Source: Eubacteriales bacterium
Lineage (GTDB): Bacteria > Bacillota > Clostridia > Oscillospirales > JAAYXM01
Direction: 5' to 3'
DNA length: 64,000 nucleotides
NCBI GenBank assembly: GCA_045586595.1
Contig: JAZNAQ010000026.1
Span: 48,200-112,199 of the forward strand
The notes beneath the pieces are model-generated. The model was given only the letters and a program-made list of their open reading frames with translations, ran no database searches and was not told the DNA's origin. Both the position numbers and the translations under genes were made by a program. Positions 1 to 64,000 of this stretch are shown in pieces. Position 1 is the stretch's first letter; each line of letters opens with the position of its first letter.

Positions 1-1
1 T

Positions 2-559
2 TTGGCGTGGGCTTCAAAAGGCTCACGACCGGACAGATGGAATATTATAGCGGCTATTATGTGTATAACGGGTATAGGGCTTATCTCTCTTAAAAGCGAT
101 TTCACAATGGGAAAAGGCGACTTTTACACACTCATCGGAGGTTTTTTCTTTGCGTGCCATATGGTTGCGGTGTCAAAGTTCGTAGGTGAAAAAGACCCTA
201 TAGTGATGACTGTTTTGCAGTTTGCCTCTGCCGGTGTGTGCTTCTGGATAACGAGCTTAATAACAGAAGGTGCGCCGAGAGCGGTTTCGCCGGATGTTTT
301 GTTGTCTATTATTTATTTGTGCTTGTTCTGTACTGCAGCGGCTCTTCTGTTGCAGAATTTCGGGCAGAAGCATACCGCGCCATCTGCGGCAGCGCTTTTA
401 TTAAGCCTTGAATCCGTTTTTGGTACACTCTTTTCAGCACTGCTCGGCAGGGAAGAGTTGACTCTACGAATGGTGTGCGGTTTTATAACGATTTTCCTTT
501 CGATAGTTGTTTCTGAGACAAAGCTTTCGTTTTTAAAGCATAAAACAGGAGTGAAGTAA
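2..559 (+). CDS. DMT/EamA family transporter (5'-truncated by window edge)
   Basis: Multi-TM hydrophobic ORF with EamA-like segments (GDFYTL, QKHTAPSAAALLLSLESVFG). Confidence 0.8.
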   Translation: MAWASKGSRPDRWNIIAAIMCITGIGLISLKSDFTMGKGDFYTLIGGFFFACHMVAVSKFVGEKDPIVMTVLQFASAGVCFWITSLITEGAPRAVSPDVLLSIIYLCLFCTAAALLLQNFGQKHTAPSAAALLLSLESVFGTLFSALLGREELTLRMVCGFITIFLSIVVSETKLSFLKHKTGVK

Positions 560-1099
560 ATGAATGTTATTGAAACAATAGATAACTTTCTTCCGAATGT
601 TTTTCAAGGAATAGCAACCCCCTTCTTAGATACCTTTATGGTTTTTGTAACCAGTCTTGGTGATGGAGGATTGGTCTGGGTTGCTGTGATAATGGCACTT
701 CTTATATCCAAGAAATATCGCAAAGTCGGCATTGCGGCAGCTTTTTCTCTTGCACTTTGCTTTTTTACCGGAAACTATATGATAAAGCCGTTAATCGGCA
801 GAATACGACCGTGCAATTTATATCCTGAGCTTCGTATGATTGTTCCGCCTATGACGGATTTTTCATTTCCGTCTATGCATACGGCGACGGCGTTTTCTGT
901 AGCAACTGTTCTTGCTTTTTATAACAAGAAAATGGGTATACCGGCGATTGTTCTTTCTATACTTATTGCGCTTTCCCGTGTGTATTTGAATTTACACTTT
1001 ACCACCGATATAATTTGCGGGGCAGTGTACGGAGCGGTTATTGCATATGTTGTAGATTTTACTGTTAAAAAGTTGAAATTTGATAGAGCCAACTATTGA
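560..1099 (+). CDS. PAP2 family phosphatase (undecaprenyl-PP phosphatase-like)
   Basis: PAP2 motifs KxxxxRxRP, SFPSMH, SRVYLNLHFTTD; RBS GGAG upstream. Confidence 0.9.
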   Translation: MNVIETIDNFLPNVFQGIATPFLDTFMVFVTSLGDGGLVWVAVIMALLISKKYRKVGIAAAFSLALCFFTGNYMIKPLIGRIRPCNLYPELRMIVPPMTDFSFPSMHTATAFSVATVLAFYNKKMGIPAIVLSILIALSRVYLNLHFTTDIICGAVYGAVIAYVVDFTVKKLKFDRANY

Positions 1100-1157
1100 A
1101 TTTTATGTAGAAACATTATATAATATAAATTAAATAATTATGGTTAGGAGAGTTCAA

Positions 1158-2399
1158 ATGATTAAAGAGAATATCGAATTTCTTAAAGAATATGACTCTG
1201 ACCTTGGCCTTGCTGTTGAGTCTGAATTTAACAGACAGCGCAGCAATATTGAGCTTATTGCGTCAGAAAACTTTGTCAGTCCTGCAGTTCTTGCCGCTGC
1301 GGGAACTGTACTTACAAACAAGTATGCAGAGGGGCTTCCCGGTAAGCGTTATTACGGCGGCTGCGAGTGTGTAGACGTTGTAGAGAGAATTGCACAGGAG
1401 CGGGCTCTCGAGCTTTTTGGTGCAGACCATGTCAATGTTCAGCCGCATAGCGGAGCTTCTGCTAATATGGCTGTCTACTTCTCGCTTGTAAAGCCCGGCG
1501 ATACAGTTATGGGCATGAACCTCAGCGAGGGTGGACACCTCACTCACGGAAGCCCTGTAAACATTTCGGGTTCATACTACAATATTGTTCCTTACGGTGT
1601 TGACCCCGAAACACATCGTATTGATTATGATAAGCTTGAAAAGACAGCAAAAGAATGTCAGCCCAAGATGATTATTGCAGGCGCGTCTGCATATCCGCGT
1701 ATCATAGACTTTGAGCGTTTTTCACACATTGCAAAGTCTGTCGGCGCATACCTGATGGTTGATATGGCTCATATTGCGGGTCTTGTAGCAGCGGGTGTTC
1801 ATCCGAGCCCGGTCCCGTATGCCGATGTTGTTACAACTACAACACATAAAACTCTTCGCGGCCCGCGTGGCGGCATTATCCTCTGTAAGGAAGAGCTTGC
1901 AAAGCAGATTGATAAGGCTGTTTTCCCGGGTACTATGGGCGGCCCGCTTATGCACATTATTGCGGCAAAGGCAGTTTGCTTCGGCGAAGCGTTGAAGCCC
2001 GAGTTTACGGCTTACCAGAAGAAGGTAGTTGCAAATGCTTCAGTTCTTGCAAACGCTCTTCTTCAGTGCGGTTTCGATCTTGTTTCGGGCGGCACTGACA
2101 ACCATCTTATGCTCGTTGATTTGCGCAAGTTCTCTATTACCGGCAAGGAGCTCGAGCATAGACTTGATGAGGTTGGTATTACTCTTAACAAGAACTCAAT
2201 CCCGAATGACCCGGAGAAGCCGTTTGTTACAAGCGGCGTAAGAATAGGTACTCCTGCAGTTACAAGCCGCGGTTTCGGTGAAACCGATATGGCTGAGATT
2301 GCACGCCTTATCCATCTTACAGCAACGGCATTTGAGACGAAGAAGGATTACATACGCGATTGCGTAAAGGCACTCTGCGATAAGTATCCGCTTTACTAA
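1158..2399 (+). CDS. glyA: Serine hydroxymethyltransferase
   Basis: [39 protein letters not shown] motif; ATG 1158 after AGGAG. Confidence 0.98.
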
Positions 2400-2426
2400 T
2401 ATATTAAAATTTATAGGAGGCGCAGT

Positions 2427-3677
2427 ATGTACAGACCGCTTGCGGATAAAATCCGCCCTGATAACATAGATGATGTGTTCGGGCAAAAGCATATTTTGGG
2501 CGAGAATGGCATACTGCGCCGTATTATTTTGACCGGTCAGATTCCTAATATGGTTTTTTATGGGCCGAGCGGTGTAGGCAAGACGACTGTTGCCGGAATA
2601 ATTGCAAAGCATACATCACGCGAGTTTAAAAAGCTCAATGCTACAACAGCCTCCATAAATGACATAAAAGAAATTGTTGCCGGTCTTGACACTCTTCTTA
2701 CGCCAAACGGCGTTCTGCTTTATATAGATGAAATTCAGTATTTTAATAAAAAGCAGCAGCAATCGCTTTTGGAGTTTATGGAAAACGGAAAGCTTACAAT
2801 TATAGCTTCAACTACAGAAAACCCTTACTTTTATGTATACAGCGCAATTCTGTCGCGCGCCACCGTGTTTGAGTTTAAGACTGTCGAGCCGGACGATGTA
2901 CGTCTTGCGATTTGCCGTGCAGTAAAAAAACTTGACGATGAGGCTGTGTTTGAAGACGGTGTTACAGAGCATATTTCAAACGCTTGTGGCGGCGATATCA
3001 GAAAAGCGCTTAACGCAGTAGAACTTCTGTTTGACAGTGCAGCCCGCCGCGAGGGAAAGGCGTATATAACATTAGAGGATGCAAAAACTGTCACACAACG
3101 AAGTGCAATGCGTGCCGACAGAGACGGCGACAGTCACTACGATATAATGTCAGCACTTCAAAAATCCATCCGTGGTTCTGACCCCGATGCGGCGATTTAT
3201 TATCTTGCCCGTTTGCTTGAGGCCGGTGATATGCTCTCGGCGTGCAGGCGGCTTCTTGTAATTGCAAGTGAAGATGTCGGGCTTGCGTATCCGCAGGCGG
3301 TAGCGATAACTAAATCGTGTGTTGACAGTGCTTTGCAGCTTGGCATGCCGGAAGCTCGTATACCTCTTGCTGAAGCGGCAATACTTCTTGCTACATCACC
3401 CAAATCAAACTCTGCAATATGCGCGATTGATGCGGCAATCTCTGATATAAGAAATGGTTTGGGCGGAGAAGTGCCTGACCATCTGCGCGACTCACATTAT
3501 TCCGGTGCGTCTAAACTCGGCAGGGGCATTACATACAAATATCCTCATTCCTATAAAAATCATTGGGTTAAACAACAATATTTACCCGATGAGGTAAAGA
3601 ACAGTAAATATTATGAATTTGGTGATAATAAGGTAGAATCTGCAACAGAAAAATACTGGAAAGAGATTAAAGGATGA
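2427..3677 (+). CDS. rarA: Replication-associated recombination AAA+ ATPase RarA/MgsA
   Basis: PLADKIRP, Walker A GPSGVGKTT, SALQKSIRGSDPDA, SEDVGLA. Confidence 0.95.
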   Translation: MYRPLADKIRPDNIDDVFGQKHILGENGILRRIILTGQIPNMVFYGPSGVGKTTVAGIIAKHTSREFKKLNATTASINDIKEIVAGLDTLLTPNGVLLYIDEIQYFNKKQQQSLLEFMENGKLTIIASTTENPYFYVYSAILSRATVFEFKTVEPDDVRLAICRAVKKLDDEAVFEDGVTEHISNACGGDIRKALNAVELLFDSAARREGKAYITLEDAKTVTQRSAMRADRDGDSHYDIMSALQKSIRGSDPDAAIYYLARLLEAGDMLSACRRLLVIASEDVGLAYPQAVAITKSCVDSALQLGMPEARIPLAEAAILLATSPKSNSAICAIDAAISDIRNGLGGEVPDHLRDSHYSGASKLGRGITYKYPHSYKNHWVKQQYLPDEVKNSKYYEFGDNKVESATEKYWKEIKG

Positions 3678-3679
3678 TT

Positions 3680-3713
3680 AATTCCGCAGACAGGGGATGT
3701 CTGCGGAATTTTT
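3680..3713 (+). terminator. Rho-independent terminator after rarA
   Basis: 13-bp stem AATTCCGCAGACA/TGTCTGCGGAATT followed by Ts. Confidence 0.85.
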
Positions 3714-3741
3714 AAGAGATATCGTTATAATTGAGCATATG

Positions 3742-3769
3742 AAAACCTCCGCCGTACGGCGGAGGTTTT
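3742..3769 (-). terminator. Terminator after sigF
   Basis: Perfect palindrome AAAACCTCCGCCGT/ACGGCGGAGGTTTT abutting the sigF stop. Confidence 0.85.
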
Positions 3770-4470
3770 TACATTTTCTCGCGCAGGTGTTTTAGGGCAA
3801 TACGTTCTATGCGCGATACCTGAACTTGAGAAATCCCCATTATTTTTGAGGTTTGGTCTTGGGTCATGCATTTGAAAAATCGTAGCATAATAACGATTCT
3901 TTCGCGTTGTGGGAGGTTTTCTATTGCCTGTGAAAGCGAAATGTACTCAAGTGTATTATCTTCAATTCCGCGGTTGCCGAGGAGTTCTTCAAGTGTTTGT
4001 CCATCGTCGTTTATTTCGCGGTTTAATGAGTCAGTGTATGAGGTTGCACATTCTGCTTGTGCAATTTCTTCGGGTGTCAATTCTGTCTCGCGAGCGATTT
4101 CTGAAAGGGTGGGTTCGCGTCCGAGTTGCATATAGAGCTGCTGGGAGGCGTGACGGATTTTTGTAGCCTGCTCTTTAAGCGTTCTGCTGACTTTTATGGC
4201 GCCGTCATCCCGCAGAAATCTCCGTATCTCACCTGATATTTTCGGAACTGCATATGTTGAGAATTGATTTCCGAGCGACTCGTCAAAGCCCCTGACGGCC
4301 TTTATCAGCCCCAAACATCCGAGTTGATATAAATCATCAGAATCTGTTCCTCGGCCGAGAAAACGCCTTACAATGCTCCATATTAAAGGTGAATTGTCTT
4401 TTATGATTTTTTCAAAAGCATCCTCGCTGCCGTTTTTAGCTGCACGAATGAGCTCAACAGTTTCTGTCAC
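3769..4470 (-). CDS. sigF: Forespore sigma factor SigF
   Basis: DDLYQLGCLGLIKA, FSTYAVPKISGEIRRFLRDDG, ISQVQVSR; third gene of spoIIA operon. Confidence 0.93.
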   Translation of the reverse strand: MTETVELIRAAKNGSEDAFEKIIKDNSPLIWSIVRRFLGRGTDSDDLYQLGCLGLIKAVRGFDESLGNQFSTYAVPKISGEIRRFLRDDGAIKVSRTLKEQATKIRHASQQLYMQLGREPTLSEIARETELTPEEIAQAECATSYTDSLNREINDDGQTLEELLGNRGIEDNTLEYISLSQAIENLPQRERIVIMLRFFKCMTQDQTSKIMGISQVQVSRIERIALKHLREKM

Positions 4471-4912
4471 GGGAAATACCTCCGACGCGCATTGAAATTC
4501 GCTTTCTCATCGTCACGGTTGTTCCTCTTCCTGTTTTTGAACGTATTTTAAGAGTGTCGGTAAAGCTTTCCATTATAGTAAATCCCATGCCTGAGCGGTC
4601 ATCTCCGCCGGTTGTAAACATTGGCGTTTTTGCCTTTTCAACATCAGGAATACCAAGTCCGCGGTCGCGGACAACAATTTCAAGAGTGTTGCCGTCAAAA
4701 ATCCGTAGTCTTATGTAAATCTTTCCGACACAATCCGGATATGCGTGCACTATACAGTTTGTAACCGCTTCGCTAACGGCTGTTTTAATATCGCCGATTT
4801 CTTCAAGGGTTGGGTCAAGCTGTGCCGCAAAAGCGGAGACTGCAGCTCTGGCATAACCTTCATTTGCAGAACGGCTGGGAAAGGTGATTGACACTTCATT
4901 TGTAATATTCAT
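4454..4912 (-). CDS. spoIIAB: Anti-sigma F factor kinase
   Basis: NEGYAR, DIKTAVSEAVTNCIVHAY, RSGMGFTIMESF. Confidence 0.96.
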   Translation of the reverse strand: MNITNEVSITFPSRSANEGYARAAVSAFAAQLDPTLEEIGDIKTAVSEAVTNCIVHAYPDCVGKIYIRLRIFDGNTLEIVVRDRGLGIPDVEKAKTPMFTTGGDDRSGMGFTIMESFTDTLKIRSKTGRGTTVTMRKRISMRVGGISRDRNC

Positions 4913-4926
4913 ATATGCTCTCCTTA

Positions 4927-5259
4927 TCAGTTATTTACAAGCAAATTTTCGCGCTCAGATATGTTTACTATCTTGCATATACCTGCTGCATTAAAGACCT
5001 TATATGCCTGCTTGGATGTATTTATGACAGAAAAAACACTGCCTATGGAGTTTGAGCGTTTATATGCCCCTATTACAAGAGCTATGCCGGAGCTGTCCAT
5101 GAAGCTGACATATTCAAAGTCAAGAATAATTTTTGTCGGAAGTTCTATGTCTATTAGTTTTGATATTTGCGGAATGGCATTTCTTGCAGCATGATGGTCA
5201 AGCTCTCCCGACAGAATGATTGTAAGCTCGCCACCGTCGCGTCTTGCTGTGATTTTCAT
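4927..5259 (-). CDS. spoIIAA: Anti-sigma F antagonist (STAS domain)
   Basis: LSGELDHH and FMDSSGI motifs; ATG 5259 after AAAGGA. Confidence 0.95.
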   Translation of the reverse strand: MKITARRDGGELTIILSGELDHHAARNAIPQISKLIDIELPTKIILDFEYVSFMDSSGIALVIGAYKRSNSIGSVFSVINTSKQAYKVFNAAGICKIVNISERENLLVNN

Positions 5260-5453
5260 TTTACACGTCCTTTCTTTTATACTATAAAAAAATAATACAC
5301 GCATATTCGTGCGATAAATGTAAAAACATGGAATATAATTGTAATTAAAATATATTTTTAAATTTTGCTAAGAATATATGTTGGAAATGTAAATTGTTGA
5401 ATATATTAAGTTCGTGTGGTATTATATAATATATCTAAGAAAGGGGTGCTTTT

Positions 5454-5987
5454 TTGAATATATGGCATGACATTTCTCCCGAAAGAATAAACTCCAACGA
5501 CTTTGTGGCGGTAATCGAAATAGAGCAGGGCAGTAAGAAAAAATACGAGCTGGATAAAGAAACAGGGCTTCTTGTGCTCGACAGAGTTTTGTATACATCT
5601 ACCCATTATCCGTCCAACTACGGTTTTATACCGCGTACTTATGCAGAAGATGATGACCCGCTTGATGTGCTTGTTTTATGCAGCGAGGCTATTGAGCCTC
5701 TTGTGCTTGTAAGGTGTTTTCCAATAGGTGTAATAACCATGGTAGATAATTTGCGAAACGACGAAAAAATAATTGCTATTCCGTTTGGGGACCCTATGTA
5801 CAGCGGTTATAGCGATATAGGCCAGCTCCCACAGCATATTTTTAATGAGATGAAGCACTTTTTCACAGTATATAAAGCTCTTGAAGGCATGGAAACCGCC
5901 GTTGAGAGAATAGATGACAGAAAAATGGCAGTTTCGATAATAGAAGCAGCAATGAAAAGATATAATAAAAACTTCGGTGAAAAGTAA
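5454..5987 (+). CDS. ppa: Family I inorganic pyrophosphatase
   Basis: KYELDK, LDRVL, YPSNYGFIPRT, DDDPLDVLV; TTG start. Confidence 0.95.
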   Translation: MNIWHDISPERINSNDFVAVIEIEQGSKKKYELDKETGLLVLDRVLYTSTHYPSNYGFIPRTYAEDDDPLDVLVLCSEAIEPLVLVRCFPIGVITMVDNLRNDEKIIAIPFGDPMYSGYSDIGQLPQHIFNEMKHFFTVYKALEGMETAVERIDDRKMAVSIIEAAMKRYNKNFGEK

Positions 5988-6004
5988 ATTTCACCGAAGT
6001 TTTT
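5967..6004. terminator. Bidirectional terminator between ppa and htrA
   Basis: AAAAACTTCGGTGAAA/TTTCACCGAAGTTTTT inverted repeat between convergent genes. Confidence 0.85.
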
Positions 6005-6029
6005 AATTGTATTATATATATAGTATATT

Positions 6030-7412
6030 TTAGCTTGCCTGGGAATTTGAGTTTGACAGTGTGGCTTCATCCATAAGGATGACGTTTATATCGACCTCTT
6101 CAGCGTTACGGTATATTGTAAGTGTTACTGTATCTCCCGCCGTGAAGTTGTCACGAATTTTTTTGATTTCTGCAGCAGAAGAAAGCTCAGTGCCGTTCAT
6201 TTTTGTGATAATGTCACCGCGTCTTATTCCTTTTTTGTATGCATCAGAATATGGGTGTACATACTCAATATACATACCTGCAGGAAGTCCGTAGAAAGCC
6301 GAATCACGCGCGCTCAGTGTTGTTCCGCTGATTCCTATTGAGGGGCGGCCTTTTATATAACCGCGTGAAATCAGTTCATCAATTATGGGTTTGGCCGTAT
6401 TCATCGGTATGGCAAAACCAAGGCCTTCGTAGTAAGAGATGCCGACTTTTATTGTGTTAATGCCGATTACCTGGCCAAATTCATTTACAAGCGGTCCGCC
6501 GGAGTTTCCCGGGTTAATAGACGCGTCTGTCTGAATGAGGGTCATTGACCTGTCTTCTACGATAATGTCGCGGTTTATTGCGGAAATAATTCCTGAAGTA
6601 ACAGTGTTCTGAAGCTGAAGGCCTGCGGGATTGCCGATGGCGATTGCAGGGTCACCTTGCTCTAACTTGTCAGAATCTCCGAATTCAGCAGCCTTAAGGC
6701 CTGTTGCGTTGATTTTTATGACTGCGAGGTCAGAGCGGGAGTCAGAGCCAATAAGGCGGGCGTTATAGGTCTCGCCGCTATCAAGAACAACCTGTATCAT
6801 GGTCATTCCCTCAATTACATGGTTGTTTGTGATGATGTAACCGTCTTCGGACATTATTATGCCTGAGCCAACTGAGGCTGAGGAGAAATTTGAAGTGCTC
6901 TGACAGGTAACACCGACAACAGATTCTCTGACTTTCTCTGAAACCTGTTTTACTGTAAGTGCGCCTTCAGTTGTTTTTGCACCTTCGGATTTTGGAGAAT
7001 CCGAAATTTGTAAATGTTCCTCAATCTCGTCGTCATCAATGATTTCTTCAATAATATTATGACCCGTTGAAAAAGGGGAGTCTGAATGTGAAAAATTTAA
7101 GAATGTAACGATAAGTGTTGCGGATATTATAAGATACAATGCGCCGATTACGCATATAAGTACGATGACCCAGGTTGGGGTTTTACGCGGCTTGAATTTC
7201 ATGTTGATTGAGCCGTAACTTGATGGATTATAATTGCTTTCATGCTTTGGAGCGGAAGTCTGCTCAGAATTGTCGTCAGAGCTGTTCTGCGTTGACTCTG
7301 TAGCATAATTGTCTTCCGAGGTGCTGTTCTCCTCCGGTTTTGTAACACAATCATCTTCGGGCGTGGGAGTTGTGTTCTCGTTTTCTTGGTTGTTATAGAG
7401 TTCATCATTCAT
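6030..7412 (-). CDS. htrA: HtrA/DegP membrane serine protease with PDZ domain
   Basis: TNNHVI, DLAVIK, INPGNSGGPL; acidic N-terminus plus one TM; ATG 7412 after GAGGAGG. Confidence 0.93.
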   Translation of the reverse strand: MNDELYNNQENENTTPTPEDDCVTKPEENSTSEDNYATESTQNSSDDNSEQTSAPKHESNYNPSSYGSINMKFKPRKTPTWVIVLICVIGALYLIISATLIVTFLNFSHSDSPFSTGHNIIEEIIDDDEIEEHLQISDSPKSEGAKTTEGALTVKQVSEKVRESVVGVTCQSTSNFSSASVGSGIIMSEDGYIITNNHVIEGMTMIQVVLDSGETYNARLIGSDSRSDLAVIKINATGLKAAEFGDSDKLEQGDPAIAIGNPAGLQLQNTVTSGIISAINRDIIVEDRSMTLIQTDASINPGNSGGPLVNEFGQVIGINTIKVGISYYEGLGFAIPMNTAKPIIDELISRGYIKGRPSIGISGTTLSARDSAFYGLPAGMYIEYVHPYSDAYKKGIRRGDIITKMNGTELSSAAEIKKIRDNFTAGDTVTLTIYRNAEEVDINVILMDEATLSNSNSQAS

Positions 7413-7503
7413 TTTGGGATTCCTCCTCATTTATATAGATTAGTCTAGCAAAAAATATATAAAATATTATGAAGTAATTGTAAAGTGTTTATTAATTCGA
7501 CGG

Positions 7504-8916
7504 TTATCGACGTGTTGAAAGCGCAAAGGAAAACTCTGTAAAGCCATTTTCACTTACAGCCCAAATTTTACCCTTGTGATGATTGATTATGGTTTTTGCA
7601 ATGTATAGCCCGAGCCCAAGCCCGCTCTTATCTTTCGAGCGCGAGCTGTCAGCTTTATGGAAGCGGTCAAACACATTTTTTAGCTGTTCTTTGGGTATCT
7701 CAACACCATAGTTTCTGACGGAGAAGGTGAGTTTATCTGCTCGTTCAAATGCTTTTATATCTACCGCACCGCCGTCTTGTGAGAATTTTATTGCATTGTC
7801 AATTAAATTATATACCACTTGGTGAATTGCATCCTCATTTGCAAATATATTTACGGACTGAGAAGGAATTTCAATATTAAGTGAAATTCTTCGCTCATCT
7901 ACACGCTGTTCAAAGCTTATCGCAGCGCGGCGCAATAGCTCGCAAAAATCAAAATATGTGCTTTGAGCTGCTATATCCGTGCTTTGCAAAACCGTTATAT
8001 CGAGCATACGGCTTACAAGCCGCGATAGACGGTGAATCTCGTCTGAAACTATCTGCAGATAATGTTCTTCACTCTCTTTCGGGATAGTTCCGTCCAGAAT
8101 TCCGTCAACAAATCCGCTTATTGACGTCATCGGTGAGCGCAGCTCGTGTGATACGTTAGCGACAAATGTCCTTCGCAAATCTTCGGATTTTTCCAGTGAG
8201 TCCGCCATATTATTAAAAGCAGTTGTAAGCTCGCCTATTTCGTCTGAAGACTGAACGGGCACTCGGGTAGAAAAATCTCCGTGTGCAAATTTTTTTGAGG
8301 CATTTGCAATTTGCTTTAACGGGTCCGTCATACGCCTTACAATAAAGTACGATGCAAACGCCGCTAATATGAATACAACCATAGCAAGCAAGAAGAAAAG
8401 ATTTCTTACATAGTTCATAAGTACCTGCACATTGTGTATTGAGGTTGTTACATATACATATGCAATAGGCTCGCCAAAATCGTTTCTTGAAACAAGACCT
8501 ATTGTGTAGTTCTCTCCTTTATAAAGGCCGTCAAGAGTGCCTATTGCGGAGTATTTTTGCGAGTTTAAGGTCTTGTTGAGTATGTTACTGCTGATGCGCG
8601 AATTCATATATTTATTTCCGTAGTTGTCAGAGGTGAGGAAGATTTGGCCGTTAGGGTCGCAAATAATAACGTGGATTTGTCCGTCGTTTGTCATTGTTGT
8701 TATAATTGTTTTGAGCATTTGCTCGTGCGCAACCGTATGATTATAGTACAAATCCTCTGTTAATGCAGACACACGTTTTGCTGCACGTTCAAGAGAATCA
8801 TGCTTTTCTGCAACAGAGTAATTGTACATTTGAAAAGACATCCCTATACCAACTACAAAAAGACATGTTACCAAGGGTATGGCAATCATCAGATAATATT
8901 TATAGAGTAGTTTCAC
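7504..8916 (-). CDS. HAMP sensor histidine kinase
   Basis: Two TMs, HAMP (DEIGELTTAFNNM), H-box VSHELRSPMT, NLIDNAIKF, GLGLGLYI. Confidence 0.95.
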   Translation of the reverse strand: MKLLYKYYLMIAIPLVTCLFVVGIGMSFQMYNYSVAEKHDSLERAAKRVSALTEDLYYNHTVAHEQMLKTIITTMTNDGQIHVIICDPNGQIFLTSDNYGNKYMNSRISSNILNKTLNSQKYSAIGTLDGLYKGENYTIGLVSRNDFGEPIAYVYVTTSIHNVQVLMNYVRNLFFLLAMVVFILAAFASYFIVRRMTDPLKQIANASKKFAHGDFSTRVPVQSSDEIGELTTAFNNMADSLEKSEDLRRTFVANVSHELRSPMTSISGFVDGILDGTIPKESEEHYLQIVSDEIHRLSRLVSRMLDITVLQSTDIAAQSTYFDFCELLRRAAISFEQRVDERRISLNIEIPSQSVNIFANEDAIHQVVYNLIDNAIKFSQDGGAVDIKAFERADKLTFSVRNYGVEIPKEQLKNVFDRFHKADSSRSKDKSGLGLGLYIAKTIINHHKGKIWAVSENGFTEFSFALSTRR

Positions 8917-8926
8917 GCAAACACCC

Positions 8927-9625
8927 TCATTCGTTGTTTGTCAGTTCAAATTTATATCCGACACCCCAAACAGTTTTGAGCGACCATTTATCGCTTGCAC
9001 CGTCAATTTTCTCGCGTAGTCGCTTTACGTGAACATCTACTGTTCGTGAATCACCGAAATATTCAAAGCCCCAGACGTCATCGAGAAGCTGGTTTCTGGT
9101 AAATACCCGGTTTGGGTGGGATGCGAGGTAGTTGAGTAGCTCTAGCTCTTTTGGCGGCATATCAACCTTTTTGCCGCGTATAAGAACCTCATATGCCGAC
9201 ATGTTTATAACAAGATTGTCAAAGTTTTTCACATCAATGCCTGAAGGATCGCCTTCGGGGGAGTCAAACCGCCTGAGTACCGCGCGGATTCTCGCTATAA
9301 CCTCTTTCATGTCAAATGGTTTTGAAATATAATCATCAGCGCCTAGTTCGAGGCCGGTAACCTTGTCTATGGTTTCGTCTTTTGCGGTAAGCATAATTAT
9401 GGGGGTCTTATATGTTTTGCGTATTTCGCGACATACGTCCCAACCATCCATCTCGGGGAGCATTATATCAAGAAGCACAATGCTTGGATGAATTTTAAAG
9501 AACATGTCAACACCCGATTTACCGTCAGATGTGATTGTTACCTCAAATCCATCTTTTTCAAGATATAGCCGTATAAGCTCGGCAATGTTAGGGTCATCTT
9601 CTATTATCAGCACATGTGTTGGCAT
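8927..9625 (-). CDS. OmpR/PhoB family response regulator
   Basis: IIEDD, LLDIMLP, GADDYISKPF, RTVDVHVKRLREK, TVWGVGY. Confidence 0.96.
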   Translation of the reverse strand: MPTHVLIIEDDPNIAELIRLYLEKDGFEVTITSDGKSGVDMFFKIHPSIVLLDIMLPEMDGWDVCREIRKTYKTPIIMLTAKDETIDKVTGLELGADDYISKPFDMKEVIARIRAVLRRFDSPEGDPSGIDVKNFDNLVINMSAYEVLIRGKKVDMPPKELELLNYLASHPNRVFTRNQLLDDVWGFEYFGDSRTVDVHVKRLREKIDGASDKWSLKTVWGVGYKFELTNNE

Positions 9626-9710
9626 GGTTATCCCTCCTTGTTAACAATTATATTATACACTATAAAACAAGTAAATAGTGAATAATTTGTAAATCGTTAG
9701 AATATTTTTC

Positions 9711-9738
9711 TTGAACTTTTTTGTATATATGGTATAAT
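9711..9738 (+). promoter_or_regulatory. SigA promoter for FMN riboswitch-ribU
   Basis: TTGAAC-16-TATAAT with TG extension directly before the aptamer. Confidence 0.7.
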
Positions 9739-9746
9739 AATTTAAA

Positions 9747-9882
9747 AGTTCTTCGGGGCGGGGTGAGAGTCCCCACCGGCGGTAAAGCAGATTTGATTTC
9801 TGATGAGCCCGCGAGCCGCAAATTGAGGTTGAATTCGGTTGATATTCCGATGCCGACGGTATAGTCCGGATGTTAGAAGAAA
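9747..9882 (+). promoter_or_regulatory. FMN riboswitch (RFN element)
   Basis: CTTCGGGGCGGGGTGAGAGTCCCCACCGGCGGTAA, AGCCCGCGAGC, ATTCCGATGCCGACGGTATAGTCCGGATG..GAAGAA match the RFN consensus; upstream of an ECF S-component. Confidence 0.95.
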
Positions 9883-9909
9883 CAGATAAAATGTATGTAT
9901 TTTTATCAG

Positions 9910-9945
9910 CTCCGAATTGCCTGTTGGCACTTCGGAGTATTTTTT
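9910..9945 (+). terminator. Riboswitch expression-platform terminator
   Basis: CTCCGAA-TTGCC..GGCA-C-TTCGGAG stem plus TATTTTTT just before the ribU RBS. Confidence 0.7.
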
Positions 9946-9957
9946 AGGAGGAAGAGC

Positions 9958-10497
9958 ATGAGTATAAAGAAAATAGTATCGCTTGGCATGCTTGCCGCAA
10001 TTTCTATAGTTGGGGTAATGCTTATAAGGTTTTCGATATTCCCGCAGGTGGCTTTTCTCGAATATGACCCTGCAGATATTCCAATATTTATTGCAACATT
10101 CGCTTTTGGCACCGTTCCGGGGCTTGTCTTAACAGTGGCAGTATCGTTTATACAAGGCATAACTGTCAGTGCGGGGAGCGGCGGCCTTATAGGTATAGTT
10201 ATGCATATACTTGCGACGGGCAGTTTTGTTGTAGTTGCCGGGACTATTTATTCTCGTAAAAAAACTCGGAAAAGTGCATATGTTTCACTGCTTGCAGGGG
10301 TGCTCGTTATGACGATTACAATGACTTTGTGGAACTTACTTATAACCCCGATTCATATGGGAATGCCTCATGCGGCAATACTTCCGTTTATGCCGTTTAT
10401 TATAGCTTTTAACGTCATCAAGGCTGGCATAAATGCGCTTGTAACAGCTCTTATTTATAAAAAGGTACATAAGCAGCTTGATAGGTTTATTAAATAA
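9958..10497 (+). CDS. ribU: ECF transporter S component, riboflavin (RibU-like)
   Basis: FLEYDPADIPIFI, PFIIAFNVIK; hydrophobic; under FMN riboswitch; ATG after AGGAGG. Confidence 0.85.
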   Translation: MSIKKIVSLGMLAAISIVGVMLIRFSIFPQVAFLEYDPADIPIFIATFAFGTVPGLVLTVAVSFIQGITVSAGSGGLIGIVMHILATGSFVVVAGTIYSRKKTRKSAYVSLLAGVLVMTITMTLWNLLITPIHMGMPHAAILPFMPFIIAFNVIKAGINALVTALIYKKVHKQLDRFIK

Positions 10498-10568
10498 TTA
10501 TATCACAGATGTAATCAGGTTTTGACACAAGCACAAAACACCCCTTGACTATGAAAAGAGATGAATAA

Positions 10569-11939
10569 ATGAACAGGGAAGTAAATCAATACGAAAAAAT
10601 GACCACTTGGCCTATACCTAAGCTTGTAATTACACTGGGTATTCCTACAACTATCAGTATGCTGGTAACTAATATCTATAATATGGCGGACACTTATTTT
10701 GTAAGTGAGCTTGGCAACAGCGCCAGCGGTGCAGTCGGTGTTGTGTTTGGTTTGATGGCAATCATTCAAGCTTTTGGGTTTATGTTTGGCCACGGAGCGG
10801 GAAGTATAATTGCACGAAAATTGGGGCAGAAAGATTCTCATAGTGCAAGTGTTTTTGCTTCTTTAAGTATTATGGCGTGTCTTTGCGTAGGTGCTCTGAT
10901 TGGCGTTTTAGGCCTTATATTTATAGAACCTCTTATGCGGATACTTGGCAGTACTGCAACTATTCTTCCATATGCGAAGGGATATGGAATATATATTCTT
11001 ATTGCGGCTCCCTTTACTATGACAAGTTTTGCGTTAAATAACATTTTAAGGTATGAGGGCAAAGCGTTTTTTTCTATGATAGGTCTTACCATTGGCGGGA
11101 TTTTAAATATAATATGCGACCCGATACTGATATTTGGTTTTGATATGGGTATAGCGGGCGCAGGTCTGTCTACAGCTATCTCGCAGGTGATAGGATTTTT
11201 GATTTTGCTTTCTATGTTTTTGAGGGGGAAAACACTTAGCAAGCTTAGCGTTAAATTTATAAAAGAAAATCCTAAAGGGATATTTGAGATTATGGCAACG
11301 GGATTTCCTAGCCTGTGCCGTCAGGGGTTAAGCAGTATTGCTACGATGACCCTGAACAATCTGGCAGGCGGAGTTGGCGGAGATGCCGCCGTTGCGGCGA
11401 TGTCTATTGTAAATAGGATTACGTTCTTTATCTTTGCTGTAGGTCTTGGCATTGGGCAAGGGTTTCAGCCCGTGGCGTCATTTAACTACGGGGCAAAGAT
11501 ATATTCGAGGGTGAAAAAAGCGTTTTATTTTACCCTCGGAGCGGGAGAAGTGCTGTTGTGTGTATTAGTTGTGGTTGGTCTGGTGTTTTCAAATCACTTA
11601 ATAGGGATCTTCCGTAATGATCCGACGGTTATTGATATAGGGACGCTTAGTTTGAAGTTACAGCTTTTAGCACTTTTCTTTCACCCGTTGACAATCTGTT
11701 CAAATATGCTTTTCCAGAGTATAGGAGAAAATAAGAAGGCAACCTTTTTATCAATGCTCAGAAGCGGAATATTGTTTATACCTATTTTGTTGATACTAAC
11801 GAGATTTTTTGGCCTTTTCGGAGTTCAGTCAGCTCAGGCAATAGCGGATGTGCTTGCATTTTTTGTTTCTGCACCGCTTGTATTGAGCTTTTTAAAAAAG
11901 CTTCCGGACGACCAACCTGACGTTAAGCCTGTTGGGTAA
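10569..11939 (+). CDS. MATE family efflux transporter
   Basis: IYNMADTYFV, NIICDPILIF, GIAGAGLST, GFQPVASFNYGA; about 12 TMs. Confidence 0.95.
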   Translation: MNREVNQYEKMTTWPIPKLVITLGIPTTISMLVTNIYNMADTYFVSELGNSASGAVGVVFGLMAIIQAFGFMFGHGAGSIIARKLGQKDSHSASVFASLSIMACLCVGALIGVLGLIFIEPLMRILGSTATILPYAKGYGIYILIAAPFTMTSFALNNILRYEGKAFFSMIGLTIGGILNIICDPILIFGFDMGIAGAGLSTAISQVIGFLILLSMFLRGKTLSKLSVKFIKENPKGIFEIMATGFPSLCRQGLSSIATMTLNNLAGGVGGDAAVAAMSIVNRITFFIFAVGLGIGQGFQPVASFNYGAKIYSRVKKAFYFTLGAGEVLLCVLVVVGLVFSNHLIGIFRNDPTVIDIGTLSLKLQLLALFFHPLTICSNMLFQSIGENKKATFLSMLRSGILFIPILLILTRFFGLFGVQSAQAIADVLAFFVSAPLVLSFLKKLPDDQPDVKPVG

Positions 11940-11984
11940 GGCGTTGTGTGTTTCAAGAGAGTAAGGTTTGAATTACATATACTT

Positions 11985-12042
11985 AATTTTTGTTCCTACC
12001 TTAACACGAGGCTATAAAGGATGTCGGATGTTGTCGAAAGGA
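11985..12042 (+). repeat. Cassette-junction repeat, type A (copy 1)
   Basis: TTTTTGTTCCTACCTTAACACGAG..ATAAAG..TGTCGAAAGGA; aligns over ~55 bp with 13781-13838. Confidence 0.8.
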
Positions 12043-12049
12043 ATGCGAA

Positions 12050-12388
12050 ATGAAAAAAGTTATTATTGGAATTTTAATTGCGTCATTAGTTGATATAAGT
12101 TTTGGTGTGCCGTATTGGGTTGACGATTTTGCATGTGCAAAATATCATAATAAAATTGAAGCTGTTGTTTCAAGTGTTGATGGTGTCAAGGTAATAGATA
12201 TGTTGAGTGGGTGTGGAAATCCGGCTAATGGAAATCATACCAGTAAGATCGTCGTTGCTTTGGTTGAAACAGAAATGACAGTTGCAGATTTAACAGATGA
12301 ATTTTCAAATGCATATAGAATAATGCCTTTTGATGAATTATTGAATGAAACTGAAACATTTGATAGATTTTATGTTAAATACATCTGA
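12050..12388 (+). pseudogene. C-terminally truncated paralog of 16244-16657 (secreted/membrane hypothetical)
   Basis: Aligns with 16244-16657 up to ...ETFDRF, then ends after YVKYI; paralog continues about 30 aa. Confidence 0.65.
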
Positions 12389-12496
12389 ATACGACAAGTA
12401 CTATGAAATTGTAGGGGTGTCGTATAGATAAAAAGGTTGCGTCTAAACCCTATATCCCTTACAATACATGTTTATTATAAACAAAGGTGGATTTAT

Positions 12497-13003
12497 ATGG
12501 CGCACATACTGGGAGTATTGGCGGTTGCGACCTTTCTTTTAAGCTTTCAGTTTAAAAAGAGAAGAAACATTATTGCTGTCAATTTAACCTCAAGGCTGTT
12601 ATACATATTACAATACATTTTTCTTGGAGCATTTGAGGGTGCTGTTTTAGATTTTATGGGGCTTTTGTTGTCCTTTTTCGCAGGATACAAAGAAAAAGAG
12701 TTTGTGATAAAGCATTTTAAGGCTATTATGGTGGTTATCAGCCTGCTCTTTTTGGCGGTAGGACTTGCCTTGTATGAAAACATATTCAGTATATTCGCTA
12801 TTTTGGGGATTGTTTTTGAAATCGTTGCTTTGTGGCTGACAAAAGAAAAAAACATAAGAATTCTTTCTATGGTTGCAGCCCCATTTTGGCTTGTTTATAA
12901 TCTGGCAAACTCGGCATACGGCTCTGTAGTCGGGAATGTTCTGGTAATGGTTTCAATCGCAATTGCTATGGTAAGACTTGATTTTAATAAAAAAGCAATT
13001 TAA
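12497..13003 (+). CDS. YgjV-like inner membrane protein
   Basis: LSFQFKKR, QYIFLGAFEGA, IRILSMVAAPFWLVYN; multi-TM; ATG after AAGGTGG. Confidence 0.75.
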   Translation: MAHILGVLAVATFLLSFQFKKRRNIIAVNLTSRLLYILQYIFLGAFEGAVLDFMGLLLSFFAGYKEKEFVIKHFKAIMVVISLLFLAVGLALYENIFSIFAILGIVFEIVALWLTKEKNIRILSMVAAPFWLVYNLANSAYGSVVGNVLVMVSIAIAMVRLDFNKKAI

Positions 13004-13023
13004 CTGTAAAAAGGAATATAGAT

Positions 13024-13782
13024 ATGGATATCATACAGACTTTTTATGACAATTTGGCTTCACAATATGATAAACTTTTTCTTGATTGGCAAGCCACATT
13101 AAAAGAACAAGCCTTGATTTTAGATAAACTGTTTAAAGATAACGGATATGATAATAAGTCTAAAATTCTTGATTGTGCCTGTGGCATTGGAACACAATCA
13201 ATAGGGCTTGCTGCTCTGGGGTATAATTTAACAGCTTCTGACATAAGCGATTGTGAACTTGAAGAAGCAAGAAAACGAGCTATAAAAAACGATGTAAAGA
13301 TTTGTTTTAAAAACGCTGACTTTCGTACATTATCTAAAACCTTTTCGCGGGAGTTCGACATTGTTATTGCTATGGATAATGCTTTGCCGCATATGCTATC
13401 AAAGAGTGATTTGGAAACGGCTATCAAGAGCATCACAGGTCGGGTAGCGTCAGGCGGTATGTTTGTTGCCAGCATTAGAGATTATGATGATTTGCTTAAT
13501 AGCAAGCCACCATATTCTGCACCGTATATACATAAGACAGAAAAGGGGCAGAGAGTGTCCTTTCAGACATGGAACTGGGACGGTGACTGTTACAAGCTTA
13601 TCCAGTATATTATCGAAGATGATAAAACTCTAAAAACAAATAAATTTGAATGTGAATACAGGGCGGTTCGTAGAGAAGAAATTACAAATCTACTTCTCTC
13701 TAATGGTTGCAGTAATGTGGTATGGAAATTTACTAAAGAAACGGGCTTTTATCAACCAATTGTAATTGCCAAAAAACAATAA
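13024..13782 (+). CDS. Class I SAM-dependent methyltransferase
   Basis: ILDCACGIGTQ motif I, ASDIS, FDIVIAMDNALPH. Confidence 0.9.
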   Translation: MDIIQTFYDNLASQYDKLFLDWQATLKEQALILDKLFKDNGYDNKSKILDCACGIGTQSIGLAALGYNLTASDISDCELEEARKRAIKNDVKICFKNADFRTLSKTFSREFDIVIAMDNALPHMLSKSDLETAIKSITGRVASGGMFVASIRDYDDLLNSKPPYSAPYIHKTEKGQRVSFQTWNWDGDCYKLIQYIIEDDKTLKTNKFECEYRAVRREEITNLLLSNGCSNVVWKFTKETGFYQPIVIAKKQ

Positions 13783-13838
13783 TTTTTTGTTTCTAACTTG
13801 ACACGAGCGATAAAGATATAGAATAATGTCGAAAGGAG
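13781..13838 (+). repeat. Cassette-junction repeat, type A (copy 2)
   Basis: TTTTTTGTTTCTAACTTGACACGAG..ATAAAG..TGTCGAAAGGAG directly after the methyltransferase stop. Confidence 0.8.
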
Positions 13839-13845
13839 TAGTTAG

Positions 13846-14559
13846 ATGAAAAAGAAAATTATAGTAACTACATTAGTAATTATATTTCTTGTAGCATTAT
13901 GTGTTGTAGTTGCATTGTGGTTTAATCCGAATTTAAATAAATTCAAATTAAAAAGTGTAGAGAATAATGCGTTGGAATATATACATCAAACATATCCTGA
14001 ATTTACAGTCGATGATATTTCTGTTAGACACGAGTGGGGATCAATTTATTGTGATGGTGGTCATTATGTTGTTGATTATAATGACGAGAAAAGCGAAAGT
14101 CGAACGATAATATTTGACCATGCAGGTGCGGAAATTTTATCAGATAAATATATTGACTATGAGGCTTGGAAGATTATATATGATTATGAAGATAGTATAA
14201 AGGCACAAGTAACGGATGCTTTGAAAAATAAGTTGTCAATAGATGCGCATTATGTCATTATAGATGATATAAATGTATATGGTAAAGAACGGGAAATTGT
14301 TTTGGATGGATTGGATATATCAAGGGATTCTGTAAATTGCAGTATAGGTATTATCGGTGAAGATAATAGTTTATCCTTGGAGTTTGCGAAACTATCAAAA
14401 GAAATTTTTTGTACAGTATTTTCTTTAAAATTACCTATAGAGAATATAGAAATTTATCAACATAACTCGCCTGACAGCAGATTCGATATAACTTGCCCTG
14501 TGGATATGGGTACAATGAGCATAGAAGAAATTGAGAAACTTGTCAATTTTTGTTTCTAA
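13846..14559 (+). CDS. Hypothetical membrane-anchored/secreted protein
   Basis: N-terminal MKKKII plus hydrophobic helix; RBS AAAGGAG; its stop codon lies inside the next junction motif. Confidence 0.75.
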   Translation: MKKKIIVTTLVIIFLVALCVVVALWFNPNLNKFKLKSVENNALEYIHQTYPEFTVDDISVRHEWGSIYCDGGHYVVDYNDEKSESRTIIFDHAGAEILSDKYIDYEAWKIIYDYEDSIKAQVTDALKNKLSIDAHYVIIDDINVYGKEREIVLDGLDISRDSVNCSIGIIGEDNSLSLEFAKLSKEIFCTVFSLKLPIENIEIYQHNSPDSRFDITCPVDMGTMSIEEIEKLVNFCF

Positions 14560-14610
14560 CATGATTTGAACTTGACACCAAAAATATTTGCATCTAAAAC
14601 TTATGTGTCG
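14545..14610 (+). repeat. Cassette-junction repeat (copy 3, composite)
   Basis: TTTTTGTTTCTAAC-ATGATTTG-AACTTGACAC..ATTTGCATCTA..GTGTCG; shares parts of types A and B. Confidence 0.7.
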
Positions 14611-14660
14611 TAATGTATATCGTATCGAATTTGTCTAAAAAAGAAGTTAAAATGCGGAAG

Positions 14661-14694
14661 GGAATATCTTTATGGATATCATACAGACTTTTTA
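14661..14694 (+). pseudogene. Duplicated 5' fragment of the methyltransferase gene
   Basis: 14671-14694 is identical to 13023-13046 (TATGGATATCATACAGACTTTTTA); both preceded by GGAATAT. Confidence 0.75.
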
Positions 14695-14725
14695 ACACGA
14701 AAGATGTTCGATGATCTCGAAAAAA

Positions 14726-14855
14726 CAAAGCCTTCCCCTTGAGGAGAAGGTTGTGTGCGAAGCAACTCGGATGAGGTGGAAAAGATAACGATTGCTTTGC
14801 AATCTACACCTCACCACCGCCTACGGCGGAGCCTCTCCTCAAGGAGAAGCCTTTG
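14726..14855. repeat. REP/MITE-like palindromic element (130 bp)
   Basis: 22-bp terminal inverted repeats at 20/22 (CAAAGCCTTCCCCTTGAGGAGA / TCTCCTCAAGGAGAAGCCTTTG); inner TGAGGTG/CACCTCA pair; GC-rich in AT-rich context. Confidence 0.8.
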
Positions 14856-14869
14856 AAAGGAGCACGATT

Positions 14870-14950
14870 ATGGATTTTGTAACTTGGTTTGTAATTGCTA
14901 TTGCAATAATCGTTCCAGTAGCAACATATATTTTTCACAATAAGGAATGA
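14870..14950 (+). CDS. Small 26-aa single-TM peptide (not in ORF track)
   Basis: MDFVTWFVIAIAIIVPVATYIFHNKE*, RBS GAAAGGAG upstream, junction motif right after the stop. Confidence 0.55.
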   Translation: MDFVTWFVIAIAIIVPVATYIFHNKE

Positions 14951-15020
14951 TATTTGCTCTTACCTTGATATGAAGATGTTTTCAAAATAATTGGCATCTA
15001 GATTATACAGTCTTTATAAA
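14951..15020 (+). repeat. Cassette-junction repeat, type B (copy 4)
   Basis: TTTGCTCTTACCTTGATATGAA..ATTGGCATCTAGATTATACAGTCTTTATAAA; last 31 bp are 30/31 identical to 16697-16727. Confidence 0.8.
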
Positions 15021-15071
15021 GTTTGATATACAAGGGATAAAATCGAATAAAACATAAAAAGAAAAAGGAGA

Positions 15072-16172
15072 ATGAAAATGTCAGCAAAAACAAAAATAAT
15101 AACTTTAATTGCGGTCTTGATATTATGTCTTGGAATGATTGTATATGGTACAATATCTGAAGGAAACTCAATAATGGATATAATGCCGAGATTGATTTTA
15201 ATGGGACTGACAGCAGTAGTAGTCATAATAAGAATTGCATCAAATTCTCCTAAAAAACAATCTATTGATATAGAATCATTGAAAAAGGATATTGTTACAG
15301 CTAAAGAATGGATAAAAACAGCTCTTGAATCATCAAGCTACCAGGCAGATTTCTCAATTGAAAGTTTAAAAGATATTGACCGTTTCTTTGACGAGCAAAA
15401 CAAAGATGATGGTATTTTATCGCAAAATACAGGTAGAATACTTTTTGCTTTAGGTGTATATGTTGGGGAAACTATAATTTCAAACTATGGTGGTCAGTGG
15501 GATTTGAGCGGTTGTAAGAGTGAAACAAGTATTAGTGTAAGAGTTGATGAAAACACAGTTTTGTTCCCGGTTATCAGAGTTATGGCAAGATATGAGTATG
15601 GCACTGTAAATAGCATTTATGCTTACGGTTGTAGTATCAAGAAAGAAGAAAAGAGAAACTCAACAGATGTTGAAATTGATACATCAATAGTTGAAACTAA
15701 AAACATTGATGATATATGGAGAATAGAGGAAAAAGAAAACTTTATAGTTGCATTGAGTCAATACATAGCAGAAAAGTGTGAGTACGGAGATAATATTGAA
15801 ACTCTGAATGAAGAACAGAGAGTTTTCTATATTACACAGGCTTTAGAAATGGAAGTTAACAATGGCGGTTTCGCGCAGTTTTTCTTTAATTCTAATGGTA
15901 TGTTTGCCAATGAACTTATTGCGTCTTTTGAAAAAATCGGTGCAATGAAAACAGCAGAAATTTGCAAAAAGGCGATTAGTATATACGGAGATGAAGTTCC
16001 AACTGACAGAGATGAAAGAGAAGATGGTTTAACCCCTGATGATGAAAAAGAGGAAGAAAGAATAGAAGAATTGCTTAACGAATGTGACGATGCGTTCTTT
16101 GAATACGAAGATGATTTAGTCGAATTAAATTATCAATTTATCATCAACAATAAGGAGTCATTTATGAACTAA
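15072..16172 (+). CDS. Two-TM protein with C-terminal DUF4375/DMP19-like domain
   Basis: C-terminal EMEVNNGGFAQFFFNS..FEKIGA motif typical of DUF4375; central ADFSIESLKDID..LGVYVGETI..GGQW domain; start may be 15078. Confidence 0.7.
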   Translation: MKMSAKTKIITLIAVLILCLGMIVYGTISEGNSIMDIMPRLILMGLTAVVVIIRIASNSPKKQSIDIESLKKDIVTAKEWIKTALESSSYQADFSIESLKDIDRFFDEQNKDDGILSQNTGRILFALGVYVGETIISNYGGQWDLSGCKSETSISVRVDENTVLFPVIRVMARYEYGTVNSIYAYGCSIKKEEKRNSTDVEIDTSIVETKNIDDIWRIEEKENFIVALSQYIAEKCEYGDNIETLNEEQRVFYITQALEMEVNNGGFAQFFFNSNGMFANELIASFEKIGAMKTAEICKKAISIYGDEVPTDRDEREDGLTPDDEKEEERIEELLNECDDAFFEYEDDLVELNYQFIINNKESFMN

Positions 16173-16233
16173 TATTTTTTTGTCCCTAACTTGACAAAAT
16201 CATAGTAAGATTGTCGAAAAAAGTCGAAAGGAG
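16173..16233 (+). repeat. Cassette-junction repeat, type A (copy 5)
   Basis: TTTTTTGTCCCTAACTTGACA..TTGTCGAAAAAAGTCGAAAGGAG after the DUF4375 gene stop. Confidence 0.75.
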
Positions 16234-16243
16234 AGGCGAGCAT

Positions 16244-16657
16244 ATGAAGAAAATTATTATTGGAATTTTAATTGCATTATTGGCTTTCGTAAGTGTTTGT
16301 GTACCATATTGGGTTGATGATTTAGCATGTGCAAAATATCATACAAAAATAGAAAACGTTGTTTCGAGTGTTGATGAACTTAAAGTAATAGATATGTTAA
16401 GTGGATGCGGAAATCCGGCTAATGGTGATCATACCAGTAAAATTGTGGTTGTTTTAATAGAAACCCAAATGACACTTGATGAGCTGAAGAGTAAATTTCC
16501 AGATTCATTTAGAATAATGCCTTTTGATGAATTATTGAATGAAACTGAAACATTTGATAGATTTTCTAAACACGTTACAGAAAACAGTGATGATAATTAC
16601 GTGATTGTGTATTCGGAGAGTGCACCTTTTTACTACCTGGATTTAAGAGGTCATTAA
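16244..16657 (+). CDS. Hypothetical secreted/membrane protein (full-length paralog of 12050)
   Basis: N-terminal hydrophobic helix, GCGNPANGDHT motif; ATG after AAAGGAGAGG. Confidence 0.75.
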   Translation: MKKIIIGILIALLAFVSVCVPYWVDDLACAKYHTKIENVVSSVDELKVIDMLSGCGNPANGDHTSKIVVVLIETQMTLDELKSKFPDSFRIMPFDELLNETETFDRFSKHVTENSDDNYVIVYSESAPFYYLDLRGH

Positions 16658-16727
16658 TCTTTAGTCCCAACTGGATATGAAATATTATCCCAAAAGATTG
16701 GCATCTAGAATATACAGTCTTTATAAA
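16658..16727 (+). repeat. Cassette-junction repeat, type B (copy 6; right end of array)
   Basis: TTAGTCCCAACTGGATATGAA..ATTGGCATCTAGAATATACAGTCTTTATAAA. Confidence 0.8.
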
Positions 16728-16785
16728 ATAAACTAAATTTACTACATGGCCTTATATTAAAAATTAAAAGAAAAGGAAGATTATA

Positions 16786-17079
16786 ATGACAGGTAAACAA
16801 AGAGCATATTTAAGAGCATTGGCAAACGGTATTGATGCAAAATACCAGATAGGGAAAGACGGAATTGATGACGAAACAATTAAAATGGTTGATTTGGCAC
16901 TTGAGGCAAATGAGCTGATTAAAATTAAAGTTCTTGAAAACGCTTTTCTCGACATACGCGAGGCTTGTGAAGAAGTATGCGAAGCGACAGGCGCATACCC
17001 TGTGCAGTGTATCGGGAACAAATTTGTTCTTTATCGTGAATCAGAAAAGAACAAGACTATAAACATCCCGAAGAAGTAA
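16786..17079 (+). CDS. yhbY: YhbY/CRM RNA-binding protein
   Basis: MTGKQRAYLR, QIGKDGI, ELIKIKVL, VQCIGNKFVLYR. Confidence 0.93.
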   Translation: MTGKQRAYLRALANGIDAKYQIGKDGIDDETIKMVDLALEANELIKIKVLENAFLDIREACEEVCEATGAYPVQCIGNKFVLYRESEKNKTINIPKK

Positions 17080-17120
17080 CAATATAATAGATAAAACTCG
17101 TTATATGGGAGAATGATTTT

Positions 17121-18431
17121 ATGTGGTTTGAAGAAAGTGTTATATATCAAATTTACCCATTTGGTTTTTGCGGAGCACCGGAGCGAAACGACGGTGTTTT
17201 GTCTCCTCGTATTTTAAAGCTTTGCGATTATATCCCGCACCTTTTAAAGCTTAACATCAATGCTGTGTATTTTTGCCCTGTGTTTGAAAGCTCATCACAT
17301 GGGTATGATACAAAGGATTTTTCTAGAATAGATGTCAGGCTTGGCAGTAATGAAGATTTTAAGCATGTGTGCCGGAAACTGCACGAAAACGGAATACGCG
17401 TTATATTAGACGGCGTATTTAACCACGTTGGCAGAGATTTTTTTGCATTCCGCGACGTGCTTGAGAACAGATACAATTCTCAGTATAAACACTGGTTTAA
17501 CATAAACTTTGACGGAAACAGCAGCTATAATGACGGTTTTTGGTACGAAGGCTGGGAAGGGCATTATGAGCTCGTAAAGCTAAATCTTGATAATCCCGAT
17601 GTTAAGAATTATTTATTAAGCTGTGTGGGGCAATGGATTGACTATTTTGAAATTGACGGTCTGCGGCTCGATGTAGCGTATATGTTAAACCGCCAGTTTA
17701 TGCGTGAGCTTCGGGCGTTTTGTGACTCTAAGAAAGCTGACTTTTTCCTCGCCGGCGAGATGATACACGGAAATTACAGAGATATTGTCAATAACGAAAT
17801 GCTTCACAGTGCTACGAACTATGAATGCTTTAAGGGTATATACTCCTCATTTAACAGCATGAATATGTTTGAAATAGGCCATTCGCTCAGAAACCGTTTC
17901 GGGAACGAAGACTGGTGTATGTATCGTGGTATGAAGTTAATATCATTTGTTGACAATCATGACGTAACAAGGATTGCATCAAACCTCACCAATAAAAACC
18001 ACATTATTCCGGCATTTGGGATTTTAATGTCAATGCCCGGGATACCGTGTATATATTACGGAAGCGAATGGGGCATAGAAGGATGTAAAGAACAGGGTAG
18101 CGACCGCACACTTCGCCCCGAAATTACAGAAGCCGTAAATAATGATATAAGTGAGTTTGTTGCAAAGGCTGCAAAAATTCACCGAGAGAACAAATGTTTG
18201 TGTTATGGGGAATTTGATATACTTCATATGACCAATAAACAGCTTGTTTTTCAGAGAAGCTTTGAGGGCGAGCGCATAATCGTAATGATAAATGCAGATG
18301 ACTGCGAATATGTGGCACATTATAATGCAAATGCAGGTTGTGGAGTCGAACTTTTAAAAGGGACTCATTTCGACTTTGGCGCAGGAAGTGTGTTACCTCC
18401 GTATTCGGTTCAATATGTAAAAACAATGTAA
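17121..18431 (+). CDS. GH13 alpha-amylase family glycosidase (cyclomaltodextrinase-like)
   Basis: HGYDTKD, DGVFNH, DGLRLDVA, FVDNHD, PCIYYGSE. Confidence 0.9.
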   Translation: MWFEESVIYQIYPFGFCGAPERNDGVLSPRILKLCDYIPHLLKLNINAVYFCPVFESSSHGYDTKDFSRIDVRLGSNEDFKHVCRKLHENGIRVILDGVFNHVGRDFFAFRDVLENRYNSQYKHWFNINFDGNSSYNDGFWYEGWEGHYELVKLNLDNPDVKNYLLSCVGQWIDYFEIDGLRLDVAYMLNRQFMRELRAFCDSKKADFFLAGEMIHGNYRDIVNNEMLHSATNYECFKGIYSSFNSMNMFEIGHSLRNRFGNEDWCMYRGMKLISFVDNHDVTRIASNLTNKNHIIPAFGILMSMPGIPCIYYGSEWGIEGCKEQGSDRTLRPEITEAVNNDISEFVAKAAKIHRENKCLCYGEFDILHMTNKQLVFQRSFEGERIIVMINADDCEYVAHYNANAGCGVELLKGTHFDFGAGSVLPPYSVQYVKTM

Positions 18432-18463
18432 AATCATAAGCGAATATTGCCGGAGGGAATAAT

Positions 18464-19351
18464 ATGCTTTCAAAGTGTATGCTGTGCCCTAGGGGGTGCG
18501 GAGTTGACCGGACAAGCGGGCAACTCGGCTTCTGTGGTGCGGATAAAAAAGTAAAGATAGCGCGCGCGGCATTACATTTTTGGGAAGAACCGTGTATTTC
18601 GGGCGAAAACGGCTCAGGCACGGTCTTCTTTTCATGCTGCAATATGAAATGTGTATACTGCCAGAATTACAGTATAAGCACACAAAATAAAGGTGTGGAA
18701 GTATCTGTTCGGGAGCTTTCGGACAAGTTTTTAATGTTGCAGGAGCAGGGGGCAAATAATATAAATCTGGTAACACCTACACACTTTGTTCCGCAGATAA
18801 TTGAGGCGCTTGATATTGCAAAGAGCCGTGGGCTCGTTTTGCCTGTTGTCTATAATTCGAGCGGGTATGAAAGCGTAGAAACACTAAAGCTGCTTAAAGG
18901 ATATGTAGATATCTATATGCCAGATATGAAGTACTGCTCTGATAAATACGCAATTGAATATTCCGCCGCACCGGACTATTTTAATATTGCAAAACGTGCA
19001 GTTTCTGAAATGTTCAAGCAAGTTGGTAAGCCTGTTTTTGATGAGCGGGGAATTATGCTAAGTGGCGTAATTGTACGTCATATGATGCTGCCTGGTATGC
19101 TTTCGGATACAAAGAAAATACTCGATTACCTGTACGATACATATAAAGACGATATTTACATAAGCCTTATGAGCCAATATACGCCCATGCCTAATGTAAA
19201 GGATTTTCCAAAGCTTAACCGGAGGCTGAACCAAAAGCACTATGAAGCAATGGTCAATTATTGTCTAGATATGGGCATAAAAAATGCATTTATTCAAGAT
19301 GGTGAATCGGCAAGCGAAAGCTTTATACCTGATTTTAAAACAGATATATGA
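18464..19351 (+). CDS. Radical SAM protein, PflX-like
   Basis: CMLCPRGC, HFWEEPCISG, CNMKCVYCQN (CxxxCxxC), NINLVTPTH. Confidence 0.88.
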   Translation: MLSKCMLCPRGCGVDRTSGQLGFCGADKKVKIARAALHFWEEPCISGENGSGTVFFSCCNMKCVYCQNYSISTQNKGVEVSVRELSDKFLMLQEQGANNINLVTPTHFVPQIIEALDIAKSRGLVLPVVYNSSGYESVETLKLLKGYVDIYMPDMKYCSDKYAIEYSAAPDYFNIAKRAVSEMFKQVGKPVFDERGIMLSGVIVRHMMLPGMLSDTKKILDYLYDTYKDDIYISLMSQYTPMPNVKDFPKLNRRLNQKHYEAMVNYCLDMGIKNAFIQDGESASESFIPDFKTDI

Positions 19352-19372
19352 TAAAACAGGGGAGTTGTATTT

Positions 19373-19849
19373 ATGGTAACCCATCCTTTCCCTCCGCTAT
19401 ATAATAGGGATTCAAAGGTGCTTATACTTGGTAGCTTTCCGTCTGTCAAATCCCGTGAGCAGATGTTTTTTTACGGACACCCGCAAAACAGATTCTGGAG
19501 GGTTGTTTCTGCGGTTTTTGGATGTGATGCTCCATCTACAATCGCAGAAAAATGCGAGTTTCTTCTTTCACATGGCATTGCGCTTTGGGACGTTGTTGCA
19601 TCGTGTGAAATAACAGGCAGTTCTGACAGCTCTATAAAAAATGTCACTGCAAATGACTTATCAAAAATCTTGAATTCGGCAAACATAAGCAGGATATTTG
19701 TGAACGGAAAGACCGCAGAAAAGTACTATAATAAATATACTAAAAACAAAACCGGAAGAGAGGCCGTTTGCCTTCCTTCAACATCTCCTGCCAACGCTGC
19801 CTGGTCGTTTGAGAGGCTTGTTGATGCATGGGGAGTTATAGCTGAATGA
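19373..19849 (+). CDS. DNA-deoxyinosine (hypoxanthine) glycosylase, UDG superfamily
   Basis: LILGSFPSVKS, FYGHPQNRFW, LWDVVASC, LPSTSPANA. Confidence 0.9.
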   Translation: MVTHPFPPLYNRDSKVLILGSFPSVKSREQMFFYGHPQNRFWRVVSAVFGCDAPSTIAEKCEFLLSHGIALWDVVASCEITGSSDSSIKNVTANDLSKILNSANISRIFVNGKTAEKYYNKYTKNKTGREAVCLPSTSPANAAWSFERLVDAWGVIAE

Positions 19850-19859
19850 ATGGGAGAAA

Positions 19860-19893
19860 AAACAAGCACTTGTTTATACACAAGTGCTTGTTT
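19860..19893. terminator. Bidirectional terminator
   Basis: AAACAAGCACTTG/CAAGTGCTTGTTT between convergent genes. Confidence 0.85.
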
Positions 19894-19927
19894 GCTTTTT
19901 GATTAAATGTACTTTTGTTTACTTGTA

Positions 19928-22555
19928 TTACTTGTTTGAGATAGCTGCCTGAGCTGCTGCAAGGCGAGCAATCGGAACGCGGAACGGTGAGCAAGAAACA
20001 TAGTCAAGACCAAGCTTGTGGCAGAACTCAACTGATGTCGGGTCGCCACCGTGCTCGCCGCAGATACCGAGATGGAGGTCTGCGTTAACCGGATTTGCAA
20101 GTTTGATAGCAGTTTCCATAAGCTTACCTACGCCTGTCTGGTCAAGCTTTGCAAACGGGTCGTTCTCAAAAATCTTTGCATCGTAGTATGCAGAGAGGAA
20201 CTTGCCTGCGTCGTCGCGTGAGAAGCCGTATGTCATCTGTGTGAGGTCATTTGTACCGAAGCAGAAGAAGTCAGCATCTTTTGCTATATCGTCAGCAGTG
20301 AGGGCTGCACGCGGTATCTCGATCATTGTACCAACCTCATACTTAAGGTCAGCACCTGCGTTTGCGATTTCAGCATCAGCAGTCTCAACAACAAAGTTCT
20401 TAACGTACTTGAGCTCCTTGACTTCGCCTACAAGCGGAATCATGATTTCGGGCTTTACATTCCAATCCGGATGCTTCTTCTGTACATTAATAGCAGCGCG
20501 GATAACAGCAGCAGTCTGCATCTTTGCGATTTCAGGATATGTTACTGCAAGTCGGCAGCCACGGTGACCCATCATCGGGTTGAATTCGTGGAGAGAAGCG
20601 ATGAGTTCTTTTATAGACTCAACGCTCTTGCTCTGAGCAGCGGCGAGTGCTGCAATGTCAGCTTCTTCTGTCGGAACGAACTCATGAAGCGGCGGGTCGA
20701 GGAAACGGATACAAACCGGTGTACCCTCAAGAGCCTCAAAGAGAGCTTCAAAGTCAGCCTGCTGCATGGGAAGAATCTTCGCAAGGGCAGCTTCTCTCTC
20801 TGCAACAGTTTCGGAGCAAATCATTTCTCTGAATGCTGCGATTCGGTCTGCTTCAAAGAACATATGCTCTGTGCGGCAGAGGCCGATGCCCTCAGCGCCG
20901 AGCTCACGAGCCTTCTTTGCATCTGCGGGAGTATCTGCGTTTGTACGAACCTTAAGCTTTCTGTACTTATCAGCCCAAGCCATTATGCGGCCAAACTCAC
21001 CGGCGATTGTAGCATCAACTGTCGGGATAATTCCGTCATAGATGTTACCTGTAGAACCGTCAATAGAGATGTAATCGCCCTCAAAGAATGTCTTTCCGGC
21101 AAGTTCAAACTTCTTGTTTTCTTCATCCATCTTGATGTCGCCGCAACCGGATACACAGCAAGTACCCATACCGCGGGCAACAACAGCTGCGTGAGAGGTC
21201 ATACCACCGCGTACGGTGAGAATACCCTGGGAGGCCTTCATACCTGTAATATCCTCAGGTGATGTTTCGAGGCGAACAAGAACAACCTTTTCGCCGCGTG
21301 CCTTCCAAGCCTCTGCATCGTCAGCGGTAAATACAATTTTTCCGCAGGCAGCGCCCGGAGAAGCACCGAGACCCCTGCCGATAGGAGTAGCAGCTTTGAG
21401 AGCCTTTGTATCAAACTGCGGGTGGAGAAGTGTGTCAAGGTTTCTCGGGTCAATCATGAGAACAGCTTCCTGTTCTGTTTTCATGCCTTCATCAACGAGG
21501 TCGCAAGCAATCTTAAGAGCAGCCTGAGCTGTTCTCTTACCATTACGGGTCTGAAGCATATAAAGCTTTTCGTTTTCAACGGTAAACTCCATATCCTGCA
21601 TATCGTGGTAATGGTCTTCGAGTCTCTTGCAGACAGCCTTAAACTCAGCAAAGGCAGCAGGGAACTTCTGTTCCATTTCGTCAATCTTCATAGGTGTTCT
21701 GACGCCGGCAACAACGTCTTCGCCCTGTGCATTTACGAGGAATTCACCCATGAGCTTCTTTTCGCCTGTTGCAGGGTCGCGTGTGAATGCAACACCTGTG
21801 CCGCAATTATCGCCCATGTTACCAAATGCCATCATCTGTACGTTTACTGCGGTACCCCATGAGTAGGGAATATCGTTATCACGTCTGTAAACATTTGCGC
21901 GCGGGTTGTTCCATGAACGGAAAACAGCCTTAACTGCGCCGATAAGCTGTTCTTTCGGGTCAGAGGGGAAATCTGCACCGATTTTTGATTTATACTCAGC
22001 TTTAAACTGCATAGCGAGCTGCTTGAGGTCATCAGCTGTGAGGTCAACGTCAGAAGTAACGCCTTTTTCCTCTTTCATATTGTCGATGAGCTGCTCAAAA
22101 TACTTCTTGCCAACTTCCATAACAACGTCGGAATACATCTGAATAAATCTTCTGTAGCAGTCCCATGCCCATCTGGGGTTGCCGGATTTCTTCGCCATTA
22201 CTTCAACAACGTCGTCGTTAAGGCCGAGGTTGAGGATTGTGTCCATCATACCCGGCATTGAAGCACGGGCACCTGAACGAACTGAGACAAGAAGCGGATT
22301 TTCGTTGTCGCCGAATTTCTTTCCGCAAATCTCCTCAAGTTTTACTATGTAATCAAAAATTTCACGCTCAATCTCCGGTGCAATCATCTCACCGTCATCA
22401 TAGTAGCGTGTGCAGGCTTCTGTTGTTACAGTGAAGCCCTGGGGTACGGGCATACCGAGGCTCGTCATTTCTGCAAGGTTCGCACCTTTACCGCCGAGGA
22501 GCTCGCGCATTGTTCCGTTGCCCTCCGAGAACAAATAAACGTACTTAGTTCCCAT
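19928..22555 (-). CDS. ppdK: Pyruvate phosphate dikinase
   Basis: LLGGKGANLAEM, VSVRSGARASMPGMMDT, GGMTSHAAVVARG, GIGLCRTEHMF, GICGEHGGDP; start probably 22555. Confidence 0.98.
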   Translation of the reverse strand: MGTKYVYLFSEGNGTMRELLGGKGANLAEMTSLGMPVPQGFTVTTEACTRYYDDGEMIAPEIEREIFDYIVKLEEICGKKFGDNENPLLVSVRSGARASMPGMMDTILNLGLNDDVVEVMAKKSGNPRWAWDCYRRFIQMYSDVVMEVGKKYFEQLIDNMKEEKGVTSDVDLTADDLKQLAMQFKAEYKSKIGADFPSDPKEQLIGAVKAVFRSWNNPRANVYRRDNDIPYSWGTAVNVQMMAFGNMGDNCGTGVAFTRDPATGEKKLMGEFLVNAQGEDVVAGVRTPMKIDEMEQKFPAAFAEFKAVCKRLEDHYHDMQDMEFTVENEKLYMLQTRNGKRTAQAALKIACDLVDEGMKTEQEAVLMIDPRNLDTLLHPQFDTKALKAATPIGRGLGASPGAACGKIVFTADDAEAWKARGEKVVLVRLETSPEDITGMKASQGILTVRGGMTSHAAVVARGMGTCCVSGCGDIKMDEENKKFELAGKTFFEGDYISIDGSTGNIYDGIIPTVDATIAGEFGRIMAWADKYRKLKVRTNADTPADAKKARELGAEGIGLCRTEHMFFEADRIAAFREMICSETVAEREAALAKILPMQQADFEALFEALEGTPVCIRFLDPPLHEFVPTEEADIAALAAAQSKSVESIKELIASLHEFNPMMGHRGCRLAVTYPEIAKMQTAAVIRAAINVQKKHPDWNVKPEIMIPLVGEVKELKYVKNFVVETADAEIANAGADLKYEVGTMIEIPRAALTADDIAKDADFFCFGTNDLTQMTYGFSRDDAGKFLSAYYDAKIFENDPFAKLDQTGVGKLMETAIKLANPVNADLHLGICGEHGGDPTSVEFCHKLGLDYVSCSPFRVPIARLAAAQAAISNK

Positions 22556-22620
22556 AACCATCATCCCTTTCTTTTGTTTATCTAAAATAGTATAACACAA
22601 ATATTAAAAAAAAGCTACTA

Positions 22621-22658
22621 AAAAATAACCACTTGATAAAAATCAAGTGGTTATTTTT
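22621..22658 (-). terminator. Terminator after the dacF-like gene
   Basis: AAAAATAACCACTTGAT/ATCAAGTGGTTATTTTT 17-bp inverted repeat. Confidence 0.85.
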
Positions 22659-23785
22659 TAGCGCATAAAGATTTTTGAAATTATTTTTTTGAAAACGCCG
22701 CCTGTTCCGAGGCGTTGGACACTTTCTGCAGCAACAATCGGCACTTCGGAAAGAACGGTTTCTCCCGACATAATTCTGACAGTTCCTACGCGTTGTCCTT
22801 GTTCTACAGGTGCTTTTACGTCATTGGGAAGCTCAGTGGTTTGGGTTATTCCTGATATATTACTTTTTTCAACTAACAACGCGGGTGAAGAACCGAAATC
22901 AAGAGGTACGGTTTCGTTAATTCCGAGGATAACAGGAATAGGTGCGAGTTCAAGATCGTTTGCTCCGTTGTAAAGTGTGTAGTTTGCAAAACCATAATCA
23001 AGAAGCTTTGATGCATCGGAAAAACGCTCTTTACTTGATGGAGCTGCCATGATTGTTGAAATCAGCTCCATGCCGTCTCGCTCTGCTGTTGCAGAAAGAC
23101 AGAATTTTGCAACAGAGGTGGACCCTGTTTTCAGTCCTGTAATGCCCTTGTATGAACGAATCAGCTTATTTGTATTTGCGAGTTGGAAAGCACCGTCACG
23201 AAGTGTGTCCATCCAAACTATTGTATAATTTTTTATCTTATCATGCTTTATAAGCTCACGCGACATCAATGCAATATCGTATGCACTTGTGACGTGTCCG
23301 TCTGCATCGAGGCCGGTACAGTTTTTGAATGTTGTATCGTTCATTCCGAGTTCTTTTGCCTTTTCATTCATGAGCCCAACAAATCCCGCTTCGGTTCCTG
23401 CAATGTGCTCCGCAAGCGCAACGGCGCTATCGTTACCGGATGAAATTACCGTAGCCTTTAACATATCATTTACGCTCATTTGCTCTCCGGGAGACAGAAA
23501 GACTTGTGAGCCGCCCATACCTGCCGCATATTCACTTACACTTACCATGTCATCAAGAGAAATTTTACCCGAATCTATAGCTTCCATTACAAGAAGCAGA
23601 GTCATAACTTTTGTTACGCTGGCAGGCGGTAGCTTTTTGTGTGAATCTTTCTGATAAAGAACCGTACCTGTGTCGCGTTCCATAAGTACTGCGGCGGGAG
23701 AAACAAGCTCGGGAGCAGCAGGCGCAGCAAATGCGGACGAAACAGTTAGCATGAGAGTAAATACAATACTGATTAGACGTTTCAA
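22658..23785 (-). CDS. dacF: D-alanyl-D-alanine carboxypeptidase (DacF-like, S11)
   Basis: Signal peptide; PASVTK (SxxK), SGN, KTG motifs; MGGSQVFLSPGE typical of DacF. Confidence 0.8.
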   Translation of the reverse strand: MKRLISIVFTLMLTVSSAFAAPAAPELVSPAAVLMERDTGTVLYQKDSHKKLPPASVTKVMTLLLVMEAIDSGKISLDDMVSVSEYAAGMGGSQVFLSPGEQMSVNDMLKATVISSGNDSAVALAEHIAGTEAGFVGLMNEKAKELGMNDTTFKNCTGLDADGHVTSAYDIALMSRELIKHDKIKNYTIVWMDTLRDGAFQLANTNKLIRSYKGITGLKTGSTSVAKFCLSATAERDGMELISTIMAAPSSKERFSDASKLLDYGFANYTLYNGANDLELAPIPVILGINETVPLDFGSSPALLVEKSNISGITQTTELPNDVKAPVEQGQRVGTVRIMSGETVLSEVPIVAAESVQRLGTGGVFKKIISKIFMR

Positions 23786-23912
23786 ATTTACACCTCCAAA
23801 ATTTCTTAAAACTCTTGTAAAAACTTATGTGAACACTGCGTGGGTTATGTGAGGTGAGCGTGTACACTTTTTTTCTTTTGGCATAGAATGGGGTGAAGGG
23901 AGCGAATGAGTT

Positions 23913-24167
23913 GTGAAAGGAATTTTATTAACAAGTAAATCCGTAACGTACGCACAGCGAATTGCAAAGACACTTGAAAGAAACGGTATTTCTGCACGAA
24001 TTGTGCGGCCCGATACTGAATTGACAAGAGGCAGTTGTGCGTATGCGGTTAATATATCACAGACCTTTTTACCCGAAGCGGTAGAGGTTTTAAAAATAAA
24101 TAAGCTATTTCCGGTAAGGGTTATTCTTGTTGAGCGGGATGGGGCGTACAGGGAGATAAGGGTATGA
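23913..24167 (+). CDS. DUF3343 family (putative Se/S carrier-like) protein
   Basis: SVTYAQR..LERNGI..P....GSCAYAV; overlaps the desulfurase start (ATGA). Confidence 0.7.
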   Translation: MKGILLTSKSVTYAQRIAKTLERNGISARIVRPDTELTRGSCAYAVNISQTFLPEAVEVLKINKLFPVRVILVERDGAYREIRV

Positions 24168-25303
24168 TATATCTTGATAACGCTGCAACTACACTACAAA
24201 AACCGCCTGCAGTCAGAGAAGCGATGTTGAAAGCTTTTGATACATGTGCAAACGCAGGGCGAGGAGGATATGAAGGTGCCTTAACTGCGGAAGAATATGT
24301 TTATACTGCACGGGAGCGTGCGGCAAATCTTTTTGGAGTACAGAACCCTGAGGAAATTGTATTTACACATAATGCCACACATGCGCTTAATATCGCGATT
24401 AAAGGACTTGCAAGCCGGGGGAATTGTGTTATATCTGGCTATGAACATAACTCTGTTCTTAGGCCCGTTTTTTCTCTTAAAAACTTCGGAGTGAATTATA
24501 CTGTGGCACGCGGAAGACTTTTTGACAGAGAAGATATGATACAAAAATTCAAAAAGGCAATAAAACGAAATACAAAATTTGCTGTTTGTACACATATGTC
24601 AAATGTCTTTGGGTACATTTTACCGATTCAAGAAATTGATGAACTGTGCTATAAGAAGGGCATACCGCTTATAATTGACGCTTCTCAATCAGCCGGCAGT
24701 ATTTCTATAAAAATGTCAGAGCTTCGAGCAACGGTATGTATCTGTGCTCCCGGGCATAAGGGGCTGTACGGCCCGCAAGGTACGGGGATTCTTGCTTGCA
24801 GAAACGGAGAGAAGCTTAAAACCTTTATAGAGGGCGGAACTGGTAGTGTGTCTGCTGAAATACGGCAGCCTGAATTTATGCCCGACAGATTTGAAAGCGG
24901 AACTCAGAATATACCCGGAATTGCAGGCCTCTCGGAAGGAGTGCTTTATGTACTGGAAAAAGGCACAGAAAAAATACTTAACTATGAGAGAAAGCTTATC
25001 AGATATATAGCAAACGAACTTATAAAAATACCCCCAATTAAGGTATATGCGGCGAAAGATAGCTTGCTTCAGGGCGGTGTTTTATCTTTTACTGCAGATA
25101 ACACAAGCGTAGAGGAAATAGCGTTTTTGTTATCAGATTTAGACATTGCTGTCAGAAGTGGTATACATTGTTCTCCGCTTGCCCATGAAACAGTTGGTAC
25201 GACAGGGGGAACCGTGCGTGTAAGTGTGAGTGACTTTACAACAGAAAAGAATGTTGAACTGTTTGTTGATACTATAAGAAGAATAATTCAGAAAAAATAT
25301 TGA
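24164..25303 (+). CDS. Class V PLP aminotransferase / cysteine desulfurase family
   Basis: MIYLDNAATT, IDASQSAG, APGHKGLYGPQG, VRSGIHCSP. Confidence 0.9.
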   Translation: MIYLDNAATTLQKPPAVREAMLKAFDTCANAGRGGYEGALTAEEYVYTARERAANLFGVQNPEEIVFTHNATHALNIAIKGLASRGNCVISGYEHNSVLRPVFSLKNFGVNYTVARGRLFDREDMIQKFKKAIKRNTKFAVCTHMSNVFGYILPIQEIDELCYKKGIPLIIDASQSAGSISIKMSELRATVCICAPGHKGLYGPQGTGILACRNGEKLKTFIEGGTGSVSAEIRQPEFMPDRFESGTQNIPGIAGLSEGVLYVLEKGTEKILNYERKLIRYIANELIKIPPIKVYAAKDSLLQGGVLSFTADNTSVEEIAFLLSDLDIAVRSGIHCSPLAHETVGTTGGTVRVSVSDFTTEKNVELFVDTIRRIIQKKY

Positions 25304-25394
25304 AAATTTCTGTTAATTATTAAAAAAAGTGTTTCCAAATAGGAGGGAGATGTGGTATTATTATATTACTGAAGAAGAGAGGAAGGGTGATTAG

Positions 25395-26255
25395 GTGGAT
25401 ATTTTAAATCAAATTATAAGATATGTTACTATGTTCGGTATTTGGGATGCTGTTGATATTATTATAGTGGCATATATTCTCTATAAGCTTATCACCTTTT
25501 CGCGGCGTACAAATGCAGGACAGGTTATAAAGGGAATTGTGCTTTTTTTGGTTATTGCCCAGCTTTCAAATTTGCTTGGTCTTAACGTGTTGAATTTTCT
25601 GCTTGTCAATACTATGCAGCTCGGTCTTCTTGCTCTCGTAGTTCTCTTTCAACCTGAGCTACGAAAAGCGTTTGAGCGGTTTGGAGTAAAGCTTTTTCCG
25701 CAGTTTTCGTTTGACCGTACTTCAGATGCATCTGAGTTAGAACACGCTATTTTGCAGACGGTTGATGCTTGCAAAAATTTATCGTGGACAAGAACCGGGG
25801 CTTTGATTGTGTTCGAGCGGGAAATTCTGCTTAATAATATCGTCAAGACAGGGACTGTGATTGATTCGAAAGTAAGCTCGGAGCTTTTGAAGAATGTATT
25901 TTATCCAAAAGCGCCGCTTCATGACGGGGCACTTATCGTTCAAAAGGGCAGAGTTGCGGCGGCTGGCTGTATGCTTCCTCTTTCTGGGAATACAAATCTC
26001 AGCAAGCAACTAGGTATGCGTCACCGAGCAGGGGTAGGCATGAGTGAAAACTCAGATGCTGTTGTAGTTGTTGTTTCCGAAGAAACCGGCTCGGTTTCAG
26101 TTGCAATAGGAGGGATGTTAAAACGCCATCTTGCTCCGGAGACGCTCGAAAAGCTTCTCAGAAACGAGCTTATGCCCAATAAGGTTGAAAACAAAAAGAA
26201 CAATATATTATCAAGCATTTTTTTGCACAAAAAAGTAAGTGAAAATAAAGAGTGA
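25395..26255 (+). CDS. cdaA: Diadenylate cyclase CdaA/DacA
   Basis: Three TMs, FQPELR, PLHDGA, GMRHRA, VSEETG. Confidence 0.95.
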   Translation: MDILNQIIRYVTMFGIWDAVDIIIVAYILYKLITFSRRTNAGQVIKGIVLFLVIAQLSNLLGLNVLNFLLVNTMQLGLLALVVLFQPELRKAFERFGVKLFPQFSFDRTSDASELEHAILQTVDACKNLSWTRTGALIVFEREILLNNIVKTGTVIDSKVSSELLKNVFYPKAPLHDGALIVQKGRVAAAGCMLPLSGNTNLSKQLGMRHRAGVGMSENSDAVVVVVSEETGSVSVAIGGMLKRHLAPETLEKLLRNELMPNKVENKKNNILSSIFLHKKVSENKE

Positions 26256-26274
26256 AAGGACAGTGAGCAGTAAT

Positions 26275-27504
26275 ATGGCATGGCTGAAAAAATACGATGT
26301 TCTTTCAAAAGTGATTTCTGTTTTAATTGCAGCAGTACTTTGGTTTTATGTTGTAAGTGTCAATAATTTTGAAGAGAACTATAAAATCAGAAATATTGTG
26401 CCTACTTTTGTTGGGGCAGAAGAACTGATGACTTCAAAAAACCTGATGGTGGTGGGTGATTATTCGGTTGATATAGAAATCTCGGGTAAGCGCAGCGATA
26501 TTTTGTCAATAAATGTGTCAGACATACAGGTTGAGGTTGATTTGTTAAGTATAACAAGTGCAGGTACATACGAGCTGCCATACACGGTGACTTTGCCGTC
26601 TTCTGCCTATACATTACGAAACAAAAGCCCCCAGAAGCTGAGTGTTAAGTTTGATGAAGAAGATGTAAGTTCCGTTCCGGTTAAGATTGCAACAGAAGAT
26701 ATCGCCGCTGAGGGATATGTAGTAGATAAGAGTAATATCAACATTGTTCCTCGCGAGCTTAAGCTTACCGGACTTCAGGAGGAAATCGACCGGATTTCAT
26801 ATGCTGAAGCAAACATTGCGCAAAAGGATGCAAAAACTACAATAGCAGGTAAGTTAACATACAGTTTTTATGATGTTGAAGGAAAGCTTATTAAAAACTC
26901 GTCTGTAAATGCAGACTTTGATACAGTTGATGTTACAATCCCCATACTGAAAACAAAAGAGGTTCCGCTTTCGCTCGAAGTACAAGGGAATGACGACTTT
27001 AAAAAGTATGTAAATTATACATTTGAACCAAAGACTATAAAGGTTGCAGGGGAAGAAAGTGTAATCGAGCAGATGTCAAGCTTTGTTGCAGGAACAGTTA
27101 AAATTTCTGAGATAACGTCAGGCATGGAAAAAACATTTACATTAACACCGCCAGACGGAATTCTTAATCTGAGTGGGGAAGTAACAGCAACTGCTAAAAT
27201 TGAGTTTGATGGTCTTGGTAAAAAATCCGTTAAAACAACGCTTATAGAGCTCATTAACACTTACACACTGCCGGCAGGCTACAAAATCAGACCTGTTACA
27301 ACAAGTATCAATGTAGATATACTTGGTACCGAAGAAGCGCTTGCAAAGGTAAATAGTACTAATGTCCGTGCGGTTGCAGATTTGCAATCTACAGTTTTGA
27401 GCCGCGGAACGCACCCGATAAATGTATCTATCGTGGTGGACGGTGTGCCCGATACTGCGGTTGCAAACATTGAAGAGTATATGATATATGTTGAGGTAAG
27501 CTAA
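26275..27504 (+). CDS. cdaR: CdaR/YbbR family regulator
   Basis: N-terminal TM (SVLIAAVLWFYV), repeated beta-rich YbbR-like domains, directly after cdaA; start uncertain (26263 or 26275). Confidence 0.85.
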   Translation: MAWLKKYDVLSKVISVLIAAVLWFYVVSVNNFEENYKIRNIVPTFVGAEELMTSKNLMVVGDYSVDIEISGKRSDILSINVSDIQVEVDLLSITSAGTYELPYTVTLPSSAYTLRNKSPQKLSVKFDEEDVSSVPVKIATEDIAAEGYVVDKSNINIVPRELKLTGLQEEIDRISYAEANIAQKDAKTTIAGKLTYSFYDVEGKLIKNSSVNADFDTVDVTIPILKTKEVPLSLEVQGNDDFKKYVNYTFEPKTIKVAGEESVIEQMSSFVAGTVKISEITSGMEKTFTLTPPDGILNLSGEVTATAKIEFDGLGKKSVKTTLIELINTYTLPAGYKIRPVTTSINVDILGTEEALAKVNSTNVRAVADLQSTVLSRGTHPINVSIVVDGVPDTAVANIEEYMIYVEVS

Positions 27505-27508
27505 ATAC

Positions 27509-28357
27509 ATGTTCGGATATATTCAACCACTTAAATGTGAATTGAAAATACGCGAATACGATTATTATCGCGCGGCATATTGCGGCTTGTGCAATTCTTT
27601 ACGCACTCGTTGTGGTATTAAAGCGCGATTTATCGTTAATTATGACTTTGTGTTTATTGCACTTATGCTATCTTATGCGGAAAACTACAAAGAAGAAACT
27701 CCAAAAAAACGGTGTATTGTCTGTCCGTCGGGGAGAAACTGCATACAATCGCGAGCTTATGACAAAGCTGCTGATATATCGGTAATTCTGACTTATCTTA
27801 AACTCTGTGACGATATACAAGATGAAGGGTTCTGGCGAGGCCTGTTGTATGCTCGCATCCCGCGAATGTTTCTTTCGGGTGCATATAAAAGAGCTGTAAA
27901 GTCTATCCCCGACTATAACATTCACGCAAAACACCTGTATGACGAGCTTTGTGAACTTGAAAAGAGTAAAACCCCTTCGATTGACGAAACTGCAGACAAG
28001 TTTGCCCTTATGCTTTCAAGCATAGTTGAGGGAAATGAGAAAAAGGACAGAATATTAAAAGAAGTCTTTTACCATATAGGCAGATTTGTATATATAATAG
28101 ATGCGTTGGATGACTTTTCAAAAGATTTTGAAAAGGGAGAGTATAATCCTATAGCAGCGAGGTTCGGGGCTTCCGGAAAAGAATTGCCCGATAATGTAAA
28201 GGATAGCGTACTTACAACGTTGGAACACAGCAAACAGGCTGTTTTGCGTGCATTTGAGCTGTTGGATAAAAAAGATACAGAAAATTTAATTAAAAATATT
28301 ATTGAACTCGGCATGAATGCAGCTGTTTTCAGAGTTTTAAAAAAGGAGAATAAATAA
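27509..28357 (+). CDS. DUF5685 family protein
   Basis: MFGYIQP..ELKIREY..Y...[14 protein letters not shown]....YNP. Confidence 0.75.
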
Positions 28358-28929
28358 TGAAGGACCCGTATGAAGTTCTCGGTGTTCCGAACGGTGCCTC
28401 AACCGATGAGGTTAAGCGTGCATACAGAGAACTCGCAAAAAAATATCACCCTGACAACTATATTGACAACCCTCTTGCCGATTTGGCAGAAGAGAAGATG
28501 AAAGAAATTAACGAAGCCTATGATTCGATTGTAAAAGGGCGCGCATCATCAACAAATTCTTCAGGAAGAACTTACTCATCATCTTCATCATATTCTCATT
28601 CAGGAAACGCAAAATACAGCGAAATTCGCAGAGCCATTTCTGAGAATAATATTTATCTTGCCGAAAAGCTTCTCTCGGAATGTGCAATTCATGATGCGGA
28701 GTGGAACTTCCTTATGGGAAGCGTAATGCTTCGTAAGGGCTGGCATGACAATGCGCGAACATACTTTTTAAGGGCATATTCTATGGAGCCTAATAACAGG
28801 GAATATGCTGAGGCGATGAGCAGAATGCAGTATGCCACAAGGGGCACCAACATGGGCGGAGCAATGCTTACCCCGTGCGATTGCTGTACAGGTCTTATGT
28901 GTGCAGATTGCCTTTGTGATTGCTGTTAA
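28357..28929 (+). CDS. J-domain protein with TPR-like region and Cys-rich tail
   Basis: [21 protein letters not shown]; tail [17 protein letters not shown]. Confidence 0.88.
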
Positions 28930-28947
28930 TTATGAGGTGTCACGCAT

Positions 28948-29469
28948 ATGAAGAGTGACAAGATAAAAAACATAGCATTTTCTGCTGTGTTTGTCGCAAT
29001 ATCTGTTGTACTTTGTATATTGGCCTCGCTCTTTCCGACAATGTCTGTTACAATTACGGCAGTTGCAGGCGTGGTTTCGGCAGTTGCTCTTATACAGTGC
29101 GGATACAGATATGCGTTAATGGTATATGTAGCGGCTTCATTTTTGAATTTACTTCTTTCTCCTAATAAGGAATGTGCTGTTTATTATATAGTACTTTTTG
29201 GGCACTATCCTTTACTTAAAACGTTCACAGAACGCACAGGCAATAAAACATTGTCTTGGTGTGTAAAGATTGTTGAAGCGAATCTATTGTATGGTATTGT
29301 TTTTTTTATAACCTCGTATATTATCGGAATATATGAAGCAATCGGAATAAAAGAGTTTTTACTCACTGCTGTAATATTTAATATCGCATTTGTGTTATAT
29401 GATATTTGTATTGGCAAATTTATGATGCTTTATATATCAAAACGCTTGAAAAACACGAGATTTCGTTGA
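28948..29469 (+). CDS. Hypothetical multi-pass membrane protein
   Basis: About 5 hydrophobic helices, FGHYPLLK motif; RBS GAGGTG. Confidence 0.75.
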   Translation: MKSDKIKNIAFSAVFVAISVVLCILASLFPTMSVTITAVAGVVSAVALIQCGYRYALMVYVAASFLNLLLSPNKECAVYYIVLFGHYPLLKTFTERTGNKTLSWCVKIVEANLLYGIVFFITSYIIGIYEAIGIKEFLLTAVIFNIAFVLYDICIGKFMMLYISKRLKNTRFR

Positions 29470-29532
29470 CAAACAATGGCTGTAATTGATATAATAATTA
29501 TGTTTAAATTTTAAGAAACAGAGGGGCATATT

Positions 29533-30411
29533 ATGGTAAAAAGTATGACGGGTTATGGCCGCGCATCCGACACGCTTCATATGAGAGGTATAACGGTTGA
29601 GGTAAGGTCTGTAAACCACAGATATCTCGATTGCACGGTAAAAGCTCCGCGTGCATATGCGTTTCTTGACGACGCAGTAAAAACAACTCTTTCCTCAAGT
29701 GTTGCAAGAGGAAAGGTTGATGTCTTTATTACGATTGACAGCTCTAACTCAGAGAATGTTGATGTAAAGCTTAACGAGCCTTTGCTTCGCGGTTATCTTG
29801 AAGTGCTTAAAAAGCTTCAGGAAGAATATGGTATAAACAGCGCGATTTCTGCTTCTGAAGTCATTCGTATACCGGATGTTTTGTCTGTTGAAAAACAAGA
29901 GGACGATGCAGATGAGCTGACTGCGGACGTTTTATCTGTTCTTAAATCAGCGCTTGACGGTCACTCTGAAATGCGAAAGAACGAAGGTGCACGTCTCGCA
30001 GAAGACATGCTTTCAAGGCTTTTGCTAATCGAAAAGCTTGCTGATAAAGTAGAGGTTCGCTCACCCAAATGCGTTGAAGAGTATAGAGAAAAACTTGAAG
30101 CGCGTATGCGCGAAATTTTAGAGTCTGCTACGATTGAACCGCAGCGCATACTTACCGAAGCAGCTATTTTTGCTGACAAGATTGCCGTTAATGAAGAAAT
30201 AGTGCGTCTTCGCAGTCACATTGCGCAGTTCCGTGAAATGCTTCAAAACGGCGGTGCGATAGGCAGAAAACTCGATTTTCTTGTTCAGGAGCTCAACCGA
30301 GAAGTTAATACAATCGGTTCAAAAGCTAATGATTTAGAAGTTACTTCTACAGTTGTTGATATAAAGGCTGAAATTGAAAAAATACGTGAACAGGTTCAGA
30401 ACATCGAATAG
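29533..30411 (+). CDS. yicC: YicC/YloC family endoribonuclease
   Basis: KSMTGYG, RSVNHRYLD, GRKLDFLVQELNREVNTIGSK, EKIREQVQNIE. Confidence 0.95.
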   Translation: MVKSMTGYGRASDTLHMRGITVEVRSVNHRYLDCTVKAPRAYAFLDDAVKTTLSSSVARGKVDVFITIDSSNSENVDVKLNEPLLRGYLEVLKKLQEEYGINSAISASEVIRIPDVLSVEKQEDDADELTADVLSVLKSALDGHSEMRKNEGARLAEDMLSRLLLIEKLADKVEVRSPKCVEEYREKLEARMREILESATIEPQRILTEAAIFADKIAVNEEIVRLRSHIAQFREMLQNGGAIGRKLDFLVQELNREVNTIGSKANDLEVTSTVVDIKAEIEKIREQVQNIE

Positions 30412-30426
30412 AGGAGAGGTTTTGTT

Positions 30427-30705
30427 TTGAAACTTATAAATATTGGCTTTGGCAATATGGTGTCTGCTGAAAGAATAATAACGGTTGTAAGCCCGGATTC
30501 GGCACCTATAAAGAGAATGGTGCAGGAGGCAAAAGAGCGAGGTATGCTTATTGATGCATCCTACGGAAGAAAAACACGAGCCGTAATAATTATGGACAGC
30601 GACCACATAATTCTTTCCGCAATCCTTCCTGTTTCTATTTCAAGCCGAGTTAACGGTAAAGACTCGGCAGATACGCCGGAAGACAGTTCAGAGTATAAAC
30701 AATAA
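30427..30705 (+). CDS. remA: RemA/DUF370 family protein
   Basis: [30 protein letters not shown]; TTG start. Confidence 0.92.
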
Positions 30706-30740
30706 CAAACATAAAAATACAAATTTGGAGGAAAAACGCT

Positions 30741-30941
30741 ATGATGTTATATCCCGCTATGAGTGAGCTTTTGAAAGAGGTTAACGGAAGATACCTTCTT
30801 GTTAATCTTGCAGCCCGTCGTGCACGCGAAATTTCTGAGTATGCCGAAGAGCAGGAAATTGAGCTTACTGAAAAATCTGTAAGCCTTGCAATCGACGAGA
30901 TTGCAGAAGGAAAACTGTCTGTAATCCCGGTAGAAGACTAA
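30741..30941 (+). CDS. rpoZ: RNA polymerase omega subunit
   Basis: MLYPAMSELL..RYLLVNLAARRAR..KSVSLAIDEI. Confidence 0.9.
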   Translation: MMLYPAMSELLKEVNGRYLLVNLAARRAREISEYAEEQEIELTEKSVSLAIDEIAEGKLSVIPVED

Positions 30942-30963
30942 TTTTTCTTCGGAGGAAAGTGGT

Positions 30964-33441
30964 TTGAAAAATCGGAAGTTTGCGGCCCATGTCGCCGTTG
31001 AAGCTGCGACATATGCTATTGATAAGCCATACGAATATATTATACCAAGTTCGCTTCAGGAAAAGGTTTTTCCGGGGGTGCGTGTTCGTGTGGGATTTGG
31101 CAGGGGTAACAGACGTACCGAAGGCATGGTTTTGGATATTCACGAGGTTTCAGAGCCTTCTAAAGTACCATTGAAACCGATAATTGATATTATTGACGCC
31201 ACGCCTGTTTTAGACACAAACCTAATAAAACTTGCTCTCTGGCTTCGCGAACAGTGCTTCTGCACGTTTTTTGATGTTGCCCGCGCAATGCTCCCATCCG
31301 GCGTATGGCACAAATTCGAGGTTGCTTATCTACCGAGTGATGGTGTGTTGTTTGAGCAAGCAGAACCTTCTGTTCGTGACTTGGAAAACGGAGCAGAGAT
31401 TTTGAAATGTATTTTTGCATCACCTAAACCATGCAAACAGCGTGATATAATAAAACTGTTTGGGGAAGAAAATGTAAAAAAAGTCACAAACACACTTTTA
31501 AATAAAGGTTATATTTCTGTATCTGAATATATCACAAAAAAAATATCGGACAAGACCGAAAGGCTTGTCCGACTTGGTGTATCAAAAGAGCAAATTAAAG
31601 AGTACATATCAAAAAAAAAGGCGCGCGCATCCGTTTGTGAAGCATTAGAAATGCTTGGCAATATGGGTGCAGTCACTTCAAAGGAGCTTTGCTATTTTGC
31701 AGGAATAACAGCTTCACAGTTAAATACACTCCGAAAAAACGGAATAGTATTATTTGATAGCGTACAGGTTTACAGACGTCCGAGACCTCAGCGTTTTTCA
31801 AAAAAGAAGGATATAGTGCTCAATTCAAACCAGAATGAAGCCTATACCGCCATTGAGTCAACCATAGGCAAAGGGCCTTCATGCTCGCTTCTTCACGGAG
31901 TTACGGGTAGCGGTAAAACTCTTGTGTATTTTAAGCTCATTGAAAAGGTTATTTCAATGGGAAAGACAGCGATTCTGTTGGTGCCCGAAATTTCCTTAAC
32001 GCCACAGCTTTTGGAGCAGGTATATACTTATTTTGGTGAGCGCACCGCAGTAATGCACAGCGCACTTTCTGCTGGCGAGCGTTATGATGAATGGAAGAGA
32101 ATCAGAAACGGTGAGGTTGATGTGGTTGTTGGTACACGCTCTGCCGTTTTTTCACCGCTATCAAATATAGGTATAATTATCCTTGACGAAGAGCAGGAGG
32201 ATACATACAAATCTTCTTCAACGCCGAGATACCATGCCAGAGATGCGGCAAAGTTCAGATGCGTTACAGAATCTGCTGTACTTTTGCTGGGTTCGGCTAC
32301 GCCATCTGTAGAAAGTATGTATTGCGCCAAAATCGGAAAATATAAGTTGCATACAATACCCGAGCGTTTTAACGAGCAACCTTTGCCTGAGGTAATTATT
32401 TCTGACCTCAGAAAATCACTGATGAGCGGAAGCGACCGTGTTATCGGCAAAGAACTAAAAGAAGAACTTGAAAAAAATATAGCAAACAACGAACAGAGCA
32501 TTCTGTTTTTAAATCGTCGAGGCGCGAGTAAGTATGTAGTTTGCGACGATTGCGGCGAGGTTCCGGGATGCCCTAATTGTAGCGTACCGCTTGTCTATCA
32601 TTCTAAAAATTCGCGTCTGATGTGTCATCATTGCGGATATTCTGAACGGGTAGCTGTTGAATGCTCTCATTGTGGGGGAAGAGTAAGGTTTGTCGGGTTC
32701 GGAACACAACGTGTTGAGCAAGAGCTTTCGGAGCTTTTTCCGGGAGTTAAAACCATTAGGATGGATATGGATACTACCTCCGGCAAAACTTCACACGAGC
32801 AGCTCCTCGGTAAGTTCAGAGACGAAAATATACCCATTCTTCTGGGCACACAAATGATTACAAAGGGGCTTAACTTTGAAAATGTAACGCTTGTAGGAGT
32901 TCTTTCGGCAGACCAGGCAATTTTTAGCGAGAACTATAAGGCTTCTGAAAATGCCTTTTCTCTTATTACTCAGGTTGTAGGGCGGTCGGGGAGAGGCTCA
33001 AAAACCGGAAGAGCTGTTATTCAAACATATTCTCCAAATAATTCACTTATAAAATCAGCAGCTATGCAGGACTATGATAAGTTTTTCGAAGACGAGCTGG
33101 CGCTTCGTGAGATTAGAAAGCTTCCGCCGTTTTCGGATATGTTTTCGCTCACTGTCTTGGCTGAGAGCGAAATTGCCGCACTTAACGCCTGCACACTTGT
33201 TCGAGATAAAATACGAGCTGCTTTGAGTGGTGAATATAGTGACATAGATGCGAGGGTTGTAGGGCCTACGCCTGCGTCTATTGTGAAGCTTAATAATAAA
33301 TACAGATACAAGCTTATAATTTGCACCGATAATAATAAGCGCGCAAGAGATTTGATTTCACGCCTTATCCGCGATTTTTCCCGTGATAAGAACAATAAAA
33401 ATATGAGTATAATTCCCGATATAAATTCAATAGATTTTTAG
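30964..33441 (+). CDS. priA: Primosomal protein N'
   Basis: GVTGSGKT, VPEISLTPQ, GTRSAVF, four CxxC, QVVGRSGR. Confidence 0.97.
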   Translation: MKNRKFAAHVAVEAATYAIDKPYEYIIPSSLQEKVFPGVRVRVGFGRGNRRTEGMVLDIHEVSEPSKVPLKPIIDIIDATPVLDTNLIKLALWLREQCFCTFFDVARAMLPSGVWHKFEVAYLPSDGVLFEQAEPSVRDLENGAEILKCIFASPKPCKQRDIIKLFGEENVKKVTNTLLNKGYISVSEYITKKISDKTERLVRLGVSKEQIKEYISKKKARASVCEALEMLGNMGAVTSKELCYFAGITASQLNTLRKNGIVLFDSVQVYRRPRPQRFSKKKDIVLNSNQNEAYTAIESTIGKGPSCSLLHGVTGSGKTLVYFKLIEKVISMGKTAILLVPEISLTPQLLEQVYTYFGERTAVMHSALSAGERYDEWKRIRNGEVDVVVGTRSAVFSPLSNIGIIILDEEQEDTYKSSSTPRYHARDAAKFRCVTESAVLLLGSATPSVESMYCAKIGKYKLHTIPERFNEQPLPEVIISDLRKSLMSGSDRVIGKELKEELEKNIANNEQSILFLNRRGASKYVVCDDCGEVPGCPNCSVPLVYHSKNSRLMCHHCGYSERVAVECSHCGGRVRFVGFGTQRVEQELSELFPGVKTIRMDMDTTSGKTSHEQLLGKFRDENIPILLGTQMITKGLNFENVTLVGVLSADQAIFSENYKASENAFSLITQVVGRSGRGSKTGRAVIQTYSPNNSLIKSAAMQDYDKFFEDELALREIRKLPPFSDMFSLTVLAESEIAALNACTLVRDKIRAALSGEYSDIDARVVGPTPASIVKLNNKYRYKLIICTDNNKRARDLISRLIRDFSRDKNNKNMSIIPDINSIDF

Positions 33442-33454
33442 GAGAGAAATTATT

Positions 33455-33910
33455 ATGGCACTTCGAAATATAATACACGACGGTGACCCTGTCCTCAGAA
33501 AAAAATGCCGTGAGGTTACAGATTTCAATGAACGGCTTCACATTCTGCTTGATGATATGAACGAAACTCTTGTTCATGCAAACGGTGCAGGCCTTGCCGC
33601 GCCTCAGGTCGGTGTTCTCAGGCGTGTTGCAATAGTAAGTGTTGATGACAAATACTATGAACTCATTAATCCTGAGATTATAAAAACCGAGGGCGAGGAA
33701 ACATCGCCGGAGGGATGCCTCAGCATACCGGGTGTGTGCGGTACTGTAAGCCGTCCGTATAAGGTTACGGTAAAAGCTCAGGATAGGTACGGAAAAGAGT
33801 TTATCGCGCGTGGTGAGGGGCTTCTTGCGCGTGCGTTCTGCCATGAGATAGATCATCTGGACGGAATTCTCTTTAAAGACAAGATTATAGAATACTACGA
33901 AGAGGACTAA
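33455..33910 (+). CDS. def: Peptide deformylase
   Basis: GAGLAAPQVG, EGCLS, HEIDHLDG. Confidence 0.97.
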   Translation: MALRNIIHDGDPVLRKKCREVTDFNERLHILLDDMNETLVHANGAGLAAPQVGVLRRVAIVSVDDKYYELINPEIIKTEGEETSPEGCLSIPGVCGTVSRPYKVTVKAQDRYGKEFIARGEGLLARAFCHEIDHLDGILFKDKIIEYYEED

Positions 33911-33911
33911 T

Positions 33912-34835
33912 ATGAAGATTTTATACATGGGAACTCCCGATTTTGCTGTTTTGCCTCTAAAAAAACTAATTGATGGCGGGCATGAGATTGTTGGAGTTAT
34001 CACACGCGAGGACAAACCGAAAGGGCGAGGAATGAAGGTGTTTATGACACCTGTAAAGGAGTTTGCACTAACACTCGACATTCCTGTCTTTCAGCCAAAA
34101 ACATTAAAAGACGGAGCCCTCAAAAACCTTCTTTCTGACCTTAAGCCCGAAATGATAGTTGTTGTAGCTTACGGAAAGATTTTGCCGAAGTATATATTAG
34201 ACTTTCCAAAATACGGCTGTATTAATTTGCATGGTTCTTTGCTTCCTAAGTATCGAGGCTCAGCGCCCATACAGCATGCAGTATTAAACGGCGATAAGGT
34301 CTCCGGCGTAACAACGATGCTTATGAATGAAGGCATGGATACAGGTGACATACTCTTAAAGCAAGAGGTTAAAATTTCTTCAACAGATACTTCAGAAAGC
34401 CTTTTTAATACGCTTTCTGTTGTTGGCGCAGACCTGCTTCTGAGTACGGTAGATGCCGTTGAAAAAGGCGGAATTACTCCTGTGCCTCAGAACGAAGCAG
34501 AAGCAACGTATGCGCCTCCTATAATAAAGGAAAATGCAAAAATTGCTTGGAATGAAACGACTGATACAATCTTAAACTTAATTCGTGGAAGCTTTTCGTG
34601 GCCGATAGCGTTTACCGACAGCGAAATAGGAAGGATAAAGGTCTATGAAGCCATTCGCGGCAACTCATCTGGAAACTCCGGAGAGATAGTTCATCTTTCA
34701 GATACAGGCCTTGAGGTTGCTACCGGAGACGGAAGTATTATTATAACGCGCTTTCAGGTTGAAAGCGGAAAACGCATGACCCCCATCGAATATTTCAGAG
34801 GTCATGCAAGTATATTGGGGACTTACCTCAAATAA
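33912..34835 (+). CDS. fmt: Methionyl-tRNA formyltransferase
   Basis: MGTPDFA, VVAYGKILP, NLHGSLLPKYRGSAP, MDTGD. Confidence 0.97.
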   Translation: MKILYMGTPDFAVLPLKKLIDGGHEIVGVITREDKPKGRGMKVFMTPVKEFALTLDIPVFQPKTLKDGALKNLLSDLKPEMIVVVAYGKILPKYILDFPKYGCINLHGSLLPKYRGSAPIQHAVLNGDKVSGVTTMLMNEGMDTGDILLKQEVKISSTDTSESLFNTLSVVGADLLLSTVDAVEKGGITPVPQNEAEATYAPPIIKENAKIAWNETTDTILNLIRGSFSWPIAFTDSEIGRIKVYEAIRGNSSGNSGEIVHLSDTGLEVATGDGSIIITRFQVESGKRMTPIEYFRGHASILGTYLK

Positions 34836-34859
34836 ACCGGAAAGGTATTTGATGTTTTT

Positions 34860-35567
34860 ATGTGGTTTGGGTATTTTTACGGAATTGATATAACATATAT
34901 CGTTTTGGTTATGCCTGCAATTATCTTTGCGCTTATCATGCAGTCACGGGTAAACAGTGTTTTTAAAAAGTATTCAACTCAACGCAACATGAAATCAATG
35001 ACCGGAGCGCAGGTTGCAGAGCGTGTTTTGTATGCATTCGGTATTTCTAATGTCAAAATTGAGCGCGTGAGCGGCAGTCTTACTGACCACTATGACCCGA
35101 AATCAAACGTTATAAGGCTTTCTGAATCTGTTTATGATTCCACTTCAGTTGCCGCTGCGGGCGTCGCTGCACATGAATGTGGCCATGCTATGCAGTATGC
35201 AAAGGGGTATGGTCCCATAAAACTGCGTAATGCAATAATTCCTGTTTGTCAGATAGGCTCTACACTGTCGATGCCGCTCGTGCTTATAGGTTTTATCTTC
35301 TCGTGGCAGCCTATTGTAAATATAGGTATAATTTTCTTTGCGCTCGCTACTTTTTTTCAGCTTGTAACACTTCCGGTAGAGTTTAATGCATCTCGCAGAG
35401 CACTGGCAGTGCTTGAGAATACGGGTGTTCTTACCGAATCAGAGAATTCTGCGGCAAAGAAGGTGTTGGGTGCGGCGGCAATGACGTATGTTGCGGCACT
35501 TGCGGTTTCGCTCACACAACTTTTACGTCTGATACTTTTGTTTGGCGGAAGAAGGCGAAACGATTGA
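34860..35567 (+). CDS. Zinc metallopeptidase (YugP-like)
   Basis: LTDHYDP, AAHECGHA (HExxH), TLPVEFNAS.RA, AAAMTYVAA. Confidence 0.92.
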   Translation: MWFGYFYGIDITYIVLVMPAIIFALIMQSRVNSVFKKYSTQRNMKSMTGAQVAERVLYAFGISNVKIERVSGSLTDHYDPKSNVIRLSESVYDSTSVAAAGVAAHECGHAMQYAKGYGPIKLRNAIIPVCQIGSTLSMPLVLIGFIFSWQPIVNIGIIFFALATFFQLVTLPVEFNASRRALAVLENTGVLTESENSAAKKVLGAAAMTYVAALAVSLTQLLRLILLFGGRRRND

Positions 35568-36886
35568 AAAAGAAAGATGCAAGAGACGTAGCTGTTTCTG
35601 CAATTACTGCATTTCGCAAGCGCAGTGCGTGGTCTGATGGCTTTTTGAGAAATGAAATACGTTCAAATGACCTTGACCCGAGAGATGCCGCACTTGCCAC
35701 AGAGATTACAAACGGTGTTTTGCAGAATATGCTCCTTCTGAATTATTATATATCACAGTTTTCATCTATTAAGTTAAATAAAATTTCTCCAGGAATACTT
35801 GATATTTTACAAGCAGCAGTTTATCAGATTTTGTTTTTAGACAGAATACCTGATTCTGCCGCTGTAAATGACGCGGTAAACCGAGCAAAGAGGAATAACC
35901 CCCGTGCGGCTGGCTTTGTGAATGCACTTACCAGGCGAATTGCTGCTTCAAAGCAAAGTCTTCCCGAAATCAAGGGTACTCTCAGAGAGGTTTTGTCAAT
36001 AAAATACAGCCATCCGTTGTGGCTTGTTGATGAGCTTATTTCTGCTTACGGTGAAACTGATGCGGAGGCAATACTTAACTATAACAACAAAAGACCAAAA
36101 ACCTCAATTCGCGTTAATACACTGAAAACTACATACAACGACCTTTTAAATTCACAAAATAGTGATGGACTTACGTTTGAAGAGGGTATTATTACTGATT
36201 CTGCTTATATAAACTTTTCAGGCAATATAGAGACGCAAAGAGCGTTTTCTGACGGTCTGTTCTACATCCAGGACACCGCGAGCCAGATTGCTGCGCTCAC
36301 CCTTTCTCCAACCGAAGGTGCAAAGGTACTTGATGCCTGTTCAGCACCCGGAGGAAAGTCATTTCTTATGGCACAGCTTATGAATAACTCCGGCGAGATT
36401 ATTTCCTGTGATGTTTATGAACATAAGCTGAAGCTTATAAATGATGGTGCAAAAAAGCTTGGGATTGATATTATTAAAACAAAACTATGTGATGCTACTG
36501 AGTTTTTAACTGAGTTTGAGAACGGGTTTGATTTTGTTCTTGCGGATGTTCCGTGCTCAGGAATCGGGATTATCCGAAAAAAACCTGATATCCGTTATAA
36601 GAACAACTCTGAACTTATAAACCTGCCTAAACTACAACTTGAAATTCTAAATAACCTTTCTAAGTATGTAAAAGCCGGCGGTGCGCTTGTGTATTCTACC
36701 TGCACAATTCTTCCGCGAGAAAATAGTGATGTCGTTGAAGCTTTTTTAAAGGTTAACAGCGATTTTGTCGAAGAACGAGAATACTTTGATATTGCGCATA
36801 TAGATAATAAATATGGAATTACACTGCTTCCTCACATAAGCAAAACGGACGGCTTTTACATGTGTAAATTGCGGAGGAGAAAATGA
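35564..36886 (+). CDS. rsmB: 16S rRNA m5C967 methyltransferase
   Basis: NusB-like N-domain, DACSAPGGKS, DVPCSGIG, YSTCT. Confidence 0.95.
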   Translation: MKKKDARDVAVSAITAFRKRSAWSDGFLRNEIRSNDLDPRDAALATEITNGVLQNMLLLNYYISQFSSIKLNKISPGILDILQAAVYQILFLDRIPDSAAVNDAVNRAKRNNPRAAGFVNALTRRIAASKQSLPEIKGTLREVLSIKYSHPLWLVDELISAYGETDAEAILNYNNKRPKTSIRVNTLKTTYNDLLNSQNSDGLTFEEGIITDSAYINFSGNIETQRAFSDGLFYIQDTASQIAALTLSPTEGAKVLDACSAPGGKSFLMAQLMNNSGEIISCDVYEHKLKLINDGAKKLGIDIIKTKLCDATEFLTEFENGFDFVLADVPCSGIGIIRKKPDIRYKNNSELINLPKLQLEILNNLSKYVKAGGALVYSTCTILPRENSDVVEAFLKVNSDFVEEREYFDIAHIDNKYGITLLPHISKTDGFYMCKLRRRK

Positions 36887-37908
36887 CCGATATACGCTCA
36901 ATGAGCTTTGACGAGCTTACAAAATATATAATATCAATCGGCCAGCCGAGGTTTCGTTCACAGCAAGTTTTTGCTTGGTTACACAAAGGTATATCAAGTT
37001 TTGATGAGATGAACAATATCCCAAAGTCACTTCGTGAACTTCTTGAGCGCGAGTGTACTTTGAATACTGCCGAGTGCATAAAATGCCAAATTTCAAAAAA
37101 TGACGGAACAAGAAAATACCTGCTCAAATTCAATGACGGCAACTGTGTAGAGTCTGTATTTATGAAATATAACCATGGCAACACAGTGTGCATATCAACT
37201 CAGGTTGGTTGCCGTATGGGGTGCGTTTTTTGTGCATCTACCAAAAACGGCCTTGTAAGAAATCTTCTTCCGTCTGAAATGCTTGCAGAGCTTTTTGCTA
37301 TAATCCGTGACACAGGTGAGAGGATTTCAAACATTGTGCTGATGGGAACAGGCGAGCCGCTGGATAACTACGATAATGTAATTAAGTTTTTACATCTCGT
37401 AAACGATGAGCGTGGTTTAAATATAGGGCTTCGCCATATCTCACTTTCAACATGCGGCTTGTGTGATAAAATTGAAAAGCTCGCAAAAGAGAACCTTCCA
37501 ATTACGCTTTCTGTTTCGCTTCATGCACCTACCGATGAAGCAAGAAGTGCTATAATGCCGGTTAACCGAGCTTATGGTATCAACCGTCTTATAGGTGAAT
37601 GTAAAGCATATTTTGCCGCAACCTCGAGGCGAATATCTTTTGAATATACAATGATAGCGGGGCAGACTGACAGCCCTTCACAGGCACAAGAGCTTGCAAA
37701 GCTTCTTTCTGGGTTTCCGTGTCATGTGAATTTAATCCCGCTAAACAAAATAAAAGAAGGTACACTCTCGCCGAGCAGTACAGAGGCTATTACTAAATTC
37801 AAGTCATGCCTTGAAAAGAGCGGAATTGCCGTTACTGTACGGCGTAGTCTCGGCTCTGATATTGATGCTGCTTGCGGACAGTTGCGCAGAGACCATATTT
37901 CAGAATAA
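36883..37908 (+). CDS. rlmN: 23S rRNA m2A2503 methyltransferase
   Basis: CISTQVGCRMGCVFC, MGTGEPL, DIDAACGQL. Confidence 0.96.
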   Translation: MTDIRSMSFDELTKYIISIGQPRFRSQQVFAWLHKGISSFDEMNNIPKSLRELLERECTLNTAECIKCQISKNDGTRKYLLKFNDGNCVESVFMKYNHGNTVCISTQVGCRMGCVFCASTKNGLVRNLLPSEMLAELFAIIRDTGERISNIVLMGTGEPLDNYDNVIKFLHLVNDERGLNIGLRHISLSTCGLCDKIEKLAKENLPITLSVSLHAPTDEARSAIMPVNRAYGINRLIGECKAYFAATSRRISFEYTMIAGQTDSPSQAQELAKLLSGFPCHVNLIPLNKIKEGTLSPSSTEAITKFKSCLEKSGIAVTVRRSLGSDIDAACGQLRRDHISE

Positions 37909-37966
37909 TATTTCGGCCAAGTCGCCGGCCGATAAAGGTGACATATGTGTTTTAAGGAGATATATT

Positions 37967-38698
37967 ATGTTTGCTTGGGGACAATCCGATATAGGCAGAG
38001 CAAGAAAGGACAACCAGGACTCTTTTGCGTATAGTGTTTCAGATGCCAAAAGGCTTGCTTTTGCTGTTGTTTGCGATGGCATGGGCGGAGCTGCGGCAGG
38101 AAACTTGGCAAGCCAACTTGCTCTTGAGGAGTTTACGGAGTGTATAAGAGGTGCTGATTACAAAAATCTTTCAAACGAACAGCTTTGCACCTTACTTGAA
38201 ACCGCAGTAAGTGCGGCTAATAAAGCAGTTCATGACTGTGCCAAGTCAAAACGCGAGCTTCACGGGATGGGTACCACTCTCGTTGGTGTAGTTGCATCTC
38301 AGACAAAGACTGCAGTTATAAACATAGGTGATAGTCGAGCGTATAAAATAAATTCAGACGGAATAACAAAAATAACACGCGACCACTCACTCGTTGAAGA
38401 TATGGTGAGGATGGGAGAGCTTACTGAAGAACAGGCTCAGGAACACCCGGGTAAAAACCTTATTACACGCGCGGTTGGTACAGATAGCTCTGTCACCGGA
38501 GATGTGTTCTTTCCTGAAATAAAGCAAGGAGATTATATTTTGCTTTGCTCCGACGGATTGTCAAATCTTGTAACAGAGCAGGAGATACTCTATGAAGTGA
38601 TGTATGGAGAAAACTCTGACTGTTGTAGCAGACTTATTGATATAGCAAATGACCGCGGCGGATATGATAATATAACCGTTATATTGCTTGGTTTTTAA
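37967..38698 (+). CDS. stp: PP2C-type Ser/Thr phosphatase Stp1/PrpC
   Basis: NQDS, VCDGMGG, MGTT, IGDSRAY, CSDGL, GGYDNIT; ATG after AAGGAG. Confidence 0.93.
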   Translation: MFAWGQSDIGRARKDNQDSFAYSVSDAKRLAFAVVCDGMGGAAAGNLASQLALEEFTECIRGADYKNLSNEQLCTLLETAVSAANKAVHDCAKSKRELHGMGTTLVGVVASQTKTAVINIGDSRAYKINSDGITKITRDHSLVEDMVRMGELTEEQAQEHPGKNLITRAVGTDSSVTGDVFFPEIKQGDYILLCSDGLSNLVTEQEILYEVMYGENSDCCSRLIDIANDRGGYDNITVILLGF

Positions 38699-38715
38699 TA
38701 AAGGGGGAGAGAAAT

Positions 38716-40674
38716 GTGAACGATAAATATATAGGAAAGCTTCTTGATAACAGATATGAAATTTTACAGGTTATAGGTAACGGCGGCATGGCAGTTGTAT
38801 ATAAAGCGCTTTGCCACAGGCTGAACCGCCATGTAGCGATAAAAATACTTAAAGATGAATACGCAAAGGATGAAGAGTTCAGAAACAGGTTTCACGCCGA
38901 AAGCCACGCTGTAGCTATGCTCTCGCACCCGAATATCGTGGCAGTGTATGATGTATCACGTTCAAATTCGGTAGAATACATAGTTATGGAGCTTATAGAC
39001 GGGATGACCCTTAAAGAGTATATGGAGCGCAGGGGCAATCTTTCTCAGAAAGAGTCTGTGCATTTTGTTACACAGATTTTAAAGGCGCTTTCGCACGCAC
39101 ATTCAAAGGGTATCATACACCGCGACATAAAGCCGCATAATATTATGCTTCTGCGTGACAGTACCGTCAAGGTTGCCGATTTTGGTATAGCAAGGTTTGA
39201 GTCCTCTCAAAGAACTGTTACTCGTGAGGCGTTTGGTTCTGTTCACTATATAGCACCCGAGCAGGCAAAAGGCAGCCATATAGATTGCCGCGCAGATATT
39301 TATTCTACAGGTGTTGTTTTATATGAAATGTTGACGGGTCGTCTGCCTTATGAGGGAGATACCCCCGTGTCAGTTGCTATACAGCATATAAATTCATTAC
39401 CTCTCAGCCCGAGAGAGATAAACCCCGATATACCTGAGGCACTTGAGAAGATAACAATGAAGGCAATGGCTCCGTCGCTTGCAAAGCGCTATGCTTCTAC
39501 TGACGAGATGCTTGCTGATTTAGAAGAATACAGAAAAAATCCCGATGTTGATATAGCGTACGTTCCGCCGGTAAAAAAAGAGGATGAAGACATGGCGGCA
39601 ACAAAGCCTATTAAGATTATAGCTGAGGAAGATTTTGACGAGAATATTGAGGAAGAGAATTCCTTAAAAGCAAAGCTCCCGCTTATTTCCGCAATCACTG
39701 CCGGAGTTATATTTCTGGCAGGTGCTTTGACGCTTATCAGTGCACTTTTCGGTTGGGGAGATAAACAACCTTCAAAAGAGCTTATAACGCCAGATATTCT
39801 CGGTATGACGATAGAGGCTGCCGCTGAACGTTATAATGAATTTGAAATTATTGAAACCGACGAAGATACCCGCGAATACAGCGACGAGTACGACGAAGGA
39901 GAAATTATTAAGCAACGCCCACGCGAGGATGAGCTAAACTCATCCGGGAAAATATATGTAACATTAAGCAAGGGCAAGCGTACAGACAGTTTTGTGTTGA
40001 CAGACCTTACCGACATGAGTGAAGAGCAAGCCAAAATCGTTCTTGACCGCGAAGGTGTAGCGTATATAATCAAAACCGAAAATTCAGATGATATCGCAGA
40101 GGGTAATGTTATAAAAACAGAACCTGCAGCAGGTGAAACTATCACAAACGAAGATAAGGTTACGGTTTATATAAGCCTCGGAAAACTTAATAAGGACACT
40201 GTTGTTCCAAATCTTTTAGGTCTTACCGAAGCGAAGGCTATCGAATCACTTACGTCTTCAAAACTTGAAAAAGGAAATATTCAATACGAGAACAGCTCAA
40301 CCGTAGCAAAGGGCAAGGTCATTAGTCAGGATGTAGTATCCGGAGAAAAAAGAGAAGAGGGTACTGCAATCGGGTTTACAGTAAGCTTAGGCCCAAAGCA
40401 AACAGGCTCAAATGATACGACTGGCGGAAAGAACGACGAATCAACAACTACTCAAACTAATAACGAAATTAAGATAACAAGGTCTATTCGCCTTCCGTCA
40501 GAGCCTGCCAGCTTTACTGTAAAAATTACAGTAAACGGCTCTACTCAGTATGAGAAAACACACAAAGGAACAGATGGGGCTGCCGATGTCACATTGAGCG
40601 GCAAGGGGACTTCTACAGTTTGTGTATACATAAACGACGATCTCAGACAGGAAATCCCCATAGACTTTAAATAA
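38716..40674 (+). CDS. pknB: PASTA-domain Ser/Thr kinase PknB/PrkC
   Basis: GNGGMAVVY, HRDIKPHN, DFGIA, one TM, three PASTA-like repeats. Confidence 0.95.
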   Translation: MNDKYIGKLLDNRYEILQVIGNGGMAVVYKALCHRLNRHVAIKILKDEYAKDEEFRNRFHAESHAVAMLSHPNIVAVYDVSRSNSVEYIVMELIDGMTLKEYMERRGNLSQKESVHFVTQILKALSHAHSKGIIHRDIKPHNIMLLRDSTVKVADFGIARFESSQRTVTREAFGSVHYIAPEQAKGSHIDCRADIYSTGVVLYEMLTGRLPYEGDTPVSVAIQHINSLPLSPREINPDIPEALEKITMKAMAPSLAKRYASTDEMLADLEEYRKNPDVDIAYVPPVKKEDEDMAATKPIKIIAEEDFDENIEEENSLKAKLPLISAITAGVIFLAGALTLISALFGWGDKQPSKELITPDILGMTIEAAAERYNEFEIIETDEDTREYSDEYDEGEIIKQRPREDELNSSGKIYVTLSKGKRTDSFVLTDLTDMSEEQAKIVLDREGVAYIIKTENSDDIAEGNVIKTEPAAGETITNEDKVTVYISLGKLNKDTVVPNLLGLTEAKAIESLTSSKLEKGNIQYENSSTVAKGKVISQDVVSGEKREEGTAIGFTVSLGPKQTGSNDTTGGKNDESTTTQTNNEIKITRSIRLPSEPASFTVKITVNGSTQYEKTHKGTDGAADVTLSGKGTSTVCVYINDDLRQEIPIDFK

Positions 40675-40675
40675 T

Positions 40676-41560
40676 ATGACAGAAAACAAAACTGGAAGAA
40701 TCATAAAGGGAATAGGCGGCTTTTATTACGTTGATACCGAAGATGGCGTAATAACCTGCCGTGCCCGCGGAAAGCTTCGCAAAATGGGTGAAACCCCATA
40801 TGTCGGAGATATTGTTGACATAAGTCAACAGAGCGACGATACCGGATATGTTATCAATATTCATGAGCGCAAAAACGTTATGAAACGTCCACCCATATCA
40901 AATATCGATATGATAGCAATAATCGCCTCGAAGTCACCACCAATAACAGATACGTATTTTATCGACAGAATTTCAGCAATGGCTGTTCGCAAAAAAATAG
41001 AGGTTTGTGTTGTAATAAATAAGTGTGATGAGGATATTGGTGATGAGCTTTACAATATCTATAAAAACACAAACGCCGGTATTTTCAGGGTAAGCGCAAT
41101 ATGTGGTGACGGTGTCGATGCTTTTAAATCTCATCTGAGCGGAAAACTTACCGCATTTACGGGAAATTCAGGCGTTGGTAAGTCTACACTCATAAATGCA
41201 CTTTTACCCTCTGCACAGCTTGAAACAGGCGCAATTAACAATAAAATAGGTAGAGGCAGGCACACTACGCGCCAAGTAGAAATTTTAAAGCTGTGTGAAA
41301 ACACCTGGATTGCCGACACACCTGGGTTCTCTGTATTTGATATTGCATCAAAGGATGAAATAACAACAGAAAATCTCCAAGATTTATTCCCTGAGTTTAG
41401 CGATTACAAAAACGAATGTAGATTTATAGGCTGTTCACATATAAAGGATTCAGGGTGTGCTGTCGTTGATGCGGTAAACAACAGTAAAATCGAACGTTCA
41501 AGATATGATAGCTATGTCAAAATGTTTTCGGAGCTTGAAAACATTCCGAAATACAAATAA
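40676..41560 (+). CDS. rsgA: Ribosome small subunit GTPase
   Basis: NKCD, GNSGVGKST, GRHTT, DTPGF, C-terminal CRFxxCxHxxxxxC. Confidence 0.96.
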   Translation: MTENKTGRIIKGIGGFYYVDTEDGVITCRARGKLRKMGETPYVGDIVDISQQSDDTGYVINIHERKNVMKRPPISNIDMIAIIASKSPPITDTYFIDRISAMAVRKKIEVCVVINKCDEDIGDELYNIYKNTNAGIFRVSAICGDGVDAFKSHLSGKLTAFTGNSGVGKSTLINALLPSAQLETGAINNKIGRGRHTTRQVEILKLCENTWIADTPGFSVFDIASKDEITTENLQDLFPEFSDYKNECRFIGCSHIKDSGCAVVDAVNNSKIERSRYDSYVKMFSELENIPKYK

Positions 41561-41574
41561 AACGGAGTGAGACA

Positions 41575-42129
41575 ATGAAAAAGACAAATTCCGGCATAAT
41601 GGGATATGCATTCAGTCTTATCATAGACCAATTAATTGCTATTCTGGTATCTCTTGTGGCAACAAATATAATAAACTTTTTTGCGCCTTCCGGCTCATTA
41701 CTGTTAAACTTTATTGTTTGTATATCGGTTTATTTTATAATATGCTATTCGGACTCATGGAGCAGAGGTTGCAGCGACAGTAACAGAATACGCCTTGGAG
41801 TAATTACTGACAACAAACTCCGCGGCTTTCTGTGCGGTCTTGTAGCTACAATTCCGGGGTTGGTATTTGCTTTTTTTGCATTTCTTGCCGAAACAGGCGT
41901 TGCCTCGTTTTATGATGTTTTAGGAGCGGATATTTTTACAACCATAAACAGACTGTGGCACTTGCCGTTAGGAGTGCTTTTCAGGTATGTAAATGAATTT
42001 CCACTTTTAAATTTTGTATATCCAATGCTCTTACCAATAATTTCAGGGTTAGGATATATTCTTGGTCTTAATGAAATCAGATTAAAACAAATTTTTATTT
42101 ATAAGAGCACTGACGATGATGTCAAATAA
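41575..42129 (+). CDS. Hypothetical membrane protein
   Basis: About 4 hydrophobic helices; RBS GGAG. Confidence 0.7.
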   Translation: MKKTNSGIMGYAFSLIIDQLIAILVSLVATNIINFFAPSGSLLLNFIVCISVYFIICYSDSWSRGCSDSNRIRLGVITDNKLRGFLCGLVATIPGLVFAFFAFLAETGVASFYDVLGADIFTTINRLWHLPLGVLFRYVNEFPLLNFVYPMLLPIISGLGYILGLNEIRLKQIFIYKSTDDDVK

Positions 42130-42181
42130 TAAACGAATACTTTAACAAAACGCCCCATAAAAATTAGTGGGGTGGTTTTGT

Positions 42182-42895
42182 ATGAGCAGAAATACTTTGT
42201 TTAATATCTTAGTTACCGTTGCGTTTTTTATATCCATAACATTTCTTTTTGTAATTGAAAAGAAAGAAAATAAGACTCTTTTCACATCATCATTTAAAAA
42301 CCACAATACAGTTATAATTGATGCCGGACATGGTGGAGAAGACGGCGGCGCAGTGGGAGAAAATGAGATGCTCGAAAAAGAAATTAACCTTGCTGTTTCT
42401 CAAAAACTCGAGCTTATATTAAACCTTTTCGGCATAAATACAGATATGACAAGACGTGAAGATATATCTTTAAGCTTAGATGATTCTGCTCCTCTAAGGA
42501 AACGAAAAGTATCTGATATAAAAAAACGTGTTGAAAAGATAATTAATACTCCAAACGCTGTACTTATCAGCGTTCATCAGAATTCTTTTCCTCAGGACGA
42601 GGGGTGCCATGGCGCTCAAGTGTTTTTTTCAAAGAATAATATAGAAAGTATGAAACTTGCAGAAAAAACGCAAAATATATTAAAAAACGGAATAGATAAC
42701 CGTAATAACCGAGTTGAAAAAGAGAGTGACTCAAGTATTTACATGCTGAAGAATGTGAATTGTCCTGCAATACTTGTCGAATGCGGCTTTTTGACGAACA
42801 ACCGCGAAGCTGAGCTTCTAATGACAGATGCTTACAGAGTAAAGCTTGCAGCATGTATTGCAACAGGTTTTATACAATACCTAAACGAAAAGTGA
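42182..42895 (+). CDS. N-acetylmuramoyl-L-alanine amidase (Amidase_3, CwlD-like)
   Basis: N-terminal TM, IDAGHGGEDGGA, EKEINL, SVHQN, GAQVFF, ILVECGFLTN. Confidence 0.88.
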   Translation: MSRNTLFNILVTVAFFISITFLFVIEKKENKTLFTSSFKNHNTVIIDAGHGGEDGGAVGENEMLEKEINLAVSQKLELILNLFGINTDMTRREDISLSLDDSAPLRKRKVSDIKKRVEKIINTPNAVLISVHQNSFPQDEGCHGAQVFFSKNNIESMKLAEKTQNILKNGIDNRNNRVEKESDSSIYMLKNVNCPAILVECGFLTNNREAELLMTDAYRVKLAACIATGFIQYLNEK

Positions 42896-42907
42896 TGTGA
42901 AGTACAA

Positions 42908-44263
42908 ATGAAATCAAAAACAATATATGTTTGTAATGAATGCGGAAACGAAAGCCCGAAATGGAGCGGGAAGTGCTCTGCTTGTGGCGCGTGGAATACG
43001 CTTTGCGAAATGAACGTTTCTGCCAAAAAAACAACATCCGAGCGAAGTCTGCGCGAACATAGGGGCACGCTCACTTCGATAACAGAGATTAGCGTACAGG
43101 ATGAAGTGCGTTTTGATACAGGAATGGGAGAACTAAACCGAGTTCTCGGAGGCGGGGCAGTGCACGGCTCGCTCGTTCTTGTTGGCGGTGAGCCCGGAAT
43201 AGGAAAATCAACAATTTTGCTTCAGATTTGTGCAAATTTATGCTGTAAATCAAAGGTGCTTTACATTTCTGGAGAGGAGTCTGCACGCCAATTAAAGCTG
43301 AGAGCGGAGCGACTTGGTGTAAACCCCGAAAGTCTATATGTATATGCTGGAACAGATATGGATGACATAATTTCGGTTTCTGAGCAAATTAAACCTGACA
43401 TTATGATAATTGACTCGGTTCAGACTGTTTACAGAAGTGATTTGCAATCAACTCCGGGAAGCGTTTCACAGGTAAGAGAATGTACAATGTCTTTTATGGA
43501 GCTTGCAAAAGGGAAAAATATAACAATATTTGTTGTAGGGCATGTAAACAAGGATGGCTACATTGCAGGTCCCAAAGTCTTAGAGCATATGGTTGACTGC
43601 GTTCTTTATTTTGAAGGCGATAAAAATATGTCTTACAGGATATTACGCGCTGCAAAAAACAGATATGGTTCAACTAACGAGATTGGCGTTTTTGAAATGC
43701 GTGACAAAGGCCTGGTTGAGGTGAAAAATCCGTCTGCAGCTTTGCTTGAAGGGCGCCCTGTCGATGTACCCGGAACGTGTGTTGCTTGCATTATGGAGGG
43801 CTCGCGCCCGATACTCGCTGAAATTCAGGCACTTGTGGCAACGACGGCATACGGCACTGCACGCAGGATGAGCTCGGGTATTGATTATAACCGTTCTGCA
43901 CTTCTCCTTGCAGTTCTCGAAAAGCGTGCAGGGTTTAAAATGGGTAATTATGATGCTTACATAAACGTAATTGGTGGTTTAAAAATAGAAGAAACTTCTG
44001 CGGATTTACCAACGCTTCTTGCAATAGCTTCTGCCTGTAGGGACAAACCTCTTCCTTGTGATCTTGCCGCATTCGGAGAAATAGGGCTTACAGGCGAAAT
44101 ACGCTCAGTTTCGGGAGCTCAACAACGACTTAACGAAATCAAGCGTTTGGGCTTTAAAAAGTGCATTGTCCCGCGTCAGAACTCGAAAGATGTAGAGATT
44201 CCGGACGGGCTTGATGTAATGTTTGCTAAAAACATACGCGAGGCAATCGCTGCATTACTTTAA
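42908..44263 (+). CDS. radA: DNA repair protein RadA/Sms
   Basis: N-terminal CxxC..CxxC, GEPGIGKST, KNRYG, FGEIGLTGE. Confidence 0.97.
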   Translation: MKSKTIYVCNECGNESPKWSGKCSACGAWNTLCEMNVSAKKTTSERSLREHRGTLTSITEISVQDEVRFDTGMGELNRVLGGGAVHGSLVLVGGEPGIGKSTILLQICANLCCKSKVLYISGEESARQLKLRAERLGVNPESLYVYAGTDMDDIISVSEQIKPDIMIIDSVQTVYRSDLQSTPGSVSQVRECTMSFMELAKGKNITIFVVGHVNKDGYIAGPKVLEHMVDCVLYFEGDKNMSYRILRAAKNRYGSTNEIGVFEMRDKGLVEVKNPSAALLEGRPVDVPGTCVACIMEGSRPILAEIQALVATTAYGTARRMSSGIDYNRSALLLAVLEKRAGFKMGNYDAYINVIGGLKIEETSADLPTLLAIASACRDKPLPCDLAAFGEIGLTGEIRSVSGAQQRLNEIKRLGFKKCIVPRQNSKDVEIPDGLDVMFAKNIREAIAALL

Positions 44264-44282
44264 TATTAAGCGAAAAAAACAC

Positions 44283-44321
44283 AATATCCCGATTGACTTT
44301 ATGGCTCAATCGGGATATTAT
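44283..44321 (+). promoter_or_regulatory. 14-bp inverted repeat overlapping a putative SigA promoter for the nusB operon
   Basis: AATATCCCGATTGA/TCAATCGGGATATT; TTGACT(44293)-17-TATTAT(44316). Confidence 0.55.
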
Positions 44322-44371
44322 ATATATAGTGGATTTTTATACATATTTGTAGAGAAAACGGAGGATATAAA

Positions 44372-44809
44372 ATGAGCAGAAAAGCTGCGCGTGAAGTAGC
44401 TGTGCACATAGTCTACGATTACGGTTTCAACAACGAAATAGGTGAGGAGTCTTTGCAACACTTTCTGAGTGATGAATTTGCAGAGAGCATATCTTCTGAT
44501 ACAGAAATTTATTCTCAGGTTGGTAAGTCTCAGCATCTTTATATTTCAAATATTGTTAACGGGATTGCCCAAAAGCGCGACGAGATAGACGAACTCATCC
44601 GCAAATATTCAGTAGGGTGGAACTTAAACCGTATATCCCGTATTGCGATGGCAATTATGCGCGTAGCGGTATATGAATCAAAATATGTTGAGGACGTGTC
44701 TGAAAAAATTGCAATTAACGAAGCTGTTGAGATTGCCAAAAAGTATGACACTTCTGAAACAGCCTCCTTTATAAACGGAATTCTCGGAAGTATAGTAAGA
44801 GAAGGATAG
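44372..44809 (+). CDS. nusB: Transcription antitermination factor
   Basis: SRKAARE, WNLNRI, IAINEAVEIAKKY, FINGILG. Confidence 0.95.
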   Translation: MSRKAAREVAVHIVYDYGFNNEIGEESLQHFLSDEFAESISSDTEIYSQVGKSQHLYISNIVNGIAQKRDEIDELIRKYSVGWNLNRISRIAMAIMRVAVYESKYVEDVSEKIAINEAVEIAKKYDTSETASFINGILGSIVREG

Positions 44810-44818
44810 AGCATTTGT

Positions 44819-46006
44819 ATGGCTAAAATATGTACCATAAGTGAGCTGAATGAATATCTCAAATCCATGTTTGACAGCAACCCAAACCTCAACGGTGTAT
44901 ATGTCAAGGGGGAGATATCAAATTATAAATTTCATTCTTCCGGCCATCATTATATGACACTTAAGGATGAAGCTTCGGTTATACGCGCAGTCATGTTTAA
45001 ATATGATGCGCTAAAGCTTAAGTTTCGCCCCGAGAGCGGAATGAAAATAATTGCTAAAGGTCGTGTAAGTGTCTTCCCGCGTGACGGGCAGTATCAGATT
45101 TATATAACAGATATGATACCCGATGGCGTGGGCGCGCTTTATGTAGCGTTTGAACAGCTCAAAAAGCGCTTGGGTGATGAAGGCTTGTTTGATGAAGAGC
45201 ATAAGAAAGCTCTGCCGAAGTTTCCGGCTAAAATTGCTGTCGTAACATCTCCCACCGGCGCTGCCGTAAGAGATATTATCCGCATCCTAAAAGCAAGGTT
45301 TCCCATGGCTTCGGTGCTTGTTTGTCCGGTGCTTGTGCAAGGGCCTGATGCACCTTCTGATATATGCAGCATGATAGAATATATAAACCAACACAAGCTT
45401 GCTGATTTAATTATAACAGGCCGCGGTGGCGGCTCAATTGAAGACCTATGGGGGTTTAATGACGAGGGTGTTGCGAGAGCTATATATAATTCAGAAATCC
45501 CCGTTATTTCTGCGGTAGGCCACGAGCCGGATGTAACAATATCCGATTTTGTTGCCGATATGAGAGCAGCGACGCCGTCTAACGCTGCAGAGATTGCAGT
45601 ACCTGATGCTATATCGCTTCGCAGAAACCTAAAAGACTTTGAAGTCAGAACTTTTTCTGCATTGACATCAAGGCTTAATTTCTACAAAGAAATGCTTAAA
45701 AACATATCTGAAAAGAAAGTTATGAAAAGCCCTCAGAACTTTTTTCAGGAGCGAAGGCTTGCTCTTGATTTCCTCTCTGAAAAACTTGGAGGAGGCATGA
45801 GCCGGTCTGTATTCAAGTCACGCGAGAAATTCACCGGGCTTGTATCTGCACTTGATGCAATGAGCCCACTAAAGGTTATTTCCAGAGGATATTCAATAGC
45901 TTCCAAAGCAGACGGCAAAATTATAAAAAAGGTTTCAGACATCTCCTCTGGCGAAAAAATTAATGTTCGCGTTGAGGACGGTAGCATTAAATGCACTGTC
46001 GACTGA
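44819..46006 (+). CDS. xseA: Exonuclease VII large subunit
   Basis: GEISN, SGHHY, TSPTGAAVRD, GRGGGSIEDLW, SAVGHE.D, TPSNAAE. Confidence 0.97.
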   Translation: MAKICTISELNEYLKSMFDSNPNLNGVYVKGEISNYKFHSSGHHYMTLKDEASVIRAVMFKYDALKLKFRPESGMKIIAKGRVSVFPRDGQYQIYITDMIPDGVGALYVAFEQLKKRLGDEGLFDEEHKKALPKFPAKIAVVTSPTGAAVRDIIRILKARFPMASVLVCPVLVQGPDAPSDICSMIEYINQHKLADLIITGRGGGSIEDLWGFNDEGVARAIYNSEIPVISAVGHEPDVTISDFVADMRAATPSNAAEIAVPDAISLRRNLKDFEVRTFSALTSRLNFYKEMLKNISEKKVMKSPQNFFQERRLALDFLSEKLGGGMSRSVFKSREKFTGLVSALDAMSPLKVISRGYSIASKADGKIIKKVSDISSGEKINVRVEDGSIKCTVD

Positions 46007-46027
46007 AACTGAAAGGAAGATAAATAA

Positions 46028-46258
46028 ATGCCAGATAAAAACACATTTGAAGAATCAATAACACGCCTTGAAGAGGTTGTAAAGCTTCTTGAACGCGGTG
46101 ATGCTCCCCTCGATAGCGCACTTGCTCTTTTTGAAGAGGGGACTGCACTTATAAAAACTTGTACAAAGATGCTTGATGAAGCAGAACAAAAGGTAACTTT
46201 GCTTGTCAAAGGTGAAGAACCGTCAGAGACAACTTTTGACGCGGAGGACAACCAATGA
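46028..46258 (+). CDS. xseB: Exonuclease VII small subunit
   Basis: FEESITRLEEVV..LE.G..PLD....FEEG..L...C...L..AEQKV. Confidence 0.95.
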   Translation: MPDKNTFEESITRLEEVVKLLERGDAPLDSALALFEEGTALIKTCTKMLDEAEQKVTLLVKGEEPSETTFDAEDNQ

Positions 46259-47136
46259 CAAACGAAACCCGATTTAATCAATATCAGGAACGAATTAACA
46301 AAGCACTCGATAAGGCTATTTCACCGTCAACAGCTCTCTACGGAAAGATTTTTGAAGCAATGAGATATAGCCTGAATGCGGGCGGGAAGAGAATACGCCC
46401 TGTTCTGCTGCTTGAGTTTGCGCGTATTTTCGGAGTATCTGAGAACGATGCTATGCCTTTTGCAGTTGCTCTTGAAATGATTCATACCTATTCACTTATC
46501 CACGATGACTTACCGTGTATGGATGATGATGATTTACGAAGAGGCCGGCCAACGTGCCACAAAGCTTTTGGTGAGGCTGTCGCTGTTCTTGCAGGGGATG
46601 CGCTCTTAAACCGAGCTTTCGAACATATTTTAAACAGCCAAACGAGTTTCTCTGCCGAGACAACGCTCAAAGCTACAAAGATTCTTGCACACTCATCAGG
46701 TGCTGACGGAATGATAGGCGGTCAGATAATTGATATGGAGGGCGAGAACCGTTCTCTTAATATTTCTGAGACAGAACTGCTTCAAGACATGAAAACCGGT
46801 GCCATAATCAAATCAGGAGCAGTTATCGGTTGCGTTCTCGGCAATGCTTCTGACGAAATGATTTCTATTGCAGACGAGTATGCTTCAAATATCGGGCTTG
46901 CATTTCAAATCAAAGATGATATTTTAAATGTTGAAGGCGATGCTGAAGTTATGGGTAAAGATGTCGGCAATGATGAAGAAAGCGGAAAATCAACATTCGT
47001 TAAGCTTTTAGGGCTTGCTACATGTAAGGAAAAAGTTTCACAGCTCACAGACAATGCGGTCAAAGCAGCCAAAAAGTTACCGGACAGTGAGTTTCTTGTA
47101 TGGCTTGCATACAATCTTCTTTCTCGCGAAAAATAG
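46255..47136 (+). CDS. ispA: Polyprenyl (farnesyl) diphosphate synthase
   Basis: GGKRIRP, SLIHDDLPCMDDDDLRRG, KTG, FQIKDD. Confidence 0.95.
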   Translation: MTNETRFNQYQERINKALDKAISPSTALYGKIFEAMRYSLNAGGKRIRPVLLLEFARIFGVSENDAMPFAVALEMIHTYSLIHDDLPCMDDDDLRRGRPTCHKAFGEAVAVLAGDALLNRAFEHILNSQTSFSAETTLKATKILAHSSGADGMIGGQIIDMEGENRSLNISETELLQDMKTGAIIKSGAVIGCVLGNASDEMISIADEYASNIGLAFQIKDDILNVEGDAEVMGKDVGNDEESGKSTFVKLLGLATCKEKVSQLTDNAVKAAKKLPDSEFLVWLAYNLLSREK

Positions 47137-47167
47137 TATAAAAACGCAGACTTTCGCTGTTGAAATG

Positions 47168-47196
47168 TTGTTTTTTTGTATTTAATATGGTATAAT
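47168..47196 (+). promoter_or_regulatory. Internal SigA promoter upstream of ole
   Basis: TTGTTT(47168)-17-TATAAT(47191) with TG extension, about 17 nt before the RNA P1 stem. Confidence 0.65.
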
Positions 47197-47212
47197 ATTT
47201 TTTAATAATTTA

Positions 47213-47820
47213 ATATGGGTGCAGTATCCTAGTCAGATCTACCAACTCCCAGGACGGGCCTAAAAATCCGTAGAAGGGCATATCGATGAAGTCCCTTGTG
47301 CTTGCTTCTCTCGCCCAGATTGGGGTGAGTGCTGGGGGTTAAGGCTTTAGGGCGGCTTACAATGGCATGTATCTCCGGACCCTATTGCCGTGGAGACCCG
47401 ACTGCGTGCATATGCCTATACATTCTTGCAATTGACGGACTATGTACGTACCGGGGTTAAACCTGCAATGCGGTGCTTGGCATAAGCCTTGTGCTGTGTG
47501 CAGAGTAGCCTGCCTTGAGTGGCATGCGGTGAATAGAAGACCAACACAAGCAAACTTCGGCCAAAGCTTGCTTGTATATCGCTTCTTGAAACCCTTGCTG
47601 CAAAAGAGGCTAAGAGTTGGTGTGACTGTTATGGAAATCATCTAGGCTGTCGTGCAGATGGAGGTTTGCAGTGCGGACTAAGTGGTGATTCGGTGCCGGT
47701 GCAGGCGACGCATCGGTGCGAGATTTAAAGGGAAACCGCCCTTATTGGCAACAAGGGGTATTTCGTATGGAAATCAAACCGGACCTAAGCCGCAAGATTA
47801 CCTTCTTCTGCTACCCATAT
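47213..47820 (+). ncRNA. ole: OLE (ornate, large, extremophilic) RNA
   Basis: ~608 nt GC-rich segment closed by ATATGGGT-GCAG / CTGC-T-ACCCATAT; blocks recalled as OLE-conserved (GTGCAGTATCCTAGTCAG, CGGGCCTAAAAATCCG, ATCGATGAAG, CCGTGGAGACC, GTAGCCTGCCTTGAGTG, GCAAAAGAGGCTA, GCAGTGCGGACTAAGTGG, GGGAAACCGCC, GGACCTAAGCCGCAA); canonical position between ispA and oapA-dxs. Confidence 0.92.
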
Positions 47821-47844
47821 ATTATTTTTTTCGGAGGTAAAAAA

Positions 47845-48429
47845 GTGAAAGATAACGGAGCTAGTTCATCTGAGGTTCCTCGAAGTAGAAATAATAAAAA
47901 AGTAAAAATTTCACCACTTAAATGGTCAATTATAATACTTATAGCAAGCTTTTTATTGTCGGTTATTTTTAATGCAATGTCTGAAACGGCACTGAAAAAC
48001 GTGAGTCTCGGGCCCGCATTTTTAATACTTGCCGCATTTATATTGCTTGGTATAATATTTGATATATTCGGAACGGCAACAACATCAGCATCTGAAAAGC
48101 CCTTCCACGCCATGTCTTCAAAGCGCGTGAATGCTGCAAAAGAGGCGCTTTGGCTTGTAAGAAACGCAGAAAAGGTATCAAGCTTTTGTAATGACGTTGT
48201 TGGTGATATCTGCGGTATTATGAGCGGTTCTACCGCAGCTATAATAATTGCATCACTTCCGTTTACAGGAACTGCAGCTCTTTTTATTTCTCTTTTTATA
48301 ACCGGCATGGTTGCAGGTGTAACAGTTGGCGGAAAAGCATTCGGAAAGGGATTCGCGCTAAAATTCAATAATGACATAGTGTTCTTTATGGCGCGGATAA
48401 TCAGAGTTTTTAAAAGAAAAAGCAGGTAA
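47845..48429 (+). CDS. oapA: OLE-associated membrane protein A
   Basis: 194 aa from GTG 47845 after GGAGGT; four TMs; GIIFDIFG, PFHAM, SSFCNDVVGDICGIMSG, TVGGKAFGK; directly downstream of ole. Confidence 0.9.
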   Translation: MKDNGASSSEVPRSRNNKKVKISPLKWSIIILIASFLLSVIFNAMSETALKNVSLGPAFLILAAFILLGIIFDIFGTATTSASEKPFHAMSSKRVNAAKEALWLVRNAEKVSSFCNDVVGDICGIMSGSTAAIIIASLPFTGTAALFISLFITGMVAGVTVGGKAFGKGFALKFNNDIVFFMARIIRVFKRKSR

Positions 48430-48455
48430 AGTTTTAAACTGTGGGGATTTAAATT

Positions 48456-50309
48456 ATGAGTTTATTGACGAAAATCAATAACCCGGACGATATAAAAAAT
48501 CTTTCCGTAAGCGAACTCAATAAGCTTGCTTGCGAAATTAGGGAATTTCTTATTCAGAATATTTCTAAAACAGGTGGGCATCTTGCTTCTAACCTGGGTA
48601 TTGTAGAACTTACGCTTGCCATACATAAGGTATTTGATACGTCATGCGACAGACTTGTTTTTGATGTAGGGCATCAGTCTTATGTTCATAAAATTCTTAC
48701 AGGCAGAAAAGGTGAGTTTGAGAATTTACGAAAATTCGGAGGGATATCAGGCTTTTCTCGTCCTTCTGAAAGTGTTCATGATGCATGCGTCTCGGGTCAC
48801 GCTTCTAATTCTGTATCCATATCACTTGGCATGGCGCGCGCACGAACATTAAATAAAGAAGACTATTCGGTAATATCGATAATAGGTGATGGTGCCTTTA
48901 CCGGCGGTATGGCATATGAGGGTTTATGTGATGCCGGACAAAGCGGAGAGCCGCTTATTGTTATTCTCAATGACAATGAAATGTCCATCACAAAAAATGT
49001 AGGCGCAATGACCGAGTATCTGTCAAAGCTTCGGCTCAAGCGCAAATATCTTCATTTCAAAGATGTTTACCGCAGAATAATAAAAAAGTCAAAACTCGGC
49101 ATAGCTCTTGATAACGGTATTCACGGAATAAAAAAAGCATTAAAAAATATGTTTATTCCATCATCGTTCTTTGAGGGCATGGGGTTTACTTATTTAGGTC
49201 CGGCAGACGGCCACAATATAAAATACATGATATATCTCCTCGAGCTTGCCCGTGATTTAAAACGCCCTGTTGTAATTCACCTTACTACTACAAAGGGCAA
49301 GGGTTATGAGCCCTCCGAAACACGTCCGCAAGACTATCACGGAGTAGGGAAGTTTGATATAGAAACCGGAGTTTCTAAAGCTTCAGCAAAAGAAACCTTT
49401 TCAAGTGTATTTGGCAGAGAGCTTACACAACTCGCCGAAAACGATAACAAAATATGTGCTATAACTGCGGCGATGACCTCGGGAGTCGGTCTTACGGAGT
49501 TTGCAGAGAAATATCCTGATAGGTTTTTTGATGTTGCTATTGCTGAAGAACACGCCGTTGCTATGGCTGCTGGCCTTTCTGCACAAGGAATGTTACCTGT
49601 GTGTGCAATCTATTCTACATTCCTACAACGAGCATATGATATGCTTATACACGATGTTGCAATTTCGGGGCAGCATATTGTTTTTGCAGTTGACCGCGCA
49701 GGCCTTGTAGGTGAAGACGGCGAAACCCATCACGGTGTATTTGATATCGCATACCTTTCTGATATACCCGGAATGAACATTCTTGCTCCTTCAAGTTTTT
49801 CTGAACTACGTTCTATGCTCAAGTTTGCCCTTTCTCTGAACGGCCCCGTAGCTGTTCGCTACCCAAGAGGAAAAGAGGGCAAGTTTACCGAGGATTCGTT
49901 TTTGAATGGGCAAAAAAGCGTACTTTTAACCGAAGGGCAGGATGTTACCGTTATTTCATACGGGGCTCTTATAAATAACGTAATTTCTGCCTGTGAACGC
50001 GCAAAAAAAGACGGAGTAATGTGTGACATTATCAAGCTTAACTCTATCACGCCTTTAGATACGCAAGCAATCATTTCATCTGTACAAAAGACCGGAAAGG
50101 TAATAATTGTTGAGGATGTTATACGCTCCGGTTCTGTGTTTGAGAAGGTGTCAGCTCTGCTTGCTGAGGGTGGTTTGCTGTGTAAAGTTATTGGTATTAA
50201 CAGCGGCGATACGTTCACGCCTCACGGAGAACAAGAGAAACTGTATGAATTTCTTCATATTGATGAAGACGGAATATACAATGCTATATTGGAGGCATAT
50301 AAAAATTGA
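48456..50309 (+). CDS. dxs: 1-deoxy-D-xylulose-5-phosphate synthase
   Basis: GGHLASNLG, DVGHQSY, GDGAFTGG..LNDNEM, IAEEHA, DRAGLVGEDGETHHG. Confidence 0.97.
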   Translation: MSLLTKINNPDDIKNLSVSELNKLACEIREFLIQNISKTGGHLASNLGIVELTLAIHKVFDTSCDRLVFDVGHQSYVHKILTGRKGEFENLRKFGGISGFSRPSESVHDACVSGHASNSVSISLGMARARTLNKEDYSVISIIGDGAFTGGMAYEGLCDAGQSGEPLIVILNDNEMSITKNVGAMTEYLSKLRLKRKYLHFKDVYRRIIKKSKLGIALDNGIHGIKKALKNMFIPSSFFEGMGFTYLGPADGHNIKYMIYLLELARDLKRPVVIHLTTTKGKGYEPSETRPQDYHGVGKFDIETGVSKASAKETFSSVFGRELTQLAENDNKICAITAAMTSGVGLTEFAEKYPDRFFDVAIAEEHAVAMAAGLSAQGMLPVCAIYSTFLQRAYDMLIHDVAISGQHIVFAVDRAGLVGEDGETHHGVFDIAYLSDIPGMNILAPSSFSELRSMLKFALSLNGPVAVRYPRGKEGKFTEDSFLNGQKSVLLTEGQDVTVISYGALINNVISACERAKKDGVMCDIIKLNSITPLDTQAIISSVQKTGKVIIVEDVIRSGSVFEKVSALLAEGGLLCKVIGINSGDTFTPHGEQEKLYEFLHIDEDGIYNAILEAYKN

Positions 50310-51109
50310 GCGAAAAAAAGCGTCTTGATGTAATTCTGGCTGAGCGCGGTCTTGTGCCCAGCCGTGAGAAAGCAAAAGCCATAATAATGAGCGGAAACGT
50401 TTTTATAAATGGGCAGAAGGTTGATAAAGCAGGGGAGTCCTTTCCCTCTGATATCGAAATTGAAGTTCGCGGAAACGATGATGCCTATGTAAGCCGGGGT
50501 GGATTGAAGCTTGAAAAAGCACTTGATTTCTTTTCAGCTGAGGTAGAAGGAAAAATTGCGATTGATGTAGGTGCATCTACCGGAGGCTTTTCTGATTGCT
50601 TGTTGCGCCGAGGGGTTAAAAAACTTTACTCTGTTGATGTAGGATACGGTCAACTTGCCTGGGAAATACGAAACAACCCAAAAGTTGTATGCATGGAACG
50701 AACAAATATACGCTATGTTACACATGAGCAGATTCCTGATATAATCGAGCTTGCGGTAATTGATGTATCGTTTATCTCTTTAAAAATAGTTCTTCCGGCA
50801 GTACGTGCTCTTATGGGAGATACCGGAAATGTATATTGCCTCATCAAACCCCAATTTGAGGCCGGACGCGACAAAGTAGGTAAAAAAGGCGTTGTACGCG
50901 ACCCTGAAGTTCATGAAGAGGTTATACGAAATTTTATAAAAAATGCAGAAGACGCGGGTTTTTCAGTATGCGGAGTGACTTTTTCTCCCATAACAGGCCC
51001 CGAAGGCAATATCGAGTTTCTGGGTAGCTTGTCTTGCGAAAAGCATAGCAGCTGTGAAGTTGACGTTGAAAAATTAGTAGAAGACGCACATAATTCGCTG
51101 AAAGGATAG
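50306..51109 (+). CDS. tlyA: TlyA family RNA methyltransferase
   Basis: S4 domain, YVSRGGLKL, GASTGGF, DVSFISL, LIKPQFE. Confidence 0.96.
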   Translation: MSEKKRLDVILAERGLVPSREKAKAIIMSGNVFINGQKVDKAGESFPSDIEIEVRGNDDAYVSRGGLKLEKALDFFSAEVEGKIAIDVGASTGGFSDCLLRRGVKKLYSVDVGYGQLAWEIRNNPKVVCMERTNIRYVTHEQIPDIIELAVIDVSFISLKIVLPAVRALMGDTGNVYCLIKPQFEAGRDKVGKKGVVRDPEVHEEVIRNFIKNAEDAGFSVCGVTFSPITGPEGNIEFLGSLSCEKHSSCEVDVEKLVEDAHNSLKG

Positions 51110-51116
51110 TCCTTGT

Positions 51117-51977
51117 ATGAAAAAGGTATTGTTAAACCCTAATCCATCACGCGACATAGGTCTTAAGTGCACAAAAGAGGTTGTAGCTTTCTTTAAGGAA
51201 AACGGCGTTGATACTTATATCTCTTCCGAAATTTGCGGAGCAGAGACCACAGGTGCAACACTCGCGGATTTTAATTCTGCCATTAAAGTCTGCGATATGA
51301 TAATTTCTTTTGGCGGCGACGGAACTCTATTACATACTGCAAATCAAGTCGCTCATCTGGGTATTCCTGTTCTGGGCATAAACATTGGTCGCATCGGATA
51401 TATGGCAGAACTTGAATCACACGAGATTAAATATTTAAAAAATGTTTTGGATGGCAATTTCAAAATTGAAGAACGCATGATGATTGATGTGTGCGTTCAT
51501 CGCAACGGTGAGGTTATTTACCGCAAAACAGGGCTAAATGATGCCGTTGTATTAAAAACCGGTATCCTTATGACCATTGACATGGATATTTATGCGGACA
51601 ATATGTTTATTTCGCGTTACAGCGGCGATGGCGTTATTGTTGCAACCCCAACCGGTTCAACGGCATATTCTTTGTCTGCCGGCGGACCTATAATCGACCC
51701 TATGTCAAAAAATATAACGATTACGCCTGTTTGTGCTCATGCTCTGACGGCAAAACCTATAGTACTCTCATATAAACGAGTTATCAATATAGTTCCTCAG
51801 AACAGACAAAATGCAGCAATAGCAGTAAGTGTAGACGGTGATGATGGGGTTGAACTCATGCATGGCGACAGCCTTACAATAAAAACGTCCGAAAGAGTAA
51901 CTCGCCTTATCCATGTTAAAAAAACAAACTTTTATGATGTTCTGTATACAAAGCTTTCAGATAGGAGATTTGATTAA
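51117..51977 (+). CDS. nadK: NAD kinase
   Basis: GGDGT, GINIGRIGY, ND, TPTGSTAYSLSAGGP. Confidence 0.96.
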   Translation: MKKVLLNPNPSRDIGLKCTKEVVAFFKENGVDTYISSEICGAETTGATLADFNSAIKVCDMIISFGGDGTLLHTANQVAHLGIPVLGINIGRIGYMAELESHEIKYLKNVLDGNFKIEERMMIDVCVHRNGEVIYRKTGLNDAVVLKTGILMTIDMDIYADNMFISRYSGDGVIVATPTGSTAYSLSAGGPIIDPMSKNITITPVCAHALTAKPIVLSYKRVINIVPQNRQNAAIAVSVDGDDGVELMHGDSLTIKTSERVTRLIHVKKTNFYDVLYTKLSDRRFD

Positions 51978-52430
51978 ATGAAATCCAAAAGACAATCAAC
52001 ACTTTTAAAATTAATTGAAATGTATGATATCTCCACTCAGTCGGAGCTTACTGAATATTTGAACAAAGAAGGGTTTAATGCTACCCAGGCAACGGTATCA
52101 CGAGATATAAAGGACTTAAGGCTTGTAAAAGCCGTCGGTGCAAACGGTAAGAGCAAATATGCAGTATCGCATTCTGCCACTGATTCAGGCTTTTCCGAGA
52201 AACTCCTTGCAATCTTCCGAGAGAGTGTTTTATCATACGACAACGCACAGAATATTGTGGTTTTAAAAACCATGCCCGGGCTTGCATCTGCTGCATGCTC
52301 TGCCATTGATTCAATGCAGTCGTCAGATATTGTAGGGACACTCGCCGGTGATGATACCGCGTTCCTTGTAATGCACACTGCAGAGTCTGCAAGTGATTTC
52401 TGTGAAAGTTTAGGTAAAATGCTCTCATAA
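51978..52430 (+). CDS. argR: Arginine repressor
   Basis: TQATVSRDIK, GTLAGDDT. Confidence 0.96.
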   Translation: MKSKRQSTLLKLIEMYDISTQSELTEYLNKEGFNATQATVSRDIKDLRLVKAVGANGKSKYAVSHSATDSGFSEKLLAIFRESVLSYDNAQNIVVLKTMPGLASAACSAIDSMQSSDIVGTLAGDDTAFLVMHTAESASDFCESLGKMLS

Positions 52431-52448
52431 TCAAATGAGGTGGTCTTT

Positions 52449-54161
52449 ATGCTAAAGCTTCTTCATATTGAGAATATTGCCGTTATTGAAAGTTGTGATA
52501 TTGAGTTTCAAAAAGGCTTCAATGTTCTTACGGGCGAAACCGGCGCGGGTAAGTCTATTATAATAGACGCTATCGGCGCTGTTTTGGGCTATCGTACAAC
52601 ACGCGATATAGTGAGAAGCGGAGCTCAAAAAGCGTCTGTAAGCGCTGTTTTTGATGGTTGCAGTGATGAAGCACTTGCTTGGCTTTGTGATAACGGTTAT
52701 AGTAGCACTGACAACGATGAAGTAATAATTACACGCGAAATATCCGTTGACGGAAAAAGCTCTGCAAGAATTAACGGAAAACCAATCACTGCCGCCTTAT
52801 TAAAATCTTTTGGCATACTTCTGATAAATATTTTAGGTCAGCATGATAGCCAGCAATTATTAGACCCCGAGTCGCACCCTATGTTTATTGACAGGTTTGC
52901 CGCAAGCGATGAATACAATTCTTGCATATCCGAGTACCGCGAGGTTTTTAGCGAGCTTTCTGAAAAAAAGTCAGAGCGCAAAAAACTTGATATTGACGAA
53001 ACTGCAAAGGCTCGTCAGGTAGAGATGCTCAAATTTCAGATAGAAGAACTTGAAGGTGCAGATTTAAAAGAAAATGAAGACGATGAGCTGCACGAGAAGC
53101 AGAGAATAATCCGTGAAAGCGCAAAGATTATTGAGCGTATTTCAGAAGCGCATAGTGCATTTTCAGGCGAGGATGAATTTCCCGGAATATGCTCTGCACT
53201 GGCGACTGCCTCGAAGGCACTCTCTGCAATTTCAGACCTTTCAGAGCAACTTACAACCATTTCAAATACGGTTTCCGAGCTTTACTATTCTGCAGATGAT
53301 ATTGCAACAGAGCTTCGTAACTCGCTTGACAGCCTCGACTTTTCTGACGAGGACGCAAATCAAGTAGAGGCGAGACTTGATACCATACATAAACTGAAAA
53401 GAAAATACGGAAACTCTGTTTCCGAGATGCTTGACTATCTTGAAAATATAAAAAATGAGCTTTCTGAGATTGAGTTTTCTGACGAGCGTATTCTTGTTTT
53501 GGATTCTGAAATAAGCCATTTGCAGGATAGGGCATATGCGCTCGCAAATCGGCTGTTTGAACTTCGCAAATCGGCTGCGATAAAGTTTGAAGCTAACATT
53601 ATGCGTGAGCTTTCTGAGCTTGATATGAAAAATGCGAAGTTTGTAGCACAAATAACCCGTACCGACGAACTCACCGACAGAGGCTCTGATACTGTTGAAT
53701 TTCTGCTTGCAGCAAACCTCGGAGAGCCAGAAAAACCTATCGAGAAAATTGCATCAGGCGGAGAGCTTTCAAGAGTCATGCTTGCTATGAAAAATGCTCT
53801 TGACGAGAATGATTATGTCAACACCCTCATATTTGATGAAATTGATACAGGTGTAAGTGGTCGTGCTGCCCAAAGAATAGCTGATAAACTTTATAAACTG
53901 TCGGTTAAAAAACAGGTTCTTTGTGTAACGCATCTTGCACAGATTTCGTCAATGTCAGATATTCACTTTAAGATTGAGAAAACCGAACGCGACGGACGGA
54001 CGTTTACAAACGTAACGGCCCTTGATAAAAAGGGCAGAGCACAAGAGCTTGCAAGAATAATCGGTGGCACTTCGATAAGCGAGACAACGCTCAGGAATGC
54101 CGAGGAAATGCTTGACCTTGCAGACGCGCAAAAAGAAAACATAAAACAAAGCAGACACTGA
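52449..54161 (+). CDS. recN: DNA repair protein RecN
   Basis: TGETGAGKS, ASGGELSR, FDEIDTGVSG, VTHLAQ. Confidence 0.97.
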   Translation: MLKLLHIENIAVIESCDIEFQKGFNVLTGETGAGKSIIIDAIGAVLGYRTTRDIVRSGAQKASVSAVFDGCSDEALAWLCDNGYSSTDNDEVIITREISVDGKSSARINGKPITAALLKSFGILLINILGQHDSQQLLDPESHPMFIDRFAASDEYNSCISEYREVFSELSEKKSERKKLDIDETAKARQVEMLKFQIEELEGADLKENEDDELHEKQRIIRESAKIIERISEAHSAFSGEDEFPGICSALATASKALSAISDLSEQLTTISNTVSELYYSADDIATELRNSLDSLDFSDEDANQVEARLDTIHKLKRKYGNSVSEMLDYLENIKNELSEIEFSDERILVLDSEISHLQDRAYALANRLFELRKSAAIKFEANIMRELSELDMKNAKFVAQITRTDELTDRGSDTVEFLLAANLGEPEKPIEKIASGGELSRVMLAMKNALDENDYVNTLIFDEIDTGVSGRAAQRIADKLYKLSVKKQVLCVTHLAQISSMSDIHFKIEKTERDGRTFTNVTALDKKGRAQELARIIGGTSISETTLRNAEEMLDLADAQKENIKQSRH

Positions 54162-54178
54162 CGTGTCTGCTTTGTTTT
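54143..54178. terminator. Bidirectional terminator recN/rsmA
   Basis: AAAACAAAGCAGACAC-TGAC-GTGTCTGCTTTGTTTT. Confidence 0.88.
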
Positions 54179-54182
54179 TTAG

Positions 54183-55046
54183 TCATTTGTAATACGACAA
54201 TATCATATCAGAAATGTTACTGAAATCCTGTATTGTGAGTTCTTCACCACGCACTGTAGCTTTATGCCCCAGCGCCGCCAGAATATCAGCTATCTGCTCT
54301 TTTGACATGATTGATTTAAATTCTGAAAACAAACTGTTTATAAGCTGTTTTCTGCGCTGAGCAAACGATGCCTTAACAACCTTAAAAAATAACTTTTCAG
54401 ACTTTGGCGATACAGGAGGTTTTTCTCGAATATTCAGCCTAACGACTGCTGACTGTACTTTAGGTTGAGGAACAAAGCATTCTTTATCAACAACAAACAA
54501 AAGTTCAGGCTCAGTATAGTACTGTACATATACCGAAAATGCGCCATAGTCCGAAGTTCCGGCATTTGCGCATATCCTGTAAGCAACTTCTTTTTGTATC
54601 ATAGTAGTTATGGAAGAAAAGAGCTTTGATTCAATAAGATATGAAATTATCGGTGTTGTGATATAGTAGGGGAGATTTGCACAAACTTTTGGTTTTTCTC
54701 CGCTAAATTCACTCTTAACCAAGTTTGCGAGGTCGCACTTCATTATGTCCTCATTAACAACCTTAATATTGTCAAACGAAGCCAGAGTTTCATCCAGAAC
54801 CGGAAGCAGTGCCCTGTCAATCTCTACAGTTACAACTTTTTTTGCACTGTAAGCAAGCTCACTCGTAAGGCTACCTATACCGGGGCCAACTTCAAGGACA
54901 TAATCCTCATGCCCAATTTGCGAATATTCAACTATTTTTTCGCAGACTGTACGCTCTGTGAGAAAGTTCTGGCCAAGCGATTTTGAAAACTTAAACCCGT
55001 GCCGACCAAGTATTTCGTGTATGCTTTTAACAGAAAATAAATCCAT
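54183..55046 (-). CDS. rsmA: 16S rRNA dimethyladenosine transferase
   Basis: KSLGQNFL, EVGPGIG, ANLPYYITT, FAQRRK; ATG 55046 after GAGGT. Confidence 0.96.
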   Translation of the reverse strand: MDLFSVKSIHEILGRHGFKFSKSLGQNFLTERTVCEKIVEYSQIGHEDYVLEVGPGIGSLTSELAYSAKKVVTVEIDRALLPVLDETLASFDNIKVVNEDIMKCDLANLVKSEFSGEKPKVCANLPYYITTPIISYLIESKLFSSITTMIQKEVAYRICANAGTSDYGAFSVYVQYYTEPELLFVVDKECFVPQPKVQSAVVRLNIREKPPVSPKSEKLFFKVVKASFAQRRKQLINSLFSEFKSIMSKEQIADILAALGHKATVRGEELTIQDFSNISDMILSYYK

Positions 55047-55146
55047 ATTTACCTCACATAAGTTTTCTCGTGCTTTATTATACACTCTTTTTTTATAATT
55101 CGCAATACAAGAAAAGCGGGAGTCATAAACGACCCCGCTTAAAGTT

Positions 55147-56184
55147 TTATTTCAAAACATATACAGTTGCTTTTCGTCTCCCGAAGCTTATACATTCATT
55201 ATAGGTATTAAAGAACAAGTCAATTTTATTACCACGAACTCCTGTATCGGCCGCCACAGCGGTGCCGTAACACCAACTTTTTCCGTCTGCAGAAAGAATA
55301 TACAACTTAGAACCAAGAGGGATGACTCTCGGGTCAACTGCAACAAGGCCGACTCTGGCAACCTTTCCGGTTGCGGTTATCTTATCTGATGTTCGCTCCG
55401 TAGTATACGCAGTTGCAGTCATGCTGATTTTCTTTTTATAGTTAAGCTTTGAGCCTGACCATGTAGTAACGACACCCGAGGTATCAACAGCCTTTGTTCC
55501 ATATTCAATAATTTGCGTCGTAGGCTCTTTAATTTTTGTTTCGCTGACGGTTTTTCGGCTCACCTCTTTATTGTTTTGAAGCTCTACGTCATAAACAACC
55601 TTTTTAGAACCTTTCACACCGTTTTGAACTGTCTTTGATGTTCCTTTATTCATGGATGATGAGGCACGCTTTTCGGTCGCAAACGGTATTTCCTGATATT
55701 CCTCAAGCGTTTTATGAGAAACTCTGATAATTTCAACTTCCATGCCATCTTCTATTAAAGTTGTTTCAGGTATCGACACTATATCCTCAGAGGAAAGCTC
55801 TATATTGTTTTCGGCCAGAAGTTCAGAAACAGTTGTTGCTTTTTCTGAATAAAGCACTGTGGTTGTATCAGCTATTTTTACACTAACCTTTTTCTTGGGA
55901 TAAATATAAATTTTTGCAACACCGTGTTCGGGCTTCTCAGGCATATCCGCATATTCAGTTTCATCTATTGTAATTCCCATTTCTGCGAGAGCTTCTGAGG
56001 TTTTGTTTGTGTTACTGTTAAAAACAGTAACAGCCTCACCCTCATATACAACAAAGGTATTTGTAGAGGATAGGGACGCCGCGATGCATAAAAATGCTAT
56101 TGCTAACATTAAAGGAACGACAACAACTCTGCGTGAAGCAACAGCGAGTATAACGCGTCTTACTTTCTGTAGCTTTTCTGACAT
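55147..56184 (-). CDS. G5 and 3D domain cell-wall protein (YabE-like)
   Basis: TM, DUF348-like repeats, G5 (IIEYGT), 3D domain (ATAYT, VAVDPRVIPLGS, ADTG, IDLF); ATG after AAAGGAGG. Confidence 0.88.
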   Translation of the reverse strand: MSEKLQKVRRVILAVASRRVVVVPLMLAIAFLCIAASLSSTNTFVVYEGEAVTVFNSNTNKTSEALAEMGITIDETEYADMPEKPEHGVAKIYIYPKKKVSVKIADTTTVLYSEKATTVSELLAENNIELSSEDIVSIPETTLIEDGMEVEIIRVSHKTLEEYQEIPFATEKRASSSMNKGTSKTVQNGVKGSKKVVYDVELQNNKEVSRKTVSETKIKEPTTQIIEYGTKAVDTSGVVTTWSGSKLNYKKKISMTATAYTTERTSDKITATGKVARVGLVAVDPRVIPLGSKLYILSADGKSWCYGTAVAADTGVRGNKIDLFFNTYNECISFGRRKATVYVLK

Positions 56185-56397
56185 AACTGCCTCCTTTCGA
56201 ATGTGTGAACAAGCTATTTGAATTATATGAAAGACATATTTTTTTATTACAAAATTTCTCCAAAAAAGTATCACACATTGTTTCTATTGTAACTTATTGT
56301 AACCTTTTTGTCAAGCCTTTATTCACAATATGTACTGATTTCGGTTGTTTTGGGAATAAAACCAAATTAAATCAAGATAAAAAATAACTAAAAAAAT

Positions 56398-56419
56398 AAA
56401 ACCTCCATACGGAGGTTTT
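56398..56419 (-). terminator. Terminator after cca
   Basis: AAAACCTCC-ATAC-GGAGGTTTT with A-run on the + strand. Confidence 0.7.
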
Positions 56420-57608
56420 AAATCAGCTTTGAAATATATTTAATAAGTTCAGCCTTTTCGTTGAGACACTTATTATAAATAACTGCTTCAAGCGCTAAGC
56501 TTAGCAACTTTTTAATCTCTTTTCCCGGAGAAACTCCAAGATCCATTATATCCGAGCCGTTTAATTCAAGATTCGAAAGTGTTATAACCGGCGTTTTCTC
56601 AATTCTGTTTTTTATACTCTCAACCTGAACGGTCGTATATTGCTTTACTGTAAATATAAACTCTGCAAGAAGTATTGCACGCTCTCTGCCAAAATCTGAT
56701 AACATTTTTCTTAGTAAAACTGAATCTTCTGTCAAGATTATCTCTTTATTTTTCAACAAAAAGCATACGTTCTCAATGGTTTTATTATCTGACTTCAAGT
56801 TCTTGAGTACAGAATAAACCACTTTGCTATCTGCATTATAAAAAAGCAACGCTAGCCTTGTAGAAACATCTTGCGGCGCATTTTCGAGCTTTTTTACATT
56901 TTCCTCGGAAATATCGAGTTTAAAAATTTTTTCAAATACAGTTATAAATTCGCTGATAACTTCTGCAGCAAAATCTCCGCATACAAGCTGTTTGAGCTCG
57001 TTAAAAATCCGTTCTCTCGCCACATACTCAATTAAATCAGAGCAGGAGAATATTGCATCCTTTGTATTTTTTTCTATTTGAAAACCTAAACATGCAGAAA
57101 ATCTGAGTGCGCGAATTATTCTCAGCGCATCCTCGTTAAATCGTTTTTTTGCATCGCCTACACAACGCAGTATTTTGGAGTTTAAATCAGATTCTCCTCC
57201 AAACAGGTCAATAAGGCCCGAAGCAGGGGAATAGGCCATTGCATTTACCGTAAAATCACGTCGCGACAGGTCTGACTTAATATCACTTGTAAAGGAAACA
57301 GAGTCAGGACGACGATGGTCAGTATAGTTACCGTCACTCCTGAATGTTGTTATCTCGCAAATACAGCCGTTTTTTACAGCCGTAACAGTGCCATGCTTAA
57401 TTCCGGTCTCAATTACATTATATCCCTCCAAAACGCCCTTTACAGCTTCAGGGAGAGCTGATGTGCATACATCCCAGTCATTTGCGTTAATACCAAGAAG
57501 CGCATCTCTTACACACCCGCCGACTATATATGCTTCAAACCCTACATTTTGCAGACGCTCAATTATATCGTTAATATGCTCAGGAATATTAATGTCAATC
57601 CTTTTCAT
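56418..57608 (-). CDS. cca: CCA tRNA nucleotidyltransferase
   Basis: VGGCVRD, DWD, EITTFR, DLSRRDFTVNA, EDALRIIRALRF. Confidence 0.9.
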   Translation of the reverse strand: MKRIDINIPEHINDIIERLQNVGFEAYIVGGCVRDALLGINANDWDVCTSALPEAVKGVLEGYNVIETGIKHGTVTAVKNGCICEITTFRSDGNYTDHRRPDSVSFTSDIKSDLSRRDFTVNAMAYSPASGLIDLFGGESDLNSKILRCVGDAKKRFNEDALRIIRALRFSACLGFQIEKNTKDAIFSCSDLIEYVARERIFNELKQLVCGDFAAEVISEFITVFEKIFKLDISEENVKKLENAPQDVSTRLALLFYNADSKVVYSVLKNLKSDNKTIENVCFLLKNKEIILTEDSVLLRKMLSDFGRERAILLAEFIFTVKQYTTVQVESIKNRIEKTPVITLSNLELNGSDIMDLGVSPGKEIKKLLSLALEAVIYNKCLNEKAELIKYISKLI

Positions 57609-57634
57609 TGTATCACCCGAAAATAAAGTATATC

Positions 57635-57669
57635 AAAAAAACGGATTGCCGCAAATCGACAATCCGTTT
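57635..57669 (-). terminator. Terminator after the TIGR04086-like gene
   Basis: AAACGGATTG/CAATCCGTTT stem with A-run on the + strand. Confidence 0.7.
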
Positions 57670-57683
57670 CAGATTAAACAAAG

Positions 57684-58088
57684 TCAGTGTCTGCGGCGCT
57701 TGAATAAAGCGGCGATTATTGCACCCAAAAAAGCTCCCAAAAAGCAGGATAGGGGAATAGCCGGCGTCATTTCACCCGGAACCATGCGTGTAAACAGTAC
57801 CGCACCTACAACATATAAGGTCACAAAATAAAGTATACCTTGAGACAGTGAAGTGATAAGGTTCTTTCCAAACTTTTTTGCCGAGAGAACGCTTGCAGTA
57901 CACGCACCTATAAAAGCAGATATACATGATAATATGCCGATGCTTGATGCTGGAAGCTTTTCTCCCGATATCAGTAGGGAAAAGACAAACGACAAAACAA
58001 GACACACTATTATACCTATCATGCAATGTAACAAAAAGGCAAGCGGAGCAATTTTCTTTGTTTTTAAAGATTCGTCATTTTTTCGCAT
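57684..58088 (-). CDS. TIGR04086-like small membrane protein
   Basis: Four hydrophobic helices, downstream of yajC as is usual in Clostridia; RBS GGAGGTG. Confidence 0.65.
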   Translation of the reverse strand: MRKNDESLKTKKIAPLAFLLHCMIGIIVCLVLSFVFSLLISGEKLPASSIGILSCISAFIGACTASVLSAKKFGKNLITSLSQGILYFVTLYVVGAVLFTRMVPGEMTPAIPLSCFLGAFLGAIIAALFKRRRH

Positions 58089-58155
58089 TTATTCCACCTC
58101 CGAAAAGATACGTTAAATATCTATTCAAAAGGTATAAGAATAATGCATGTAAAGA

Positions 58156-58590
58156 TTAAACTTCTTCGCTGACTTCTTTTTTCTTATCTACCGAGCTGAT
58201 AGCCCACTTTTTAAGGCGAAGCTTATTTTTATCATTGCTTGTTTCTATTGTGAGCTCGTCATCTTTTACATTTGTGATACGGCCAACAATTCCGCCTATA
58301 GTTGTAATCTCATCGCCAACCTTTAAGTTGTCGCGCATATTAGCGGTTTCTTTCTTTCTCTTATTCTCAGGTCTGATGAGAACGAAGTAGAAAACAAGAA
58401 TTATAATGATTATCGGAAGCATTCCGCTATTGAGAAGCCCGGCATACCAAGGAAGGGGCTCACCAGTCTCTGTTACTGCGGCAGCAGCATCTGCAACAGA
58501 AGCTGCATCACCTGTTGCAAAAGCAAAAGTAACAAGAGATATTGCAACAAGAATAAGTGTAAGAATTGATAATAAATGTTTTTTGTTCAT
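58156..58590 (-). CDS. yajC: Preprotein translocase subunit YajC (N-terminally extended)
   Basis: FYFVLIRPENKRKK, LKVGDEITTIGGIVG, KWAI. Confidence 0.93.
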   Translation of the reverse strand: MNKKHLLSILTLILVAISLVTFAFATGDAASVADAAAAVTETGEPLPWYAGLLNSGMLPIIIIILVFYFVLIRPENKRKKETANMRDNLKVGDEITTIGGIVGRITNVKDDELTIETSNDKNKLRLKKWAISSVDKKKEVSEEV

Positions 58591-58714
58591 TGGGGTTTAC
58601 ATCCTCTCAAATGTCATTTTTGCATTGCTGTTTTCAACAATACAAATATAGTGTACTAAATTTTAGGTAAAAATGCAATAGTGCCAAATAAAATTTACAT
58701 TTTAGATGTTTTTG

Positions 58715-60400
58715 CTATCTTGCCCTGTATATTTCAACATCTGTATAGTAGAAGTTAATTATATCCTCAGCAGTATTTCCTCTCTCGGCGAGGGCCTTTG
58801 CTCCATTCTGGCTCATTCCTACATTGTGCCCCCAACCTGTTCCTGAAACAACAAACGAAATCTCTCCGGAATTATTATCTGTGTGAACTTTTTCGGAAGG
58901 GTCAAATGTCGTGGTTCCAGATGAAGTGATAACAGACACAGCCTTATTGCTGAGCCTTGACATACCGCTTTGTCCTATTGCAAAAATACTGTCATATGCA
59001 AAATCAACGGTTGAGCCGCCATTATTTACATACATCATTGATGCCGATGACGCAGCCACTTTTCTTGTTACGGTGTATCGTTGGCTGTGTGTGTATTTCT
59101 TATAAGTAGAGCTATAAAGTATTGTTCTTGCCTTTTCTTTTGAGAAGTTAAACTCTTTTCCGTTTTCATCTACAAGAGTAAGGGTTTTAACATTACCCAT
59201 GTCAGTAAACTCTTTAACGTACATATTCACGATTTTAGAGCATGCATAACCTTTTGCGTTGAGGATATATGTAAGTTGGTCAGAATTGTATTCATATGAC
59301 CAACGCCCGTTAATACATGTATCCAAGTCTTCGTTGTTGTCATACACACCACGCAAATAGGGAAGTGTAGCAGACCAAACGTTTTCAGAGTTTTCTGTAG
59401 CACCTCCATCGGATGAATGGAAAACTGCGTTTATAGGCTTTCCGTCATACAAGATATACATTCCATATGTTTCGTCAACCGCCTGATTTGAGTTATCTGT
59501 TGCAGAATTTGCGCCGCTGTATACCTGGCAATCTGTACTGCCGCATACATCAAAGTTTTTCCCGTGTTTTCCATAGTTATAAAGGGCGTAAGTCCTTGCA
59601 CACAGTGCTTGTGCTTTTAATGCCTCAAGCGGCCATTTTGCAGACATTTCATACGGAACAACACCTTTTACATACTCCTGCATAGGCACGAAGTTTATTA
59701 CCGAGATGTTGCCACCGTCTCGGACATATTCAAATCCGCCGTGATACTTGTAGCCCTTAAACCAAGTAAGCGGCATATCAACCTCGCCGAGCGAAGGGTA
59801 AACAGCAAGATTTGCTGAGTTATCATACTCAAACAAAATTTTTCCGTTTGCTGTATTTACCACTGTAACACAACGGCTGTTGTTTCCTACAACGGTTGAA
59901 GTTCCTAAATTAATATACTTTATCACATCTGTCTGAGCCGATGTAAGAGATGCGTAAGAACCTATGCGTATTTTAAAGGTATTGTCATTGAATGCGGGGA
60001 AGGCAGGAATCCCTTGTAAGTTAAGTGAAGTGGCATAGCTCTGTACCTCATCGGCTGTTGAAAAAGCTGTAGCAAGTTCAATATGATACGCACCAATAAG
60101 AGAGCTTCCCGAAGGGGCATCTGATTCATAGAACTTACCGTCATTATAATAAAGGTTTTTATCTTTAAGCATACTTATGCGGTTTGTTGCCGTGGTGCTG
60201 TATTGAGAAACAAAGTTGTGTTCAGAATCAAAAAATCCGAATCGGTAGCCCATTCCTTCTATATTTTGCAAGTTTGCAGACGGCATAGCTGCAGTTCCAT
60301 AGTAAAGCCCAACACGGACAGTGGGATTTGCCTCAGGAGCTGCCAAAGCTGTTATAGCGCACATTATCGAAAATACCGCAAAAATTATAAGCTTTTTCAC
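58715..60400 (-). CDS. SpoIID/LytB domain lytic transglycosylase
   Basis: Signal peptide; YVKGVVPYEM, EALKAQALCARTY, DCQVY, GWGHNVGMSQNGA, II.FYY. Confidence 0.9.
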   Translation of the reverse strand: MKKLIIFAVFSIMCAITALAAPEANPTVRVGLYYGTAAMPSANLQNIEGMGYRFGFFDSEHNFVSQYSTTATNRISMLKDKNLYYNDGKFYESDAPSGSSLIGAYHIELATAFSTADEVQSYATSLNLQGIPAFPAFNDNTFKIRIGSYASLTSAQTDVIKYINLGTSTVVGNNSRCVTVVNTANGKILFEYDNSANLAVYPSLGEVDMPLTWFKGYKYHGGFEYVRDGGNISVINFVPMQEYVKGVVPYEMSAKWPLEALKAQALCARTYALYNYGKHGKNFDVCGSTDCQVYSGANSATDNSNQAVDETYGMYILYDGKPINAVFHSSDGGATENSENVWSATLPYLRGVYDNNEDLDTCINGRWSYEYNSDQLTYILNAKGYACSKIVNMYVKEFTDMGNVKTLTLVDENGKEFNFSKEKARTILYSSTYKKYTHSQRYTVTRKVAASSASMMYVNNGGSTVDFAYDSIFAIGQSGMSRLSNKAVSVITSSGTTTFDPSEKVHTDNNSGEISFVVSGTGWGHNVGMSQNGAKALAERGNTAEDIINFYYTDVEIYRAR

Positions 60401-60478
60401 TTTGGTAAATTCCTTTCGTAGAAGTTAATACAACTTAATTATAACCGTTGTTTCGCTCTTTTTCAACATTGATAAAAA

Positions 60479-62649
<2,171 letters not shown>

Positions 62650-62691
62650 TCAAAATACCTTTGCTTTCTATGTTTTTTTGCGGTTAAAATA

Positions 62692-62721
62692 TTGACATCA
62701 CCGCATAGAACGTGATATTAT
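62692..62721 (+). promoter_or_regulatory. Putative SigA promoter for asd-dapA
   Basis: TTGACA(62692)-18-TATTAT(62716) with TG extension. Confidence 0.6.
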
Positions 62722-62851
62722 TTATTAAATATTATTATATAGATTATATTACAGAGCAACTGTTTTTTCAATAAGCAAATATTATAAAATGCAAACATGA
62801 AAAGCACCTTGCATAATATGTAATGTGAAAGCTATATTCGGAGGTTTTTTA

Positions 62852-63931
62852 ATGAAGTCGTACAAAGTAGGAATTATCGGATGCACAGGTATGGTTGGTC
62901 AGCGTTTTGCGTTGCTTCTTGCAAACCATCCCTGGTTTAATGTAAAGGCACTTGCGGCAAGCGGCCGTTCGGCAGGCAAAACTTATGAAGATGCACTTGG
63001 CGGACGTTGGGCAATGACATCTCCAATCCCCGAAAATTTAAAGAATATGACCGTTTTAGATGCAAGTAATGATGTTGATAAAATCGCGGCTGAGGTTGAC
63101 TTTGTCTTCTGCGCTGTAGATATGCCGAAAGATGAGATTCGCGCTCTTGAAGAACGCTATGCAAAGGCAGAGTGTCCTGTTGTTTCAAACAACAGTGCTC
63201 ACAGATGGACAGATGATGTTCCTATGGTTATTCCGGAAGTTAATCCTGAGCACCTTGAAGTTATCAATTCACAGCGTGAGCGCCTTGGCACAAAGCGTGG
63301 CTTTATAGCTGTTAAGTCAAACTGTTCAATTCAGGGATATGTTCCTGCACTTAACGCTTTGAAAGAATTTGGTCTTACCAAAGCAGTTGCTTGCACATAT
63401 CAGGCTATTTCCGGAGCGGGCAAGACATTTGAGCGTTGGCCAGAAATGGTTGACAACGTCATTCCGTATATCGGCGGCGAAGAAGAAAAATCAGAGCGTG
63501 AACCGCTCAAAGTATGGGGTACAGTCAAAAACGGTGTAATTGAAACAGCAACAGCTCCGTCTATTACCGCACAGTGCATTCGTGTTCCTGTTACTGATGG
63601 GCATATGGCTGCTGTGTTTGCTTCATTTGAAAAGAAACCCGAAATTTCGGAAATTCTCAAGTGCTGGAAAGAATATAAGGGCCGCCCGCAAGAGCTTGAG
63701 CTCCCGAGTGCACCAAAGCAGTATATGCACTATTTTGAAGAAAACGACAGACCACAGACGAAAAACGAGCGCAACCTGGAAAACGGCATGGCTGTTTCTA
63801 TCGGTCGCCTTCGTGAAGATACACAGTATGATGTTAAGTTTATCTGTTTGGTTCACAACACTCTCCGCGGTGCAGCAGGCGGTGCAGTTTTGCTTGCAGA
63901 GCTTTTATGCGCGGAAGGATACATGGACTAA
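62852..63931 (+). CDS. asd: Aspartate-semialdehyde dehydrogenase
   Basis: GCTGMVGQ, SNCS, YQAISGAG, RVPVTDGH, HNTLRGAAGG; ATG after GGAGG. Confidence 0.96.
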   Translation: MKSYKVGIIGCTGMVGQRFALLLANHPWFNVKALAASGRSAGKTYEDALGGRWAMTSPIPENLKNMTVLDASNDVDKIAAEVDFVFCAVDMPKDEIRALEERYAKAECPVVSNNSAHRWTDDVPMVIPEVNPEHLEVINSQRERLGTKRGFIAVKSNCSIQGYVPALNALKEFGLTKAVACTYQAISGAGKTFERWPEMVDNVIPYIGGEEEKSEREPLKVWGTVKNGVIETATAPSITAQCIRVPVTDGHMAAVFASFEKKPEISEILKCWKEYKGRPQELELPSAPKQYMHYFEENDRPQTKNERNLENGMAVSIGRLREDTQYDVKFICLVHNTLRGAAGGAVLLAELLCAEGYMD

Positions 63932-63958
63932 CAGCAGTTTCAGAGAGGACGAAATTAT

Positions 63959-64000
63959 ATGAAAACTCCTATTTTTACAGGCGCTAACGTAGCAATAGTA
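63959..64000 (+). CDS. dapA: 4-hydroxy-tetrahydrodipicolinate synthase (5' fragment)
   Basis: MKTPIFTGANVAIV matches the DapA N-terminus; RBS GAGGA; follows asd; only 14 codons visible. Confidence 0.65.
   Translation, partial: MKTPIFTGANVAIV

Follow-up and report, generated by a model that had tools for sequence, protein, structure and literature searches.

Junction motifs of an islet between MATE and yhbY look like the front of portable promoter-and-operator leaders rather than integron sites

Among described systems, integrons come closest to an array of small accessory genes with a repeated element at its junctions. According to the parts of Cury et al. (IntegronFinder, 10.1101/030866) on which we draw, integrons and CALIN arrays consist of co-oriented, small, AT-skewed and functionally mixed single-gene units, with a repeated element at or near each stop codon and with units common to genomes in differing order. 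The same source states that integron cassettes 'rarely contain promoters' and found no complete integrons in Firmicutes genomes. The islet analysed here, part of a window of 64 kb (the whole stretch of DNA under study), shares the unit structure, the placement of repeats and the variable order. Unlike in integrons, IntI and other recombinases are absent from the surroundings of all arrays examined, attC-type hairpins are lacking, every junction has its own promoter-like module, and units are found at many chromosomal sites instead of on one platform. Promoters repressed by Spo0A provide a second point of comparison. In the relevant parts of the literature on abrB and on the A2c promoter of phages phi29 and Nf (PMC2731898, PMC3485338), a 0A-box consensus is given and 'two boxes separated by 3 bp' are described at a repressed promoter. 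In these cases and here alike, two direct-repeat boxes of the TGTCGAA type, 3 bp apart, overlap or just follow a sigma-A-type promoter. However, the known cases are single gene-specific sites, whereas the predicted pair described here is portable and precedes many unrelated accessory genes. Rather than an integron site, the junction motif resembles the 5' part of a portable promoter-and-operator leader that many gut Clostridia have in common.

The islet and its junction units

The accessory genes between the MATE efflux gene (10569..11939; PF01554, E 8.8e-48) and yhbY (16786..17079; CRM domain, PF01985), whose context varies among relatives, are AT-rich and, like both neighbours, all on the + strand. 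The GC content of the interval is 33.4% versus 45% for the genome, and the heterogeneous cargo has 28-37%. It comprises P112 (12050..12388), a truncated paralogue of P137 (81% nucleotide identity to 16244-16543) with no match in Pfam or NCBIfam; a YgjV-family membrane protein (12497..13003; PF10688), its gene having 86-89% nucleotide identity in three other species in differing contexts; a SAM-dependent methyltransferase (13024..13782; PF13649); P237 (13846..14559), with an N-terminal membrane helix; a hydrophobic mini-ORF of 26 aa (14870..14950); P366 (15072..16172), with two membrane helices and a C-terminal DMP19 domain (PF14300, E 1.3e-27); and P137 (16244..16657), a small membrane-anchored protein whose relatives in G017 adjoin the same modules. 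Domain searches assigned no family to P112, P237 or P137.

The first-pass annotation, which read the interval as an integron-like cassette array, had placed related cores at six junctions (11992, 13789, 14552, 14956, 16182 and 16664), and all six are there. Those at 11992, 13789, 14552 and 16182 form one 26-nt repeat family with 73-88% identity, and their recurrence is not random: allowing up to two mismatches, TTTNGTYYCTAMCTTRAYA has four matches in the window, all on the + strand and all within the MATE-yhbY interval, against a chance expectation of 0.07 (none of 100 shuffles attained four). The 'type B' cores (14956, 16664) are more degenerate and sit in a 71-nt pair, 76% alike; they are grouped with the other four because a canonical HEAD, as the core is called below, and the B core are contiguous in relatives. 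As had been claimed, five of the six cores lie within 10 nt of the upstream stop codon or overlap it (MATE 53 nt, methyltransferase 7, P237 overlapping, mini-ORF 6, P366 10, P137 7), the TAA of P237 being that of CTAAC inside the next HEAD. Equally correct were the statements that the type A tail terminates in the RBS and that the YgjV-methyltransferase gap, 20 nt long, has neither unit nor motif.

The junctions are assembled from a small conserved set of intergenic modules, which recur in related gut Oscillospiraceae. HEAD is a T-run followed by GTCCCTAACTTGACA; what comes next is either AAATCATA or one of the B and C cores, 45-60 nt long. All units are on the + strand. Unit A1 (11981..12049; repeat families D2 and D3) has a HEAD (T-run and GTTCCTACCTTAACA), a -10-like TATAAA, Spo0A-type boxes (TGTCGGA-TGT-TGTCGAA, 12022-12038) and an RBS. 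YgjV is preceded by a C-type promoter-like leader (12430..12496; TTGCGT-17-TACAAT, C core 12437-12453; sequence reading and module scan), at which homology with the YgjV loci of relatives begins. Unit A2 (13778..13845) combines HEAD, TTGACA-18-AATAAT (11/12 in the promoter scan), a degenerate box with TGTCGAA (13827-13833) and an RBS. Unit H (14541..14628; repeats D3 and D6, module scan) has a HEAD variant, a second TTGACA and a C core at 14588-14604 (TTGCAT-17-TAATGT). It is followed by a rearrangement scar (14629..14725), in which a 66-nt copy of the YgjV/methyltransferase junction (D5, 79%), including a 7-codon methyltransferase stub, is joined to a degenerate A tail (D2). Unit B1 (14950..15071; repeat D4, module scan) is made of a degenerate HEAD, a B core (14993-15018, TTGGCA-18-TATAAA), module x (15021-15038) and an RBS; unit A3 (16171..16243; motif scans) of a canonical HEAD (TTTTGTC-CCTAACTT-GACAAAA), TAGTAA, boxes (TGTCGAA-AAA-AGTCGAA, 16212-16228) and an RBS; and unit B2 (16657..16785; repeat D4, module scan) of a degenerate HEAD and a B core (16700-16725), followed by the yhbY leader.

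Between an A tail and the RBS lies M (14723..14860, no strand assigned), a palindromic REPIN-like element of 135 nt with inverted arms of 22 nt (91% complementary), a fold z of -5.7 and no Rfam match; the mini-ORF is 3' of it. The stretch from M through the mini-ORF and HEAD to the B core is also present as a block in two other species (G012, 85%; G023, 87%), ending at 15018-15022. M resembles the palindromic doublets known as REPINs in the REPIN/RAYT system (Bertels and Rainey 2011): its hairpin units form an inverted doublet that is intergenic, strongly folding and, in relatives, multi-copy and nested in some leaders. Unlike in that system, a RAYT was not found beside M, and in relatives' loci the arms may enclose a gene, encoding a DUF559 nuclease or another protein.

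Promoter and operator features of the modules

P, made up of HEAD, in some copies a B or C core, and a -10-like TATA end, would read as the promoter-like part of the junction and would drive the next gene. The -35/-10 spacing is the same in all copies compared (TTGTCC-16/17-TATAAA/TAGTAA in type A, TTGGCA(T)-17/18-TATAAA in type B). In loci chosen because they bear units, a co-oriented ORF starts within 330 nt of 31 of the 36 intergenic HEADs; four of the others face a convergent ORF and one is at a contig end. HEAD and the -10-like part contain stop codons in all three frames (TAA, TGA, TAG), which would account for the ends of upstream ORFs at HEAD or within it. Three features count against the promoter reading: the type A -10-like hexamers (TATAAA, TAGTAA) lack the usual final T, a consensus promoter scan flagged A2 alone among the six units, and the conservation of HEAD, not confined to the hexamers, spans some 30 nt, exceeding the needs of a promoter.

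In type A, L consists of two consensus Spo0A boxes (TGTCGAA-N3-TGTCGAA) directly followed by the Shine-Dalgarno sequence, the boxes being 1-3 nt from the RBS. The strict tandem-box pattern has two sites in the 1.59-Mb genome, both in the MATE-yhbY array, and 14 in 287 kb of relatives' loci, again selected as unit-bearing. Nine of these 14 were placed behind a HEAD or B core by script, and 13 hold a leader position when the flanks are read; box 1 is perfect in 11, and 12 different sequences fill the 3-nt spacer. Spo0A is encoded in the genome of the window (G000) and in 5/5 unit-bearing relatives, and a search of G000 for CtsR found none. The box pair would sit at the start of transcription, where phosphorylated Spo0A would bind and switch the gene off at the onset of sporulation.

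Exchange of blocks between genomes

Outside the window, G000 has two single copies of the motif, at a DUF896 gene (C46) and at a choloylglycine-hydrolase gene (C9), the former directly behind a tRNA terminator; the DUF896 gene of G003 also carries one. Some part of the interval is matched in 29 of 41 relatives, and A, B and M units recur in genomes of the same genus, often clustered. With up to two mismatches, the HEAD 23-mer is found in 8 of 201 genomes of the order (reversed-pattern control, 0), with exact copies in three other families; neither HEAD nor B motifs were found in 2.9 million viral contigs. Homologous genes, such as that for UDG, exist with and without units, and the asp23 operon of G017 carries a B unit, that of G000 an unrelated promoter. 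The sole IS seen, an IS30-family copy, interrupts a unit.

At the level of sequence comparison, we have shown that genes travel as L-gene(s)-P blocks, with their own leader and the downstream P module. Different species and families share such blocks, with an identity of 88-99% and in unrelated surroundings, and the content of the interval differs between relatives, bearing out the horizontal exchange proposed earlier. G007 and G017 share the ORF49 block at 96% identity, the homology reaching from the joint as far as the end of HEAD, and two families share the RelB/YafQ block at 88%, from joint to joint. Homology ends within 12 nt of a P-L joint at 15 of 98 inter-genome ends versus 0.82 at random (maximum 5 in 1000 trials), a count that, like those of tandem sites and HEAD orientation, overstates independence, since copies are related, HSPs were counted in both directions and loci were selected for units. 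In the shared ORF95 cassette, homology on the left stops at the start codon and not at a joint. The core itself, proposed as the breakpoint, is not where blocks end: they do so some 20-60 nt downstream, at the -10-like TATA, and breakpoints in the one relative without the methyltransferase-to-P137 block are likewise not at the core.

The integron reading was rejected: there is no attC-like fold and no array-linked recombinase, and the cassettes carry their own promoter-like modules. As single-stranded DNA, none of the six units folds better than shuffled sequence, whichever strand is taken (junction z +0.39, and -1.25 to +1.20 in a second test). The 114-kb contig of the window encodes no tyrosine recombinase and a single serine recombinase, some 50 kb away from the array, and neither type was found within 46 kb of the arrays in G017, G007, G003, G182 and G001. 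G017 (99% complete, at least five HEADs) has three tyrosine recombinases and one serine recombinase, all far from arrays, and no Y1 transposase; a scan of the genome with a dif-like consensus found nothing. What survives of the first-pass reading is an exchanged, cassette-like islet in which the motif marks unit boundaries, together with the expected clustering of units in relatives; the likeness to attC and a recombinase near the arrays do not. Occurrence as a single ordinary promoter, named there as an observation that would tell against recombination sites, is seen in part, in the single copies with promoter geometry before ordinary genes.

Most likely, blocks would move by host recombination between dispersed P/L copies after DNA uptake, with no dedicated integrase. 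A landed block would take the resident promoter and supply a new one to the gene behind, and repeated exchange at one place would produce co-oriented arrays such as the MATE-yhbY islet. To this explanation as a whole, an islet of single-gene units with shared P/L junction modules and with L-gene(s)-P blocks swapped between species by host recombination, we assign roughly an even chance. In the RelB/YafQ block of G182 and the ORF49 block of G017, the P modules to the left and right differ and one flank is unique, an arrangement not easily obtained by homologous recombination within P.

Alternative explanations and related systems

Such blocks would fit with junctions being true site-specific recombination or insertion sites, their promoter-like features secondary, a refined form of the first-pass view that we consider unlikely. 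L-gene-P cassettes would insert at the -10-like joint (after ...CATA or ...TATA) by means of an enzyme whose gene lies elsewhere (a Xer-like tyrosine recombinase, a nuclease or a transposase, for instance). Block ends are indeed sharp: four different flanks come straight after the ...AAAATCATA of the ORF49 block, and the RelB/YafQ block ends 0-2 nt from the joints on both sides. Left and right P modules can differ in type, flanks can be unique, exact HEAD 23-mers cross families, arrays are co-oriented, and the canonical HEAD is a 7-8-7 palindrome (TTTTGTC-N8-GACAAAA). However, this palindrome is lost in the b and B variants, no core is conserved on the L side of the joint, mosaic joints are not confined to one position (they follow CTTGA or TATA), and complete B units have no flanking target duplications. 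Moreover, no recombinase adjoins any array, the few of G017 being far away, the ORF95 cassette violates the joint rule, and the deletion in a goat-gut contig ends away from the core.

The missing target-site duplications also weaken the distinctly unlikely proposal that each unit is a Correia/BOX/ERIC-like miniature transposable element, self-inserting into intergenic DNA, with incidental outward promoters and with ordinary island genes between the units. HEAD and module x do form imperfect inverted repeats around the B core or M, M clearly is such an element and nests in leaders, and the variable presence of units at the UDG gene and the asp23 operon would be expected. Yet the units always have the orientation of the gene downstream and run into its RBS, genes are co-inherited with flanking modules, and neither an autonomous element nor a transposase to match the units was found, the IS30-family copy being the sole IS seen.

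We regard as improbable that the islet is one transcript whose junction modules act in RNA (processing, stability or translation control), an RNA-binding regulator binding paired GUCGAA repeats before each Shine-Dalgarno sequence. Terminators precede single units, a position that calls for a promoter, and the boxes exactly match a DNA operator consensus; a single-strand fold signal (DNA parameters only) and an Rfam match are both absent. This must be set against the absence of intrinsic terminators at junctions between + strand genes, the exact termination of modules in the Shine-Dalgarno sequence and the closeness of boxes and RBS. Ordinary vertically inherited regulon promoters, alike through selection on shared regulator sites and with nothing mobile, are scarcely credible and already contradicted, for although the DUF896 and choloylglycine-hydrolase genes retain a HEAD or B unit in several species, blocks are 96-99% identical where core genes of the same species (rplM/rpsI region, Tex) are about 72-76%, exact 23-mers reach three other families yet 8/201 genomes only, two families share the RelB/YafQ block, the same gene is found in different chromosomal contexts, and cargo GC departs from that of the genome.

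The exchanged blocks have parallels beyond integrons. Phage morons are single accessory genes with their own expression signals, and Acinetobacter pdif modules are bounded by short recombination sites and have no dedicated integrase; in this they resemble the islet units. Unlike morons, the units have HEAD and B motifs that did not turn up in viral contigs; unlike pdif modules, they come from a genome with no match to a dif-like consensus. As far as the relevant part of Ross et al. (10.1101/471110) describes them, the rAID-1 clusters of Bacteroidales also belong to gut bacteria; they have a conserved XerD-family recombinase at the head and immunity-gene cargo, whereas here there is no recombinase, and a single cargo protein, P366 with its DMP19 domain, hints at immunity. 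Putative mobile promoters (Nijveen, Matus-Garcia and van Passel 2012, PMC3575422) and promoter-bearing repeats of the Correia type likewise place closely similar upstream sequences before unrelated genes; those promoters, like the modules described here, are common to different genera and families. Unlike them, the promoter module of the islet is co-inherited with the gene upstream of it and belongs to a grammar (HEAD, B/C core, x, M and tail) with an operator pair and array boundaries.

Gene array, junction modules and their distribution

Between the MATE gene on the left (10569-11939) and yhbY on the right (16786-17079), the window carries seven + strand ORFs in the order P112, YgjV, a SAM-methyltransferase, P237, a 26-aa mini-ORF, P366 and P137. 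P366 has a DMP19 domain at its C-terminal end, and P112 is a truncated paralogue of P137 (81% identity, 300 nt). The interval has 33.4% G+C compared with 45% across the genome (G000; 1.59 Mb in 53 contigs). The first-pass annotation had described a repeated motif at six junctions of this array, and this observation held up overall. The coordinates of all six cores were confirmed, and five of the six indeed lie 0-10 nt from an upstream stop codon; the stop codon of P237 is the TAA within CTAAC of the next core. Four of the six cores form one 26-nt repeat family (73-88% identity). The degenerate pattern TTTNGTYYCTAMCTTRAYA, allowing up to two mismatches, has four matches in the 64-kb window, all of them within the array and on the + strand, whereas 0.07 are expected from shuffles and none of 100 shuffles reached four. 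The two B-type cores match this pattern less well and belong to a 71-nt pair, B1 and B2, 76% alike. The start of the methyltransferase gene also resembles the B core. A rearrangement scar lies at 14629-14697, where the YgjV/methyltransferase junction (12981-13046) is repeated over 66 nt (79%), including a 7-codon methyltransferase stub, and is fused to a degenerate A tail.

When the interval was compared by BLAST with 41 relatives, G000 counted among them, 29 matched in some part of it, and the junction pieces proved to be multi-copy and clustered in many genomes of the same genus. Scanning 23 unit-bearing loci from relatives with profiles of the units resulted in a module grammar. The repeated core, HEAD, consists of a T-run plus GTCCCTAACTTGACA and is preceded by a stop codon, a terminator-like hairpin or another module. 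It is extended either by AAATCATA (type a) or CGAGC (type b), or by ~20 variable bases followed by a B core (CAAAAAGATTGGCATCTAGATTATACAGTCTTTATA) or a C core (TTGCATCTAAACCTTAT...), and every one of these extensions finishes in a -10-like TATA. Downstream of the TATA comes a 'tail' or module x (GTTTGATATACAAGGGAC) and then the RBS, with a 135-nt palindrome, M, inserted in some copies. We refer to the promoter-like part from HEAD to the TATA as P, to the leader that follows as L and to the border between them as the P|L joint. Canonical HEAD is a 7-8-7 palindrome, TTTTGTC-CCTAACTT-GACAAAA; the b and B variants are not palindromic. Four of the relatives' loci (L014 7930-7960, L015 7820-7890, L020 and L025) have an additional module, AAAAGYGCCGATAAACCATTAAA, between M and HEAD, with three copies in L015, and GCCGATAA resembles the sigma-D -10 consensus. 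A literature search of main texts found no description of these modules. HEAD, the B and C cores, x, M and the tail provide a concrete vocabulary for annotating unexplained intergenic repeats in these genomes.

Outside the array this vocabulary is rare in G000: one HEAD precedes a DUF896 gene behind a tRNA terminator and a second stands in front of a choloylglycine-hydrolase gene. Of 201 genomes sampled from the order, 8 contain the HEAD 23-mer at up to two mismatches, with exact copies in three other families, and a reversed-pattern control gave no matches in the 201 genomes. In metagenomes the 23-mer was found in five short contigs. Pieces of the interval are 99-100% identical in contigs from pig, bovine and goat gut sequencing runs, which contain at most 0.17 of the interval's words, only the covered parts of the contigs counting as evidence. 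Thirty-six of 40 HEAD sites examined are intergenic; a co-oriented ORF starts within 330 nt of 31 of these 36, and 18 have a co-oriented stop at most 30 nt upstream. Phage origin was rejected, as neither the HEAD 23-mer nor the B-core 18-mer had a match in IMG/VR (2.9 million viral contigs).

In the window, M (14723-14860) is a 135-nt inverted doublet of hairpin units (fold z -5.7) that reads CCTTCCCC-TTGA-GGGGAAGG, followed by a variable covarying hairpin and by GGATGAGGTG. Within leaders, M is located after the second box and ahead of the RBS. G000 has half-units of M at roughly twelve further positions, including contigs C20 (six places), C40 and C53, and M is multi-copy in many relatives, with no Rfam match. 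M resembles a REPIN in its inverted hairpin doublet and fold, but no RAYT was found. M-like arms also enclose whole genes: a DUF559 nuclease gene in G182, G012, G003 and a metagenome contig, and a gene for a 173-aa P-loop protein in G003 and another metagenome contig (L029 6890-7337 in G182; L041, a metagenome contig; L023 4150-4620 in G012; L018 8860-9560 and 7161-7790 in G003; L040 590-1215). In these cases the left arm supplies the SD and the right arm begins directly past the stop codon, and the hairpins of the copies differ by compensatory changes. Directly behind M, the hydrophobic 26-aa mini-ORF (…WF.IAIAIIVPVAT.IFHNKE; 14870-14950) is conserved in G012 (L023, about 4590-4670), while in G007, G017 and a metagenome contig its position is taken by a hydrophobic ORF of 49 aa, identical among the three.

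Promoter-like and operator-like features

The spacing of the -35/-10-like elements is constant across copies, and each junction has such geometry: TTGTCC-16/17-TATAAA or TAGTAA in type A, TTGGCA(T)-17/18-TATAAA in type B and TTGCRT-17-TAYAAT in type C, the YgjV leader included. A consensus promoter scan flagged A2 only (11/12), which counts as a weakness of the promoter reading, and the type A -10-like hexamers do not have the usual final T. HEAD with its -10-like part carries TAA, TGA and TAG in three frames within 22 nt (16182-16207 and every canonical HEAD), which fits ORFs ending at or inside HEAD.

The tail consists of two heptads, TGTCGAA-N3-TGTCGAA, located 3-5 nt past the -10-like element and 1-3 nt ahead of AGGAG. 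The strict tandem pattern occurs at just two sites in the whole G000 genome, the window junctions A1 and A3, and at 14 sites in 287 kb of relatives' loci. Nine of the 14 were placed behind HEAD or a B core by script, and 13 are leader-positioned judging by their flanks. Box 1 is perfect in 11 of the 14 and the spacer takes 12 different forms, a combination that would be expected of a two-site protein operator, beyond the effect of recent copying alone. TGTCGAA is the Spo0A box, and in phage Nf a Spo0A-repressed promoter has two boxes 3 bp apart, according to two reports (PMC3485338, PMC2731898). At the sequence level the window tails fit a Spo0A operator, with direct-repeat TGTCGAA pairs at a 3-bp spacing and Spo0A encoded in the same genome; all five unit-bearing relatives tested encode Spo0A as well (6/6 genomes with G000). 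The CtsR operator likewise has heptads with similar spacing. CtsR was rejected as the tandem-heptad binder, the family not being found in G000 (95.8% complete).

Cargo, shared blocks and possible routes of exchange

Genes beside the units are small, AT-rich (28-39% GC) and of mixed function. They include HAD hydrolases, a metallo-beta-lactamase-fold protein, a RelB/YafQ toxin-antitoxin pair, DUF559 and HNH nucleases, Bro-N and DUF3791 proteins, a TIR-TPR protein, a nitroreductase, a VanY-family protein, zinc ribbons and many proteins without a known family. In a homologous islet of relative G007 (contig C61; L016 8296-12270), an 857-aa TIR-TPR and a 462-aa RyR-domain protein lie between junction units and look like defence-type cargo. 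In relative G003 (contig C5; L018 7866-8843), an IS30-family transposase gene (HTH_38 plus rve) is inside an A tail, just past the first box; it is the only transposase in the 23 loci.

The same cargo genes are found in differing contexts between species. In G007 and G017, whose shared core genes (rplM/rpsI region, Tex) are about 72-76% identical in the same comparison, a 371-nt block made up of x-M-RBS-ORF49-HEAD reaches 96%. ORF49 plus HEAD is followed, directly after ...AAAATCATA, by four different sequences (G007, G017, G001 and a metagenome contig). A RelB/YafQ block, 88% identical between G001 and a member of another family, G182, begins just past the -10 in the module upstream and extends as far as the -10 in the B core downstream; the upstream modules differ in type between the two genomes. 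G012 (85%) and G023 (87%) also have the M-miniORF-HEAD-B block of the window, which ends at 15018-15022. We also counted the ends of 50 directional HSPs (200 nt or longer, 80% or more identical) that link loci from different genomes: 15 of 98 ends away from locus edges fall within 12 nt of a P|L joint, against 0.82 (maximum 5 in 1000 trials) for random placement in the same loci, bearing in mind that the loci were chosen as unit-bearing, pairs were counted both ways and ends favour intergenic DNA anyway. Together, the shared blocks and the ends at P|L joints show that a gene is co-inherited with its own leader and the downstream P.

Some observations do not follow this pattern. The left homology end of one cassette, ORF95, is the start codon, and UDG homologues occur both with and without a downstream unit. 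The first-pass annotation had proposed comparing strains for breakpoints in the core. In a 772-nt goat-gut contig, the 3' end of YgjV (12864-12998) is joined to 16763-17079 with 55 unmatched bases between, so a relative (about 85-92% identical) lacks the methyltransferase-to-P137 block. Four cassettes are missing there between YgjV and yhbY, and both ends of the deletion are away from the core, the right one (16763) being 23 nt before yhbY. Comparison of the flanking housekeeping genes of relatives with G000 gave no clean filled/empty pair, as synteny is too broken.

The best explanation, in which our confidence is about evenly divided, is that portable promoters and Spo0A-operator leaders bound exchangeable single-gene units; what the modules do and how the units are exchanged are both inferred. 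P|L-gene-P|L' arrays would arise with no integrase if shared P and L modules served as the sites of Campbell-type or double-crossover recombination. Homologous recombination within P and L is the most likely route, since it would account for arrays without an integrase as well as for mosaic joints at differing positions. Blocks whose left and right P modules differ and whose flanks are unique (G182, G017) are poorly explained by recombination, and they keep alive an alternative that we consider rather unlikely, namely site-specific or transposition-like insertion at the TATA joint. Similarly doubtful is the bolder idea that gut Oscillospiraceae possess an integron-like cassette system assembled from different parts, in which an enzyme acting in trans inserts cassettes precisely at a resident -10 of the same family. 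A cassette would then comprise a Spo0A-operator leader, the gene, a three-frame stop and an outward promoter; its insertion would be expressed at once, restore expression of the gene behind and create the next landing site. If true, this would explain co-oriented arrays without an adjoining integrase. A Correia/BOX-type MITE is weakly supported by HEAD and x being imperfect inverted repeats (11/17), whereas three complete B units have no flanking target duplication.

To our knowledge, integron-type gene capture is nearly absent from Firmicutes. This locus nevertheless shows that in uncultured Clostridia of the gut and rumen single-gene units with common junctions are strung together in arrays and pass between species and families. 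Should the modules prove to work as their sequence suggests, acquired genes would receive ready-made expression that is off at sporulation, and the gene behind an insertion would not be silenced, because each block brings a promoter.

Relation to integrons and other known systems

The array had been read as integron-like. The cassette part of this reading is partly supported, but attC folding and a nearby recombinase are not. For the six units as single-stranded DNA, folding of either strand was no stronger than in shuffles (z +0.39; -1.25 to +1.20). With respect to the attC boxes RYYYAAC...GTTRRRY, YYYAAC is found in HEAD and the GTTRRRY partner in A2 only. A search of 11800-17000 against Rfam (E up to 1) yielded no family, the osmY match (18.8 bits) being due to chance. 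G000 encodes six tyrosine recombinases (PF00589), five serine recombinases and one Y1 transposase. A PF00589 search found no IntI-type or other tyrosine recombinase on the window's contig (C26), and its sole serine recombinase is ~50 kb from the array; neither type is present within 46 kb of the arrays in G017, G007, G003, G182 and G001. The suggested proximity of motif sites to such an enzyme was thus not borne out in G000 or the five relatives. According to a published survey (10.1101/030866), no complete integron was found in Firmicutes genomes and integron cassettes rarely carry promoters. Moreover, an integron is a single platform, whereas the units here occupy many chromosomal sites between housekeeping genes; its cassettes are promoterless and Pc-driven, whereas each junction here has what appears to be -35/-10 geometry. 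The array is not an integron.

Several other systems were considered and rejected. For an IS200/IS605 (HUH) cassette or PATE, the Y1 transposase (PF01797) was not found in G017 (99% complete) or G001. The sole G000 gene of this type (C27:28539-29039) lies at a contig end behind a tRNA and terminator, and the hairpins on its flanks show no relation to HEAD or M. For Xer/dif, the B core shares ~10 nt with a Firmicutes dif consensus, which at up to six mismatches has no match in G000. A rAID-like immunity island is disfavoured by the single DMP19 domain of the array; PADLOC reported one methyltransferase-domain match and two marginal matches to P137 (E about 0.006-0.009), and nothing else.

The closest concepts are putative mobile promoters (PMC3575422), rAID-1 (10.1101/471110) and integrons/CALIN. 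According to the rAID-1 report, the Bacteroidales array is headed by a XerD-family recombinase and carries immunity genes, whereas the array here has no such recombinase and its cargo is mixed, with a DMP19 domain in P366 only. Putative mobile promoters are defined as sequences of 50 nt or more that are 80% or more identical and lie upstream of genes that are not homologous. The window's B1 and B2 are only 76% identical over 71 nt, but several other unit pairs reach 85-97%, and A3 shares 92% identity over 59 nt with a copy in G011 (contig C63) that precedes a DUF2971 gene, as this definition describes.
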